Positions 1 through 58,122 of a stretch of 58,122 nt of DNA are shown here, one piece after another. Below the pieces are notes generated by a model. The model was given only the letters and a program-made list of their open reading frames with translations, had not been told where the DNA came from and ran no database searches. The stretch spans positions 1 through 58,122 of IMG/VR virus record IMGVR_UViG_3300024057_000003. One strand, 5' to 3'. Each line of letters opens with the position of its first letter. Position 1 is the first letter of the stretch. This stretch comes from a virus. Taxonomy: Duplodnaviria; Caudoviricetes. Made by a program: the position numbers and the translations under genes.

Positions 1-68
1 CCCTTCAGGATCCGGACCTTGTACTTCCCGACCGGGTTGAGTTCCTTGATCAGCGCTTCTTCGACCAT
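1..68 (-). CDS. hypothetical protein (5' part; runs off left edge)
   Basis: ATG at 68-66 preceded by GGGAGA; reads MVEEALIKELNPVGKYKVRILK; follows 101..610 on the same strand. Confidence 0.5.
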   Translation of the reverse strand, partial: MVEEALIKELNPVGKYKVRILK

Positions 69-100
69 CGAGTTTCTCCCAGATGTGGTTGATGAAAGGG

Positions 101-610
101 TTACGAGGACACGATCATGAGCATGCCGCTGTTCGACCAGCCCATCCCCAGATAGCGGTGGGCTCTGAGCTTGATGGAATCCTGGGCCTTCCTACAGTCC
201 CCGAGGATCAGGTAGGTTTCCGGGAACTTGGGCTTCGGGTCCCTCCGGCCCGTCACGTTCCGGAGGGTCACGGTGGCCCCTTTCAACGCGTGGTCATCGC
301 ATGCACGATGCAGGAAGCTTGAGGCCTTGTCCCAGTCGTCCTCGAAGTGCCGGTATAGGATGTTGTGAAGTCCGTCGCCATTGGGCGTCTTCACCGCGCC
401 ATTCTTGCCGTCCCACGATACCAGGGCCGTCCAGCATGACAGATCCATGACCTTGGTGTGGAGTTCCTCCGCCGCGGTGAGGTCCTCGCTCTTGTCGAGG
501 GTGAACTCGATTGATCCCGAGTCCACTCCCACTTTGGCCGTCTCCACGATGGGCTTCGGTACGGGTTCCTTCTTGGTTGCGGGCCTCTTTACGGCAGTCT
601 TCTTAACCAA
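101..610 (-). CDS. hypothetical protein
   Basis: 169-aa ORF, TTG start with AGGAGA RBS, Lys-rich N-terminus, in leftward gene string. Confidence 0.7.
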   Translation of the reverse strand: MVKKTAVKRPATKKEPVPKPIVETAKVGVDSGSIEFTLDKSEDLTAAEELHTKVMDLSCWTALVSWDGKNGAVKTPNGDGLHNILYRHFEDDWDKASSFLHRACDDHALKGATVTLRNVTGRRDPKPKFPETYLILGDCRKAQDSIKLRAHRYLGMGWSNSGMLMIVSS

Positions 611-620
611 GTGTCTTCTC

Positions 621-1460
621 CTAAATGAGGGCCAAAAGGGCTTCGTCCTTCTCGATGCACAGCGCGTTGCGGCCGGCGGCGAGCGCAGCCCTTCCTGTTG
701 ATAGAGATCCTGCGAAACAATCGAGGATCAACTCTCCCGGCATGGTGGCGAAGCGAATCAGCTTGTCGAGCAAGCCGATCGGCTTTTGCGTCGGATGGCG
801 CCGGCGGGAAGCGGGGATCAAGGGGCAGGACAGGACGTCGGTGACCGTGAGATCGCAGGGCTGGCGCTTCTCGCCCTTGGAGAGGAACAGGATCCCCTCG
901 TGGCGTGCGCGGCCGCTGTAGCCCATCCCCATGTGGACCTTGTCCCAGATCCACCGTTTGTTGAACACCAACCCGCATGATTGAAGGAGTTCAATCATCG
1001 CGTCGATGTGAGGCTTGGTCGTCGCCGTCTCGGCCGGGACGAAGATGAAGCAATGCGCGCCCTCCTTGAGCACGCGGTAGATCTCCATCCCCAGCTCCCG
1101 GTCGATGTCCTTGCGCTCGAAATCCCACTGCATCCGGGGCCGTGTGGTGCCGTGGCCGATGTGCCCGTCGATCCAAGGGTAGGGGGGATCTGTCACGATG
1201 GCATCCACCGAGCCGAACGGGATCTCCTTCAGAGCGTGCCACGCATCGTCGCATGCCACGACGCATGTCACGTCGCATGACGCGTTGTACGCCACGTAGA
1301 GCCCGCGACCGACGCGCTGGAACTCCTTGCCCAACCGCTCGTAGATCCGGGCGCGGATGCTGTGCTCGTGCTCGTCAGGGAGCGCGGCGTAGAGGTCTTG
1401 AACGTGGACGGGCTTCTCTCGCCCGCGAAAGAAAGTCCGGATCGCATCAATCAGAGTCAT
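621..1460 (-). CDS. site-specific DNA methyltransferase (N6-adenine/N4-cytosine, beta class) with N-terminal winged-helix-like extension
   Basis: Catalytic VTDPPY precedes HPTQKP and SAM-binding ILDCFAGSLSTG (beta-class order); probable start MTLIDAI at 1460. Confidence 0.9.
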   Translation of the reverse strand: MTLIDAIRTFFRGREKPVHVQDLYAALPDEHEHSIRARIYERLGKEFQRVGRGLYVAYNASCDVTCVVACDDAWHALKEIPFGSVDAIVTDPPYPWIDGHIGHGTTRPRMQWDFERKDIDRELGMEIYRVLKEGAHCFIFVPAETATTKPHIDAMIELLQSCGLVFNKRWIWDKVHMGMGYSGRARHEGILFLSKGEKRQPCDLTVTDVLSCPLIPASRRRHPTQKPIGLLDKLIRFATMPGELILDCFAGSLSTGRAALAAGRNALCIEKDEALLALI

Positions 1461-1839
1461 CGCCGGTAATCCTCTTCTCATCCTTGATCTCTTCTTCGTA
1501 GTGCATGTTGGCCCGGCCAAACACGTCGTCGATCCAGTCGAGACCCTCGAAATCCGCGAGGTGCATCATGTCGCACAGAAGGTCGGAGAGCTTCATCTCT
1601 ATGTCCTCGCGGCCCAGTCCCGTACGTTGGGCGAAGGTGTCGACGGCGACCTGCGCGAAGGCGGCGCGATCGCAGTTCATGATGTCCATCGGGATGCGGT
1701 CAGCGATGATCTTTTCGAGCCGTTCGTCGCCGTCGATCTGAACGTACTTTGTGCCGCCGCAGGGGCAGTTGAAGAAGCTCTCGACGCCGCTCCCCGATCT
1801 GGGATGCAACGCGTCTTCTTTCCAGCGATGTTCATGCAT
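1447..1839 (-). CDS. hypothetical phage protein
   Basis: ATG at 1839 with AAGGAGA RBS; C-terminal LSDLLCDMMHLAD..ANMHYEEE motif seen in small phage proteins; overlaps neighbours. Confidence 0.7.
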   Translation of the reverse strand: MHEHRWKEDALHPRSGSGVESFFNCPCGGTKYVQIDGDERLEKIIADRIPMDIMNCDRAAFAQVAVDTFAQRTGLGREDIEMKLSDLLCDMMHLADFEGLDWIDDVFGRANMHYEEEIKDEKRITGDDSD

Positions 1840-2254
1840 CGGTTGTCTCCTTCGCGTAGCCCTTGGCATCCTCCAAGAACTCGTTGATATCGCTGTCGTG
1901 CTCTTCGCCGAGATCAGCTTCCAAGACGTGCCCGAAGATCTCGGTAGCCCGGCCGAGCAACTCGGCGAGGTGCTCCTCCTTCATCGGCATCGTCCGGAGG
2001 ACGACCATCTGCGCGTCCTTCTCGCTGTCCCAGCCCACATGCTTGTTCATCTCCTCCGCGCGTTCTCGGGCCGTTTTCTCGTCGAGGCCGAAGAAGCCCT
2101 CGCCAGAAACGGGCGTATAGCCGCGCGTTCCCTCGTCGGCCCGGCCGATGATCCAGCCTCCTTGTGCAGCGACAGCCGTGAAAGCGAACCGCTGGCGCTG
2201 GGGCTGTTGCTTCCCGCAACCGCCTGACCTCTTCGTGCAGAAATAGGGCCTCAT
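1832..2254 (-). CDS. hypothetical protein
   Basis: ATG at 2254 with GAAGGAGG RBS, overlapping upstream stop. Confidence 0.7.
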   Translation of the reverse strand: MRPYFCTKRSGGCGKQQPQRQRFAFTAVAAQGGWIIGRADEGTRGYTPVSGEGFFGLDEKTARERAEEMNKHVGWDSEKDAQMVVLRTMPMKEEHLAELLGRATEIFGHVLEADLGEEHDSDINEFLEDAKGYAKETTDA

Positions 2255-2967
2255 GCAGCCTCCTTCATTTCGAGATACCTGTTGACCACGACGCCGTCCC
2301 GCGTCTCCTGGAACTCCCAGTTCTCCGTGTAGCCGAGGTACTCCTTGACGAACTCGATGGCGGGCTCCCACGCGGCGATCTCGGCATCGGAGCCGATCTT
2401 GAGGGCCTCGCCGAAGTGGTGCTTGAAGATGAGCAGGCAGGACATGACCGCCAGGTCGTAGCCGACGTTGTGGAACGTCTTGACGAAGTTCGTGATCGTC
2501 GTCGCGCCGGGCCGGATCCGGTGACGGAACTGGGGAGGGGTCATGCAGGCGAATACGAACCACTCCGCGTTGCCCAGCGTGAAGAAGATGCCGTGATCCG
2601 CGACGACAGGCCTTTTCACGCCTTCGATGCCGATGAGGTCAGGAACCCGCTTCCTCAGCTCGGGAAGGAGCTTCGCGAAGTCCTTCTTGGCCGTACGGAA
2701 CAATGCCTTGTCCATATCGACCGGCCGGTTCCAGCTGTGTGAACGCCCCATGATCATGTTCCTTTCCGGTAGTTGGATGAGAGTTCCGTTGTTGAACGGC
2801 GACACGACGGAGTCACCGACCTGATCGAAGTAGCTCGAATCGATTCCGAAGAGGCCGCCGCTCTCCGGATCCTTCCAGATCTCCACTTGGACATCACCGC
2901 CGGAATCGGGATCCCTCACGGTGACTTCCTCAATGTACTTGCCTGTCACCGTTCTCGTGGTGCTCAT
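2251..2967 (-). CDS. hypothetical phage protein
   Basis: ATG at 2967 overlapping upstream stop; C-half MGRSHSW...NFVKT..GYDLAVMSCLL..IGSD resembles a recurrent phage family (MGYTHYW..FCKT..PYD). Confidence 0.7.
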   Translation of the reverse strand: MSTTRTVTGKYIEEVTVRDPDSGGDVQVEIWKDPESGGLFGIDSSYFDQVGDSVVSPFNNGTLIQLPERNMIMGRSHSWNRPVDMDKALFRTAKKDFAKLLPELRKRVPDLIGIEGVKRPVVADHGIFFTLGNAEWFVFACMTPPQFRHRIRPGATTITNFVKTFHNVGYDLAVMSCLLIFKHHFGEALKIGSDAEIAAWEPAIEFVKEYLGYTENWEFQETRDGVVVNRYLEMKEAA

Positions 2968-3275
2968 CCTCGGCCCTCCTTGATGGCGTTCCGCGTCTCC
3001 TCCGTCGCGCCAGCCAAGCACGCGTCGTAGGCCTTCGAGTAGCTGGGCGCAATTGTCGACATCGGAGTCCCAGCCCCGGAGAGGTGCGCGATCTGCTCGG
3101 CGAAGAGGCGGCAGATCGGGTGTTTGTTCCTCCAGTCGGATCCGTGGCCCTCCTCACGGCCTTGGTCGCAGATCCGCTGCATGATCTCGGCGAAGCTGAA
3201 GACCACCCCGGACAGATTGCACGCGCTCTGGGCTTGCAGGGCTTTGTCGTAATCATCGGGCTTGATGTGACCCAT
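2964..3275 (-). CDS. hypothetical protein
   Basis: 103-aa ORF with GGAGGT RBS; ALQAQSACNLSGVV...NKHPICRLFAEQIAHL. Confidence 0.75.
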   Translation of the reverse strand: MGHIKPDDYDKALQAQSACNLSGVVFSFAEIMQRICDQGREEGHGSDWRNKHPICRLFAEQIAHLSGAGTPMSTIAPSYSKAYDACLAGATEETRNAIKEGRG

Positions 3276-3364
3276 CTTGACCTCCAGAAAAAGTAGCCTG
3301 TGGTGGTGGATGTGGTAGACTGATTGGTGCCGGCCAGAAGAAATACTGGCCCCAGAGAGAGGAG

Positions 3365-3403
3365 AGCCTGGAGCGTTCTCGTGGACCTCCAGGCTTCTTT
3401 ATT
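3365..3403. terminator. hairpin, probable intrinsic terminator (U-tract on + strand; directly after stop of 3399..3620 on - strand)
   Basis: AGCCTGGAG...CTCCAGGCT stem followed by TCTTTATT. Confidence 0.5.
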
Positions 3404-3620
3404 TCCTCGCCGGTTTGACTGTCCCGTCGATCACGTACTCGACCCTGATCTTCCTCATCGCCGGGTCGATCTTCTCGTCGAGGATCCGCTGGATCCGCCT
3501 TGCGCGGTCGGGGGTGCAGTAGCCGCCGTTCTGCTTCTCGATTAGGTCGACCATGATCTCCGTGAGTTCCTGCTCATTGAGCCGCAGCGTCGCCTTCGGC
3601 GGTTGCTTCTGACGTGCCAT
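3399..3620 (-). CDS. hypothetical protein
   Basis: 73-aa ORF with AAGGAAGG RBS. Confidence 0.6.
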   Translation of the reverse strand: MARQKQPPKATLRLNEQELTEIMVDLIEKQNGGYCTPDRARRIQRILDEKIDPAMRKIRVEYVIDGTVKPARK

Positions 3621-3891
3621 CGAGCGCCTTCCTTTCGCGCTTCGCCTTCCTGCGCTCCACCAGCCGCTTGTACCTTACCATGTTGTCCACGGCTCTGGAG
3701 GAGTTCCGGATCGCCCGCTTCTGGTTGGTCGTGACCGCCCGGTTGAGCTCCATCCAGGCGATCACGCCTTCGAGGGAATCCAGCCACTTCACGTTGAAGT
3801 CGAGGGCGTGATCATTCGCCTTCTTGACCGTGCGGCGGGCCAGGGACAGGTAGCGCTTGAACTGCTTATCCTTTACGGCGCCGCGCCGCAC
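3574..3891 (-). CDS. hypothetical basic protein
   Basis: 105-aa ORF, GTG start with AAGGGAG RBS, overlaps neighbours. Confidence 0.55.
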   Translation of the reverse strand: MRRGAVKDKQFKRYLSLARRTVKKANDHALDFNVKWLDSLEGVIAWMELNRAVTTNQKRAIRNSSRAVDNMVRYKRLVERRKAKRERKALDGTSEATAEGDAAAQ

Positions 3892-4141
3892 GTGCCGCTC
3901 CCTTCTTCAAGGCGATGTCGCGGGCGAGCTGGAGCCGGGCGGTGAGGACGCCGTCGAAGAGTTCGGTCAGCGCTGCTTCGTCGAGACGAATCTCAAGATG
4001 CGTGGTGTCGGTGATGAGGTTCAAAGCAACGCAACGCGGTTCCGCGTCGTCGTCTATTGCGATCATCACCGCGTCCCGGATCCTCTTCTGTCCTCGGAGA
4101 TCGACCGGGATGTACGCCTTTCCACGTGGTGGTTCTGCCAT
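3866..4141 (-). CDS. hypothetical protein (first gene of leftward unit)
   Basis: 91-aa ORF, ATG with GGAGG RBS. Confidence 0.7.
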   Translation of the reverse strand: MAEPPRGKAYIPVDLRGQKRIRDAVMIAIDDDAEPRCVALNLITDTTHLEIRLDEAALTELFDGVLTARLQLARDIALKKGAARAARRRKG

Positions 4142-4174
4142 CGTTCCTCCGTATAAAAAGGGGGTTCTACCAAC

Positions 4175-4200
4175 CTTGTACCATGAATCTAAGATGACAA
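4175..4200 (-). promoter_or_regulatory. putative phage early promoter TTGTCA-N14-TACAAG (GGTACAAG core)
   Basis: Same architecture as 49853..49877 upstream of the other leftward unit. Confidence 0.45.
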
Positions 4201-4210
4201 ATCTTTGTCA
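4195..4210. promoter_or_regulatory. perfect inverted repeat TGACAAA-TC-TTTGTCA, operator-like
   Basis: Seen directly, between divergent promoters. Confidence 0.45.
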
Positions 4211-4218
4211 AGATAGGC

Positions 4219-4247
4219 TTGACGGGGAGTGCCGGGGGATGTACTAT
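4219..4247 (+). promoter_or_regulatory. sigma70-type promoter TTGACG-N17-TACTAT
   Basis: Near-consensus hexamers with 17-nt spacer, upstream of the structured RNA. Confidence 0.65.
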
Positions 4248-4253
4248 TCTGGT

Positions 4254-4468
4254 GACCAGGCTCTTTGGGAAACAGAACTACGCGCTCCTTGGCTGGCCGA
4301 TGCAATCGGCGCGGCACCGCAGCGTTTCTGCGGACTCCCGACCCCTTGCGCGCAAGGGACTCCGGGTGGCCAGCCATCGAACCTGAAATTCTGTTTCCCC
4401 CTCTCTCCAGGGCCAGGCCGCCTTTGAAGGTTAACCCCTCGAAGCGGTGGCCTGGCTCCTTTTATTTT
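4254..4468 (+). ncRNA. putative structured non-coding RNA (6S-like architecture, unassigned)
   Basis: GGGAAACAGAA (4267-77) pairs with TTCTGTTTCCC (4389-99); 12x12-nt internal bubble; TGGCTGGCC/GGCCAGCCA stem; apical hairpins; bounded by promoter and terminator; no credible ORF. Confidence 0.55.
4412..4468 (+). terminator. Rho-independent terminator
   Basis: GCCAGGCCGCC...GGTGGCCTGGC stem followed by TCCTTTTATTTT. Confidence 0.75.
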
Positions 4469-4519
4469 AAATCCACTTCGGCTTGCATCTGACCAGTCAC
4501 CTTTACCGCCGTCGGGGGC

Positions 4520-4548
4520 TATACAATTTGGACGACGTGGGGTAGACT
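4520..4548 (+). promoter_or_regulatory. putative phage late promoter TATACA-N17-TAGACT (leaderless start at 4555)
   Basis: Motif repeated at 9082, 13518, 18477; ATG lies 7 nt after -10 and has no SD. Confidence 0.6.
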
Positions 4549-4554
4549 GGAATC

Positions 4555-5421
4555 ATGCCCAACATCGAGACTCAGGTTCAGGACTGGTCGACCGAGGCCG
4601 CGGACGCGTTCCTGAACCGGAAAGTCGCGCTGAACGCCTCGATCCAGAAGATCGCCTCCCGAGAAGGGCTCAATCGCGAGAAGGTCGCCCGCGTCGTCGA
4701 GGAGACGAACAAGGCCGTGTGGCTCAAGATGTTCGACAAGCAGGCCGACAAGTGCTTCACCTTCCCGGTCGCGGAGGTGGACAAGATCCTGTCCTCCGCG
4801 CCAGCCGAGCAGATCAAGGTCGCGATGGCGCGGATCCGCAGGCTGGCGCCGTCGACCGAGAAGACGGCGGCGGAGTTGATCCACGACCGCGCGATCAGGG
4901 GCTCTGGATTGCAGCGCGCACAACGGTTCTACGAGAACGCGATCCTGGCCTCCGAGGTCGTGCGGGAGAAGTCGGCCGTCGAGAGCAGGAAGCTCGTGGA
5001 AACCCAGGCGCACTTCTGCAAAGTCGCCCAGCAAATGGTCCTGGGAGAGGGGTATTCGTTCGGCGAGCTGTGTGAGGCCCTTGCCGCCTACCGGCCCGCC
5101 CACTGGAAGAAGGTCGCCGTGCTCATGAAAGTCGCGGCGACCCACATCGGCGTGAAGTTCAAGCTCCCCGAGGGGATGGAGAAGAAGGCCAACGGGATGG
5201 TCGACCCCGGGGAGCACGACATCGTGTCGCAGGTTTCCGCGTCAGGGATGCCCGTCGAGGTGATCAACGGCTCCCACAAGCTCGTGGTCGCTCTGGACAC
5301 GCTGATCGACCAGACGACGGAGGCCGACAAGGCCAACACGAACACCAAGGGCGCGGACGACACGGTGAAGTTCCTCCGCAGGGAGATCCGCAACTACATC
5401 TCCACGCACCGCGCAGTTTAG
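4555..5421 (+). CDS. head-associated protein with multiple K-x-A motifs
   Basis: 288 aa, first gene of structural block; QKIAS, DKQAD, EKTAA, KKVAV, MKVAA. Confidence 0.75.
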   Translation: MPNIETQVQDWSTEAADAFLNRKVALNASIQKIASREGLNREKVARVVEETNKAVWLKMFDKQADKCFTFPVAEVDKILSSAPAEQIKVAMARIRRLAPSTEKTAAELIHDRAIRGSGLQRAQRFYENAILASEVVREKSAVESRKLVETQAHFCKVAQQMVLGEGYSFGELCEALAAYRPAHWKKVAVLMKVAATHIGVKFKLPEGMEKKANGMVDPGEHDIVSQVSASGMPVEVINGSHKLVVALDTLIDQTTEADKANTNTKGADDTVKFLRREIRNYISTHRAV

Positions 5422-5432
5422 AGGAGACGCTC

Positions 5433-6266
5433 GTGAAGACGCTTCTGGACGAACTGGCGGAACGCCGCGCCACCGCTCTGGTCGCCGCCAGCTTCCGTGA
5501 CGATCGCGTCGCCCGCGAGGATCTCGACAAGGTCGCCGCCGGCAAGGGCGGGAAGGCCGTCGGGCTGGTCTCACGGTTCAAGCGGCTGTTCCAGCCGTCG
5601 GCCGAGAAAGTGCTTGTCCAGGAATCGCGCGGCGCACGGGTGGCGGCCCTTGAGCAGCTCCTCGGGAAGGTTCCCCGGGGGCAATCCAAGATGAAGAAGT
5701 GGCTCAAGGGCGGCCCGCAGTACTCCCGTGTCCAAGAGCCCGAGGTTCGGCAACAGGTCGTGCAGACAGCCAAGGGCAGGCAACGAATCGTTCAGCTCCA
5801 AGGCAACAAGGTCCGGCACCTGAAGCGCGAGAACGAAGCGGTCAAGACGCTCAAGGACATCGCCGACATCGAGAAGTCGCTGATCGCCCCCGAAGGCGTC
5901 AGCAAGGTGAAGGCGGTGATGACGGGGGCCGGCGTCATCGGCATCGGCCTCGGGGCCAAGTCGCTCTACGATCAGCTGCTCCTCCGCAGGAATCTGGCCG
6001 CGATCGAGAAGGACCCGATGATCCCCGCTTCGTTGCGCCCGCGCGCCCGCGAGGTCTTCGGCGTCCTCAAGCGCTACGCGCCGTCCCTGGCCAAGGATCC
6101 AACGGTGTCGAGAGACTTCGCCCGGAACTTGGTGCGCCACGACGCGATCGACCACGCCACCGTCAAGGACCTGATCCACGCCGAGAAGGAAGTTCAGGAT
6201 AGCGTGAAGGGCAAGGCCCAGCTCATTACGCAGGGGACCTCCTTCGTCTCGGGAATGGGAGGGTAG
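5433..6266 (+). CDS. putative internal head protein (DKVA site, Gly-rich hydrophobic helix)
   Basis: 277 aa, GTG with GAGGAG RBS; VMTGAGVIGIGLGA segment. Confidence 0.7.
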   Translation: MKTLLDELAERRATALVAASFRDDRVAREDLDKVAAGKGGKAVGLVSRFKRLFQPSAEKVLVQESRGARVAALEQLLGKVPRGQSKMKKWLKGGPQYSRVQEPEVRQQVVQTAKGRQRIVQLQGNKVRHLKRENEAVKTLKDIADIEKSLIAPEGVSKVKAVMTGAGVIGIGLGAKSLYDQLLLRRNLAAIEKDPMIPASLRPRAREVFGVLKRYAPSLAKDPTVSRDFARNLVRHDAIDHATVKDLIHAEKEVQDSVKGKAQLITQGTSFVSGMGG

Positions 6267-9062
6267 GTGTACAAGCTCCTGCTCCCGCACGTCTTTCCGA
6301 ACGAACCGCCGATCAGGATCGTCAGGAGCGATTTCACCAAGCAGGCGTCCTTCTGCCCTCCGGAAGTCGCCTCCTTCTGCACGGACCTGAAGCCGGAGGA
6401 CGGGTTCACCTATCTCCATTTGAATGCCCTCGGATCTCAGGAGGTTTGGGGATCGAACGTCAACGGGGACGGATTCCCGGAGGAAGGCCTGCTTTTCAAG
6501 GGCGCGTCGCACGGCCTGAAGACCTTCGAGATGTTCGCCCACGTCTACCAGCACCACTGTTTCCCTGCGAGGACGACAGTCCTCATGGCAAATCGCGATC
6601 GGATCCCCATAGAGGACGTTCGGGAAGGTGACATGGTTATGACGCTCGAAGGGGCTCGCCCTGTGACCAAGACGATGCGTCAAGTATACGAGGGGTATGG
6701 TTCCAAGATCACTCTTCGTGGTGAGCAGGAAGATACGATAGCGACTGCCGAGCATCCGATCCTGACATATAAGAAAAATCAAGTTCACTGTGAACATGGA
6801 TATAGTCGCCAAACGCAGGGCACGCACGTCATTAACTGTCGGTCCATCCGGGAGCCGATTGGTCACCCATCCTGGATCCAAGCGTCTGAGCTGGAACCTG
6901 GAGATTACGTTGTTATCCCCCGGCCGAAACACGGGGACGAGCAGGTTGATCCATCCTTTGCAAAGCTCGTTGGGTGGGTCGCTTCAGATGGCTATCTTGG
7001 GAAAAAGGGGATCATTCAATTCTCGATTTCCGAGAAGAGCCGCGAGGACATAAGGTCCATAACATCGTGTCTCGAATCTCAGGGCGTTCGGGTTACTGTG
7101 ACGCCTATTCCAGACACCAAGATCGTAATGTTGAGTGCATGCTCACAATCACTACATGAGCGCCTGTCGCAATATGTGACTGGGGTGCTATCCCGGAAAA
7201 CGCTCACTTGCCGCGTTCTTGAGTGGGATAGACATTCGCTTTTAGATCTTCTCGGGGCTTATATCGATGGGGATGGCCATGTCGCGAGATCTGGTCGTAA
7301 TGCGGGGCAACTTAGAATTCGGTCCAGTTCTCATCAAATGAGGAATGCCCTTGCCGATGTTATCCGGGCGCTTGGCATCCCCGCCACCGTTAATGTTGAC
7401 TGCTCTCCGGGACCTATGAAATCGCCTACTAACGGGAAGACTTACTGGAGTAACGGAAGCGGGTGTGTTGCGGTTGTACCGAATCATACACGTTCTGTTG
7501 CAGTGAACAGCCGAAAGCTCGTCACCCGAAAGACCAAGGGGGCTGTCCGCTCATCTCTACTGCGCGACACATTCCTTGTCAAGGTTACAAATGTCGATCA
7601 AGTCTGGGTTAGCGAAGACGTCTTCAACTTGGAGGTTGACGGACCGCATCATTTTATTGCCAATGAGTTTGTCGCTCACAACTGCAACAAGGACCCGGCG
7701 AAGTCCATGGGGGCAGTGAAGATCGCCGCGTGGAATCCGAAGATGCACCGCGTGGAACTCATCGTGAAGGTGAGCAACAAGCGCGGGAGCGGGCTGATCG
7801 AGAAGGTCGCCTCGGGCGAATACCCGGAGTGGTCGATGGGGTGCAAGGTGCCGTACGACACCTGCTCGATCTGCAAGCACGCGGCGAAGAAGGTCTCGGA
7901 GTACTGCGACCACCTGAAGTATGCGATGAACAAGATCCTCGACGACGGTCGAAAGGTGTTCGCGATCAACGACAAGCCCAAGTTCTTCGACATCAGCGAG
8001 GTCGTGATCGGCGCGGACAAGGTGGCGAAGACGCTCCGAAAGGTCGCCAGCTCCAACCGGCCGTTCTCGTCGGCCGTGCTGGGCCTTCACTATTACGGAG
8101 AGGACGAGGGCCAGTACCCCAAAGTCCCCAAGGGGGTGCGCGAGAAGGTCGCCGCCCAGCCTGGAATGCCGAGTGAGCTGATCGCCGTCGGCGCCGAGAT
8201 CTACCGGAAGGAGCCGGAGCTTGCCCCGTCGGTGATCAAGAAGCTGGCGGCCCTTCCGCTCGCCGAGGCGCTTTCGACCCTGAGCTATACGGGCGTGGTC
8301 CTCCACCCCTCAGAGTTCCAGCGGCTCGCCCTCACCCAAGCGGGCCGGGAGAAGAAGGCTGAGAAGCTGGCGGCGCAGGGCATCGTCTTCCCGAGGATCA
8401 GTGAGGACGACGAAGCCTTGGTCGAGGTGCAGGACGATGGGATGATCCATCCCGACCACGTGTCGGAGCGCGCCTTCAAGATCGCCAGAGCCTACCTGCC
8501 GCACCGCTCGATTCTGGAGCCTTTCCTGGAGGAGCGGGTGGCGCGGCTCCCGAAGATGGCGAACCAGCCTCAGCCGCACAACATCACGTGGATCAAGACG
8601 GGGAGCGCAGGCCTCCTTGAGTTGCTCGGGACGCTCGGCCTGTCGTACTTCCTCTATCGTCGGGGATTCCCCCACGAGGCGAAGGCGTTCGAGTCCATCC
8701 TGGTGAAGAAGCCGTGGCTCGGCCCGATCCTTCTCGGCGGTGCGGCCGGGATGGTCGAACTGTCGAACGCCGCGTTCGGACCGTCGCCGCGTTCAGCCGC
8801 CCGGGAGAAGCTCCGCCAGGCGCACATGAAGGTCGGAGCGGCGTGGAAGACGATCGGCAGCGTGTTGGGGCCGGTCGGCCTGGCCTACCTCGCGGCGGCG
8901 AGCGCGGCGCGGAAGGAACTCACCGGCTACCCGCTGAGCGCGCCGGAGAGGGTGATCCGGCACTACCCCGGCCCCTTGGGGATCCTCGGGGTCTACGGGG
9001 TCCTGAAGGCTCGAAAGGCGTTGGCCGGGAAGGCCGCGCTGAAGGCTCTGGTGAAACGATGA
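6267..9062 (+). CDS. prohead maturation protease (HK97/herpes-type Ser protease) with Zn-finger insert, intein and C-terminal extension
   Basis: N-x-NGDGF, HVYQHH (catalytic His), WSMGC (catalytic Ser), CSIC..CDHL, FFDISEVVIGAD; upstream of scaffold and capsid. Confidence 0.85.
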   Translation: MYKLLLPHVFPNEPPIRIVRSDFTKQASFCPPEVASFCTDLKPEDGFTYLHLNALGSQEVWGSNVNGDGFPEEGLLFKGASHGLKTFEMFAHVYQHHCFPARTTVLMANRDRIPIEDVREGDMVMTLEGARPVTKTMRQVYEGYGSKITLRGEQEDTIATAEHPILTYKKNQVHCEHGYSRQTQGTHVINCRSIREPIGHPSWIQASELEPGDYVVIPRPKHGDEQVDPSFAKLVGWVASDGYLGKKGIIQFSISEKSREDIRSITSCLESQGVRVTVTPIPDTKIVMLSACSQSLHERLSQYVTGVLSRKTLTCRVLEWDRHSLLDLLGAYIDGDGHVARSGRNAGQLRIRSSSHQMRNALADVIRALGIPATVNVDCSPGPMKSPTNGKTYWSNGSGCVAVVPNHTRSVAVNSRKLVTRKTKGAVRSSLLRDTFLVKVTNVDQVWVSEDVFNLEVDGPHHFIANEFVAHNCNKDPAKSMGAVKIAAWNPKMHRVELIVKVSNKRGSGLIEKVASGEYPEWSMGCKVPYDTCSICKHAAKKVSEYCDHLKYAMNKILDDGRKVFAINDKPKFFDISEVVIGADKVAKTLRKVASSNRPFSSAVLGLHYYGEDEGQYPKVPKGVREKVAAQPGMPSELIAVGAEIYRKEPELAPSVIKKLAALPLAEALSTLSYTGVVLHPSEFQRLALTQAGREKKAEKLAAQGIVFPRISEDDEALVEVQDDGMIHPDHVSERAFKIARAYLPHRSILEPFLEERVARLPKMANQPQPHNITWIKTGSAGLLELLGTLGLSYFLYRRGFPHEAKAFESILVKKPWLGPILLGGAAGMVELSNAAFGPSPRSAAREKLRQAHMKVGAAWKTIGSVLGPVGLAYLAAASAARKELTGYPLSAPERVIRHYPGPLGILGVYGVLKARKALAGKAALKALVKR
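6558..7682 (+). mobile_element. intein (375 aa) with LAGLIDADG homing endonuclease
   Basis: Starts CFPARTTVLMAN, ends VFNLEVDGPHHFIANEFVAHN followed by Cys+1; LVGWVASDGY and LLGAYIDGDG motifs; visibly lower GC than flanks. Confidence 0.95.
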
Positions 9063-9081
9063 TTATTTTTACGATCAGGGC

Positions 9082-9110
9082 TATACGATTTCCTGTTCGT
9101 GGATTAGGAT
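9082..9110 (+). promoter_or_regulatory. putative phage late promoter TATACG-N17-TAGGAT
   Basis: Intergenic; same geometry as 4520, 13518, 18477. Confidence 0.6.
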
Positions 9111-9166
9111 ACTGAGCGTGAACCGCAAGAACGGGGCAGGCGCGAGAGGCGCGTAAGGAGACAACG

Positions 9167-9880
9167 ATGCGCGTGAAGCTGAGCGAAATCATCGAAGGCC
9201 TCAACAAGGACGACGACTTCCGCAAGCTCGCCGAGGACGCGGGCGTCTCCCCGGCCGCGGTTGCGGGCGGCGGCGCCGGCGCGGGCGGCGGCAACACGAC
9301 GACCGAGACCCCGGACAGCGAGATGGTCGGGGACACGGTCGAGGACGAGAAGGAGAAGATCCAGACCAAGCTCATGGAGCTGGCTGGCCTCCAGTCGGAG
9401 TCGATCAGCGCCGCGAAGACCGAGGAAACGCTCAACACGGCCCAGAAGGCTCCGGCCGGTGAGGCCGCGCAGCCCGCGGGGACGGCGGTCAACCCCGGCG
9501 CGTCGGCCGAGGCCGACGAGGTCGCCGAGGTCGTCGCCAGCACGCTCGGCGGGATGAAGCCGGACCTGCGGAAGACCGCCAGCATCAAGATCGTCGAGAA
9601 GATCGCCCAGATGGGCGCCCTCGCGGTCGACGACCTCAAGGACGTCAAGGTCGCCAGCGCGCGCGCGGACGAGTACGACGCCGCTGGCCGCCTGATGGCC
9701 CGCGCGTACCACGACGAGCACCAGAAGATCGCCACGGGGATGGCCGCCAAGATGGCGGCCGACGACACCGCGGGCGAAGGGGCCGAAGAGGCCGGTGACG
9801 ACGCCGCCGACTCGGAGGCCGACAACGACACCGGGCTGACCTCCGACGAGCTGGAGTTCGTCGAGAGCCTGGAATCCTAG
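9167..9880 (+). CDS. acidic scaffold/core-like head protein
   Basis: 237 aa, Ala/Glu/Asp-rich; RKLAE, RKTAS, EKIAQ, VKVAS, QKIAT, AKMAA; between protease and capsid. Confidence 0.7.
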   Translation: MRVKLSEIIEGLNKDDDFRKLAEDAGVSPAAVAGGGAGAGGGNTTTETPDSEMVGDTVEDEKEKIQTKLMELAGLQSESISAAKTEETLNTAQKAPAGEAAQPAGTAVNPGASAEADEVAEVVASTLGGMKPDLRKTASIKIVEKIAQMGALAVDDLKDVKVASARADEYDAAGRLMARAYHDEHQKIATGMAAKMAADDTAGEGAEEAGDDAADSEADNDTGLTSDELEFVESLES

Positions 9881-9897
9881 CGAAGAAGGAGCTGCTC

Positions 9898-10623
9898 ATG
9901 TCCACGAGCCTGAGAAAGATCTTCGACGAGGCGTACGGCGGCACCGAGAAGACGGCCGAAGACATCTTCGACCAGATGCTCGGCAAGGAAGAGGACGCCG
10001 ATCGCACGACGAAGCTGGCGGCCGCGTACGACGAACTCGGGCGCGACATGGCCCGCGAGACCTTCGCGGCCGAGGTCCTCGGGGAGAACGGCGAAAAGAC
10101 CGCCGCCTCCAAGGTCCTCGACGAGATCCTGGAGAAGGATGCCGCCGCGTCCGACGAGGACGACGACGGCGAGAAGACCGCCTCCGCGTCGGATGACGAC
10201 GGCGACGAGGACGAGGACGGCACCGAGAAGGACGCCGCCGACGGCGTCCTGGCCGATCTCCTCGGTGTCGAGAAGGAAGCCGAGGCCGAGATCGAAGGGG
10301 CCGACGAGTTCGAGGAGAAGCTCGCCTCGATCGACAAGGAGGCGGCTGTCGCCTTCAAGCTCATCAAGGAGGCCGCCAAGGGCACGAAGGGCGCGAAGAC
10401 GCTCTGGAAGCGGATCGTCCAGCTCGCCCGCAAGGGCAAGAAGAAGGCGAAGCGGTTCGTCGGCAAGGGCTACGAGGCCATGAAGCACGCGCCGAAGGAG
10501 ACCAAGAAGGGCCTGCGGCGTGCGTACAGGGCGGTCAAGAAGCATCCGGGCGTGGCCAGCGGAAGCATGGCCGCGGGCCTGGCGGGCGGGTACGCCGCCG
10601 GAAGGAAGAGGAAGGCCGAGTAG
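9898..10623 (+). CDS. acidic scaffold-like protein with basic C-terminal amphipathic tail
   Basis: 241 aa; repeated EKTA/EKDA/EKEA; C-term KTLWKRIVQLARKGKKKAKRFVGKG...GLAGGYAAG. Confidence 0.75.
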   Translation: MSTSLRKIFDEAYGGTEKTAEDIFDQMLGKEEDADRTTKLAAAYDELGRDMARETFAAEVLGENGEKTAASKVLDEILEKDAAASDEDDDGEKTASASDDDGDEDEDGTEKDAADGVLADLLGVEKEAEAEIEGADEFEEKLASIDKEAAVAFKLIKEAAKGTKGAKTLWKRIVQLARKGKKKAKRFVGKGYEAMKHAPKETKKGLRRAYRAVKKHPGVASGSMAAGLAGGYAAGRKRKAE

Positions 10624-10627
10624 TTTC

Positions 10628-10855
10628 ATGACGCTCCAGGACCAACTTGTCGCGAAGATCGCCGCGAAGCGGGCCATCCCGCCCGCCAACGACGGCGAGG
10701 GCAACGTCCTCGTCTTGGACGGCGAGGGTCTCGACAAGTTGGCCAACGCGCTGGAGACTCTGGCGGGATCGCCGGATGACCTCGACGCGGATACGGAGAC
10801 GGCCCTCCAGTCGATCGTGGACGGAGCCTCCAAGAGCAGGGAGAAAGCGGCGTGA
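10628..10855 (+). CDS. small head-associated protein
   Basis: ATG at 10628 (MTLQDQLVAKIAA..DKLAN), stop overlaps next GTG. Confidence 0.65.
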   Translation: MTLQDQLVAKIAAKRAIPPANDGEGNVLVLDGEGLDKLANALETLAGSPDDLDADTETALQSIVDGASKSREKAA

Positions 10856-11217
10856 AGCAAGCACACAAGGAACTGCTGCTGAAGGTCGCCAGCGTGGTAC
10901 GCCAGCTCAAGCGCGAGCGGGATTTCCTCGTCGACGAGCTGGCGACCGCCATGCACAAGGAGAGTGCGTCGACCGTCGCGAAGGACCTCGTCCAGCGGGG
11001 GATCTACTCGCAGGAGGAGCTCGACAGCGCGGTCGAGAAGGTCTCGAAGGTCAAGCACCTGGGCGCTCTGAAGGAGGCCCTGGCGATCGTGCAGCCGAAG
11101 AAAGATCTTCCGATCGGAACGGTCGAGAAGACGGCGGAGGCGAACGGGGCCGTGTCCGACGCCGAGCGCAAGATGATGGAAGATCCGGCCATTCAACATC
11201 TACTCCAGTACGTGTAA
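10852..11217 (+). CDS. coiled-coil scaffold-like protein
   Basis: 121 aa; LKVAS, EKTAE; immediately upstream of decoration and capsid genes. Confidence 0.7.
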   Translation: MKQAHKELLLKVASVVRQLKRERDFLVDELATAMHKESASTVAKDLVQRGIYSQEELDSAVEKVSKVKHLGALKEALAIVQPKKDLPIGTVEKTAEANGAVSDAERKMMEDPAIQHLLQYV

Positions 11218-11232
11218 GGAAGGGGACGCAAG

Positions 11233-11736
11233 ATGGGCAAAGTGCTTCCGGACACCTCGGTCGTGACGTTCTACCGGCGTTCGCTGACGCCGGCGGATGC
11301 GCTGATCTCGGACTCCGGCGAGAATTCCGATCCGGCGCTCGACACCAAGACGATCGACGTCGAGGCGGGCGAGTGGGTCACGCTGGACGGCTCCAAGAAA
11401 GCCGTGCGTCTCGGCGCGTCCCCCGGGGGAGCCGGACTCCTGGCGTTCCCGGTCTGGGTGTCGGATCGCCGCGACGCGGCCGCCGCGCTCCAGATCACGG
11501 TCATCCACGGCGTCCACCAGGGCCAGATCTCGCTCTTCGACACCGGCGTCGGCGCGTACTCGCCGGGCGACCGCCTCACGGCCAAGCTCGTGAGCGGAAA
11601 GAGCATCCTGACCAAGGCGGCCTCGGGCGACGCGGTCGTGGCGATCGCGGAAGGCCCGGCATCGGCGGCGACGGCGGAGTTCCCGTCGGGACTCCTGCCG
11701 TACACCACGATCAACGCGGGGCACATCGTCCCGTAA
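11233..11736 (+). CDS. putative capsid decoration/cement protein
   Basis: 167 aa beta-rich (GEWVTLDG, YSPGDRLTAK) directly upstream of the MCP. Confidence 0.6.
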   Translation: MGKVLPDTSVVTFYRRSLTPADALISDSGENSDPALDTKTIDVEAGEWVTLDGSKKAVRLGASPGGAGLLAFPVWVSDRRDAAAALQITVIHGVHQGQISLFDTGVGAYSPGDRLTAKLVSGKSILTKAASGDAVVAIAEGPASAATAEFPSGLLPYTTINAGHIVP

Positions 11737-11787
11737 ACTGAGGGGCTGAACACGAACTGAAGCCTTCGTTGCAAGGGAGCTGAGAAC

Positions 11788-12747
11788 ATGGGCATGGAAA
11801 AAATCGGTCAGGCCACGGCGGATGCGCTCAACGCGGCCTTCAACCAGCAGATGGAGTCGCCCGAGGGGCGCAAGGAGCTGACGGACAAGACGCTCCTGTA
11901 CATCAAGCAGCTCCTCCGCGAGGAGAGCTTCGTCCGCAAGATCCTGCCGCCGGAGAGCGTCACGAAGTACGACCTCCAGCGGGACGTCAACTCGGACACG
12001 GTCGTCAAGATCGTGGACATCGAGCCGAACTCGCGGGCGGCGGCGCTCAACTTCCGCGGCGAGGCGAGCTCCGAGTTCGTCGAGGGGAAGCGCTTCGCGA
12101 TTCCGTTCTTCACCATCTCCTCGCAGATGTACGAGAAGACGGAGCAGGAGCTCTTCGCCTTCGAGATGCCGGTCATCAAGGTGATCGAGGAGAACTCGGT
12201 CAAGGACATCCAGGAGGTCGAGGACGTCACCTGGATCCGGTTCTCGCAGGCCGCGGCGACGAGCACGGGCAAGATCCTGACGGCCGCCGGCGACCCGAAC
12301 CTGACGACCGCGCTGATGCGCGACCTCTTCAAGCTGATCGACGGCGATCGGCTGATCACCACGACGCTCCTGATGAACTCCCAGACCTGGGACGACATCC
12401 TGACCTTCGGCCAGCCCGTCTTCGGCGACTCGATCGCCGGGAAGGTCATCATCGACGGGTACACGTATGATCAGATCCTCGGCAAGAAGCTGATCATCAC
12501 GACGAAGACGAAGACCCAGGACGACCGTCACCTGGTCCCCTTCGGGCAGGTCTGGTCCTACACCGACCCGCAGTACCTCGGCCGGTTCTACATCCTCAAC
12601 AGCACGAAGCTGTACATGGACAAGGTGGCCGAGGTGATCCGGTGGAAGGCCTGGGAGGTCATCGGCATCGGCGTCGGCAACACGAAGTCGATCGCCAAGC
12701 TGGAGTTCGGCACGGGCGTCGGCCTCGTTCCGGGCGACCCGGTCTAA
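11788..12747 (+). CDS. major capsid protein (HK97 fold)
   Basis: 319 aa; LREESFVRKILPP, DIQEVED, WEVIGIGVGN; strongly biased codons; followed by a strong terminator; canonical position. Confidence 0.8.
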   Translation: MGMEKIGQATADALNAAFNQQMESPEGRKELTDKTLLYIKQLLREESFVRKILPPESVTKYDLQRDVNSDTVVKIVDIEPNSRAAALNFRGEASSEFVEGKRFAIPFFTISSQMYEKTEQELFAFEMPVIKVIEENSVKDIQEVEDVTWIRFSQAAATSTGKILTAAGDPNLTTALMRDLFKLIDGDRLITTTLLMNSQTWDDILTFGQPVFGDSIAGKVIIDGYTYDQILGKKLIITTKTKTQDDRHLVPFGQVWSYTDPQYLGRFYILNSTKLYMDKVAEVIRWKAWEVIGIGVGNTKSIAKLEFGTGVGLVPGDPV

Positions 12748-12772
12748 ACCCGGGTTCACAACTGAAGCTTCC

Positions 12773-12808
12773 GAATGGGCGCGGGGTAACACCCGCGCCC
12801 ATTCTTTT
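12773..12808 (+). terminator. Rho-independent terminator after MCP
   Basis: GAATGGGCGCGGG-GTAACA-CCCGCGCCCATTC 13-bp stem plus TTTT. Confidence 0.85.
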
Positions 12809-12819
12809 AGGTGGCGAGT

Positions 12820-13038
12820 ATGGCGAAGGACATCGAAAACCTGACCGACCGCCACATCCGATGCGGAGGCTGGGTCTTCCTTCCGAAGAAGATTCAGCGT
12901 AACATCCCTGACGACAAGGTTCCCCCGGAGGCGTGGAGACAGGCGATGCAGCAGCCGTTCCCGACGCTCCGGATCACGGATTCGGATGAGGAGGTCATCC
13001 CCTTTGTGATTCCACTTCTGGACTCGGATGGGAGCTGA
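12820..13038 (+). CDS. hypothetical protein
   Basis: 72 aa, ATG with AGGTGG RBS, fills gap between MCP and adaptor. Confidence 0.6.
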   Translation: MAKDIENLTDRHIRCGGWVFLPKKIQRNIPDDKVPPEAWRQAMQQPFPTLRITDSDEEVIPFVIPLLDSDGS

Positions 13039-13040
13039 CG

Positions 13041-13553
13041 GTGGCGATTGACAGGCTCACGTTCATCGAGCAGGTCCGCGACTACATGCGGGACTTCCCC
13101 GAGTTCAACGCCCTGACTCCGGGGGAGGAAACGAGCGACAGCCTGATCAACCTGTGCGCGGACCTCGCCGCCGACGACTTCTCGACCACGATGCCGCCGA
13201 TCGGCCAGTTCACGGTCGAGAGCCACCCGTCGCTTTACCTGCTCCTGTTGGGCACGGTCATCCAGATCCTCCGCTCCGCGGGGATCCTCCAGGCCCGCAA
13301 CAACCTCAACTACTCGGACGGCGGCCTGACGGTCGCGACGTCGGACAAGGCGCCGATCTATCAGGCCTACGCGAACTGGATCATCGGGGAGTACGAGCGC
13401 AAGAAGCGGACGCTGAAGATCTCGCTCAACGCCGGGACCGCGTACGGTGGCGTCCGAAGCGAGTACAGTTGGATCGGAGCGTACGGCCAGTACATCGGAC
13501 TTGCCAGCATCGACTCCTATACAGCGGTGCGCTTCGGGTCTATAATCTTCTGA
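13041..13553 (+). CDS. putative head-tail adaptor
   Basis: 170 aa helical; VRDYMRDFPEFNAL..RNNLNYSDGG; position after MCP. Confidence 0.6.
   Translation: MAIDRLTFIEQVRDYMRDFPEFNALTPGEETSDSLINLCADLAADDFSTTMPPIGQFTVESHPSLYLLLLGTVIQILRSAGILQARNNLNYSDGGLTVATSDKAPIYQAYANWIIGEYERKKRTLKISLNAGTAYGGVRSEYSWIGAYGQYIGLASIDSYTAVRFGSIIF
13518..13546 (+). promoter_or_regulatory. putative phage late promoter TATACA-N17-TATAAT
   Basis: In 3' end of adaptor gene, upstream of the small-protein cassette. Confidence 0.6.
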
Positions 13554-13566
13554 GAAGGGAGACCGC

Positions 13567-13971
13567 ATGGACAAGCAGGCCAAGGAGAACTGGGCGGTCG
13601 CCGGACTGATCGCTGGCGAAGCCTTCGCGGACGAGTTCAAGAAGATGGCGGGCGTGTTCCTTCTCGAACGCTACGTCGCCGACAACGGCTTCACGAAAGA
13701 CGCCGCGGGCCTGGCGCGCCGGGCGTTCAAGGCGGTGACCACCTCACCCGCCCTCCGGAGGATCGGCATCCCAGCCGCCGCGCTGGCCGCGGGCGGCGGG
13801 GCCGGCGCGATCGTCGGCATGAAGAAGGAGCGGCAGGAGGCGATGGAGGAGATCAACACCATCGCGCCAAAGATCTTCCGCCACGGCTTCGTCCAGGGGG
13901 CGCGGCAGGGATTCGCGCGCGGCGCGCGGGCTGGCTTCCTGCACGCCAGAGGGGAGCGTTCGACCGGATAG
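13567..13971 (+). CDS. propeptide-bearing internal virion protein
   Basis: GEAFADEFKKMA..TKDAA then GLARRAFKAV..AAALAAGGGAGAIVG. Confidence 0.75.
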   Translation: MDKQAKENWAVAGLIAGEAFADEFKKMAGVFLLERYVADNGFTKDAAGLARRAFKAVTTSPALRRIGIPAAALAAGGGAGAIVGMKKERQEAMEEINTIAPKIFRHGFVQGARQGFARGARAGFLHARGERSTG

Positions 13972-13972
13972 G

Positions 13973-14374
13973 ATGAGCAGGGAAGGCGCATTCGTCCAGG
14001 GCTTCACCGAAGAGTGCGAGCGGATGGAGAAGCAGGGGATCCTGTTCCTCCCCGCTCTGGCCGCCGGTCTCCTTGTCGGAGGAGTCGGGGCGGCGGCCGG
14101 ACTGGCCGGAGCTGGAAAGCCGAAGGACATCGTGCAGAGGAAGTGGTATCGCGCCGGCGAGATCCCGAAGACGCTGGGGCTGACCACGGCCTTGGCGGGC
14201 GGAATGGCGCCGGGGGCGTCCGGCGCTCTGGGCCTCGGCCTGCGCGGCCTCGCCGGTTCCGAAGTGGCCAGTTCGGCCGCTGGATCGCGCGGCCCCGGAC
14301 TGGCGTGGAGGCCGAAGTCGATCGCGAGGACGCCATTGAATCGCCAGCCCAAGCAGATCGCGGGAGGCTTCTGA
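13973..14374 (+). CDS. propeptide-bearing glycine-zipper protein
   Basis: GFTEECERMEKQG then ILFLPALAAGLLVGGVGAAAGLAGAG. Confidence 0.7.
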   Translation: MSREGAFVQGFTEECERMEKQGILFLPALAAGLLVGGVGAAAGLAGAGKPKDIVQRKWYRAGEIPKTLGLTTALAGGMAPGASGALGLGLRGLAGSEVASSAAGSRGPGLAWRPKSIARTPLNRQPKQIAGGF

Positions 14375-14610
14375 TGGGAACGCTCGGGACCACCTACCGT
14401 CAGGCGTTTGAGAAGCAGGCCTTCATCGGAGGTCTCGCCAAGGGCGTGGGCAAGTTCATGGGCTCGATCCCGTTCTGGATCGCGGGCTCGCTTGCTGCGG
14501 AGAAGCTGATCGGCAAGAAGCCGAAGATCATGCGGCGATATGTCCCGCGCCGGCAGTACCAGGAACTCCTCCGCCAGCAACAGATGACGACCCAAGGGGG
14601 AGGATACTGA
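14374..14610 (+). CDS. propeptide-bearing amphipathic peptide (78 aa)
   Basis: TGATG-coupled start; YRQAFEKQA then FIGGLAKGVGKFMGSIPFWIAG. Confidence 0.75.
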   Translation: MGTLGTTYRQAFEKQAFIGGLAKGVGKFMGSIPFWIAGSLAAEKLIGKKPKIMRRYVPRRQYQELLRQQQMTTQGGGY

Positions 14611-14942
14611 TGAGCCGCGATCGCATCTTCTTCGAGGCTTTCGAGACGGAGCTGGAGAAGGACGCCAAAGCCAAAGGGTTCTTGAACGTCATCAAGAACC
14701 TCTTCGGGCAGGGGAAGAAGGCGGTGACGCCCTGGCTCACCAAGGGCCGGCAGGCGGCGGCGAAGAGCGCGCCCGCGCTGTGGCTGGCCCGCCAGCCCAG
14801 ATGGGTCCAACGATTTGCGGGGTTCGGAGGGAAGACCATGGCTGCGGGCGCGGCGATGACGGCCGGAGAGCTTCCGTTCTCCCGCCGACGAAAGGTCGTG
14901 CAGATCCTTCCCCAAGACGAGATGATGGGAGGCTACCGATGA
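14610..14942 (+). CDS. propeptide-bearing amphipathic protein
   Basis: FEAFETELEKDA then KAKGFLNVIKNLFGQGKKAV. Confidence 0.75.
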   Translation: MSRDRIFFEAFETELEKDAKAKGFLNVIKNLFGQGKKAVTPWLTKGRQAAAKSAPALWLARQPRWVQRFAGFGGKTMAAGAAMTAGELPFSRRRKVVQILPQDEMMGGYR

Positions 14943-15760
14943 GCCACGCCAAGTTTGCAGCGGCTTTCTTCGAGGAATTCGACGCGCTGTGCGATCTCAT
15001 GGAGAAGGACGGCCAGGCGGATCCCGACTTCACCAGCGAGAAGCGCGCGGCGTTCGGGTTCATCATGGCGAACTTGGAGGACGACGACGACTACGCCTTC
15101 ATGGACAAGATGGCGTCCGACGCACTGACGCCGCTGGAGAAGATCGCGATCCGAGGAACTCTCGGACGGTGGATGATCGGCGCCGGGGCGAGGATGGCTG
15201 GCCGCGGCACGAAGATGGTCGCGAAGTCGATGAAGCCGTCGAAGTCGTTCGCCGCCCGGTTCACCCGAAAAGGATGGTCGCCCCAGCGGATCCAGTCCGT
15301 CTGGACCGGATACCAGAAGGCTGGCCCCAAGGGCTGGATGCGGATGCGGCGGGCCACCGCTCCGGCATTCGCGGGGCCGGCGGCCGCCGCCGCGTCGCGC
15401 GGTACGGCAGGACGGCATGCGATCCAGAAAGTCAGGGGGACCAGCCTGGACAAGATGATCGCGGGCACCGAGGGCGGGGGATCCCTCAAGTACATGGCGC
15501 AGCGGGAGAAGGCGACCCGCGCGGCGCGAGCGCGTGCCCGCCGGACGGCCGCCAAGCAGAAGCGTGTCGGGAAGACGACGCGCGACCGGGCCGCGGCCGG
15601 GGCGAAGAAGGGCAAGGGGGAAGGGAACGGGAAGGCAGACCGGAAGGCCGAAGGGCTGTGGCCGTCGGTCAAGAGCGGATTGCTCTGGGGCGGGGGCTTC
15701 GGCGCAGCGCAACGGGTCCTTGCGCCAGAAGAGGAGCCGGAGTACGTTCTGGGCAACTGA
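14939..15760 (+). CDS. propeptide-bearing basic protein
   Basis: ATG at 14939 overlapping upstream stop; acidic N-term AAFFEEFD..EKDG..DKMAS..EKIA, then highly basic Gly/Ala-rich region. Confidence 0.75.
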   Translation: MSHAKFAAAFFEEFDALCDLMEKDGQADPDFTSEKRAAFGFIMANLEDDDDYAFMDKMASDALTPLEKIAIRGTLGRWMIGAGARMAGRGTKMVAKSMKPSKSFAARFTRKGWSPQRIQSVWTGYQKAGPKGWMRMRRATAPAFAGPAAAAASRGTAGRHAIQKVRGTSLDKMIAGTEGGGSLKYMAQREKATRAARARARRTAAKQKRVGKTTRDRAAAGAKKGKGEGNGKADRKAEGLWPSVKSGLLWGGGFGAAQRVLAPEEEPEYVLGN

Positions 15761-16485
15761 TGAGAGAGCGCGTGTTCAAGGAGGCGATGGAAGCGAAGCT
15801 CGCTGAGGAGCTTCCAGGAGGCTTCCCTCTCAACCAGCCGTACACGATGCCCGCGCGCGTGAAGCGGACGACCGGCGCGCAGAGCACGGTGCCGGCGATG
15901 AAGTCGACCGGGACGGTCGGGAAGAAGTCAAAGGGGATGGGAACGGTGAAGACGAAGCTGGCGAAGCCGGACATCGCCAAGCCCGTTCCCCCGATGCGAC
16001 GTCTGCTGGCGGGTGGCCTCAACGTGAAGCCACGCATGCAGATCGCGAAACCACCGAAGGGAGGCATGGTGAGATACGGATCGTACCCGACGCCAGAGCA
16101 GGCCGAAGAGGCAATCTTCCCGGGTCGCTCGGTGACCCGACGGCTTCTGACCAAGGAGGGCCAGAAGCAGCGGCTCAGAGACACGATGAGCGCGCTCAAG
16201 GATCTCGAAGCGACGAGCGACGAGGGCGAGAAGGTCGCCGCGCTCATCCGCCTGGCCGGGCTTCGCAAGGAGGCGTTCCTCGGCGCCGCGCTCCGTGCGG
16301 GCGCGGGCGTCGCCGGAAGGCTGGCCAAGAGCAAGCTCCTCTGGGGCGGCGCGGGCCTGACCGGCGCAGGGATCGGGGTCCAGAAGCTCATCAGCGGGGC
16401 CAAGGGAGCCGTCCAGGGATCTCAGCAACGCCGGAAGAAGAAGTTGCCCACGGAATTGCAGGGTATCTATCAGGGCGTGAGGTGA
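15760..16485 (+). CDS. propeptide-bearing basic protein
   Basis: TGATG-coupled; VFKEAMEAKLA..EKVAA..RKEA then FLGAALRAGAGVAGRLAKSKLLWGG. Confidence 0.75.
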   Translation: MRERVFKEAMEAKLAEELPGGFPLNQPYTMPARVKRTTGAQSTVPAMKSTGTVGKKSKGMGTVKTKLAKPDIAKPVPPMRRLLAGGLNVKPRMQIAKPPKGGMVRYGSYPTPEQAEEAIFPGRSVTRRLLTKEGQKQRLRDTMSALKDLEATSDEGEKVAALIRLAGLRKEAFLGAALRAGAGVAGRLAKSKLLWGGAGLTGAGIGVQKLISGAKGAVQGSQQRRKKKLPTELQGIYQGVR

Positions 16486-17318
16486 TCGAATTTCGGTCTA
16501 CAAGCGCGGAGGTGATCCGGCTCAACCTGATCCTCGTGAGATGGACGATCAAGGATACGAACGAGGACATCGGGAACTTCCGCTTCACCGTTCGCAAGAG
16601 CTACTCCCCGGGCGGCCCGTTCGAGGCCATCACGGGGCCGCTCGTCAACACCTTCCAGTTCTTCGATCAAGCGTTGCAGATGAAGTCCAACTGGCGCAAG
16701 ATGTACTACAGGATCCTCGCCCAGGACGTGGTGAAGGGCGAGACGATCGAGAGTCCGGTCGCCGGGATCGAATCGGATCCAGACCTCTTCCTCCTGGAGC
16801 TTCGGCGTCGCCACGACCTCTATCTGAAGCGCTTCGTCGGGATCCCTGCATCCGTCCTCGTCGCGAAGACGTTCGGCCAGCGTTGCGTCACCTGCCACGA
16901 CCAGATCAAACAGCGAGTACGGAGTTCGGCATGCCTCCAGTGTTTCGGGATGGGATTCCACGGCGGCTACTTCAATCAGGTCGACACGTTCATCAATTTC
17001 AGCCCGAGTCCGGAGCTCGTGGCGCTTCTGGAGATTGGAGAGCGCCAACCAAACCAGACCAATCTGTGGACGATAAACTTCCCAGAGTTGTCTCCGCGTG
17101 ATATGATCGTGGAGTTCCCGCCCAGTGCGGAGCAGAGGAGATGGAGGGTTGTGACGGTGGGACGGACCGAGCGACTTCGAGCGACGAGCCGGCAGATCGC
17201 CCAGGTGACGGAGATCAACCGGAATGACGTCGAGTATCAGGTCCCGGTCGATAAGTTCCTGCCGCCGCGGGACACGTTCCTTGGATTCCGGCCGCCGAAT
17301 GGAAGCGCTCTCCTGTAA
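16482..17318 (+). CDS. putative neck/head-closure protein with CxxC..CxxC motif
   Basis: 278 aa; RCVTCHD..ACLQCFGMGFHGGY, C-terminal beta-rich RWRVVTVGR. Confidence 0.6.
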   Translation: MIEFRSTSAEVIRLNLILVRWTIKDTNEDIGNFRFTVRKSYSPGGPFEAITGPLVNTFQFFDQALQMKSNWRKMYYRILAQDVVKGETIESPVAGIESDPDLFLLELRRRHDLYLKRFVGIPASVLVAKTFGQRCVTCHDQIKQRVRSSACLQCFGMGFHGGYFNQVDTFINFSPSPELVALLEIGERQPNQTNLWTINFPELSPRDMIVEFPPSAEQRRWRVVTVGRTERLRATSRQIAQVTEINRNDVEYQVPVDKFLPPRDTFLGFRPPNGSALL

Positions 17319-17327
17319 GGTGATGAA

Positions 17328-17975
17328 ATGACAGACTGGGGAGGCCTTAGCACCAAGGAAGTCAGCGCCGACCTCAAGGGCGGAATCATCGACACTTCGG
17401 CGCTGCGCGTGGCCCCCGCAACGCCCGCCAATCCCTTGGCCACGTTTGCGGACGTGCTCGCGGCCATCGGCGGAGTTCCGATATTCACCAAGAAAGCAAC
17501 CCTGACCAAGGCGGATGGAAGTTTCACCCTTGGGGACACGGCTGGAGCGTACGTGGATTTCCCAGGAGTGAAGGATCTGGCATTGACCGTGACCGTGCCA
17601 GGCGCAGACGCCTTGGTTTTGATCAGCGGGAACGGAGGCCACGCAACCTCGAATCCGGCGGCGATGGGCGTAAGTGTTGCCCATCAGATCGGAGCCGGGG
17701 CTTTCGTTGATGTGATAACCGGAACCGAGGGAGATGGATTGGGAGCATTCGGCTTGGCTCTTTCCGGCCTTGCAATGCAGTTTCATCAGGGGGGTGGGAT
17801 AAACGCGGGTGGCGGTACTCTTACTGCCATGGTTGTCATCCCGGCGCTCGTCGTAGGGTCGCACACGTTCAGGCTCAGAGCTTCTGTCGATGACGGAGGA
17901 TTCCCAGTTGGCCAAGTAGGAAGGTTTTACGCTTCTGTGCCAAATCCATTCCGTATGATTGTGCTTCACAAGTGA
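17328..17975 (+). CDS. putative fibre/decoration structural protein
   Basis: 215 aa beta-sandwich-like (YVDFPGVKDLALTVTV..GSHTFRLRAS); AT-richer codons than neighbours. Confidence 0.55.
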   Translation: MTDWGGLSTKEVSADLKGGIIDTSALRVAPATPANPLATFADVLAAIGGVPIFTKKATLTKADGSFTLGDTAGAYVDFPGVKDLALTVTVPGADALVLISGNGGHATSNPAAMGVSVAHQIGAGAFVDVITGTEGDGLGAFGLALSGLAMQFHQGGGINAGGGTLTAMVVIPALVVGSHTFRLRASVDDGGFPVGQVGRFYASVPNPFRMIVLHK

Positions 17976-18469
17976 TGACGATTACGACATTTGACAAGGT
18001 GGTGGAGAACGTCTCCCATCTCCAATCCCATCTCCGCGCGAACGGGATTCCCTCCGCTGTTGTAGTGGTGCAATCTGGAGCGACACCGAATCTGTACGTC
18101 CACCATAACGTGGCGGAAAATCCGACGGCGCTGGTCAACGCCTACGTGAACCCCGATTACCTTGTCGCCGTCAGCAACAAGACGATCGTGAATGGCGCGC
18201 CGGAAGCAAGCGCAGACGGAGTGGACGTCCACTCGGTCACGATCACGAAGTACGATGGCACGACCAAAACCCCAAAGGGGACGGGAACGGAAACGATCAA
18301 GATCATGTCCAACAATCCGATCACGAGTTCTCCGCCTACTGTCGTGCTCGCCAACGGGGCCGCAGTGGTCAACCTGGGGCCTGTGTCGATGATCGGAGAA
18401 TGGAATCTCATTATCGCGGATCAGGCAGGGGCTCTTGTACAGACGACAATCCGGTTGAGATTCGTTTAG
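17975..18469 (+). CDS. structural protein with Ig-like (Big-type) domain
   Basis: ASADGVDVHSVTITKYDG..LANGAAVVNL; TGATG-coupled. Confidence 0.55.
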   Translation: MTITTFDKVVENVSHLQSHLRANGIPSAVVVVQSGATPNLYVHHNVAENPTALVNAYVNPDYLVAVSNKTIVNGAPEASADGVDVHSVTITKYDGTTKTPKGTGTETIKIMSNNPITSSPPTVVLANGAAVVNLGPVSMIGEWNLIIADQAGALVQTTIRLRFV

Positions 18470-18476
18470 GGCGCCC

Positions 18477-18505
18477 TATAAATATCGGAGTGACGGGAGT
18501 ATAAT
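18477..18505 (+). promoter_or_regulatory. putative phage late promoter TATAAA-N17-TATAAT
   Basis: Intergenic; ATG 11 nt downstream without clear SD. Confidence 0.6.
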
Positions 18506-18515
18506 AGGCGACGAC

Positions 18516-19001
18516 ATGGCCTTCCACCTCGTTCCGGCGGATTTCGCGTGGCTCTCGGATGTCAGCCTGCGCGAGGTCCTCATGAGCAACATCAAGGGCA
18601 GGATCGAGGAGGCCGTCCGTACCGTCTCCAAGGAGAGGGTATTCCAGCGGACGAAGGAGAAGGCTCGGGTCATCGATGTCGGGAACGCGTTGATCATCGA
18701 GATCAAGGCGGGCAAGGACACCGCCGAAGAGAAGGGCGTGCCAGCCCACCAGATGACGCAACTCGAAGGCGAGACCATCCCGATCCGGCAGGCGGCCGGC
18801 GGGATCACCTTCCGGAAGGCTTCCCGTCTCTCGATGATGCTCGGGAAATTCCGGCATCCCGGGACCCAGAAGCGGGAGACGGTGAAGCGGGCGGTGGACG
18901 ACGCGATGGCGAAGTCTGCCGAGGCAGTGATTGAGGCAAAGGACAAGGTCGAGGAGATGAACCCGTCTCCCCGACTCAAGGACGTGATCGGTTTGCGTTG
19001 A
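18516..19001 (+). CDS. putative neck/virion morphogenesis protein
   Basis: 161 aa; ITFRKAS..KFRHPGT motif reminiscent of gp10-like neck proteins. Confidence 0.5.
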   Translation: MAFHLVPADFAWLSDVSLREVLMSNIKGRIEEAVRTVSKERVFQRTKEKARVIDVGNALIIEIKAGKDTAEEKGVPAHQMTQLEGETIPIRQAAGGITFRKASRLSMMLGKFRHPGTQKRETVKRAVDDAMAKSAEAVIEAKDKVEEMNPSPRLKDVIGLR

Positions 19002-19011
19002 GGAGGAAGCC

Positions 19012-19344
19012 ATGAGCCTACGCGACATCCTGATTCAGCGGTACGGCAACGGCTTGGTGAAGGAGGCGAAGCCGGACTTCGCCCCCGGCGTCAAGGAGAA
19101 GGGCATCGCCGCCCTCTCGAAGAAGGACCCGGCCCTCGCCAGCGCCGCCGCGGCGACCGGCAGCAAGGGCACCAAGAAGGCGAGCGTGAGTGCGGGCTCC
19201 ATCTTCGACTTCAAGATGGGCAAGGTCGCCAGCGCGGGTTTCATGGACGAGCTCCGGAAGCTCAACGAGGCCACCGCGAAGCTCCTGAACAAGGAGGCGG
19301 TGGAGGAGAGCCCGCTGCACAAGGCGATCCGGGCCTGCTCGTAG
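19012..19344 (+). CDS. small K-x-A head-associated protein
   Basis: VKEAK, GKVASAGFMDELRKL, NKEAV; GAGGAGG RBS. Confidence 0.7.
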   Translation: MSLRDILIQRYGNGLVKEAKPDFAPGVKEKGIAALSKKDPALASAAAATGSKGTKKASVSAGSIFDFKMGKVASAGFMDELRKLNEATAKLLNKEAVEESPLHKAIRACS

Positions 19345-19354
19345 GAGGGATTCG

Positions 19355-19585
19355 ATGATCGATCCGAAGTTGCTTCTCTCGGATGAGGTTCTGACCTCCG
19401 ACGACGAAGCCAAGGCCGCCGGCCAGATCGCGGCCAGGGCGTTCGCCGACGAGCGCGAGAAGCTCTGTCAGGCCTTCGGCATCAAGACCGCCGCCGATGC
19501 GGGGGATGACGACGCAGAGGATGGAGGGGAGAGCTTCACCGAGAACGAGAGGCGCTTCCTCGAAGAATTGGGGAGCGACGAATGA
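19355..19585 (+). CDS. small acidic K-x-A protein
   Basis: AAGQIAARAFADEREKL..IKTAA; resembles C-terminus of 9167..9880. Confidence 0.7.
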   Translation: MIDPKLLLSDEVLTSDDEAKAAGQIAARAFADEREKLCQAFGIKTAADAGDDDAEDGGESFTENERRFLEELGSDE

Positions 19586-19935
19586 CGACGACGCTGAGCG
19601 AGAAGGCTGGCCAGATCTCCAGCGACCTCGTTGGAGATCCCCAGTTGCTTTCCAAGGTCCTCGACGGCCTGATCGAGAAGACCTCGCAGAGCAAGCTCCC
19701 GGAGCAGGTCGTGAAGATCGCCGCCGAGATCCAGAAGGACACGGGGGTCAACGAGGAGGCGGCGCTCAAGATGGCGTGGGATGCCTACGCCAAGTTCATC
19801 AACCCCGGGGCCGCCGAAGCCGCCGGGGTCAAGACGGCCGAGCCGAAGGCGGCCAAGCCGGGAGCGATGAAGACGGCGGCCGCGCGGGACCTGGCGGAGG
19901 GCCTGGCGGGCGTCTTCGGAAAGGGAAACGAGTAG
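19582..19935 (+). CDS. small K-x-A protein
   Basis: VKIAA, LKMAW, VKTAE, MKTAA. Confidence 0.7.
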   Translation: MTTTLSEKAGQISSDLVGDPQLLSKVLDGLIEKTSQSKLPEQVVKIAAEIQKDTGVNEEAALKMAWDAYAKFINPGAAEAAGVKTAEPKAAKPGAMKTAAARDLAEGLAGVFGKGNE

Positions 19936-19939
19936 GTCG

Positions 19940-20581
19940 ATGGCCAAGCCGATTCGTGGGATCACGGACTTCGCGAAGGACACGATTCTGGCGCTCCTTC
20001 AGGAGTTCTTCTCGAACGAGGAGAACGTGCCCTCCGAGTTCCTCTTCAACCGCGACCTCTCTCAGTCGAAGATCCTGATCGCCGACAAGTACACCTACAA
20101 CTTGGAGGACGTCGAGAAGAGGCCGGCGATCGTCGTCATCCGTGGCGCCCAGAGCTGGGCACGGCGCGGGAACGATCAGTTCTTGGGGTGGAAGGGGAAC
20201 GCGCAGGCCGAGCAGTTCACCGACCTGATCAACGGGAGTTTCAGTTGCACGTGCATGGATCGCGAGGGACTGGTGGCCGAGCAGATCGGGCACGTGTGCT
20301 TCGCCTTCTTCCAGTTCTTCCGGAGGATGCTCCGGGATCGCCGGAAGGGGATTCACGACGTAACGAGCGTGGTGCTCGGAGAGGAACTGGCGGCGCAGAC
20401 GGATTCGCGCATTGACGTCGCCGTCGTTCCGGTTCAGATCGGTCTCATGTTCCAGTGGAAGTGGGAGCTGAGGCAGAATGCCCCCGTGTTCAGGGAGTTG
20501 GACATTCGGACGCGCCAGAGGAACGGGGAGATCCTGACCCAGTTCCTCAAGAAGGCGCACCCGATGGTGGCGACGTCATAG
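19940..20581 (+). CDS. putative tail terminator/completion protein
   Basis: 213 aa immediately before sheath; EKRPAIVVIRG, FSCTC..EGLVAEQIG. Confidence 0.6.
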   Translation: MAKPIRGITDFAKDTILALLQEFFSNEENVPSEFLFNRDLSQSKILIADKYTYNLEDVEKRPAIVVIRGAQSWARRGNDQFLGWKGNAQAEQFTDLINGSFSCTCMDREGLVAEQIGHVCFAFFQFFRRMLRDRRKGIHDVTSVVLGEELAAQTDSRIDVAVVPVQIGLMFQWKWELRQNAPVFRELDIRTRQRNGEILTQFLKKAHPMVATS

Positions 20582-20591
20582 GAGAACGGCC

Positions 20592-22469
20592 ATGGCAATC
20601 GAAACGCTTGAGCGCCCCGACGTACGCGTCTTCCAGGAGTTCGGACCGGAAGCGCCGTCGCTCATCAGGCCGCTTCTCGAAGCCGCAATCGTCGGCCAGG
20701 CATTCCAGGTGGTCACGAAGGCGGCGGCCGGGGAGTACTTCGGCGGGACCGAGACGTTCGCGTACCCCGGGAAGATCCTCGGCGCGGTCATCCAGACCGC
20801 CGAGGTCGAGGTCTTCCTCCAGCAGGGGACCGATGAGTTCGACATCACGACCGCTGCGGGCGTGGTGATCGACGCGACCGACGTCGACCTGCCAGCATCC
20901 CTCATCCCGGTCAAGGACATCGTGGCCCAGAAGCAGGTGGCTTCGACGGTCGCGGGGACGATCCTCACGGATCTCGAAGCCGACTTCGTCACCGCCGGCG
21001 TGAAGCCGGGGGACATCCTCAACTTCATCCTGCTCGCGCCGTCCCTGATCGAGCCGGATTCGGTGATCTCGACCCAGAGCGGGGACTTCACCGTCCTCAA
21101 CGTCAACAGCGCCACGGAGCTGGAGATCACCCCGGTCCTGATCGCCGAGACCAAGGTCGAGTACGTGATCGTCCGCAAGGGGACGTCCTCGGGCGACGTG
21201 AAGATCACCTACCGCGCGCTCCGGAAGGACCTCGTCGGGCAACTGATCGAGGTGCAGGACCAGAACGACCGCGAGACCCAGCTCGGCCCCGCGGATCCGC
21301 TGAAGAACCCCCTGTCGTTCGGCGTCTTCATGGCACTCCTCCACACCGAGGCCGTCGTGGCGGCGACCGCGGTGGAGAGCGACGCCCTGACCGACTGGAC
21401 GAAGGCCGCGGAGTTCCTGGAGTCCAAGGAGATCTACGCGATCGCTCCGCTCACGCACCGGCCCGACGTGCATCAGATGTTCCAGCAACACGTCGACCAG
21501 ATGTCTGAGCCGTCGAACAAGAAGGAACGGATCGTCCTGGTCAACCCGGAGATCCTCGACAAGGTCATCTACCAAGCGCTGTTGGCCACCGGGTCGGTGA
21601 CGATCTCGTCCGACACCTTCACGGACACGGGCGCTGCGTTCCAGACCAACGGCGTGCCCATCGGCGCGCGGCTGAAGTTCCCGACGCCCGTGTCGATCGG
21701 CGGCGGCCCCGTCTCGGAGGTTGCGATCGCGGCCGTCCTGTCGGAGACGACGGTCAAGATGATCGCGACGGCCGACGCCACGGTGGGCTCGATCAGCTAC
21801 ACCGTCGAGAGCCCGGACTTCACGCTCCTCCAGAAGGCCCTGAACATCAAGGGCATCGGCGAGAGCTTCAAGGATCGCCGTGTCACGATGATCGTCCCGG
21901 ACATCGCGGTCGTCGCCGACAACGGCTCGGAAGTGGACGTCCCGGGGTACTTCCTCGGCGCGGCCGAGGCGGGCCTGATCTCCGGGTCCAGCCCGTCGCA
22001 GGGCTTCACGAACTTCCCGTTCGCGGGGGTCCTGGCGCTCAAGAACTCGAACTTCACGTTCAACGAGCTTCAGCTCGGCGTGATGGCGGCCGGCGGCGGC
22101 CACATCTTCCTCCAGGAGACGCTGGGCGGGGCGGTCACCGTCCGGCACCAGCTCACGACGGACGTGTCGTCCGTCCAGCGCCGCGAGCAGTCGATCGTCA
22201 GGACGATCGATTTCATGGCCAAGTTCCTGCGGAACCGGATCCGCCGGCTGATCGGGATCAACAACATCACGGACACGTTCCTGAACAACGTGCTCCGGCC
22301 GCAGACCAACGGGATCATCGAGGACCTCGTCGAGGACAGGATCATCGGCAGGAACACGAAGATCACCCGACTCGTGCAGGATCCGGTCCAGAAGGACCGG
22401 GTGGTCATCGACATCACGGTGGAAGTCCTGTTCCCGGCCAACTTCATCGACTACACTCTGATCATCTAG
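20592..22469 (+). CDS. contractile tail sheath protein
   Basis: 625 aa; N-term RPDVRVFQEF, HVDQMS..KKERI, VRHQLTTD, C-term DRVVIDITVEVLFPANFIDYTLII. Confidence 0.9.
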   Translation: MAIETLERPDVRVFQEFGPEAPSLIRPLLEAAIVGQAFQVVTKAAAGEYFGGTETFAYPGKILGAVIQTAEVEVFLQQGTDEFDITTAAGVVIDATDVDLPASLIPVKDIVAQKQVASTVAGTILTDLEADFVTAGVKPGDILNFILLAPSLIEPDSVISTQSGDFTVLNVNSATELEITPVLIAETKVEYVIVRKGTSSGDVKITYRALRKDLVGQLIEVQDQNDRETQLGPADPLKNPLSFGVFMALLHTEAVVAATAVESDALTDWTKAAEFLESKEIYAIAPLTHRPDVHQMFQQHVDQMSEPSNKKERIVLVNPEILDKVIYQALLATGSVTISSDTFTDTGAAFQTNGVPIGARLKFPTPVSIGGGPVSEVAIAAVLSETTVKMIATADATVGSISYTVESPDFTLLQKALNIKGIGESFKDRRVTMIVPDIAVVADNGSEVDVPGYFLGAAEAGLISGSSPSQGFTNFPFAGVLALKNSNFTFNELQLGVMAAGGGHIFLQETLGGAVTVRHQLTTDVSSVQRREQSIVRTIDFMAKFLRNRIRRLIGINNITDTFLNNVLRPQTNGIIEDLVEDRIIGRNTKITRLVQDPVQKDRVVIDITVEVLFPANFIDYTLII

Positions 22470-22482
22470 GAAGGAGTCACCT

Positions 22483-23205
22483 ATGGCGGGCGGAGTGCTC
22501 CAGGAATTCCTGGGCGGCGAAAACCAAGCTCCCGTCGCGCACCTTCGCGACTGGGAGTTCCGCGAGTTCCACGTCCAAGAAGACGTCGGAGCGAGCGAGT
22601 TCATCAACGCGGCGTCGACGCTGATCGCCGCCGGCCCCCCGCGGTTCAAGGACACCGTGGGCGGCGGGCAGGTATCGACCGGAGGCGGCCGGGACACGCG
22701 GAAGACCTTCGTTTTCCCGATCGGGATCATCGAGGCCGTCAGCATCTCCCAGGCCCGCCAGCTCCAGCGGCTCTTCGAGATCGGCTCGAAGCGGTCGTAC
22801 TTCATCCCCGGTCGCACGGTCGGCCAGGTGTCGATCACGCGGACGCTGTTCGACGGCCCCAGCCTGCTCCGGGTTCTCATGGCCTACTTCCCCGAGACGC
22901 TCCTGGCGCGATTCGACGCGCCCCAGCTTCTCGAATCGAGGGAAGGGATCGTCACCTGCCCGGACATCCGCAACGCCCCGGGCTATGACGACTGGTTCAT
23001 CAACCTCGATTCCGAGGTCTTCGACCACCCGATGGGTCTGTTCATCGCGCACAAGGACTCCTGCGGGGAGAACTTCGGTGCTGTCTATCTGGAGAACGCC
23101 TTCATCAACAGCCACCAGATGTCGATCTCGGCGACGTCGACGCTGATCGCCGAAGGCGTGACCATCCAGTACGACAAGGTCGTTCCGGTGAGGGTCCGCT
23201 TCTAG
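22483..23205 (+). CDS. tail tube protein
   Basis: 240 aa after sheath; PIGIIEAVSISQARQLQRLFEIGS, AVYLENAFI..EGVTIQYD. Confidence 0.8.
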   Translation: MAGGVLQEFLGGENQAPVAHLRDWEFREFHVQEDVGASEFINAASTLIAAGPPRFKDTVGGGQVSTGGGRDTRKTFVFPIGIIEAVSISQARQLQRLFEIGSKRSYFIPGRTVGQVSITRTLFDGPSLLRVLMAYFPETLLARFDAPQLLESREGIVTCPDIRNAPGYDDWFINLDSEVFDHPMGLFIAHKDSCGENFGAVYLENAFINSHQMSISATSTLIAEGVTIQYDKVVPVRVRF

Positions 23206-23217
23206 GAGGCTTGATTC

Positions 23218-23754
23218 ATGAACCCGCAGACCCCTTCAGCACCGGCACCCCCCCTCAAGGCCGCTGCGCCTGCCCCCTCCGTTGCGCCTCCCCAGAAGGA
23301 CAAGGCCGCGGAGAAGGAGAGCGATTGGAAGTACGCGCTGAAGGACGGGGCGAAGTTCTCGATCGACCACCTGCTCGTTCAGGGATCGCTCGAAGCCACC
23401 CTCCAGCTTCAGGAACGGATGACCGCCACGTACAGGACGCTGTCGGTCGAAGAGATCCAGAAGGTGGAATCCGTCCTGCCCCTGGGGGAAATGCGCGACA
23501 AGTCGATGCAGTTCCTCACGAACGAGATGACGATCACGCAACTCTACTTCTCGCTCATCGCGATGAACGGAAAGGCTCTCCCCGCCGTCCCGTCTCCGGA
23601 GGAGCTGGAGAAGATGCCGGGGAAGAAGGATCCGCGCCGCGAGATCCTGAGAAACATGCCGGGCGTGATGTTCGACATCCTGACCGCGGGCTTCAACGAG
23701 TTCGACCAGCGCGCGAAGGCGCTCGTCAAGGGCGACGCAGTAGCAAATTTTTAA
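23218..23754 (+). CDS. tail assembly chaperone (G-like)
   Basis: 178 aa between tube and tape measure; ends at slippery site. Confidence 0.75.
   Translation: MNPQTPSAPAPPLKAAAPAPSVAPPQKDKAAEKESDWKYALKDGAKFSIDHLLVQGSLEATLQLQERMTATYRTLSVEEIQKVESVLPLGEMRDKSMQFLTNEMTITQLYFSLIAMNGKALPAVPSPEELEKMPGKKDPRREILRNMPGVMFDILTAGFNEFDQRAKALVKGDAVANF
23745..23751 (+). other. programmed -1 ribosomal frameshift site A-AAT-TTT
   Basis: X XXY YYZ heptamer in frame just before TAA; -1 frame open to 24185. Confidence 0.8.
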
Positions 23755-24185
23755 AAACCCCGCTCGCCCTGTTCCGTGGGTATCAGCTCGCGAGCGGGGT
23801 GAAACTGGGGCTTCCTCCGCTGCAAGAAGCGGTACTCCAAGGCTACTTCCAGTCCCGGCGGAAGACGGAACTCCTCTCGCTCAAGGCCCTGATGGCCAGC
23901 GCGATCCCCACTCCGGAGGCGGGGAAGATGGCCGACCAGTTCCTCCGGGATGTTCAGCACACGCTCTTCCCCGAGATCGCGCCAGCCACCGCGGAGTTCG
24001 GGGAGGACGCGAAGGAGAAGATGGAAGCGTTGCGGAGCAAAGTCATTCAGATCAGTGGTAATACCGCTACAATAGAGGACACGGAAAAGATCGGCGTGAC
24101 AGAGCTCATGAAGACCGTCGAAGAAACGAGGCAGGCAGGAATGACCCGACGGAATCGCCGCCGACCGATGGAGCAGAGGCAGTAG
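23751..24185 (+). CDS. tail assembly chaperone GT extension (via -1 frameshift)
   Basis: -1 frame reads LKTPLALFRGYQLASG..; fills gap to tape measure. Confidence 0.7.
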   Translation, partial: LKTPLALFRGYQLASGVKLGLPPLQEAVLQGYFQSRRKTELLSLKALMASAIPTPEAGKMADQFLRDVQHTLFPEIAPATAEFGEDAKEKMEALRSKVIQISGNTATIEDTEKIGVTELMKTVEETRQAGMTRRNRRRPMEQRQ

Positions 24186-24194
24186 AGGCGACCA

Positions 24195-26930
24195 ATGCCA
24201 GAGGAAGTCCTTCGCTACCGCGTAGAGATCGACGAGGCGTCACTCCAGTCGGAGTTGGCGCGCGCGCGCGGCGCGATCACCAATGTCCTTCAGACCGCGA
24301 TCACCACCGGCCAGTACGCGGTCAACCAGCTGAGCGCCGACGTCGCCCTGACGCGACAGACCTTTGGGATCCCCGAGCCCGTGGCCGCAAGCCCCTCGCA
24401 GGACCTCGGCTTCTTCGGGGCATCTCTCGGCGTGGCGGGGATCCGCACGCCTCCGAACATGCTCACCTCGGACTTCCGGGCGGCCGCGCAACAGGAGCTT
24501 CAGTCCAGGATCAGCCAGGGCACGTTCGCGATCGCGCGGGAGGCCATCCCCGTGGCCGCCGGACTCGGGGCCGTGGGGCTCGGCATGGCGGGCCGGGCGC
24601 GGCCGCTGACGACCCTCGCCGCCGGCGCCGCGACGTTCATGGGGGCGCGGGGGGCCACCGGGCTGGGGCTGGGGACGATGGAGGCCCGCCAGTCGGCTGA
24701 GGAGATCCTGTCGCTCACCGGAGCCCCCCACCCCATGCTTCAGTTCAGCCGTGAGGACAGGGAGGGATTGGCCCGAGGACTGGTCCAGGACGTCGCTCAG
24801 GACGTCCGTTTCGGGGTGGAGGAGGTTGGGGGCCTTCTGGCCATGGGATCGGCCTCAGACGCCTTCACAGGCGTCCGGTCGGTCGAGGAGTTCCGGACCC
24901 GGTTTCGGGCGATGCTCGATCAGGTCAGGACGATCACCCGCGTCTTCCAGCAGACCACCCAGGAGGCGATGCAGACCCTCGGGGAGTTCAATCGCCTTGG
25001 GGTCGCGAGCCCGGAGGTGATGACCGGACGCTTGGCCGACGTGCGATCGCTGACGCAGGCTACGGGTATGGCTCCGGGGCAGATCCTTCAAACGGGCATG
25101 GCCGGGGCGCAGATGGCTGAGGGGATGGGTGCCGCTCCAGGAGCAGGGTTCGACGTCATGATGCGGAACATGCTCCGCGCGCAGACCGCAGGCGCGACGA
25201 TGGCGATCGACCCGAACGTGATGCAGAGGCTCGGCGGCTTCCAAGGGGTGGCCGCCGAAATGACCCAGTTCGGCTTCCAAGCCGCGCAGGCCCCCGCGAT
25301 GAGATCGCTGATCGCTGGCCTGTCGAACGACACGATGACCGGCCTCGATCAGGCGAGGCTCCGGCAGTTCGTTCAGGGTCAGGTGTCCTTCGAGGACATC
25401 CAGCAACAGGCGCTCAACAGGATGTCGGATCCCGCGATGCAGACGCGCTTCGCCGCGAATTCGGACATCCTTCAGCAACAGCTCGCGGCATCGGGCCTGG
25501 CCGGGCCGGCACTCTTCCGGATGGCTGAAGTCCGGGGGGAGTTCATGGGCGTGCCCGGTGCGGACGTGTTCGGCGTGATGATGCGCCAGATGGGCTTGGA
25601 CCCCGCTCAGCGTCAGGCGATTGGCCCGATGGTGTCCGGCGCCGCGCAATTCGATTTCGTCGCGGCGCGCCGGCGGGAGCTGGCTGAGCTGGAAATCCAG
25701 ATGGAGCGGCAGAGGGAGGAGTCGAGGTTCACCTCCCGAGTCGGGGCCTCCTTCGAGCAGTTCCAGGTGGGGGTGGGGAATTTCGTCGGGGATCCGATTC
25801 GCGCCGCCGGCCGCGCTGCGGGCGGGTTCTTCCAGAACGTGGTCGCCCTCCCCTCCCGGGCGGCGGAGTGGCTCGACATCAGCTTGGGCAAGGCGGTCTT
25901 CGGTGCGCCGGGGATGTCCGAGGGCCTGACCCAGCGGCAGATGTCGGCGTCCCAGATGAAGGCCGCGACGGACGCCCTTCAGACCTCCGTCCGCGCGGTC
26001 ACCAATCGCGTGAATTTCGGAACGCTCAAGATGTGGGACCGACTCTCCTTCGATGAATTCACCCAGTTCGAGGAGGTGGCGGTCGCCGAGTTCGGCGGAG
26101 AAATCTCCGATCTGATTGCCGAGTCGGACGGGGCCAAGCGCGGGGAGATGCGCGAGAAGCTCAAGGAAAAGATGAGCGGCTGGTTCCACACCAATTTCGG
26201 ACACCTGAGCGAAGGCGACGCCGCCGAAGCCAAGGCCTTCACCGACAAGATGCTGCAAATAGAGACCGTGGCGGGACGGAACAGTGCGGTCCTTCACGGG
26301 ATCGAGAGCGTCAAGAAGAACGCCTCCGCGCTTCAGATGAGGATCTTCGTGGGCGATGAAATCCCATCCATCCTGGCCGCTTCGGTCGCCAAGCCGAGCG
26401 ACGTGGAGCGGGTGACCGGAATTGGCACCCAGATGGCTGCGGCATTTCAGGGGGGTGGAGAGAAGGCAAGCCTACAGGCACTCCGGACCTTGGGGGAGAA
26501 GGCCATTCCGCTTCTGTCCCGGGGCGCCCCGATCCGGGAGCGCTTGGAGATCACAGACCTCGCCTTCAGGCGCGGGTTCCTGACTCCAGGGGACATGCAG
26601 TTGTCGACGAAGGAACTCGGCGCGATCGCGGATCAGAACTTGACGGCTGAGCAGGCAAGGTTCGTGGGCGCACTACGGAGGCAGGCCGACGAGGCCGAAG
26701 GCAAGGAGATCTCGGCCGAGAAGGTCTTCAAGACCGTGGGCCAAGGCTTGGGCGGCCAGTTCCCGTCCAGAACGCCAGGGCCGGGGACCAACGTCAGCCC
26801 CTATGCGTGGGACCAGACCACGCAAGTCCTTGACCGGCTCAATGGATCTGTTCAAAATCTCAATGCGGCGTCCAGGGAACTTCTGAAGAGCATCACGGAT
26901 CAGAACAAGAAGACAGCAGGGAAGTCATAA
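24195..26930 (+). CDS. tape measure protein
   Basis: 911 aa helical Ala/Gly/Gln/Met-rich ORF after the chaperone. Confidence 0.85.
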   Translation: MPEEVLRYRVEIDEASLQSELARARGAITNVLQTAITTGQYAVNQLSADVALTRQTFGIPEPVAASPSQDLGFFGASLGVAGIRTPPNMLTSDFRAAAQQELQSRISQGTFAIAREAIPVAAGLGAVGLGMAGRARPLTTLAAGAATFMGARGATGLGLGTMEARQSAEEILSLTGAPHPMLQFSREDREGLARGLVQDVAQDVRFGVEEVGGLLAMGSASDAFTGVRSVEEFRTRFRAMLDQVRTITRVFQQTTQEAMQTLGEFNRLGVASPEVMTGRLADVRSLTQATGMAPGQILQTGMAGAQMAEGMGAAPGAGFDVMMRNMLRAQTAGATMAIDPNVMQRLGGFQGVAAEMTQFGFQAAQAPAMRSLIAGLSNDTMTGLDQARLRQFVQGQVSFEDIQQQALNRMSDPAMQTRFAANSDILQQQLAASGLAGPALFRMAEVRGEFMGVPGADVFGVMMRQMGLDPAQRQAIGPMVSGAAQFDFVAARRRELAELEIQMERQREESRFTSRVGASFEQFQVGVGNFVGDPIRAAGRAAGGFFQNVVALPSRAAEWLDISLGKAVFGAPGMSEGLTQRQMSASQMKAATDALQTSVRAVTNRVNFGTLKMWDRLSFDEFTQFEEVAVAEFGGEISDLIAESDGAKRGEMREKLKEKMSGWFHTNFGHLSEGDAAEAKAFTDKMLQIETVAGRNSAVLHGIESVKKNASALQMRIFVGDEIPSILAASVAKPSDVERVTGIGTQMAAAFQGGGEKASLQALRTLGEKAIPLLSRGAPIRERLEITDLAFRRGFLTPGDMQLSTKELGAIADQNLTAEQARFVGALRRQADEAEGKEISAEKVFKTVGQGLGGQFPSRTPGPGTNVSPYAWDQTTQVLDRLNGSVQNLNAASRELLKSITDQNKKTAGKS

Positions 26931-29128
26931 TGACGATACTTCTTCATCGAATCACCGTCGACGTGAAGCGGGGATTTGAGCAGACGGATCCGCGTTGGGC
27001 GTTCGCCAACGAGATTTACAAGAACGACACCAACATCTTCGCCTTCTGGGACGCCAAGACTTCCACCCAACCATCGCGGAGCGACATCAGGCCGCTGGCC
27101 AAGCGAAAGCGCCAGGTCGTTCTGGACGGGGAGCGCCCCGGCTTCAACGTGACCGATGAACTTACCAAGTCCTTCACGGACGAGCAGCGTCGAGCCTGTC
27201 GGTACGTTTCCCCCGAGGAGGAGAAGGTCGCGGTCCTCAAGCTCGTCCGCACGAAGAACCGTCTTGTCGAAGCGGAAGTGTCCAAGCTGGAAGTGATCGG
27301 AGAGCGCAGGGAGAAGTCCACGGGGAAATCGGCGATCATCCAGAAGGACGTTCTGGATCAGGGCGTCGAAGTCATGATGGAAACGAACGCCTTCATGCTT
27401 CAGGGCGTCAACGAATCCTTCCAGGAGAAGTTTCAGATCAGCGAGACGTTCGGGGAGCCCGTCTTCTTCGCCTTTGGAGAGCGCCAGAGGATCTTCCAGT
27501 TCGACGGCCTCCTCTTCGATACCGACAGTTGGGCGTGGAAGGAGCGGTTCATCTCGGAATACAATGAGTTCCTTCGGGGTACGAAGGCCATTGAGAACGG
27601 TGCCTTCGTCACGCTCATCACGAACACCGCCGTTATCCAGGGCTATCTCCTGTCCTGCTCGATCGGGCAGAGCACGAACACGCACGGGTACGTGGCCTTG
27701 AGCTTCGCCATGTTCATCCAAGACCGCTTCCCGGTGAGCGAAGTCGAGCGGTCTCCGCAGGATCAGCGGGAGGCTGAGAAGGAAGATCCGAGGGTCGTGC
27801 TCTTCGAGATCAACAATCTGGTCAACAAGCCCAACGAGATCATCAAGGAGATCGAGCGCGTTCCGCCAAGCGTCGTCAAGGTAGAGTTGCCCAGCGGTTT
27901 CCAGCCAGCTGATTTCTTGCAGACAAACCCTGTGGAATTCCGGCCAACGCACTTCAAGCCGTCATCTCCAGTGGATGGAGAAAGAAAGGAGGTCCAGTTC
28001 ATAGTGACGCCTCCTGGACAGCCGTCCTATTCTCCGCCGGATCTCCTGTTTGCCGATCCGGGCAATCGTCCGAATCAGTACACGAATCAGATGATGATCG
28101 GGAACATTGGCGTAGTGGGGGAATTCCAGCGGAAGGATTTGCAGGCCCCGCCTGGGACGACGACGCCAGCGGGATTCAGCATGCACTCCGTCGGTGCTTT
28201 CCAGTCACCGACCAACACGGTCGAATCGGAGAGCCTGTTTGCTCAAGCGGGAGGTAGCGCGCAAAGGCATCAGGAGTTGCCGATCAGAAGGCTCAAGGAC
28301 ATTGCCAAGGCCGGCAATCTAATCGCCGGGGTCATCCATGTTCAGTCCAACACAATTTTTACGCGCAAAGTAAGCGAGCTAAGGATTGGGTCCGACCCGG
28401 GATTCCTTGCCACGGGAGGAGTGTCGGGACAAAAATTCAACAGTGGAATCTCAAACCCAGGGTTGAATTTCGAGATCCAGTTGGATAGGCCCATCAAAGC
28501 GCAGGGCGTGGGCGCAGGCGATGTTTTCACAAAGAACGTCGACCAGTTTCGTATCCGGTGGTTCGAGGACAACACGTTCCTGATTCAGAAGGCAGAGGAG
28601 GTGTACCACAGCATCGATGGCGGATTGAGTTTAAGGAGAGTGGCCGACGGAACAGGCGCGAGCAAGGCCGTAAACGCAACCGAGCGGTACGTGCTGACCG
28701 ATCCCGGTGCAACATTCCTCGTGGATCTCCAGACGCACATTGACGCGGGGGACAAGATCAGCGTGGTTCTCCCCTATGCGGTCATTGATCTTGATTCGAC
28801 AACGAAGGCTGATTCGGAAGTGCCAGTCACAAAGGTATTGTCTGATACGCAACTTCAGCTTGGCCTGCTTCAGCTCGACCTTGCCAACAAGAATCTCTCC
28901 GGAAATCAACTGGAACAGCAACGCGTCGGCGAGGTCGAGATGCAGCAATACAAGGTATTGGTTCGTCGCGCATCCAGCATCGCTCTCATCGAAGAGGCGA
29001 TCCGGAAGCGGGTCAAGAATCCGCCCGACGGGGCCTTCAGCAGCGAGAACCTCAATGCGGATGACCAGCAACTCCGGCAGGAGAAGGGCGTCTTCGAGAT
29101 GAAGAAGGGAGTCCATTTCTCGGAATGA
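26930..29128 (+). CDS. tail tube initiator/baseplate protein with C-terminal extension
   Basis: 732 aa; FMLQGVNESFQEKFQISETFGE..FDGLL tube-like domain after TMP. Confidence 0.55.
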   Translation: MTILLHRITVDVKRGFEQTDPRWAFANEIYKNDTNIFAFWDAKTSTQPSRSDIRPLAKRKRQVVLDGERPGFNVTDELTKSFTDEQRRACRYVSPEEEKVAVLKLVRTKNRLVEAEVSKLEVIGERREKSTGKSAIIQKDVLDQGVEVMMETNAFMLQGVNESFQEKFQISETFGEPVFFAFGERQRIFQFDGLLFDTDSWAWKERFISEYNEFLRGTKAIENGAFVTLITNTAVIQGYLLSCSIGQSTNTHGYVALSFAMFIQDRFPVSEVERSPQDQREAEKEDPRVVLFEINNLVNKPNEIIKEIERVPPSVVKVELPSGFQPADFLQTNPVEFRPTHFKPSSPVDGERKEVQFIVTPPGQPSYSPPDLLFADPGNRPNQYTNQMMIGNIGVVGEFQRKDLQAPPGTTTPAGFSMHSVGAFQSPTNTVESESLFAQAGGSAQRHQELPIRRLKDIAKAGNLIAGVIHVQSNTIFTRKVSELRIGSDPGFLATGGVSGQKFNSGISNPGLNFEIQLDRPIKAQGVGAGDVFTKNVDQFRIRWFEDNTFLIQKAEEVYHSIDGGLSLRRVADGTGASKAVNATERYVLTDPGATFLVDLQTHIDAGDKISVVLPYAVIDLDSTTKADSEVPVTKVLSDTQLQLGLLQLDLANKNLSGNQLEQQRVGEVEMQQYKVLVRRASSIALIEEAIRKRVKNPPDGAFSSENLNADDQQLRQEKGVFEMKKGVHFSE

Positions 29129-31017
29129 TCTCGAAACGCGTAGACGTCAAGGTCTATCTGGAAGGGATCAAGATCCCGTTCAACAGGGTGATCCTTTCGA
29201 TGGCACCCAACCGCATGAACATCCTGACCCTCGAAATCCCGCCGGCGAGGGAGTTGTTCGACATCCTTCCGCGCACCTACGTCCAGGTCTTCTTCAATCT
29301 TGGAGATGGATTCAAGACCTTCTTCGAGGGCGAGGTCATCTCCCACGGCTTCACGAAAGACGCGCAGTCAGGACGCCAGATGCTCCTCCGCTGCGCCGAC
29401 ATGTCCAACTACTGGCACTACTCCTTCGGCTCCTACCTGGCGAGGACAAGCGTCGAGCAGTACGCGATCCTTGACGAGATCCGGATGTTTACGGGAGTGT
29501 CTCCGATCGAAGCGGGCGACAAGAAGCAAGAAGAGCGGATCTTCATCCTCCGGGGCATCGGCCACGAAGTCTTCCAGAAGCTCCGCAAGCAGGACCCGGT
29601 TACTGGGGTCAAGGAGTCCTTGGAGCTGGTGAAGAACGTCAACGATTTCTTTGGCGATCGCTTCAGCAGGTTCAAGATCAACGAGCGATTCAAGGTTCTT
29701 CCGGACGGCCAGATCAAGTTCTTCAGCGCGCTCAACAGCCAGGACATCCTCAACTTCACGTTCGGCAATGCCCAGACCTACCGAAACCTCTTGGACATCT
29801 TCTCCAATGTCCTCCAGCAGATCTGGCAGAACTTCTGGTCCCTCTCTCTGCCTGGCGTGATCGACTCTCCAGCCCCGGTCAACTTCGTCATTCTGCCGCC
29901 CACCTTTGTAACCGCTCCTCCGCGGTGCAATGTCATCTTCCCCGACACGCACGACGGCTTCTCCTACATCCGTCCATTCTTGGATGAGCCCACGCGGTTC
30001 AAGATCTTCACCGGGGGGTCCTCCAGCGATTTCATCAAGACCCAGTTCGTCTATTCGCCTGCCGACTTCAGGGAGCGAGTGATCCCCGCGCTTCGGGTGG
30101 CGCAGGGAAAGAATCAGGACATCCGGGACGAGAACATCTTGATCGAGAGCGACGATCCCGAGCAGGATGAGCGACTCCGCGGCATCCTTCCCGACGCGGT
30201 GTCCATTCAGCAGGATACCTACTTCACCGTCCGGCGGGCCGTCTTGGCCCAGGCGAAGACCAAGGAGCAGGGAGCGGACGAAGCTGAAAAGAACATCAAG
30301 AAAACCCTCGCGCAGATCGCTGACTTCCTCTTCATCCTGCGCCGATTCCGGCAACGTACGCTACCGATTCAGATGCCCTTCAATCCGAACATCAACCCCG
30401 CCTTCCCGATCCTTCTCCTGGACAAGGAGGCGACGCTCTTCGGCAGTCCGGTGGAACTGGTCCACAACCTCGACGCAAACGGAAATGCGACGACATCGGT
30501 CACCTGCGAGTACGCACGAAATAAGGATGTAGGGACTGATGTGATCGAGAAGTCGCTCCCCTGGTTCAACCGCTCGTACGATCCCAAGGGAATCGGCGAG
30601 ACTACGTTCACGTTCACGGACGTCGATGGCAAGGAGCGCACGGTTGAAGGGGCCTATCCGGCCGTCGTGGATGGGAACATGGGAAGCATTCTGAGCCAGT
30701 CCCTCCCGATCTTCGAGAATGGGAAACAGGTTGGCGAGAAGGTTCCGGAATCCGAGGAGGAGGCCGCTAACCTGATCTTTGGCCTCTGGCTCAACGTGGG
30801 AGACAGGGGCGAGTTCATCGAAGGATTCACCGAGCGACGGATCCAGACGTTCGAGGAGCATCTTGAGTTCTTGGGCCTGACCGAAGTGAATGACGACATC
30901 CTCGACGGGCCTGTGTATGATGGCGCGAAACGCGCGGTCATCGAACTGGCCAAGGGCAAGCTGATCGAAGCGAGCCAAGCGTTCGCCGAAACGGTTGCCA
31001 CCGAAAGGCAAGGCTGA
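29125..31017 (+). CDS. baseplate hub protein
   Basis: 630 aa; KVYLEGIKIPF, FFEGEV, APPRCNVIFP, PFNPNINPAFP; position. Confidence 0.6.
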   Translation: MISKRVDVKVYLEGIKIPFNRVILSMAPNRMNILTLEIPPARELFDILPRTYVQVFFNLGDGFKTFFEGEVISHGFTKDAQSGRQMLLRCADMSNYWHYSFGSYLARTSVEQYAILDEIRMFTGVSPIEAGDKKQEERIFILRGIGHEVFQKLRKQDPVTGVKESLELVKNVNDFFGDRFSRFKINERFKVLPDGQIKFFSALNSQDILNFTFGNAQTYRNLLDIFSNVLQQIWQNFWSLSLPGVIDSPAPVNFVILPPTFVTAPPRCNVIFPDTHDGFSYIRPFLDEPTRFKIFTGGSSSDFIKTQFVYSPADFRERVIPALRVAQGKNQDIRDENILIESDDPEQDERLRGILPDAVSIQQDTYFTVRRAVLAQAKTKEQGADEAEKNIKKTLAQIADFLFILRRFRQRTLPIQMPFNPNINPAFPILLLDKEATLFGSPVELVHNLDANGNATTSVTCEYARNKDVGTDVIEKSLPWFNRSYDPKGIGETTFTFTDVDGKERTVEGAYPAVVDGNMGSILSQSLPIFENGKQVGEKVPESEEEAANLIFGLWLNVGDRGEFIEGFTERRIQTFEEHLEFLGLTEVNDDILDGPVYDGAKRAVIELAKGKLIEASQAFAETVATERQG

Positions 31018-31730
31018 TGCCAGCACTCAAGCAACGTCAGCAGGAAGAGATGAAGCTCTGGCGCCGCTGGCAGAGCGGCGACGGCGACGCTCTTGGTCCG
31101 CTGATGAAGTCCTACGATCCCGTGGTCCACACGTGGGTCAACAAGCTCCGGACCAGCCCGCTTCCGGAGATCTTCATCCAGACGGAGGTGAAGAAGCAGG
31201 TCCTCGACGCCTTCCAGACCTTCGATCCCAAGCGAGGCGTCCAGCTGAACACGTACGTCAACAGCCGCCTGCCCAAGGTCCTGCGGAATACGGTCTACAC
31301 CTACGGCAATCTGGGCCGGATCCCCGAGGAGCGTCAGCGGAAGATCTGGACGTTCCACACCGCCAAAGACCGCCTGGGCGAGCAGCTCGGCCGGGCACCG
31401 ACGGCGATGGAAGTCGCGGCCGACCTTTCGTGGAACCTCCGGGAAGTCGAGCGGATGGAACAGGAATTGCGGCCCTCCCGCCTCATGACCGAGGAGACGG
31501 AGTTCTCGTTCCTCTCGGACGACGGCGATCAGAAGACCCTCCAGTTCGTCTACATGACCCTGCCGCCCCAGCAGCAGGTCCTCTTCGAGCACCATTTCGG
31601 CTGGGCGGGGAAGCCCAAGCTCAAGGACTCGGATCTCGCCAAACGCATGAAGCTCGACGTCCCCTCCCTGCGAAAGGAGAAGAAGAAGCTCGCGTCGACT
31701 TTGGAAACGGCATTCGAGCTGAAGAGATAG
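31017..31730 (+). CDS. RNA polymerase sigma-70 family factor (phage-encoded)
   Basis: Region 2 AFQTFDPKRGVQLNTYV, region 3 LGEQLGRAPTAMEVAADL, region 4 LPPQQQVLFEHHFG..DLAKRMKL. Confidence 0.85.
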   Translation: MPALKQRQQEEMKLWRRWQSGDGDALGPLMKSYDPVVHTWVNKLRTSPLPEIFIQTEVKKQVLDAFQTFDPKRGVQLNTYVNSRLPKVLRNTVYTYGNLGRIPEERQRKIWTFHTAKDRLGEQLGRAPTAMEVAADLSWNLREVERMEQELRPSRLMTEETEFSFLSDDGDQKTLQFVYMTLPPQQQVLFEHHFGWAGKPKLKDSDLAKRMKLDVPSLRKEKKKLASTLETAFELKR

Positions 31731-33320
31731 ATGGCCTGCGAAGACGAAGCACGGAAGGCGCTGGACGATTTCGTCGCAGGGTTCCTGCTCGAAAGCCAGG
31801 CGGCCCAGACGTTCTTGGGCTCGTCGTCGTCGTCCTCGGGAGTCGACAAGGCTTCCGGGCAGGTCGGGGAAAATGTCGGCGAGAACGTGATCTCCATCCA
31901 CCCCATATTCTCCACGATCACCGATCCCACTCAGAAAGCCTTGCTGGAAGACCGCTTGGTCACGAGCGCAACCGGGGCCGCACGGAGGATTGCCTTCGAG
32001 AACACGGGCAACAAGATCACCCGCATCTTCGAGGAGAGTCGGTCGGCCGCGCTCAACCTCTTCAGCGTGGGATCCGACTTCTTCTATGACGTCCTGTCCA
32101 AGAACGCCAAGCGGCTCCGGCGCGCGATCGCCGCCGCCGCCACGGCCGGCGCGGAACTCCAAGCTCTCGCGGTGTCGTACAACGCCTTCCATCAGACAGC
32201 CGACCGCTCGGATCTCGACAACCTCGACCCCAACGTGGTCGCCGACGTGAGGGCAGACGCGATCGCCGCCCTGACAAACGTAGATCTGGCGATCAAGGAG
32301 GGGGAATCGGCGAACGCCATCAGGGGGAGCACGATCGAGCAGGTGGCGGCTGCGGTGGATGCGGTCTGCGGAATCTTCACGAACCCCACGGGGATCGTTG
32401 GGATCCTGATGATGGAGAAGATCCTCGCCCTCATCAGCAACTTCGACCGGGCGGTGAACACGGTCATCAGCCAGAAGTTCCTGTTCGAGGAAGGCTTCAA
32501 CAACACGCTGAACGCCAACTTCATCAACCCCATCACCCGTACGCTCAATACGGTCGACACGGAGATGAACGACATCATCGAGAAGACAACGGGATTGCTC
32601 GGGGCACCCACCTTCGACAAGTTCACCTCCCTCAATATCTTGCACGATCTGTGCATGAGGATGTCGGTCCTGACAGATCTCATCCGCCGCAACCCGGATC
32701 AGGCCAAGGTGGAGATCAGCGCGGACGTCAACTTCTCCACCTTCGAGCCAGCGACGGTGGCGATCGCCGCCGAAACCAATGGGCTGGCCACCGACTACCT
32801 CCTGTTTTCACCGACCTACCGCAAGGTGGTCCAGAGCGTCATGATCCAAGACGTCCGTCCCGCGCTCGCGGTGAGGACGACGGAGGTGGTCACCAAGATC
32901 GCCGCCGTCCAGGCATGGCTCACCGCGCAAGGGGCGATCTTGGTGGCCCTCCCGGTCGTCCAGAGCGCGCTCACGACGGCACTGACGAGCTTGGTCGGCG
33001 TAGACGCCCTGAACAAGACGGATCAGTTCCTCCGGGGGAATGACTTCAAGAGCCTCGCCAAGCAGAAGGCCAACAGCTCCAGCAAGGCTGGTGATGCCGC
33101 CGAGAAGATCAAGGAATGCCTGACCGATCTGCCCCCCTCAGAGGCAGACAAATTCGGCGCCCTTTCTGAGGTGCGGAACGCTTTGGTTGGAATTGAACAG
33201 ACGCAAGCCATCGCCGCAGAAGCTATAATCACAGAGACCCCGGGGGCGATCGGTGAGGTGGACAGCCTCACGAAGGTCGTCCAGTCGGTGAAGGAGAAGG
33301 GCGAAGCGTTGCTGACATGA
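31731..33320 (+). CDS. hypothetical helical baseplate-region protein
   Basis: 529-aa ORF coupled to neighbours; no recognised motif. Confidence 0.7.
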   Translation: MACEDEARKALDDFVAGFLLESQAAQTFLGSSSSSSGVDKASGQVGENVGENVISIHPIFSTITDPTQKALLEDRLVTSATGAARRIAFENTGNKITRIFEESRSAALNLFSVGSDFFYDVLSKNAKRLRRAIAAAATAGAELQALAVSYNAFHQTADRSDLDNLDPNVVADVRADAIAALTNVDLAIKEGESANAIRGSTIEQVAAAVDAVCGIFTNPTGIVGILMMEKILALISNFDRAVNTVISQKFLFEEGFNNTLNANFINPITRTLNTVDTEMNDIIEKTTGLLGAPTFDKFTSLNILHDLCMRMSVLTDLIRRNPDQAKVEISADVNFSTFEPATVAIAAETNGLATDYLLFSPTYRKVVQSVMIQDVRPALAVRTTEVVTKIAAVQAWLTAQGAILVALPVVQSALTTALTSLVGVDALNKTDQFLRGNDFKSLAKQKANSSSKAGDAAEKIKECLTDLPPSEADKFGALSEVRNALVGIEQTQAIAAEAIITETPGAIGEVDSLTKVVQSVKEKGEALLT

Positions 33321-33802
33321 CGAAGGACCTCTCGATCACCCAGCTCCAGCGGGTTGCCCCGATCGTACGGGACGGCTCGCTTCGGCAGGATCGTTTTATC
33401 GTCCTGCGCCAGATGGGGCAATCCCCGAAGGCCGTCACGGGGGTCCACAAGCTGGCCCAGTTTGTGACGAAGTTGCTCCTCACCACCCAAGGGTCGGACA
33501 GCTTCGATCCGAACTATGGATCGAGCCTTCTTTTCCAACTGAGAACTCCGAAGGGCCTGACCGAGCTGGCCGACATTCAATCCAACATCAACATCCACAT
33601 CAGAGACGTGAAACGCCAGATCATCCGGAGTCAGGTGAATTCAAGGCTTCCATCCGACGAGCGGTTGAGGGATCTTCGGATCCAGAGGTTCCTCTTCAAC
33701 GAGAGCTCACTCAAGATGGAGATCGATCTGGCCCTCGTCTCAGAAGCCGGCACTTCCCGCGTCCTCAACCTCAGTGATCTCGTCGTCGGGGAGAACGAGT
33801 AA
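33317..33802 (+). CDS. baseplate wedge subunit (gp25-like)
   Basis: GVHKLAQFVTKLLLTTQGSDSFDPNYGSSL..PSDERL. Confidence 0.8.
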   Translation: MTKDLSITQLQRVAPIVRDGSLRQDRFIVLRQMGQSPKAVTGVHKLAQFVTKLLLTTQGSDSFDPNYGSSLLFQLRTPKGLTELADIQSNINIHIRDVKRQIIRSQVNSRLPSDERLRDLRIQRFLFNESSLKMEIDLALVSEAGTSRVLNLSDLVVGENE

Positions 33803-35364
33803 TGGCTGACAACACAGGAATCTTTCAGTTCCAGAACGCAAAGGAATACGCGAAAGCGAAGATCGCCGAGGTCGATTCCCAGATCGACACGCGCGACAAC
33901 ACGGGCATCGGCGACCTCCTGATCAAGCCGGTCGAAGCCTTCCTCCAGCCCATCTTCGAGGAGGTGAAGCGGATCTCCGAAAACCAGTCGCTTATCGGTG
34001 GCGAAGCGCTGACGGAGACGGACGTCGACGCCCTGATCGCCAACCTCTTCCTCACCCGCCTCCAAGGGGCGAAGGCGCGCGGCACGGTCCGCGTCTTCTT
34101 CTCCGAGGCCGTGGCGGTTACGATTCCGGAGGCATCGGAATTCGTGGATGCCGTCGGCACGAGATTCTTCTCCCTGTCCGAGGTGACGATCACCGCCAAT
34201 CAGATGAGCCTGAACCGGGAGGGAGACTTCTTCTTCGTGGAAACGCTGGTCGAGGCAGAGGAGGTTGGAGAGGCCGGGAACGTCGCGCAGGAGGGCATCG
34301 TTGACTTCGTGAGCGGCCCGAGCAACGTCCTCAAGGTCGACAACCCCGACGATTTTACGGGCGGCACCCCCCGGGAAACGAACACCTCTCTCATCGACCG
34401 GGCGAAGGAGGCGATCACCGTCCGGGACCTTGTGTCCAAGCCGGCGATCAAGACGGTCCTCCGGGACCAAGAGGACTTCGCCTTTATCAAGGACATCCGG
34501 GTCATCGGCTTCGAGGATCCGGAGATGGAGCGGGACTTCCTGGTCGGCGACAACATGCAACTCGGGCTCCTTCCGCCCGTGGACGTGATCGGATCCACGA
34601 CCGGAATCCACATCGGAGGGAAGGTCGACATCTACATCCGCACGGTCGGGATCACGACGGAGACGGTCCTGATCGAGGACCTCAAGGCCACCGTCTTCCT
34701 GCGGCCGAAGGACAAGTTCGATCCCACGGTAGATCCCCCGACCGTCATGTTCGTCCCGCTCACAAAGCGGCCGATCATCGAGATCGTTGCCCTTCAGGAA
34801 GTGGACGCGATCACCGGGGATCCGATTGGATCTCCGCTCGTCGAGGGCTTGGATTTCGACGTGGTGGTTGACAACTTCACGCTCCGGTTCTCGGTCCGCG
34901 ATCGCTTGAAGCTGATCATCCACAACGGCCTGCTCATCGGCGGCAACCTCCAGATGACCTATACCCATTCCAATGACATCGTGCTGGTCCAGAGCTTCGT
35001 GAGCGACGAGGACAAGCAACGGGTGGTGACCGCCGATCTCTTGGTCAAATTCAGCCAGCCTGCCTTCGTGGACTTCACGGTGAGCTTCACGCTCGACGCG
35101 ACCTCGGAGGAGACGGCCGCCACGATCGAGACGAAGATCAACAACTTCATCAACAACCTCGAAGTGGGGGCGCGGCTGGAGGCGTCCGACATCGTGGACC
35201 TGATCTACGACAACGGAGGGACGTTCGTTCAGCTCCCGTTCACGATGACGGTCACGGTCCTGAACGACGATGGCACGAAGTCGGTGCAGACGAGCGAAAA
35301 CACCATTACGATCCCGACGACAGCAGGGTATCTGGCCCGGAATATCACGGTAGTTGAGGTCTAA
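33802..35364 (+). CDS. baseplate wedge J-like protein
   Basis: GIGDLLIKP, RLQGAKARGTVRVFF, VEAEEVGEAGNV, FTGGTPRETN. Confidence 0.85.
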   Translation: MADNTGIFQFQNAKEYAKAKIAEVDSQIDTRDNTGIGDLLIKPVEAFLQPIFEEVKRISENQSLIGGEALTETDVDALIANLFLTRLQGAKARGTVRVFFSEAVAVTIPEASEFVDAVGTRFFSLSEVTITANQMSLNREGDFFFVETLVEAEEVGEAGNVAQEGIVDFVSGPSNVLKVDNPDDFTGGTPRETNTSLIDRAKEAITVRDLVSKPAIKTVLRDQEDFAFIKDIRVIGFEDPEMERDFLVGDNMQLGLLPPVDVIGSTTGIHIGGKVDIYIRTVGITTETVLIEDLKATVFLRPKDKFDPTVDPPTVMFVPLTKRPIIEIVALQEVDAITGDPIGSPLVEGLDFDVVVDNFTLRFSVRDRLKLIIHNGLLIGGNLQMTYTHSNDIVLVQSFVSDEDKQRVVTADLLVKFSQPAFVDFTVSFTLDATSEETAATIETKINNFINNLEVGARLEASDIVDLIYDNGGTFVQLPFTMTVTVLNDDGTKSVQTSENTITIPTTAGYLARNITVVEV

Positions 35365-35366
35365 CG

Positions 35367-36809
35367 ATGGCGTTCCAGTCGGAATTCTTCTCCCAGCAAC
35401 TCGGGGACTACTGGCGTCGATTCAAGGAGATCGACGTCCTGAAGGCTTACTGGGATTCGATCATCGATCTCACCTCGAACCTCGGACTCGCCGCCGATCA
35501 GGTGAACAAGCAGAAGGGGTTGTTCACCGTTCCGGTCCGTCATCGCTCAAGCCCAGTCCTTTTCGTCTTCGACAGCAAGACGGCGGTGGGCACCGTCCCG
35601 GCCGGGTTCACCAGCTCGTTCTCGATCGGCAAGCAGATCGTGTCCATCCCACTCCTGACATCCATCTCGGATGGAACCGGGACGAAGTTCTTCGAGGGCC
35701 TGAGCTACGAGATCACCTCCCCCGGGGTGATCTCCTTCCGGTCAGTGCCCGTCCGGCTCATGTTCGCCGGAGACGTGTTCTCCAACCGCGAGTCGATCTT
35801 CAGGAACTTCGGGTTCCCGATCGATTTCAAGCAAGCCAACAGCGATGCCTACCTCCGCAGGACGCAGGCCCTCTGGTATGCCCTCTGGAACGGCGCCGCG
35901 GTCGAGAACATTCGGATCGGGATGCAGGCCCTCTTCGGCCTGCCGATCGCTCAAAGGGGCAGGGTGCTGTCGGTCGTCACCAACTTGGACGGGACCACGA
36001 GCATTCAGATCAACGGAGAGACCTTTGTCCTTCCGGATTACCTTGCCCCCGTGGTCTTCCCGGGTCAGGAGATCACGAACTTCACCCGGCTCTCGGACGG
36101 GGTGGAGGTCTGGGACCACATCAACAACCCCGACATCTTCGATCTCGTCGACATCCCGCCTCCCAAGAGGTTCTTCACCTTCATCAAGCAGGTCCTCGCC
36201 GACGTGATCATCGCCGACGAGCTGGCGACCGGAGAGATCTTCGACACCAGCCTGATCTTCAATTTCATCGACCGGATCCGGCCGGCGTACACGAACTGCA
36301 TCCTCGCGATCCTTCTCAGGCTGAAGGACTCCTTCCAGCTCTTCGTGGATTCGACCGACATCCAGGAGAAGCTCTGCCTGACGAAGACGGTCGGGATCAA
36401 TTACATGAACTACCTGATCGTCCCGGAATTCGCGGTCGTCAACTCCATCCCCGGGGCGACCCTCCAGGATCAGGTGGATGCGATCAAGGACGACATCGAA
36501 TTCGCCCTTGACGAAGAGGTGATTGCCTTCTCGGAAATCCTCAAGATTTTCGACACGGTGGACATGGTTTTGACGGCCACCGTCGGAAACGGCCCTATTG
36601 TGTCCGCAAGCCCCGCTGAGGGGCATAATCCAGTCAACCATTTCTCCCTCGGAAGTTCTTTTGAAACCCTTAACGGAACGACCTTGAACGACTATAATGA
36701 CCACCTGGCAGACTTCCCGGCCTTCGATCTGGATTTGGAGACGATTGGGTTCAAGGACCGGCTGGAAGTGAAAGACTTTACCACGAGCACAGTACTCGCG
36801 AGCGTGTAG
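35367..36809 (+). CDS. baseplate wedge protein (gp7/I-like)
   Basis: 480 aa after J; NFGFPI..YLRRTQALWYALWNG..FIDRIRPAYT. Confidence 0.6.
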   Translation: MAFQSEFFSQQLGDYWRRFKEIDVLKAYWDSIIDLTSNLGLAADQVNKQKGLFTVPVRHRSSPVLFVFDSKTAVGTVPAGFTSSFSIGKQIVSIPLLTSISDGTGTKFFEGLSYEITSPGVISFRSVPVRLMFAGDVFSNRESIFRNFGFPIDFKQANSDAYLRRTQALWYALWNGAAVENIRIGMQALFGLPIAQRGRVLSVVTNLDGTTSIQINGETFVLPDYLAPVVFPGQEITNFTRLSDGVEVWDHINNPDIFDLVDIPPPKRFFTFIKQVLADVIIADELATGEIFDTSLIFNFIDRIRPAYTNCILAILLRLKDSFQLFVDSTDIQEKLCLTKTVGINYMNYLIVPEFAVVNSIPGATLQDQVDAIKDDIEFALDEEVIAFSEILKIFDTVDMVLTATVGNGPIVSASPAEGHNPVNHFSLGSSFETLNGTTLNDYNDHLADFPAFDLDLETIGFKDRLEVKDFTTSTVLASV

Positions 36810-36818
36810 GAGAACTGG

Positions 36819-38270
36819 ATGGCTCAGGTTCCGACGTCCGAGATCGAGAAGATCACCGAGTTCAAGGCGGCCTACACCTCCAAGACCTTCAACAAGAAGA
36901 ACTTCGCCTTCTACCGGATCGACGGGGTTCTGGAGGGGATGGACGTCTCGGAGGCCAATCCCACCCAGCTTCGGATCACGGCCGGCGCCTTCATCCAGCG
37001 GGGGATCGTCATCGAGCTTCTGACCGACTTCCTCGTGGATCAGCCAGGCTTCGGCTTCCCCTGGACGATCTACGCCGACACGGGGGACGAGGCGTCCTCG
37101 ACCCCCACCTTCATCGCCGTCGCCCCCTCCGGGTCCGAGCCGACCGGAGTGGTCATCTTGGGCACGACCGAGGACGGGGACACGTTCGTCCTCCCGAAGA
37201 AGATCTCGATCAAGGAGATCTGCAACACGATCCAGGACCTCGAAAACACCCAGCGGGTGAGGCGCAACTTCCTCTGCAACGCGGGGTTCGAGCTGATCAA
37301 CCCCTTCAAGGGCTTGAGCTTCGTCTTCCCCGGCCCGGTGATGGACTGCTGGGAGGCCGACAATCTGACCGACAAGGCCTCGGGCTCCGTGCTCGCGGTG
37401 ACGACCGACCCTCTTCAGACCCTTCGGGGAGGCGCTGCCATCCTCCTGGAATCGGAGAAGTACCTTGATCCGGGAGGCCTTCAGCCCGACCTGACCAGCC
37501 TGCCGGCGCGGGTCCGCTCGAACGCCCGGATCTACCAGTCGGTCGAGGGGTATCAGGACCTCGTCGGGGAGCCGCTCACCTTCGCGTGCTCGCTCCGTCT
37601 GCCGCCGGGCCACGCCGCCCAGTTGCATGACCTGGAGATCTCGATCTACGGGTCCGCGATCGGCACGCCCGGCTTCTCAGACACGCCTGTCGACAAGTTC
37701 AGCTTCGTCATCCCGGCCGCGACCCTGTCGCAGAACTACCAGAGGTTCTTCGTCCAGGGAACGATCGTGAACCTGAATGCCGGAGTCGTGACCGTGCCGC
37801 TTCCGGCCTTGCCGGGGATCACTGCCCGGGTCGCCTTCATCAACAGCGAACCCGACACGTTCCCGGTGGGAGAGATCGACAAGGTGTTGATCGACGACTG
37901 CGTGCTCTATCAGGGTGCGATCGACAACCCGTCGTTCTTCCCCATCCCCGCGGCCGTCGACTGGCTCCGTGCCGAGTCCACGTTCGAGGCGCAGAACTTC
38001 GAGAAGGCCGAGTTGGGGATGTCGACGGACCTCGACTACCTGTTGGCCGGCAAGGTGCCGTTCTCCAGCAAGAAGCGGGGGATCCCCACGGTGAGCACGG
38101 ACGGCTTGGTCGTCAACGAGGACGGGTCGGCCTTTGCGACCAACAGCTCGGGCTCATACACTCCGGGCTTCATGGCCACCGGCAGGAACGAGTACCGTGG
38201 GCGGGTGGCAAAGCTGATCGCGGGCTTCCGTCCGGCACGCGTGGAAACCGTTGTGAGGGCGCAGAACTGA
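36819..38270 (+). CDS. virion structural protein with carbohydrate-binding-like domain
   Basis: 483 aa; RRNFLCNAGFE..WE..IDDCVLYQG pattern. Confidence 0.55.
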   Translation: MAQVPTSEIEKITEFKAAYTSKTFNKKNFAFYRIDGVLEGMDVSEANPTQLRITAGAFIQRGIVIELLTDFLVDQPGFGFPWTIYADTGDEASSTPTFIAVAPSGSEPTGVVILGTTEDGDTFVLPKKISIKEICNTIQDLENTQRVRRNFLCNAGFELINPFKGLSFVFPGPVMDCWEADNLTDKASGSVLAVTTDPLQTLRGGAAILLESEKYLDPGGLQPDLTSLPARVRSNARIYQSVEGYQDLVGEPLTFACSLRLPPGHAAQLHDLEISIYGSAIGTPGFSDTPVDKFSFVIPAATLSQNYQRFFVQGTIVNLNAGVVTVPLPALPGITARVAFINSEPDTFPVGEIDKVLIDDCVLYQGAIDNPSFFPIPAAVDWLRAESTFEAQNFEKAELGMSTDLDYLLAGKVPFSSKKRGIPTVSTDGLVVNEDGSAFATNSSGSYTPGFMATGRNEYRGRVAKLIAGFRPARVETVVRAQN

Positions 38271-39313
38271 TGCCACACGTACTGGTGGAGATCGACGGCG
38301 GCGGAGATCTCAAGCTGGCTTCGGAGATCAACGGCGCGATCATCACCGTCACGCCAGGGACCATCCCGTTCATCCACGAGCGCGAGGTGGAATTCGCCGT
38401 CTCCGCCGGCGGCGCGGCGGGGTCGAGCGTCGACATAGACATCACGGATCCATCAGCCCCCTCTTTCGTGGTCGGCGAGTTCGTTCAGATCAAAGAGGGG
38501 GCGCTCGAAGACTTCACGTCCATAGAGGTGATCGCGCCGGTCGGCGGCGGATCCAAGCTGACCCTCAAGACCCTGGCCAACACCTACACGACGGCCGCCA
38601 AGGTCTACAAGCTCAAGGTCTTCTTCGACCGGCTCCTGATCATCGACCCCACGCCGGGAGCGACGGAGGTCACGACGCTGTCGCTCTACGGAAGCCTGCG
38701 GGACCAGATGGCCTTCCGGGCCTCTTGGAACGCGATGACCCAGGACGAATTCGACTTCATGGTCGCAACAGGGTTTGGAGAGACTCTGGATCCGGGGACT
38801 CGGGCGGAGCAGATCAATCAGCTCGTCTGCGAGAAGCTGATGGTATCGCAAGTCCACGATCTCTACTGTGAAGAGATCGGGCTCAAGGGTCCCGGGTTTT
38901 TCACGCCGGACATCAATTTGGAAGATGGAGGTCCCTTCGTGAGTCATAGCTGCGCGACTTTTGAGGACCAGTTCGAGGACTTCAGCGGGACGGCGACATT
39001 CGACGAGTACATCTTCGAGATCCCGTTCGACACGTTCCTCACACGGGCGTCCATCTTCACGAACGTCTCGTCGGCCCTCGACGGCTACGTGACGATCACG
39101 AAGAACGACGTGACGCCGATCGTCGCCGCCGGGCCAGCGCCCCCGAACCGGAACCTGCCCGCGGTGACGGGACAGCTCAAGGGACTCGATTTGGCGAACG
39201 TGCCTGTGGTGAAGGGTGACAAGATCACGGTCCGGCTGAATCTGGTCAGCGCGAACGTGATTCAGCGGGCGAAGGTCGTCCTCGCCCACGCGCCGAGGCT
39301 CAAGAACCTGTAA
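38270..39313 (+). CDS. virion structural protein (C-terminal FEIPFD..KGDKI domain)
   Basis: 347 aa; C-terminal domain paralogous to 39323 and 40335. Confidence 0.7.
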   Translation: MPHVLVEIDGGGDLKLASEINGAIITVTPGTIPFIHEREVEFAVSAGGAAGSSVDIDITDPSAPSFVVGEFVQIKEGALEDFTSIEVIAPVGGGSKLTLKTLANTYTTAAKVYKLKVFFDRLLIIDPTPGATEVTTLSLYGSLRDQMAFRASWNAMTQDEFDFMVATGFGETLDPGTRAEQINQLVCEKLMVSQVHDLYCEEIGLKGPGFFTPDINLEDGGPFVSHSCATFEDQFEDFSGTATFDEYIFEIPFDTFLTRASIFTNVSSALDGYVTITKNDVTPIVAAGPAPPNRNLPAVTGQLKGLDLANVPVVKGDKITVRLNLVSANVIQRAKVVLAHAPRLKNL

Positions 39314-39322
39314 GGGACAGAA

Positions 39323-39754
39323 ATGCCGCACGGACCTTATGGCCAGGGGTCGTTCGAGGACCAGTTCGAGGAGTTCACTGGTCAGAACACGGTCGTCACG
39401 TACAGCTTCGAGGTGCCCTTCGACCTCGTTCTGGTGCGGGCTTCCGTGGGCACGAAGTCTGAGACGTCGGCTCTGGACGACGCCTACATCGCCGTCTCGA
39501 AGAACATCACGACCGACATCGTGCCGGCCGGGCCGTCGGGCAACCGGACGCTCCCGGTCAAGACGAACTTCCTCAAGGGCGTGGACCTCGCCAACATCAA
39601 CTGCAAGAAGGGCGACAAGATCACCGTGTGCCTCTTCGTCGAGGCACTCAACACCGTGAAGCGAGCCAAGGTAGTCCTGGCTTACTGTTGTCTCCTGCAA
39701 AGGCTTGGATTACCGCCCGATTACGGGTATGGTTATGCTGGTCCGCATCCTTAA
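39323..39754 (+). CDS. virion structural protein (stand-alone FEVPFD..KGDKI domain)
   Basis: 143 aa; clear paralog of C-terminus of 38270. Confidence 0.7.
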   Translation: MPHGPYGQGSFEDQFEEFTGQNTVVTYSFEVPFDLVLVRASVGTKSETSALDDAYIAVSKNITTDIVPAGPSGNRTLPVKTNFLKGVDLANINCKKGDKITVCLFVEALNTVKRAKVVLAYCCLLQRLGLPPDYGYGYAGPHP

Positions 39755-39772
39755 CTCTGAAGGAGAATGCTG

Positions 39773-40294
39773 ATGGGTGGCACGGTCTACGTGGTTGCGA
39801 ATGGTCGGACGATCCGTCTGAACGACGCTCGGGTCTTCAATCCCGGCTCGAAGTTCACGGTGCATCCGGAGGGCGAGTTCCCGGGCCTTCCCGGAGTGAG
39901 GGACGTGAGAATGGGGGGCGACATCCAGGACCTCATCGAGCGGAAGTTCATCGTGACCGAGACCGAGCTGGTCAACGGGGCGAAGACCAGGAACAAGGAG
40001 CAACTGCAAAGGCAGGCGAAGGACGCGAGGGCGAAGGCCAACGCCGCGATCGCCGAAGCCGACGCGAAGGAGAAGGCGGCCGCCGACGCAGAAGGCGCCG
40101 CTGCCCCACCACCGCCCGCGCCGGCCCCGCAGACCAAGCCTCCGGCCAAGCCTCCGACCGAGACCAAGACCTCCACCCCAAAGGGAGGCAAGAAAGACAA
40201 GCCCGCGGCCGAGAAGCCGCCGGCGGAAGGCGGCGCGGACCCCTCTTTCGAGGAGACGCCGAGCGAAGTCGCTCCGGCAGGAGGGTCGAAGTAA
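39773..40294 (+). CDS. protein with GRTIRL N-domain and Pro/Ala/Lys-rich tail
   Basis: AGGAG RBS best fits ATG 39773; N-terminus paralogous to 40335. Confidence 0.7.
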   Translation: MGGTVYVVANGRTIRLNDARVFNPGSKFTVHPEGEFPGLPGVRDVRMGGDIQDLIERKFIVTETELVNGAKTRNKEQLQRQAKDARAKANAAIAEADAKEKAAADAEGAAAPPPPAPAPQTKPPAKPPTETKTSTPKGGKKDKPAAEKPPAEGGADPSFEETPSEVAPAGGSK

Positions 40295-40334
40295 CGTCCC
40301 TGTTTGATTTTCAAGGCTTTACGAGGAGGAAACC

Positions 40335-41063
40335 ATGGCAGGCGTAGTGGCAACAGTCGCAGCGGGACGCACGGTTCGTCTGACGGACGGCCGCACGTTC
40401 GCCCCCACGAAGACCTTCACGGTCTACTCCGGCGCGGAGCTCCCGGTTCCTCCGGGCGCGTCCGACGTCGAGATGAGCCAGGAGATCACGGATCTCAAGA
40501 CGGCCGGGTACATCACGAGTGCCGCGTTGCCGGTGCAGATCCCGGGCGCCGCCGCGTCCTCGCTGGACAAGGATCCGTACCTCCAGGAGGTCCGGAGCCG
40601 CCAGGATCTCAACGTGATCGCCCTCGGATGCTACACGGTCGGCGGCCACAGGGAACCAGCGCAGGGCGCTTCGGTCACCGTCAAGATGTGCTTCGAGATC
40701 CCGTTCGACGGGTTCCTCGTCCGGTACGCTGCGTGCGCGCAGACCGTGACGGGTGCGCCGGTCATGGCGCTGGAGCATGCCGGAGGCGCGGTCGCCCCGG
40801 CGAGCGCTCCGTTCGTCTCCTCTGGCGTGCCGGTCGGTGTCGACCTCACGGTGCCGAAGCCCGTGGTCAAGGGCGACAAGATCGAATTCCTCCTGACCAC
40901 CGCGGTCGCCGAGGATCTGGTCGATGTCGGCGTGGTGGCCTCCCTGCTCTGCAAGCAGGTGCTTCACCAGACGGTGCCGGCCGATGCGGTCGTCGCGCTG
41001 GACACGGAAGCCAGCGGCGGGCCGGTGGTCCGAGGAGCGAAAACCTTCAACCCGATCCCGTAA
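40335..41063 (+). CDS. virion structural protein (GRTVRL + FEIPFD..KGDKI domains)
   Basis: 242 aa, GAGGAGG RBS. Confidence 0.7.
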   Translation: MAGVVATVAAGRTVRLTDGRTFAPTKTFTVYSGAELPVPPGASDVEMSQEITDLKTAGYITSAALPVQIPGAAASSLDKDPYLQEVRSRQDLNVIALGCYTVGGHREPAQGASVTVKMCFEIPFDGFLVRYAACAQTVTGAPVMALEHAGGAVAPASAPFVSSGVPVGVDLTVPKPVVKGDKIEFLLTTAVAEDLVDVGVVASLLCKQVLHQTVPADAVVALDTEASGGPVVRGAKTFNPIP

Positions 41064-41075
41064 TCGGAGTAGACG

Positions 41076-41684
41076 ATGCCGAAGGGGACGGTCACCGAGC
41101 ACAAGGACGGTACGGTCAAACTTACCGTGCCGTTCGACGTGGCGATCACGAACTACAGGTTCTTCTCGTCCGAGGACGGGGCGGGACCTGCGGAGCGTAT
41201 GGTGTTGCGAAAGACGGTCGCCAACCCGGGGGAATCCCCCCCGGGTTTGGCGTCCTTCACGCTCACCGACGGCGACCTTGGAATCCGTCCTGATCGTGGA
41301 TCTCACATCAGGATCGGCACGGACACTGGCGGGGTCTTTTCATCGAAGTTCGCGGAACCGCTGACGTTCATCGCGGAAGCCGACAACGGCAAGACGATCC
41401 GGGCAGAGACCGCCGCGGCCAACATGGACGGGACGGTGGGCAAGGGTCTCTTCGACTTCCAGCAACGTGAGCGGACGAAGATCCTTCGCGCCACCGGAAA
41501 GTTCAGCGTGGCCTCCGACTACACTCTCACGATCAAGGACGCGGCGGGGAAGGTGTCGAACATCTCCTCCGGAACCGCCGCACTGGGGTTCTCTGTTCCC
41601 GAGTTCTTCCTTGAACCAGGGGAGAAGCTGGAGTTGGTGACCGTCACCGCCGGGACTCATGAGGCAGAGGTCACACGGGAATGA
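41076..41684 (+). CDS. hypothetical structural protein
   Basis: 202 aa beta-rich, within operon. Confidence 0.65.
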   Translation: MPKGTVTEHKDGTVKLTVPFDVAITNYRFFSSEDGAGPAERMVLRKTVANPGESPPGLASFTLTDGDLGIRPDRGSHIRIGTDTGGVFSSKFAEPLTFIAEADNGKTIRAETAAANMDGTVGKGLFDFQQRERTKILRATGKFSVASDYTLTIKDAAGKVSNISSGTAALGFSVPEFFLEPGEKLELVTVTAGTHEAEVTRE

Positions 41685-42226
41685 ACCAGCTTCGCGACCA
41701 ACTCGGCGGCATGAAGGGCTATCTGGCGATCTACGATCTCATCGCCGGAGGTGGCGATCGAGACAAGCTGAGCTATCCGCACTGCAAGCCCATCAAGGGC
41801 AAGCTGCTTCACGGCGACCCGAACATCATCACCACGCTCGGCCGGGAGCGGGTGGCCGAACTGGTCACCGGCCTGTCCACCGACTTCGTCGACCAGCTCG
41901 CGATCGGCGACGGCGGGGCGCCGCAGAGCGACCTCCTGATCCCGATCGTGCCGGTGCTGTCGAACACGGCCCTGGCGCATGAACTGAAGCGCACGACGAT
42001 CGTGAACGCGGCCGTCGTCGGGCAGACGCTCACGTTCACCGCGACCTTCCTTACGGCGAGCCTGAGTCCAATCGACTTCATCGACAGCAACAACAAAGTG
42101 ATCAACGAGGCGGGGTTGTTCTGCAAGGACAACGTCCTCTTCGCAAGAAAGACCTTCCCATCGATCCCGTTCGCGCCAGCTGACCGGATCGGGGTCATCG
42201 CGGAGTGGTCCCTTGAGGTTCTGTAA
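41681..42226 (+). CDS. tail collar/fibre-attachment protein
   Basis: NIITTLGR..LAIGDGG..INEAGLF..LFARKTFP..W pattern. Confidence 0.7.
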   Translation: MNQLRDQLGGMKGYLAIYDLIAGGGDRDKLSYPHCKPIKGKLLHGDPNIITTLGRERVAELVTGLSTDFVDQLAIGDGGAPQSDLLIPIVPVLSNTALAHELKRTTIVNAAVVGQTLTFTATFLTASLSPIDFIDSNNKVINEAGLFCKDNVLFARKTFPSIPFAPADRIGVIAEWSLEVL

Positions 42227-43621
42227 ATGGGGATCCGTGTCGTTGGACCTGCGGAAACACTCACGACGATTGCCGCGGCGCTCGCCGAGGTAGCCGCCCT
42301 CACCCAGCCCCTCACCGAATTCCAGCAGATCGAGGTCAAGGAGGGGATCGCGCTCGCCGACGTCACGATCCCCTCCGGGATCATCCCCACGCTCGCGAAC
42401 CCGCTCCATCTCATCAACCACGAGCTGGACCGGCCTGTGGTCGACGATGTGACGATCGACAAGCCGCACCTCAAGTTCACCGGCTTCGAGATCAAGGGTG
42501 AGACGGCTGGGGGCGAAGACGGCCAGCTATTCAGCGAGAACCTTTGCCGGGGCAAGGTGGAGTTCATCGGAGACGGGTCGACTCCCTGGGCACTCAAGAT
42601 CTACAACAACGCGATCTTCGCGAAGGGCAAGGACGGCCTTTTGATCAAGGACATCCCCGGGGCCGTCCGGGCGATGTTCAACACCGTCCTCGGGCGCTCA
42701 GCCACGTCCGTAACGGCCTACGGCCTGAACATCGAGAACTCGGACGTGGAGGCGAGGTTCAACATCCTCGCCGCAATCGGGACGCCCTTCGCCAAGGCCA
42801 TCCGGATCAAGAACACGGCCAGCTCGTTCCTGACGATCGAGCGGAACATGTACGGGCTCTTCGAGTCGGCCACGCTCGGGACTTTCGAGGACGGGACGGG
42901 CGTGACGGAAGCGACCACCTTCACGGGGTGGCAGGCGGCCAGCGGAGAGGACACGACCTCAATCTTCCAGGACCCTGAGTTCAAGTGCCTCAACGAGGAC
43001 TTCGGGATCGATCTGGACGTCTCGAACACGTCGCCAGCGATCGCTCAGGGCGAATACGACCCGGACATCCAGATCGACATCGACAAGACTCGCCGGCCCA
43101 CGCTCCTCGGCGGCCCCAACCAGTCCACGACGCTGGGGGCCTACGAGGAGGCTCAGATCATCACGCTGAACGGGATCACGAGAGTTCTGGAGCTGATCGG
43201 CGGGCTCAGCTCGGACGCGATCACCAAGGTCGGCGTGGGAGAGATCGGGACGATCTCGGCCATCGAGTATCTCCGCCCCGAGACTCCGAAGCAGGACGAG
43301 ATCGATCTCCGCTCCAAGATCTTCACCCGAGACATCGCCGAACTGTCGGTGGACGGGGTCATCGCCAAGTTCAAGTGCATCCTCGGGCCATCGCCTGACA
43401 TGACGGAGGCGCTTCTGGACGCGCGGATCAACGAGATGCGGGAGGTCGGCCTCTTCGCCACCGATGGCGTGCTCTTCATGCGCCGGACGCTCTACAGGCT
43501 CCCATTCGATCCCCTGTCGGTCCTGGAGGCGACGTTCACCTTCGGGGTCTCCGTCGGGCCGTGCGAGGAGATCGAGGCCGTGGTCGGACCGGAGCTCACC
43601 GTGACGGCGGAGGTGGTGTAG
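42227..43621 (+). CDS. beta-helix protein with C-terminal collar-like domain
   Basis: 464 aa; IYNNAI, FNTV, FNIL repeats; C-term ITLNG..VGVGE..REVGLF..LFMRRT. Confidence 0.55.
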   Translation: MGIRVVGPAETLTTIAAALAEVAALTQPLTEFQQIEVKEGIALADVTIPSGIIPTLANPLHLINHELDRPVVDDVTIDKPHLKFTGFEIKGETAGGEDGQLFSENLCRGKVEFIGDGSTPWALKIYNNAIFAKGKDGLLIKDIPGAVRAMFNTVLGRSATSVTAYGLNIENSDVEARFNILAAIGTPFAKAIRIKNTASSFLTIERNMYGLFESATLGTFEDGTGVTEATTFTGWQAASGEDTTSIFQDPEFKCLNEDFGIDLDVSNTSPAIAQGEYDPDIQIDIDKTRRPTLLGGPNQSTTLGAYEEAQIITLNGITRVLELIGGLSSDAITKVGVGEIGTISAIEYLRPETPKQDEIDLRSKIFTRDIAELSVDGVIAKFKCILGPSPDMTEALLDARINEMREVGLFATDGVLFMRRTLYRLPFDPLSVLEATFTFGVSVGPCEEIEAVVGPELTVTAEVV

Positions 43622-43622
43622 G

Positions 43623-43964
43623 ATGGCCAACCTCGGCACGTTCAAGGAATCGACCGACAGCGCGCTCATCCGGGTCAAGGGGAGCATCCAGCTCGCGCCA
43701 GCCACGGTGGCCGTTCAGGTGCGCTTCGACGGGGGCGAGACGGTGGACCTTCCGTTGGTCGCCGATGCCGACACCGACGGGATCCCGACCAACGAGTTCA
43801 AGAACGACCCGCCGCTCGCCTTGGCCGGTCACAATCCAGGATTCGCAACGGTGAAGACGTCGGCGAAGGACACGCTGGACAGGCTTGGGCAGAGGATCGA
43901 CACGATCAAGATCACTTCGGAGTACGGACGAAACTACGGGCGCGATTACGGGAACGGAATGTAG
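43623..43964 (+). CDS. small structural protein with C-terminal YG repeat
   Basis: 113 aa ending EYGRNYGRDYGNGM. Confidence 0.65.
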   Translation: MANLGTFKESTDSALIRVKGSIQLAPATVAVQVRFDGGETVDLPLVADADTDGIPTNEFKNDPPLALAGHNPGFATVKTSAKDTLDRLGQRIDTIKITSEYGRNYGRDYGNGM

Positions 43965-45278
43965 ATGCCTGACACACCGACCGCTGGACACGGATTGGCG
44001 CGTCCCCTCGATGGGGAGAATCCGGGCGCCGCCGTACTGAATTCCAACTGGGACAAGATCGATGTTCTCCTGGTCGGGAAGGGGATCACCTTTCCATCTT
44101 CGTATCCCGTAGGCGGCCTGTTCCTCCGCGAGGATCAGAGCAAGCTCTACCAGAACACAGGCACGCTCGGCACGCCTGCCTGGACCGTCCGGCTTTCCGA
44201 TGCGGCCGCCGGCCCCCCGGCCGCTCACGGCCCATCGCATGAGGACGGCGGAACGGACGAGTTCAACGTGGACGGGCTTGCTGGAACGCTCGCCCAGGCT
44301 CAGATCCCGGCGGCACACGCGCATGATCCAGCGGAAATCTCACCCCAAGGGCACACCTCTGGTCTCGACGCGGATGCGGTGGATGGGATTGAGGGCGCAG
44401 AGTTAATCCAGAGGGATGGGTCTGTACCCTTCACCGAAAACCAGTCGATGGGCGGCAAGAGGCTCACCGACCTTCCAGCGTCCGTTGACCCGAACGATGC
44501 GGTCCGGAAGGCTGAACTCAGCTTGTCGAATCCTCCAGTCGGGCATTCGTTCCACGGACGCCTGTCATTCGTTTCCACGACGTTCCTCACGGTGGGGACG
44601 GCTGGCAAGAAATCCGGGTTCCGTGACAGCACGGATTCGCAGGACATCGAATTCACCGGGACGCTGTCGATCGACGCCACGACAGTCGGCGCCGGCGGCC
44701 TCGACGCGGGAGCGCTCGCGCCGAGCCTTCATTACGCGGTCTTCGTGATAGCGGATTCCAACGGGGTGAACCCGGTCAAGGCCCTGATGTCCACGTCATT
44801 CGCAAGTCCGACTCTTCCGACGGGATACGACAGGTTCAGGCGCGTGGGCGTGGCGCGGACGAACGCAGGATCCGCCCTTCTGAAGTTCCAGCAGAGCGGG
44901 AATGGGAACGATCGGACCTACCAGTACATCGAAGCGCAGTCAGTGATTCAGGTGGTTGCCGGTGCCGGGGCCACGTCCTGGACGGGGCTTCCGCTCTCCA
45001 GCCTGATTCCATCGACGTCTCAAATGGCCATGCTGGCCGTGACCCTCGCCGCCAAGGCTGCGGGGACAAGGTCGATTCGGTTCCGTCCGACGGGAACCAC
45101 CGTGGCCGAGATCGATTCGCCTTGGGATCTTCAGACTCCGCGCGCGGGCGCCGACAGCGACCACCAGTTCCCTCCGTTCCTGATGCCGACCGATCCTTCT
45201 CAGAGCGTCGACTATGCTCAGGACGTTGCAGACGCAAGCGGTGATGTTTACGTTGTAGGATTTGTGGACGAGATATAA
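43965..45278 (+). CDS. tail fibre protein
   Basis: LNSNWDKID, HGPSHEDGGTDE, SGLDADAVDG, DAVRKAEL, PTLPTGYDRFRRVG fibre motifs. Confidence 0.75.
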   Translation: MPDTPTAGHGLARPLDGENPGAAVLNSNWDKIDVLLVGKGITFPSSYPVGGLFLREDQSKLYQNTGTLGTPAWTVRLSDAAAGPPAAHGPSHEDGGTDEFNVDGLAGTLAQAQIPAAHAHDPAEISPQGHTSGLDADAVDGIEGAELIQRDGSVPFTENQSMGGKRLTDLPASVDPNDAVRKAELSLSNPPVGHSFHGRLSFVSTTFLTVGTAGKKSGFRDSTDSQDIEFTGTLSIDATTVGAGGLDAGALAPSLHYAVFVIADSNGVNPVKALMSTSFASPTLPTGYDRFRRVGVARTNAGSALLKFQQSGNGNDRTYQYIEAQSVIQVVAGAGATSWTGLPLSSLIPSTSQMAMLAVTLAAKAAGTRSIRFRPTGTTVAEIDSPWDLQTPRAGADSDHQFPPFLMPTDPSQSVDYAQDVADASGDVYVVGFVDEI

Positions 45279-45742
45279 TGCCAAATGGATGGACGGACAC
45301 CGCTACGGGAAAACTCAAGCGTTGGGGTTTTTGCGACATGGCCCAAGAGGGCAACCCCAGCAGCGAGACGTACCGGCGAGATGTCCCTGAAGGCGCGTCA
45401 ATCTGCGGAAAGCAGAAGCACTATCACGTTTCCCAGGGGGCTGACGGAGCACCGTGGGCAGTTCACACCGATGGCGGAAGCGGTTCCTTTGGCGATGAGA
45501 ATATCCACTTCATCGCCCGGAAGGGGAAGCGCAAGACCAAGGAGCAGTGGTTCAGCGGCAAGAACCAAGACGGGACGTTCGCTGGCTTGGTGCGGGAGAT
45601 CATCTACACCCACACCAGGAGAAGGCTCGTCTCGGAAGAGCACCGCGTCTACTACGACAACGGCGTGCTGGCGATCGCGGTGAGGTACGATTACTTCAAG
45701 CAGGGCAGGAACATCGTAATTGAGAAGGTCGTGTTGCTATGA
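45278..45742 (+). CDS. hypothetical protein (possible fibre chaperone)
   Basis: 154 aa, TAATG-coupled to fibre gene. Confidence 0.6.
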   Translation: MPNGWTDTATGKLKRWGFCDMAQEGNPSSETYRRDVPEGASICGKQKHYHVSQGADGAPWAVHTDGGSGSFGDENIHFIARKGKRKTKEQWFSGKNQDGTFAGLVREIIYTHTRRRLVSEEHRVYYDNGVLAIAVRYDYFKQGRNIVIEKVVLL

Positions 45743-46485
45743 GAGAAACTGGTATTCCTGAGTCTGGATCCGTATCCCTTGACTTCGCCCGCGCAACGGC
45801 AGGCAAGTCACGGCTGGATGGCTTCAAGTTCCAGGACATCCCTGTCGGGAAGCGAGGGACACTCGACATCGTAGTTCCGCTCAAGACAGGCTGGGATCTT
45901 CTGGCAGGGTTTTCCTACGACCAGAACGCAAGTCCAGATGACCAGTTCTGGGTTGAGGTCAATCCGAACTTCGATGTCAATGGTCTCTTCACGTCCAAAG
46001 GCGCACCTGGAATCGGCCTCGTGGGAGCGACCGCTGCGGAAGGGTCGACGACGATCAAGTTGTCCACCGGAACCGGGGTCTTGATGCGGGACAACAGGCT
46101 TCTCGATGAAGGCTATTGGGTGCGGTTCAAGGCCGCGCCGGCCGACGTCGATGCGGCCGCCTATGAAGGCGAACTCTACGAGATCGCCGACTTCGATGCG
46201 GAGGCCGACACGATCACGCTGGTCGATCCCCTTCGCTCCGGAGGCTCTCTCGCACTCAACGACAAGGTCTACATCACGCGCCGAAGCGCCAAAGGTGCCT
46301 ACGTGTTCCCCGGCCAGGTCATGGTGGTCGGAGAGTACGCACCGGGGTCGGCCAACGTGCCTCAGAAAGTCAAGATCCGGATGATCTACAAGAACTCGGG
46401 AAGCGCGGCGATCGCGCCCCGATTCAACGTCGCCTACATGCGGGGCCGCGTAATCAATGGGGGAGAGGAGATAGAGCCGCAGTAG
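45739..46485 (+). CDS. hypothetical structural protein
   Basis: 248 aa, ATGA-coupled. Confidence 0.65.
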   Translation: MRETGIPESGSVSLDFARATAGKSRLDGFKFQDIPVGKRGTLDIVVPLKTGWDLLAGFSYDQNASPDDQFWVEVNPNFDVNGLFTSKGAPGIGLVGATAAEGSTTIKLSTGTGVLMRDNRLLDEGYWVRFKAAPADVDAAAYEGELYEIADFDAEADTITLVDPLRSGGSLALNDKVYITRRSAKGAYVFPGQVMVVGEYAPGSANVPQKVKIRMIYKNSGSAAIAPRFNVAYMRGRVINGGEEIEPQ

Positions 46486-46540
46486 CGAGAGGACTGGAAC
46501 CGGAAGCATAATTGGCTACAATGAGCACGGGTAAATCCTG

Positions 46541-46993
46541 ATGGGATACGTCTTCGACGATGTGAGCGGCAGGATCGCGTCGATCTTCCTTCAGACGACG
46601 CCGACGCCTCCGTCCGGATTCACGTTCACCACCGACGCGATCGCGAACGAGGACATCATCGACTCTAAGCGCGACATCGGCGGCGGGGTGATAAAGAAAA
46701 GGGACGGCCTCAAGCTCGTCGGCCTCAAAGCCGTTCCGGCCACCGGCGTCGGCCCGATCGCGGTCCAGAAGTTCGACGGGACCACGCTCTTCGATCTCAC
46801 GGGGGCCGGAGACAACGATCCGATCTGCTTCGCGATCGACAACAAGGACGCCTTCCTGGAGACGAAGGAGAGCGACCTCGTCAACGGCGCGGACTCCGTG
46901 CGGGTGGCGGCGCCGGCCCTTCCGGGATCCACGCGATTCCTTGTCTTCTCCGAAGGACTTCAACTTCTTGACGACGAGGTCTTGTTCACATAA
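46541..46993 (+). CDS. hypothetical structural protein
   Basis: 150 aa, TAATG-coupled to next gene. Confidence 0.65.
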   Translation: MGYVFDDVSGRIASIFLQTTPTPPSGFTFTTDAIANEDIIDSKRDIGGGVIKKRDGLKLVGLKAVPATGVGPIAVQKFDGTTLFDLTGAGDNDPICFAIDNKDAFLETKESDLVNGADSVRVAAPALPGSTRFLVFSEGLQLLDDEVLFT

Positions 46994-49071
46994 TGGCTTT
47001 CAACAGAAATCGCCTCTACGTCCCCACGCGAAAGGACCGCATCGTGCGGTTCGATCTCGCGAGCCCAGCGGTCCCGGTAGCGTTGGCCGATCTGGTTTTG
47101 GGTCTGGGCGTAGAGGTCGGGAGCCTTGCGCTCCTTTCAAACGGAGATATCGTTCTCGGCGACGTGAAAGCGGGACGGCTTGTCCGGATAGATCCCACCG
47201 GCACCGTGGCGTGGAACATCGACGCCCGGGATTCCACCGAGGTCATCCGACAGGTCCACGTCGACAAGGGCGACAACGTCTGGGTCGGCTTCGACGGAGG
47301 CTTGGTGGCCAAGTTCACGGGGGCCACCGGAGCTCTCCTGACCCGTGTGGCCGACACACAGAACTCGGTCCTCCAGTCGTCCGACGAGACGTTCGTCCTG
47401 ACGTACGACGACACCGTCGGCCGGGTCGTTCTGATCGACATCGGTAGTGCCACGATCTTCAAGGACTTCAGGATCGACACCGATCTGAGCAGCGACCACA
47501 CCCCCGTCCCGGTCAAGCAGATCGGGATGCGGGCGAGCAAGTTCTTCATCCCGGTGAAGAAGGTCTCGACCCAGAAGTACGAGATCATGGAGATTTCGAC
47601 GGACACGCTCCTTCAGATGCTCCCCCTGTCCTGGCCGAAGCCGATCACCGGGACGTTGATCGACGCCAGCGGGATCATCTTCGCGATGGACGAGTTCTCC
47701 ACCGTCTTCAAGTTCCTCTCCAACAGCTCGCTCTTCGCGATCTACAACCTCCAGGCTCAGGGCCGCTTGGACGCGATGGCGATCGAGGATTCCGCCGCCA
47801 TCCTGTACGTGACGAGTGACGACCTCCTCGGCGAGGGCAGGGTCCACGCTCTCGACCCCGCGACCGGGGTGGCGACCTTCAACGCCTACACGCCCGCTGG
47901 TGAGCATGACGGCGGGGATCTGACCGGCTACCAGCGGGCGATCATCATTGCCGAGCCCGACGTTCCTCTGACGCCGCCCGTGGTGTCGGCGCCGAGCATC
48001 ACCGGCTTCGACATCCCCAGCCAGGCGTTGACGCGGATCACCGGCCTGCCAGGAGCCGTCTCGGGGGCGGTCACCGTGACCTCGACCTTGGGCACCGTGC
48101 CGGTCGAAGCCGACGGATCGTTCCATCTGAGCGGCGCGGCGATCGGGCCGGGGCCGCACACGATCACCTTCACCGGGCCGGGTGGGGCGACGCCGCTGAT
48201 CGTGACCGTCGTGGCCTTCACCCCCAGCGCGACAGGCGGGGGGTTCCAGGGCACGAAGTTCGGGACGGACGGCGGCTTCATCAAGCTCTTCCTGACCGCG
48301 GCCGGCGCGCCCCTGACCACGGGGACGCACCACATCCGGATCAAGGAGAACAACTCGGGCTTCTACTGGAACGGGGCGACCTTGGTCGCGTCGGACGGCC
48401 TGTTCATCACCCTGGCCCACGACGAGAAGGGGATCTGGATCCACAACTTCACGCTCGGCGCGGGATTGCCGCCGGGGGACTACACGATCTTCTTCGAGGA
48501 AGGCACGCTCTTCCTCAACGACGAGGCCCTGATCACCACCGAAAAGCAGGAGATCGCCGAGACCCTCTCGGAGGTAAAAAAATTGTCGGCTCCCGCCGCG
48601 CCGTTCCTGGAGCCGGCGAACCTGCTCACGGACCCCAAGACGATCGGCGGCTTCCTGTTCCACAACCTGGCGCGGATCCAGTTCCACCTCAACGCCCTGA
48701 GCTTCAAGGCCCAGCTCCTCTTCCCGAAGATCATCGAAGGCGTGGCCGCCCTCATCTCCCGGACGTTCATCAAGAAGGGGGACACCCCGCTGATCGAGTT
48801 CTCCCTTCTGGATGCCGCCACCGGGGAACCGAAGGATCTGACGGGCCACACCGTGAAGTTCCGCGCGCGGACGCAGGTCGGCGGCCTGCTCATCTTCGGT
48901 CGGACGCTCGAACTGATCGACGCGCCGAACGGGAAGGCCAGCGTGCGCCTCGACCCGGCAGACACGGACACGGCCGGCGCGTTTGTCGCGGAAGTCGAAA
49001 CCGTTGCGCCCGATGCCGTGACGCTGTCGACCGAGACCTTCAGCTTCACGATCACTCCCGACCTCACCTGA
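46993..49071 (+). CDS. beta-propeller protein with C-terminal BppU-like domain
   Basis: VDKGDNVWVG, LIDASGIIF repeats; C-term IKKGDT..DLTGHTVKF..DAPNGKASVRL..DTDTAG. Confidence 0.6.
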   Translation: MAFNRNRLYVPTRKDRIVRFDLASPAVPVALADLVLGLGVEVGSLALLSNGDIVLGDVKAGRLVRIDPTGTVAWNIDARDSTEVIRQVHVDKGDNVWVGFDGGLVAKFTGATGALLTRVADTQNSVLQSSDETFVLTYDDTVGRVVLIDIGSATIFKDFRIDTDLSSDHTPVPVKQIGMRASKFFIPVKKVSTQKYEIMEISTDTLLQMLPLSWPKPITGTLIDASGIIFAMDEFSTVFKFLSNSSLFAIYNLQAQGRLDAMAIEDSAAILYVTSDDLLGEGRVHALDPATGVATFNAYTPAGEHDGGDLTGYQRAIIIAEPDVPLTPPVVSAPSITGFDIPSQALTRITGLPGAVSGAVTVTSTLGTVPVEADGSFHLSGAAIGPGPHTITFTGPGGATPLIVTVVAFTPSATGGGFQGTKFGTDGGFIKLFLTAAGAPLTTGTHHIRIKENNSGFYWNGATLVASDGLFITLAHDEKGIWIHNFTLGAGLPPGDYTIFFEEGTLFLNDEALITTEKQEIAETLSEVKKLSAPAAPFLEPANLLTDPKTIGGFLFHNLARIQFHLNALSFKAQLLFPKIIEGVAALISRTFIKKGDTPLIEFSLLDAATGEPKDLTGHTVKFRARTQVGGLLIFGRTLELIDAPNGKASVRLDPADTDTAGAFVAEVETVAPDAVTLSTETFSFTITPDLT

Positions 49072-49138
49072 TCAGGTACTTCTGAATTCTCTATTCTCTG
49101 GCTCAATGCTCTTTCTCTCCAAGGCCTAGCGCCTGCGG

Positions 49139-49498
49139 TTAGAGCCGATCCTCCGACTCTTCTTCCTGAAAATCGTATCCGCCACCATCCCCCACGGGAC
49201 TGTCGTCAGAATCCCAATCAGCACGTTGACGGTTACGAGAAAAACTGTGCGTCCTCGGCTTCTCGCCATTCATCCCTCCGTTCCGAAGAACCTTGACAAT
49301 CTTCATCATGAAGTCCTCCCCGAACGAGGAGAACTTGTCCTCTGCCTTGGAAAAGAAGTACCCCGCCGTTGCTCCTGCGAGGAACGCCCCAAGGTTGAAG
49401 ATCATCACCCAGGCCTTCTTCGGCTTTCGGGATTCGACCGCACGGTCTTTCTTGCGCGAGGTCTTGCCCTGTACTGCTGTTCTGCTACTCAGTGTCAT
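49139..49498 (-). CDS. small single-TM membrane protein
   Basis: ATG at 49498 with AAGGGG RBS; WVMIFNLGAFLAGATAGYFF; acidic C-terminus. Confidence 0.6.
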   Translation of the reverse strand: MTLSSRTAVQGKTSRKKDRAVESRKPKKAWVMIFNLGAFLAGATAGYFFSKAEDKFSSFGEDFMMKIVKVLRNGGMNGEKPRTHSFSRNRQRADWDSDDSPVGDGGGYDFQEEESEDRL

Positions 49499-49523
49499 CA
49501 CCCCTTTACAAATACGAGTCCAT

Positions 49524-49559
49524 AAAGAAAGAGCCGGGGAGGACCACCCTCCCCGACTC
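49524..49559 (-). terminator. Rho-independent terminator
   Basis: CGGGGAGG/CCTCCCCG stem followed on - strand by TTTCTTT. Confidence 0.65.
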
Positions 49560-49572
49560 CAAGCGGTGCTTG

Positions 49573-49809
49573 CTAGGGCGTGGACGTCGCCGCAGCGGCC
49601 GCGGCGGTCGCAGGCCGCCTGCGCCTGGGCGCCGGCGCGGGCGCGGGCTTGCTCGCGGGCTTCTTGCTGGCAGGCTTCTTGCCGGCGGGCTTCTTCTTCC
49701 GGCGGGGCTTGGGCTCGTCCTCCCCGCAGAAGTAGTAGAGCCCGGCCGCCACGAGCCCTGCCACCGCAGCCCCGGCACCTCCGACCAACCACCAGGTTTT
49801 CTGATCCAT
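49573..49809 (-). CDS. small N-terminally membrane-anchored Lys/Pro/Ala-rich protein (78 aa)
   Basis: ATG at 49809 with GGAGGT RBS; MDQKTWWLVGGAGAAVAGLVAAGLYYFC then KKPA repeats. Confidence 0.7.
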   Translation of the reverse strand: MDQKTWWLVGGAGAAVAGLVAAGLYYFCGEDEPKPRRKKKPAGKKPASKKPASKPAPAPAPRRRRPATAAAAAATSTP

Positions 49810-49852
49810 TGGACACCTCCAAAAAGGGAAAGAGATATCTCCACCTACAGGT

Positions 49853-49877
49853 CTTATACCGGAATTTCTGCGGTCAA
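49853..49877 (-). promoter_or_regulatory. putative phage early promoter TTGACC-N13-TATAAG (GGTATAAG core)
   Basis: Matches motif at 4175..4200. Confidence 0.45.
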
Positions 49878-49878
49878 C

Positions 49879-49908
49879 TATCAACAGGGGGGGGCTTTGT
49901 GATAGGAT
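49879..49908 (+). promoter_or_regulatory. putative promoter TATCAA-N18-TAGGAT with extended -10 TG
   Basis: Upstream of 49938; same -10 as the 9082 promoter. Confidence 0.4.
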
Positions 49909-49937
49909 GTGGAGGATCGTTTTCCGGAGGGAGAATC

Positions 49938-51005
49938 ATGCTCAAGCCCGGACACGTACTCGACATCTACGATGATGCTCAAGGGCAGCACCTCGCAGAC
50001 GGCACGCTCTTGAAGAAGTATGGCGAGCTGAGGGTCGATACCCCCGCCGAGCTGGCCAAGCTCCCTGACACCGAATTCGCGCTCGTCGTCTTCTCCAAGA
50101 CGGGCGAGAAGCATCGGAAGTTCCCGTTCCACCATCCCGAGGCGCTGGCCATGTCCCTCCACTACTTCGAGAAGGTGGCGGGGGATCTGCATCCCAAGGC
50201 CAGGACGATCGCGGCTTCCCGGCTCCATTCCGCCCACCTGCGGTTCGGCGCGGAGCCGACGGAGGAGATCAGCAAGCTCGCCAGCGCCGACGTCGTCGGG
50301 CCGTACTTCAACGTGGCCGAGGATCGGGAGGACAACCGTGTGTTCCTGCGGCCGGACGATCTGGCCGCTGCGGCGGAGCCCACCAAGTACGCGGTCAAGC
50401 GCGTCAGCGTGGATGGCTCGATCCTGGAAGCCTTCCCGATCACCGATGCCGTCCAGACTCAGGCGTCGGTGGTCGAGTTCAAGAAGGTTGCGTACGAGCT
50501 TCCAGCCCACGACCGCTACGGGACGGCGCTCACGTTGCAAGCCAGCCTCCGGCAGTTCGGCGTGCCGAAGGATGACGGGCTGGCCAAGCTCGCCTCGTTC
50601 GATCCGAACCCCGCCTTCGAGGCGCACGTGGCCGCCCGGATGGAAGCCTTGACCGATGATGGGGAGAAGAAGGTCCTGTCCGACCTCGTCAAGCTCGCCG
50701 AGAAACTGCCTGCCCCTCACATGGCGCGGGCGCTGGAGGACTTCGACCGCAAGACCGGCCTCCACCACTACTGGGATCAGCGGATCCGCAATCCGTGGGA
50801 CTCCTGCTACCAGCAGAAGACGGCGGGGATCAAGCAGGACGACAAGACGATCACGAAGGAGGCTCTCGTTTCCCTGATCGACTCGGGGAAGCTCAAGGGC
50901 ATCTTCAAAGAGTCCACCCTCAAGGATTTTCGCAAGGCTCCGGTGGAAGTATTCCAGAGCCTTCCGACGCCGACGAAGAACACCATCGCGGGCATGATTG
51001 CCTGA
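49938..51005 (+). CDS. head-associated protein with K-x-A motifs
   Basis: True start ATG 49938 with GGAGG RBS (355 aa); AKLPDTEFAL..RKFP motif; EKVAG, SKLAS, AKLAS, QKTAG. Confidence 0.75.
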   Translation: MLKPGHVLDIYDDAQGQHLADGTLLKKYGELRVDTPAELAKLPDTEFALVVFSKTGEKHRKFPFHHPEALAMSLHYFEKVAGDLHPKARTIAASRLHSAHLRFGAEPTEEISKLASADVVGPYFNVAEDREDNRVFLRPDDLAAAAEPTKYAVKRVSVDGSILEAFPITDAVQTQASVVEFKKVAYELPAHDRYGTALTLQASLRQFGVPKDDGLAKLASFDPNPAFEAHVAARMEALTDDGEKKVLSDLVKLAEKLPAPHMARALEDFDRKTGLHHYWDQRIRNPWDSCYQQKTAGIKQDDKTITKEALVSLIDSGKLKGIFKESTLKDFRKAPVEVFQSLPTPTKNTIAGMIA

Positions 51006-51017
51006 TCGGGGAGGGCC

Positions 51018-51581
51018 ATGCCGAAGGACCTCTTCGCGCCCGGAATCTACGACCCCAAGCGCTCCGAGGTTATCCCGACCGTCACGAAGCCGGAGCGTTG
51101 GAAGAGCGTGATCCATCAGCACAAGGCGTTCAAGGCAGGGCCTCACTTCGATCTCCGGCTCTTGGAGCCCGGGACCGACAATCTGCATAGCTGGGCGCTC
51201 AGGAAGCTCCCAAAGCCAGGCGAGAAGGCGCTGGCCGTTCTCCAGCCCACCCACAGCGCGGACTACATCGGGTTCAAGGGCGTGATCCCCAAGGGCTATG
51301 GTGCCGGGTCGGTGGGGATCCACTCGAAGAAAAGCGTCAAGGTCATCAAGGCCGAGCCGGGGAAGATCAGCTTCGAGCGGGGGAAGGAACTCTTCACGCT
51401 CGTCAAGACCAAGCCGAAGGGGAAGCGGGACAAGGACTGGTTGCTGATCAACAGGACCAAGCAGGCTTCGGCCGGCGGCGGCGGTGGCATTGGATCGAGC
51501 GGAGGAATCGTCGCTCTGCTCTTCACGAATCTCCTGCGTGGGACGAAGCTCTCGAAGATCGTGAAAGGAAAGAAGGGCTGA
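51018..51581 (+). CDS. stand-alone LigD-type 3'-phosphoesterase (PE) domain protein
   Basis: HKA..HFDLRL..SWA..LAV..H...Y..F.G.IP.GYGAG.V matches LigD PE signature. Confidence 0.85.
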   Translation: MPKDLFAPGIYDPKRSEVIPTVTKPERWKSVIHQHKAFKAGPHFDLRLLEPGTDNLHSWALRKLPKPGEKALAVLQPTHSADYIGFKGVIPKGYGAGSVGIHSKKSVKVIKAEPGKISFERGKELFTLVKTKPKGKRDKDWLLINRTKQASAGGGGGIGSSGGIVALLFTNLLRGTKLSKIVKGKKG

Positions 51582-52495
51582 TGGCTGGTCAGGTCGAAGA
51601 CTTCGATCCCTCAACGGAATTCGACTTCCTGAAGAAGTCAGTGGCACTCCCCAAGTCGGGTGCTTCGGAATTCAAGTCCGAAGGCGTCCAAGCCGTCAAT
51701 CTCCAGGAGGAGCTGACCAAGGAGGCGCAGGGTCCCGGTGCCGCTCCTCTTCGTGACTTGGACGATGCCGACAGCGATCTGCCGCCTGCCGACCTCCCGA
51801 TTGCGGCGCCGGCCGCGAAGGCCGCGCCCGTTGCTGTGGTCAAGGCGAAGCCTCCCGAACGCGCCAAGGAATCCTCCTTCTTCTCCACCTCGCGTTCGAC
51901 ACCGATTGAGCTGGACCGCACGCTGATCGACAAGTACGGCGTGGAGTGGCTCGACTGGGAGCCGGAGACGATCACGCAGTCGATCCGGCAGGACTGGAAC
52001 ACCCAGATCAGCCGGATCAACATGGACAAGATCATGGCCTCGAAGCTCCTCCACGTCTCCGACGAGTTCTGGAGACACTGGGAGGTATTCCAGAAGGTTG
52101 TCCTGTCCTTCAACAACATCACCCCGCTTTTCGATCGCGTCCAGGAGGTGACGGTCGCTCAGATCGTACACGCCCTCAACCAAGTGGGGGAGATCCGCAA
52201 AGAGGAGTTCCAGGACGAGGTCCTCTACTACATCGCCACTATGGCCAAAGAGGAAGGGTTCATCTGGTTGCCCTCCCCATTGGAGCCAGCCCAGAAGCAC
52301 CTCGACGAACTCAATCCTCCCGAGGCGGCCACGCTCAAGGCCGAGATCCGGGAGCGGTGGGAATCCTTGGACGGCGGCGATCTACGCAAGATGGAGTTTC
52401 AGGAGGACCTCTACGGCGTTCATCTCGCCAAGCTGGCCTCCATCGACCTCTACCTCGACGGAATGTCCGCGCCGGAGAACGAGGAGGATGTTTGA
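51581..52495 (+). CDS. hypothetical head-region protein
   Basis: 304 aa; KYGVEWLDWEPETI, FWRHWEVFQKV; TKEAQ; coupled to both neighbours. Confidence 0.75.
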   Translation: MAGQVEDFDPSTEFDFLKKSVALPKSGASEFKSEGVQAVNLQEELTKEAQGPGAAPLRDLDDADSDLPPADLPIAAPAAKAAPVAVVKAKPPERAKESSFFSTSRSTPIELDRTLIDKYGVEWLDWEPETITQSIRQDWNTQISRINMDKIMASKLLHVSDEFWRHWEVFQKVVLSFNNITPLFDRVQEVTVAQIVHALNQVGEIRKEEFQDEVLYYIATMAKEEGFIWLPSPLEPAQKHLDELNPPEAATLKAEIRERWESLDGGDLRKMEFQEDLYGVHLAKLASIDLYLDGMSAPENEEDV

Positions 52496-53334
52496 TGAAT
52501 CCTCTCCTGGCTTCGTTCGTTGACGAAGCCTGCAAGCCCATGCCCGCTGAGGCGATCTTCAAGGAGGCGGTTCGCAAGGAACTGCGTGCTCTTCGGAAGC
52601 TCAAGGGCGTGTGGAAGAAGATCCCTCCTGCCGGGAAGGCGGGCGTCGGTGCGGCGGCTGGAGGTCTGGGGTACATGGGGGCCACTGGCCGTCTCCAAGA
52701 GCACTTCTTCGGGAAGATGACCGAGGGCGTCGAACTCGCCACGGCCGACGAGCCGATTCCGATCGCGAAGGACAGCCGTGGCACCGAGATCCTCAAGTGG
52801 ATCAAGAGGTTCAAGAAGGACCACCCCGAAGTGAAGGACGTGCCCGTCTACGTCTCCGGCCGCGTGGAAACGAGCCAGTACATCACCGATGCCGCGTTCA
52901 AGCTCCCGGGCAGCGCGGAAGGGCTGAAGGAGGAGTACAAGATCACCAAGCCGGGGATCTACCTCCGTGAGATGTCCGCGCCGATCGCGCTTCACGAGCT
53001 GGGCCACGTCGCGCTGGACAGGAAGGTCCCGGGGATCTCGCTCCTCACCCACGGTGCATCGCTCGCGGCCCTCCCCCTCCTGGCCAGCGTCATCTTCCGC
53101 AAGCCCGTCAAGAAGGCGGGGTTCATCGAGCGATTTGCCCCCGCAATCTCGGCGGCGCTACAGCTACCTCTTCTTGCCGAAGAGGCGGGAGCAAGTATAA
53201 TTGCTGAGAAGACGCTTCGTGAGCGGGGGGAGACGGGGAAGAAACGTCTTCTCCCGGCCTGGCTTACTTACGCGGTCGCCGCCGGAACGCTTCCGACAGC
53301 GACAGCCGCAGCCACGTTCTTGAAGAGGCTCTGA
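52495..53334 (+). CDS. membrane-associated zinc metallopeptidase (HExxH) with propeptide
   Basis: TGATG start at 52495; LHELGH, downstream LAEEAGAS, AWLTYA resemble YugP/Zn_peptidase_2-like enzymes; hydrophobic helices. Confidence 0.7.
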   Translation: MNPLLASFVDEACKPMPAEAIFKEAVRKELRALRKLKGVWKKIPPAGKAGVGAAAGGLGYMGATGRLQEHFFGKMTEGVELATADEPIPIAKDSRGTEILKWIKRFKKDHPEVKDVPVYVSGRVETSQYITDAAFKLPGSAEGLKEEYKITKPGIYLREMSAPIALHELGHVALDRKVPGISLLTHGASLAALPLLASVIFRKPVKKAGFIERFAPAISAALQLPLLAEEAGASIIAEKTLRERGETGKKRLLPAWLTYAVAAGTLPTATAAATFLKRL

Positions 53335-53335
53335 T

Positions 53336-55312
53336 ATGCCGGTAAGTGGAGTCCCTGGAGACACGTCATTCGGCGGTGGAAGCCGGGCAACAGGGCGCGC
53401 GCAGTTCTACCCATCGCCCTTCTTCGACATCGCTGGCACCTATTTCCCCGAGACCCCGAAGGCGCTCTTCCGGTTCTGCCGGTACTACTACTACACGATC
53501 GGGATCATCGGGGCCGCGGTCGACGTCCACGCCGCCTACCCGGTGACTGGACTGGCGATCGACAGCGACGACGAGGATCTGAGCAAGAAGTGGGACCAGA
53601 TCCTCAACAAGCGCTTCAAGATCACGGCCTTCCTCGTCGAGGCGGGCAAGGACTACGTCACGTACGGCAACTGCTTCATCTCGATCTACATCCCCCAGAA
53701 GCGGTATCTCGTCTGCCCGAACTGCAAGACGAATCATCCGATCGACACGGTCTCCTATGAGTTCAAGGCGTTCCGCTTCCAAGGGGCGTGCAAGAAGTGT
53801 GGCAATCACGTCCGTTACGAAGTGAAGGACGAGCCGACGAAGGACATCAATCAGGTGAACCTCGTCCGGTGGTCGCCCGAGAACATCGACATCGAGTACA
53901 ACCCGATCACAGGCGAGCACCGCTACAAGTATGCGATCCCGAACGAGATCAAGAGGTTGGTCACCTTGGGCCGGCGGCACATCATCGAGACGATGCCGGT
54001 TTCTTTCTTGGAAGCGATCCGGGACAACCTCAACGTCGAGTTCAACCCCAAGAACCTGTTCCACCTGAAGCGCCCCTCTCTGGCCGAGAAGAACATGGGC
54101 TGGGGCGAACCAGCGATGATCCGGAACCTCAAGGATCTCTACTACCTCCAGATCCTCAAGAAGGCGCGCGAGCAGGTCGCCCATCAGCACATCGTTCCGC
54201 TCTGGGTGATCTTCCCCCAGCCGCACGGGGAGTTGAATCCCTACGAGCATCTCAACCTCGCGGAGTGGCGCGGCCGGATGGAGAATGAACTCAAGCAGTG
54301 GCGGCAAGATCCAAACTACATCCCGATCATGCCGATGCCCGTGGGATTCCAGTTCATCGGAGGCTCGTTCAAAAATCTGGACACGACCCCGGAGACGCAG
54401 AACCTCCTCCTGAACATCCTCGCCGGGATGAACATGCCGCAGGAGTTCGTGTACGGCGGCCTCCAGTACTCGGGGACCAGCTTCTCGATCCGGATGCTGT
54501 CGAACCTCTTCAGCACGTATCGCGGCCAGTTGAGCGAGTTCCTCAACGGCTTCTTCATCCCGCGGCTCTCCGAGGTCTTCTCGATCGAGCCTGTGCAGAC
54601 GCACTTCACCGATCTCAAGCTCGCAGACGACGTGCAGAAGAAGCAGGTCCTCCTCGCCCTCAATCAGCAGAACAAGCTCTCGACCGGAACCCTGCTGTCG
54701 GAGATGGATCTCGACGCCAGCATGGAGATGAAGAAGATCAAGGACGAGCTGGAGGAGCAGGGCGAGATCCTGGGCAAGCAGATGGTCACCCAGGAGAAGG
54801 CGAAGGCCGAGGCGTTGCTCGCCAACATCCGGGGCCAGATCAAGGCGAGGCTCATGGAGCAGCCGATCGCCCAGGAAGTGGCCGACGAACTCAACACCAA
54901 GGTCATCCTCGACAACCCCGACCGGCCGTTCAAGATCAACCATCAGCTCTGGCAGCACATCTTCCAAGGTGGCGGGGAGGGCGCGTCCTCCGATGGCGGG
55001 CAACCCTTCTTCCAGCTCTCCCCCGCAGACATCCCGGCGACGGTGAAGTCGCTGGCGAAGTCCATCCAGGGCAACAACGAGAAGCGCAGGAAGGAAATCC
55101 TTTCGGAACTTCAGGCCTCGATGCCGATCATGCACGACCTCGTCTCGAATGAGTTGGCCGCGCAACCCGGACAGGGCGGGAATGGGTCGTCGAACAAGGA
55201 AGTCCTGCCGCGCCCGCGCGGAGCAAATACAGCGACGAGCACCAAGGGAACGACGGCCGACATGCGCCCGCTCCCGCCCAAGAACCCGCCCCGCAGGAAA
55301 GGTAGCAATTAA
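53336..55312 (+). CDS. portal protein with zinc-ribbon insertion
   Basis: 658 aa; YPSPFFD..RYYY, DYVTYGNCF, RWSPENI, LFHLKRPS..WGEP, P.EFVYGG; CPNC..CKKC insert. Confidence 0.8.
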   Translation: MPVSGVPGDTSFGGGSRATGRAQFYPSPFFDIAGTYFPETPKALFRFCRYYYYTIGIIGAAVDVHAAYPVTGLAIDSDDEDLSKKWDQILNKRFKITAFLVEAGKDYVTYGNCFISIYIPQKRYLVCPNCKTNHPIDTVSYEFKAFRFQGACKKCGNHVRYEVKDEPTKDINQVNLVRWSPENIDIEYNPITGEHRYKYAIPNEIKRLVTLGRRHIIETMPVSFLEAIRDNLNVEFNPKNLFHLKRPSLAEKNMGWGEPAMIRNLKDLYYLQILKKAREQVAHQHIVPLWVIFPQPHGELNPYEHLNLAEWRGRMENELKQWRQDPNYIPIMPMPVGFQFIGGSFKNLDTTPETQNLLLNILAGMNMPQEFVYGGLQYSGTSFSIRMLSNLFSTYRGQLSEFLNGFFIPRLSEVFSIEPVQTHFTDLKLADDVQKKQVLLALNQQNKLSTGTLLSEMDLDASMEMKKIKDELEEQGEILGKQMVTQEKAKAEALLANIRGQIKARLMEQPIAQEVADELNTKVILDNPDRPFKINHQLWQHIFQGGGEGASSDGGQPFFQLSPADIPATVKSLAKSIQGNNEKRRKEILSELQASMPIMHDLVSNELAAQPGQGGNGSSNKEVLPRPRGANTATSTKGTTADMRPLPPKNPPRRKGSN

Positions 55313-55321
55313 CCAGGACCG

Positions 55322-58122
55322 ATGGCCGACCTCTTCGACACCGACGAGCAGTTTGAGAACATCAAGGGGAGTCTGTCCAGAGCGGTCAAGCAGGCCCTCG
55401 CCGTCGAGGGAAAGAAGCATCGCCTGGTCGTCCGCAAGGTCGAGGTGAAGGACACGCTCGACGCCAGCGACATCAAGAGCCAGCTCGACGCGAAGATGAA
55501 CCAGAAGACGTGGGGTGTGCCGCTCCATGCGGATCTGGAACTTCAGGACGTGGCGACCGGAGATACGGTCGATCGCCAGCGGGTCAAGCTCCTGGACATC
55601 CCCAAGCTCACGCCGCGGTATAGCTTCATCGTCAACGGCTCGGAGTTCCAGATCTCCAACCAGCTCCGCCTCAAGCCCGGCGCCTACATCCGCAAGCGCA
55701 GGACCGGAGAGACCGAAGCGTTCGTCAATCTGGAGCGCGGCCGCAACTTCAGGATCGAGCTCCGGCCCAAGAGGGGGCAGGTGATGGCCGAGATCGGTTC
55801 GGCCAACGTGAACGTCTACAGCCTGTTCCACATCCTCGGCCTCAAGGACAAGGAGATCCAGGACACGCTGGGCACGGATCTCCACTCCTCGATCGTCACG
55901 CCGAACGTGGATGTGGACATCCTAAAACTCAACAACTCCCTGTTCCGCGACAAGGAGACGAACGTCGAGAAGGCCCTCGGCAACCTGCGAGCCTACTTCA
56001 AGGAGACGAAGATCAGCCCGGAGACGACGGAGGCGACGCTGGGCCGGAGCTTCACGAGCGTCAATGGAGACATGCTCCTGCGGACTGTGAAGAAGCTCGT
56101 CGCGGTCAACCGAGGAGAAGCCGAACCGGACAACCGCGACGAGGTCCGCTACAAGAAGCTGTTCACCCCCGACGACCTCTTGGAGCAACGCATCTCGAAG
56201 AACGTGCGGCTCATCCAGTCCAGGATCCGCCAGAGGCTCGATTCAGCGACCGAGGTCCGCGATGCCGTTCATCCACCCCAGATCTCGAAGCTTGTCTACG
56301 CCGGCCGTGGCGAGAACGCCGAAGGCAGTTTCTACAACTCCAGCTCGCTGTCGACTAGCCCCGATCAGACCAACCCTGTGGACTTCCTGTCCGGGTTCAC
56401 GAAGGTCACGTACCTCGGCGAGGGCGGGATCCTGGACCGCCACGCGATTACCCTTCCCAGCAGGAACATCAACCCCACCCAGATCGGATTCCTCGATCCC
56501 GTCCATACCCCTGAGAACGCGGATATCGGCGTGGTCAACCACCTTCCGCTCGGGGTCGTCAAGCGGAAGGGGGAGATGAAGACGCGGGTCCAGGACCGCC
56601 AGGGCAAGATGACGCATCTCAGTTCACACGATGCCTTTGGCCAGACGATCGCGTTGCCGGGGGAGATTGACGACAAATGGAAGTCGCTGAAGGCTGAGCG
56701 CGTCACGGCCTACCGCGCCGGCAAGGTCGTTCAGGTGGACCCGAGCGAGGTGACTCATCGGTTCACTGACCCCGCTGACCTTTTCGGGGTGAGCACGAAC
56801 CTCATCCCCTTCATGTCCGCAAACTCCGGTGCCCGCGCAATGATGGGCGCCAAGATGCTTCCCCAAGCCCTTCCGCTTGTGGAGCGTGAGGCTCCTCTGG
56901 TCCAAGCGCGGCTTCGAGGTGATGTCAGCGCGGACCAAGCCGTCGGCTCGGAGTTCTCCCTCCATAGCCCCGTCTCCGGCAAGGTCGTCTCGGCTGAGGA
57001 CGGCGTCTTGAAGATCGAGGATTCTGAGGGGGACGTCCACGACATCCAGTACTACGAGAACTTCCCCCTCAACGGGGACGTGGGGATCACGTCAGAAATC
57101 CTTGTCGCCGCGGGAGACAAGGTGAAGAAGGGCCAGTTGGTCGCCGACACGAACTTCACGCGGGACGGATCGCTGGCCCTCGGCAAGAATCTGAGGGTGG
57201 CATATCTGCCCTACAAAGGTTTAACTTTCGAGGACGGGATCGCGATCAGCGAAACGGCCTCGCGTAAGATGACCTCAGAGCACCTTCACCGCCGCGAGTC
57301 ACCGCGGATCCGCTCGGGGGGCGTGGGGACGATCTACGACCGGAAGAAGTTCAGCGCCTACTACCCCACGGTGTTCGACCGCGAGCAGCTTGAGAAGCTG
57401 GACGATCAGGGCGTCATTCAGGTAGGCCAGACCGTTCGGCCGGGAGATCCGATCATCGCCTACATGCAGGAGAAGCAGATCACCCCCGAGGACGTGGCGA
57501 TGGGCAAGCTGAGGAAGTCCCTCGTCAAGCCGTACAAGAACCGCTCGGTCACTTGGGATCTCGACGACGAAGGCGAGGTGGTCAGGATCTCCAAGACCTC
57601 TGAAGGTCCGATCGTCTGGGTCAAGACGAAGGAGCCGATCCGGATCGGCGACAAGCTCGCCGGCCGTCATGGGAACAAGGGCGTGGTCACCGCGATCGTG
57701 CCGGATCGGGAGATGCCGAAGACCCAAGACGGAGAGCCTGTCGAGATCATCATGGACCCCCACGGGATCCCGTCTCGAATCAACGTAGGCCAGGTCTTCG
57801 AGACCGTGGCCGGGAAGCTCGCGAAGAAATCCAAGCGGCCGTACTTGGTGGACAACTTCACGGACAGATCCTACATTGACGACCTGACGGCCGAGATCAA
57901 GCGGGCGAAGATCACGGACACGGAGACGTTGGTCGACCCAACAACGGAGGAGACGCTGGGTGACGGGCTCGTGGGATACCAGCACATCATGAAACTCCGT
58001 CACCCAGTCCGCACCAAGTTCGCCGGTCGCGGAACGGACAAGTACACGATGGACAACCGTCCGGCCAAGGGCGGGGAAGGATCGGCCCAGAGCCTCGATC
58101 CGCTCAAGATGTTCTCGATGCT
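55322..58122 (+). CDS. rpoB: DNA-directed RNA polymerase beta subunit (phage-encoded; truncated by window end)
   Basis: Open frame from ATG 55322 to window end: IPKLTPRYSFIVNG..QLR..PG, DQTNP..LGEGG, PVHTPE..IG, LIPF..RAMMG, GLTFEDG, GDKLAGRHGNKG, PHGIPSRINVGQ, MKLRH; absent from ORF track. Confidence 0.95.
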   Translation, partial: MADLFDTDEQFENIKGSLSRAVKQALAVEGKKHRLVVRKVEVKDTLDASDIKSQLDAKMNQKTWGVPLHADLELQDVATGDTVDRQRVKLLDIPKLTPRYSFIVNGSEFQISNQLRLKPGAYIRKRRTGETEAFVNLERGRNFRIELRPKRGQVMAEIGSANVNVYSLFHILGLKDKEIQDTLGTDLHSSIVTPNVDVDILKLNNSLFRDKETNVEKALGNLRAYFKETKISPETTEATLGRSFTSVNGDMLLRTVKKLVAVNRGEAEPDNRDEVRYKKLFTPDDLLEQRISKNVRLIQSRIRQRLDSATEVRDAVHPPQISKLVYAGRGENAEGSFYNSSSLSTSPDQTNPVDFLSGFTKVTYLGEGGILDRHAITLPSRNINPTQIGFLDPVHTPENADIGVVNHLPLGVVKRKGEMKTRVQDRQGKMTHLSSHDAFGQTIALPGEIDDKWKSLKAERVTAYRAGKVVQVDPSEVTHRFTDPADLFGVSTNLIPFMSANSGARAMMGAKMLPQALPLVEREAPLVQARLRGDVSADQAVGSEFSLHSPVSGKVVSAEDGVLKIEDSEGDVHDIQYYENFPLNGDVGITSEILVAAGDKVKKGQLVADTNFTRDGSLALGKNLRVAYLPYKGLTFEDGIAISETASRKMTSEHLHRRESPRIRSGGVGTIYDRKKFSAYYPTVFDREQLEKLDDQGVIQVGQTVRPGDPIIAYMQEKQITPEDVAMGKLRKSLVKPYKNRSVTWDLDDEGEVVRISKTSEGPIVWVKTKEPIRIGDKLAGRHGNKGVVTAIVPDREMPKTQDGEPVEIIMDPHGIPSRINVGQVFETVAGKLAKKSKRPYLVDNFTDRSYIDDLTAEIKRAKITDTETLVDPTTEETLGDGLVGYQHIMKLRHPVRTKFAGRGTDKYTMDNRPAKGGEGSAQSLDPLKMFSM

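Follow-up and report, generated by a model that had tools for sequence, protein, structure and literature searches.

What is the element at positions 4219-4468, and what would a large phage use it for? It lies in a 413-base gap between the genes at 3866-4141 (minus strand) and 4555-5421 (plus strand) of the window, by which we mean the whole stretch of DNA that was analyzed, 58,122 bases from one IMG/VR virus record that is estimated to be 28% complete. The window has a G+C content of about 62%, its genes are mostly those of a structural module (Table 1), and ARAGORN detected no tRNA or tmRNA in it. The first-pass annotation had proposed that the element encodes a structured non-coding RNA, driven by a host-type promoter and built around a central bubble like that of 6S RNA, with which a phage that has its own RNA polymerase and sigma factor could silence the host polymerase.

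Anatomy and conservation of the phage element

The promoter-like pair, the 11-nt arms, the 9-bp stem and the three apical hairpins of that description are all present (Table 1). A promoter scan of positions 3000-6000 returned one site, compared with 0.3 ± 0.6 in shuffled sequences, and few inverted repeats in the window exceed 4267-4298/4368-4399 in length. The plus-strand RNA from 4255-4470 is predicted to fold at -95.2 kcal/mol, versus -76.8 ± 5.0 for shuffled sequences (z = -3.67; none of the 200 shuffles was as good). The minus strand gives a stronger fold still (z = -5.30), and so folding alone cannot pick the strand; the plus strand was assigned because the promoter and the T-run lie on it and because the homologous host RNA, described below, has that orientation. 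Positions 4400-4408 of the window RNA have predicted unpaired probabilities of 0.4-0.9. The 12 x 12 bubble exists in the sequence, but it is partly paired in the minimum-energy fold of the window RNA and is not conserved in the relatives.

The strong terminator is real in the sense that a G+C-rich hairpin is followed by a T-run, and the same hairpin occurs in all eight of the phage copies. It is absent from the output of the terminator scan, and the call was made by eye; its 14-pair stem encloses a stretch that exceeds the 3-8-nt loop limit of the scan.

Table 1. Positions of the RNA element, its parts and selected genes in the window
Feature	Position	Strand	Remarks
Left flanking gene, 91 aa, no family match; boundary of the intergenic slot	3866-4141	-	Homologues flank the RNA in L012, L013, L016 and L018
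Sigma-70-type promoter: TTGACG (4219-4224), 17-nt spacer, TACTAT (4242-4247); predicted start ~4254	4219-4247	+	Consensus match
Closing helix, 5' strand; partner 4389-4399	4267-4277	+	11-nt arms; helix kept in 8/8 copies
Variable enclosed domain	4278-4388	+	12+12 internal loop 4278-4289/4377-4388; 9-bp stem 4290-4298/4368-4376; three apical hairpins 4299-4367
Module common to the host chromosomal RNA (covariance model R1)	4383-4465	+	
C/U-rich tract; 5' half is the 3' strand of the closing helix, 3' half (4400-4408) predicted mostly unpaired	4389-4408	+	
Proposed 15-nt seed, complementary to a recurrent host 5'-UTR/ribosome-binding-site motif	4397-4411	+	
Intrinsic terminator	4409-4468	+	Long G+C hairpin 4409-4459, then T-run 4460-4468
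Right flanking gene, 288 aa, no family match; opens the head-protease/structural block	4555-5421	+	
Head-protease-like gene, intein-interrupted	6267-9062		
Tail-sheath-like gene	20592-22469		
Baseplate J gene	33802-35364		
RNA polymerase beta-type domain	57101-58051		

Searching the whole window against Rfam at the gathering score gave no matches. With the threshold relaxed to E-values of up to 10, the region 4100-4600 gave three matches at the chance level (best E = 6.3), none of which was to a 6S model, and so the likeness to 6S RNA fails at both thresholds; the best of the three, a Streptomyces small-RNA model, aligned to the terminator alone.

Seven further phage copies of the element were found, making eight with the window. 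Five of them (L012, L013, L015, L016 and L018) came from a scan with the neighboring protein. The protein encoded at 4555-5421 has 22 relatives with 39-71% identity, and their alignment retrieved 24 metagenome loci, five of which carry the element. In L012, the element is on the same strand as in the window (nhmmer E = 5e-39), and in L015, L013, L018 and L016 it is on the strand opposite to the neighbor gene (E = 3e-17, 3e-11, 5e-4 and 0.03, respectively). The other two copies, L036 and L037, the latter located in a 236-kb record, were obtained from IMG/VR with an 18-mer (4399-4416) that is identical in all eight phage copies and in the host RNAs. A gapped pattern of the terminator recovered L036 and L037 again and no others, and a gapped pattern of the closing stem recovered nothing in IMG/VR. 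The element had no blastn match among the GenBank phages, a first neighbor-protein scan of IMG/VR returned no relatives, and ten IMG/VR loci that were reached through the C-terminal part of the protease have no similarity to the element; in the two loci that were read (L011 and L008), the syntenic slot contains other genes or there is no gap. Likewise, the R1 model detected no module at E < 0.1 in L002-L011, L014 and L017-L035.

Four parts recur in all eight copies: a -35/-10 pair, the C/U tract, its purine-rich pairing partner on the 5' side and one terminator hairpin. Their predicted RNAs are 110-215 nt long, and six of them are only 110-142 nt. L012 aligns with the window at its promoter, 5' arm, loop region and terminator, and a few bases take the place of 4299-4367; consequently, all of the apical hairpins are gone, and the "bubble" is largely paired. 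The six remaining copies have a 5' domain of unrelated sequence with a single small hairpin and no central bubble, which means that the rod shape expected of a 6S RNA is not maintained in the relatives. A search of sequencing runs returned no RNA run that contains the stretch, and the sequences aligned to it were DNA contigs. In X5 and X6, the aligned pieces end near 4296 and 4366 and the apical part is uncovered, an observation to which we attach no meaning.

In an alignment of the eight sequences, 94.9% of the cells in the closing helix and 95.9% of those in the closing helix and the terminator together are paired, versus 41-64% when the partner is slid. Double changes occur in four cells, and as many were seen in six of 500 shuffles. 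Covariation in the closing helix is weak, with mostly one-sided changes, because its 3' strand is invariant. The outer stem of the terminator is also invariant, and the inner stem has compensatory changes among the phage and host copies. The comparison with relatives that had been recommended favors the closing helix and the terminator, which all eight copies keep, but not the bubble or the apical hairpins.

Homologues of both flanking genes enclose the element in the window, L012, L013, L016 and L018, so that its slot is the same in all of them; the L015 contig has the homologue of the right gene and stops short on the left side. The orientation of the cassette is reversed in L013, L015, L016 and L018, and in the genomes G170 and G171, the element is in different gene contexts. 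Sharing of a slot, inversion and movement into other contexts are how an autonomous RNA gene would behave, and not what would be expected of a 6S-like rod. No reading frame is conserved; in L012, for example, the frames overlapping the element do not stay in a single frame. Each of the eight copies has its own promoter-like pair and the same terminator, with no conserved frame between them. Judging from these comparisons, the element is a real, conserved, stand-alone small-RNA gene of the phages with a predicted transcript, and the original description of a structured non-coding RNA behind a host-type promoter can be retained, since the sigma-70-like promoter is kept in 8/8 copies along with the closing helix and the terminator.

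A chromosomal RNA with the same 3' module

The 18-mer has 48 matches in contigs representing one genome per species, and 26 of them are in records titled Planctomycetota or Planctomycetales; by our own estimate from the size of the collection, about 17 matches would be expected by chance. The whole module, that is the tract, the same hairpin and a U-run, is present in 18 of the 48, and 17 of these 18 are in planctomycete-titled records. In the host the module forms the end of a longer non-coding stretch that follows a TTGACA-N17-TATACT promoter (16 of 19 loci), and the predicted host RNA is 334-446 nt long. In L056, it is located between a Mrp/NUBPL gene and DUF2203 and NifU genes, an arrangement confirmed with Pfam in this locus alone; in most of the host loci that were read, a DUF2203-type gene beginning with MGPR is downstream of the RNA. 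The contig X11 has a host-type copy of the RNA gene.

A consensus fold of seven host RNAs has 53 pairs, five of them with compensatory changes. The RNA is absent from Rfam 15: 18 host loci and the L056 RNA gave only tRNAs and chance matches. Our literature search found no described planctomycete RNA of relevance. Several familiar identities were considered and rejected. ARAGORN detected no tmRNA in 24 loci, and both RNase P RNA and tmRNA are located elsewhere in all five host genomes. A CsrB-type sponge was rejected as GGA is not enriched in the host RNAs.

The distribution of the R1 module is narrow. There is one high-scoring copy in each of the five host genomes, and the module is present in 19 of the 20 genomes of one GTDB family in the Planctomycetota. 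In contrast, a sample of 151 genomes from across the phylum has three with the module, among them G001 and a member of the same family, G130. The search thus exposed an RNA family that is missing from Rfam and nearly universal in the likely host family. Variants of the module also occur elsewhere: a bare module with no 5' partner is located between tRNA genes in L053, and a variant serves as the terminator of a protein gene (L135; second copy in G163), with compensatory stem changes.

The window module is 88-89% identical to the host modules of L050, L058, L056 and L049; its R1 score of 98.3 bits is high by construction, since the window is in the seed alignment. The 5' parts of the phage copies have no significant similarity to the bodies of the host RNAs (best E = 0.14). 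Because only the terminal module matches and the 5' parts are unrelated, the phage element is a partial copy and not an orthologue. By alignment, then, the phages have a miniature version of a family-specific host RNA that is limited to its 3' module, and this Planctomycetota family is the likely host of the phages, which would provide a sequence-based host assignment for uncultured phages of about 200 kb.

The pyrimidine tract and its complementary motif

In the window, L012 and L037, only the 5' half of the tract is paired and its 3' half is predicted to be open. L013 and L015 have a 3' half that is predicted to be partly open, and in L036, L018 and L016, pairing is predicted along the entire tract. 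An open seed is therefore not universal among the phage RNAs. In the host RNAs, the tract is predicted to be paired in 12 of 14; its partner is a purine-rich run, which is near the 5' end in single-sequence folds (nine were folded) and is a nearer G-run in the consensus fold.

If the tract is a seed, its complement should recur in the genomes that have the RNA. We searched for the 15-nt complement of the tract with up to two mismatches and used the reversed sequence as a control. The five genomes with the RNA have 180 places versus 67 for the reversed control, which is about 2.7-fold (20, 41, 31, 49 and 39 versus 12, 17, 13, 15 and 10, by genome). Five planctomycete genomes without the RNA have 49 versus 60, i.e., no enrichment (8, 10, 9, 7 and 15 versus 12, 15, 10, 3 and 20); this five-versus-five comparison is not an independent test because related genomes share ribosome-binding-site habits. 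The window itself is not enriched, with three places, one of which is the gene itself, versus 5.0 expected, and no phage gene start in the window has the motif.

The 17 non-self places with at most one mismatch were read individually. Seven of them are 2-56 nt upstream, in the sense orientation, of genes that are supported by Pfam or are orthologues of such a gene. These genes encode a Ser/Thr kinase (twice, as orthologous genes of the genomes G002 and G003, each time in the same arrangement downstream of a -10 box), an Lrp/AsnC regulator, a CBM48 protein, a penicillin-binding-protein (PBP) transpeptidase, an OmpA-family protein and an Xre-type antitoxin. Six others precede unverified frames in G+C-rich DNA, and four precede none. 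A Mur-ligase gene is preceded by a place with two mismatches. The genome G004 has five instances of the motif in one 4-kb stretch, one before the transpeptidase gene and one before the Mur-ligase gene, and from these two genes, we read the stretch as a putative cell-division/cell-wall cluster. Cell-wall and division genes, the Ser/Thr kinase and the Lrp regulator would be candidate members of a regulon.

This pattern is what one would expect of a seed and its regulon, but it could also be a lineage-specific style of ribosome-binding site, because the motif overlaps ordinary Shine-Dalgarno sequences, and such a habit would produce the enrichment with no regulon at all. Sites of the GGAG/GGAGA type are used by phage genes too, so that any selectivity for host mRNAs is conjectural.

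With these points in mind, we put at about even the chance that the element encodes a small RNA that the phage makes early as a reduced version of the host seed-plus-terminator module, and that most likely pairs with purine-rich leaders of host mRNAs. The steps of this explanation, namely transcription, its timing, the pairing and the direction of the effect, are what we infer from the anatomy, the conservation, the homology to the host RNA, the restriction to one family, and the enrichment and placement of the motif. A small RNA of about 215 nt would presumably be made by the housekeeping RNA polymerase of the host early in infection and would end at its own intrinsic terminator. Its functional core would be the last ~85 nt, i.e., the invariant C/U tract and the terminator hairpin, and the bubble and the apical hairpins would not be a part of it. 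The miniature would retain the tract and the terminator, preceded by a 5' strand complementary to part of the tract and by a short insert that can be dispensed with. It would thus present the same 15-nt pyrimidine seed to the partners of the host RNA, which would be purine-rich 5'-UTR/ribosome-binding motifs of host mRNAs, and in this way the phage may take over or override a host regulon, a candidate for which is indicated by a simple 15-nt motif.

A bolder version, which we offer tentatively and consider somewhat unlikely in its full extent, is that large phages of one Planctomycetota family have captured the module of a core riboregulator and seize a regulon marked by the 15-nt purine-rich leader motif. 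Their stripped-down RNA would be constitutively open in some of the phages, and the host RNA would count as a previously undescribed global regulator; no 6S RNA has been found in this phylum.

Alternative explanations and known systems

The main rival to seed pairing is one that we regard as unlikely but serious, namely that the tract and the outer stem of the terminator form a platform that binds a host protein whose usual partner is the 334-446-nt RNA, and that the phage mini-RNA, in which the interior of the host RNA is missing, titrates this protein or borrows it for stability. The tract and the outer stem are invariant in both phages and hosts, and the inner stem and the loop vary with compensation, a pattern that supports a platform because a helix alone needs less conservation. 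The predicted pairing of the tract in most of the host RNAs and in three of the eight phage RNAs also fits a platform better than a free seed, as does the bare module of L053, which does without a 5' partner. However, no candidate protein was found, and a platform does not account for the enrichment of the exact complement in 5' UTRs, which is confined to the genomes with the RNA. The same conservation could be read more simply. Since the best-conserved part is a terminator, and module variants end a protein gene (L135) and adjoin tRNA genes (L053), the phages might have acquired a strong host terminator as an insulator between divergent operons, with a short transcript that has no function. 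We consider this improbable: in all eight copies a separate promoter lies 110-215 nt upstream of the terminator and no gene intervenes, and termination does not need an invariant 20-nt pyrimidine tract ahead of the hairpin.

The sharp boundary of the shared block, in which identity sets in at the tract and extends to a few bases past the end of the host gene, raises the prospect of an attachment site, i.e., a recombination core for integration into the host RNA gene, like that of phages that integrate into tRNA or tmRNA genes, with incidental RNA-like features. One tyrosine-integrase-like protein is indeed encoded in G170, but its gene (47 kb) and the module (187.9 kb) are 140 kb apart. Neither the 58-kb window (about 28% of the genome) nor G171 nor any of the eight flanking ORFs gave a match to an integrase family, and the complete genome of a relative, G172, lacks an integrase and has direct terminal repeats. 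An attachment site would need neither the upstream promoter nor the tract-complementary 5' strand that are present in all eight copies. Each of the five host genomes has a single high-scoring copy, the MGPR gene follows the RNA in most of the host loci that were read, and the second copy in G163 is a protein-gene terminator and not a junction. No prophage junctions were seen in the host loci that were read, and a prophage of ~200 kb would break such fragmented assemblies. On balance, integration is a quite improbable explanation. The least credible is the original idea of a 6S-like trap, in which the loop would mimic an open promoter and sequester the host holoenzyme once the phage polymerase takes over; we judge it extremely improbable. 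The window RNA has a suitable outline, with about 215 nt and a 12+12 loop between its closing stem and a second stem, and a phage with an RNA polymerase of its own could plausibly make use of such a trap. The beta-type domain near the end of the window agrees with that premise, but no sigma region 2 was found in the window. The hosts may also lack a 6S RNA, as no match was found in five host genomes, but this is weak evidence because the control search succeeds in only five of 14 known genomes. One paper reports no 6S RNA for Thermogutta terrifontis and credits its absence from Pirellula staleyi and Rhodopirellula baltica to Wehner et al. 2014 (PMC5673643). Against the trap, the loop is common to the window and L012 only, and L012 has lost its apical domain; the six short copies have no central loop, and all of the conservation is outside the proposed bubble. 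The RNA resembles 6S RNA (RF00013) in its size (~200 nt), its non-coding nature, its closing helix and its internal loop, and it differs in that there is no covariance-model match, the loop and the apical stem are unconserved in eight homologues, and the conserved pyrimidine tract and terminator are not defining features of 6S RNAs. Our literature search found no relevant phage-encoded 6S-like RNA.

Returning to the seed-plus-terminator miniature, phage-encoded small RNAs are already known, and to our knowledge, the RNA biology of the Planctomycetota is almost unexplored. A virus with a truncated copy of the seed and terminator of a host regulatory RNA would be unusual as far as we know, and a narrow literature search found no such case. 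The phage anti-sRNAs of E. coli reportedly mimic targets and thereby act as a sponge for a host small RNA. Such bacteriophage-encoded anti-sRNAs are described for pathogenic E. coli (PMC4104026). They and the window RNA would both be phage-borne small RNAs that act on a host small-RNA network by sequence mimicry. However, the window RNA copies the host RNA's own seed-plus-terminator module, and it is found in large, apparently lytic phages, whereas the anti-sRNAs are prophage-borne.

The mode of action proposed here has a parallel in C-rich small RNAs that pair with G-rich ribosome-binding sites. RsaE/RoxS and the Rsa family are of this class (PMC2790875, PMC6158497). Like them, the phage RNA is short, ends with a terminator and has as its best-conserved part a pyrimidine tract complementary to purine-rich translation-initiation regions, and complementary purine-rich sites are indeed present in these regions of several genes, with which pairing is predicted. 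An accessible seed is predicted for a portion of the eight phage RNAs (three open, two partly open and three paired). Unlike RsaE/RoxS and the Rsa RNAs, to which it has no sequence or model relationship, the phage RNA comes from Planctomycetota and their phages, its pairing is a prediction, and its tract abuts the terminator and is partly in the closing helix. Phages also carry copies or mimics of structured host RNAs, including tRNA, tmRNA, Y RNA, pseudo-ToxI and RNA anti-CRISPRs. In these cases, as here, a virus carries the whole or a part of a host RNA and uses host recognition factors; what is different here is that the copied RNA is an undescribed, family-restricted one and that only its terminal ~85 nt have been copied.

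The host chromosomal RNA

The phage RNA shares its 3' module, a C/U tract followed by a terminator hairpin, with a chromosomal RNA of one Planctomycetota family. The module of this host RNA is found in 19 of 20 genomes of that family. The host RNA is single-copy and 334-446 nt long; we predict that a near-consensus sigma-70 promoter precedes it and that an intrinsic terminator ends it. In its 3' domain an internal loop, GGAUAG, is conserved and compensatory pairs are seen. No Rfam family matched the host RNA. The four loci listed in the table are examples and further ones exist. At one of them (L056), the RNA lies between Mrp/NUBPL on one side and DUF2203/NifU genes on the other.

A 15-nt purine-rich motif, which is the complement of the tract of the RNA, was counted in five genomes with the RNA and five without, and enrichment is present only in the RNA-carrying genomes. 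One stretch of an RNA-carrying genome (L113, G004:C221:11500-15700) has five copies within 4 kb; a PBP transpeptidase gene lies downstream of one of them and a Mur-ligase gene downstream of another.

Features of the window, of related loci and of the host RNA (host promoters and terminators are predicted)
Feature	Location	Strand	Remarks
N6/N4 DNA methyltransferase gene	window 621-1520	-	leftward block
10-base motif	window 4518-4527	+	
Head-maturation-protease-like gene	window 6267-9062		with intein
10-base motif	window 9080-9089	+	
Large ORF, RNA polymerase beta-type domain	window 55322-58120		open at window end; Rpb2 domain 6, E = 2.8e-56
Host RNA	L056:4001-4371	-	promoter, terminator, 3' module
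Host RNA	L050:4332-4710	-	promoter, terminator, 3' module
Host RNA	L084:4442-4807	-	promoter, terminator, 3' module
Host RNA	L043:1290-1721	-	promoter, terminator, 3' module
Diverged module copy	L135 about 3046-3130 (G163:C194)		3' end of protein-coding gene
Bare module (tract and hairpin)	L053:3128-3435		tRNA cluster; 60-kb contig; genome titled Nitrospiraceae

The module outside the host and phage RNA genes

Both stem arms of the diverged copy at L135 are changed in concert, with A-U in place of G-C. This copy closes a protein-coding gene, so the module is also used at mRNA 3' ends. The bare module at L053 is directly flanked by tRNA-Met and tRNA-Val genes and has neither a promoter nor a 5' partner; its contig may be a phage contig that was binned with a bacterial genome.

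The covariance model of the module (R1) also has weaker matches, at 30-48 bits, in five loci (L040, L045, L051, L064 and L071). In the three whose 3' arms were compared (L040, L064 and L071), the C/U tract is retained, as is the stem's 5' half, but the 3' arm is different. All five may belong to a paralogue of the RNA that the same genomes carry.

Intein, candidate promoter and polymerase of the phage

The intein in the head-maturation-protease-like gene bears a LAGLIDADG homing-endonuclease domain. In a relative (L012) both extein parts align side by side, and so this relative appears to be without the intein.

On its + strand the window has two copies of the 10-base motif, against 0.27 expected, and both are in gaps upstream of structural genes (4555 and 9167). 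The relatives have similar TATA-rich words about 35 nt ahead of the start of the 4555 homologue. The phage's own polymerase may use this motif as a promoter. Sigma region 2 was looked for within the window and was not found. As for the polymerase itself, Rpb2 domain 6 is also present in a frame of 2133 aa in a complete relative (G172).
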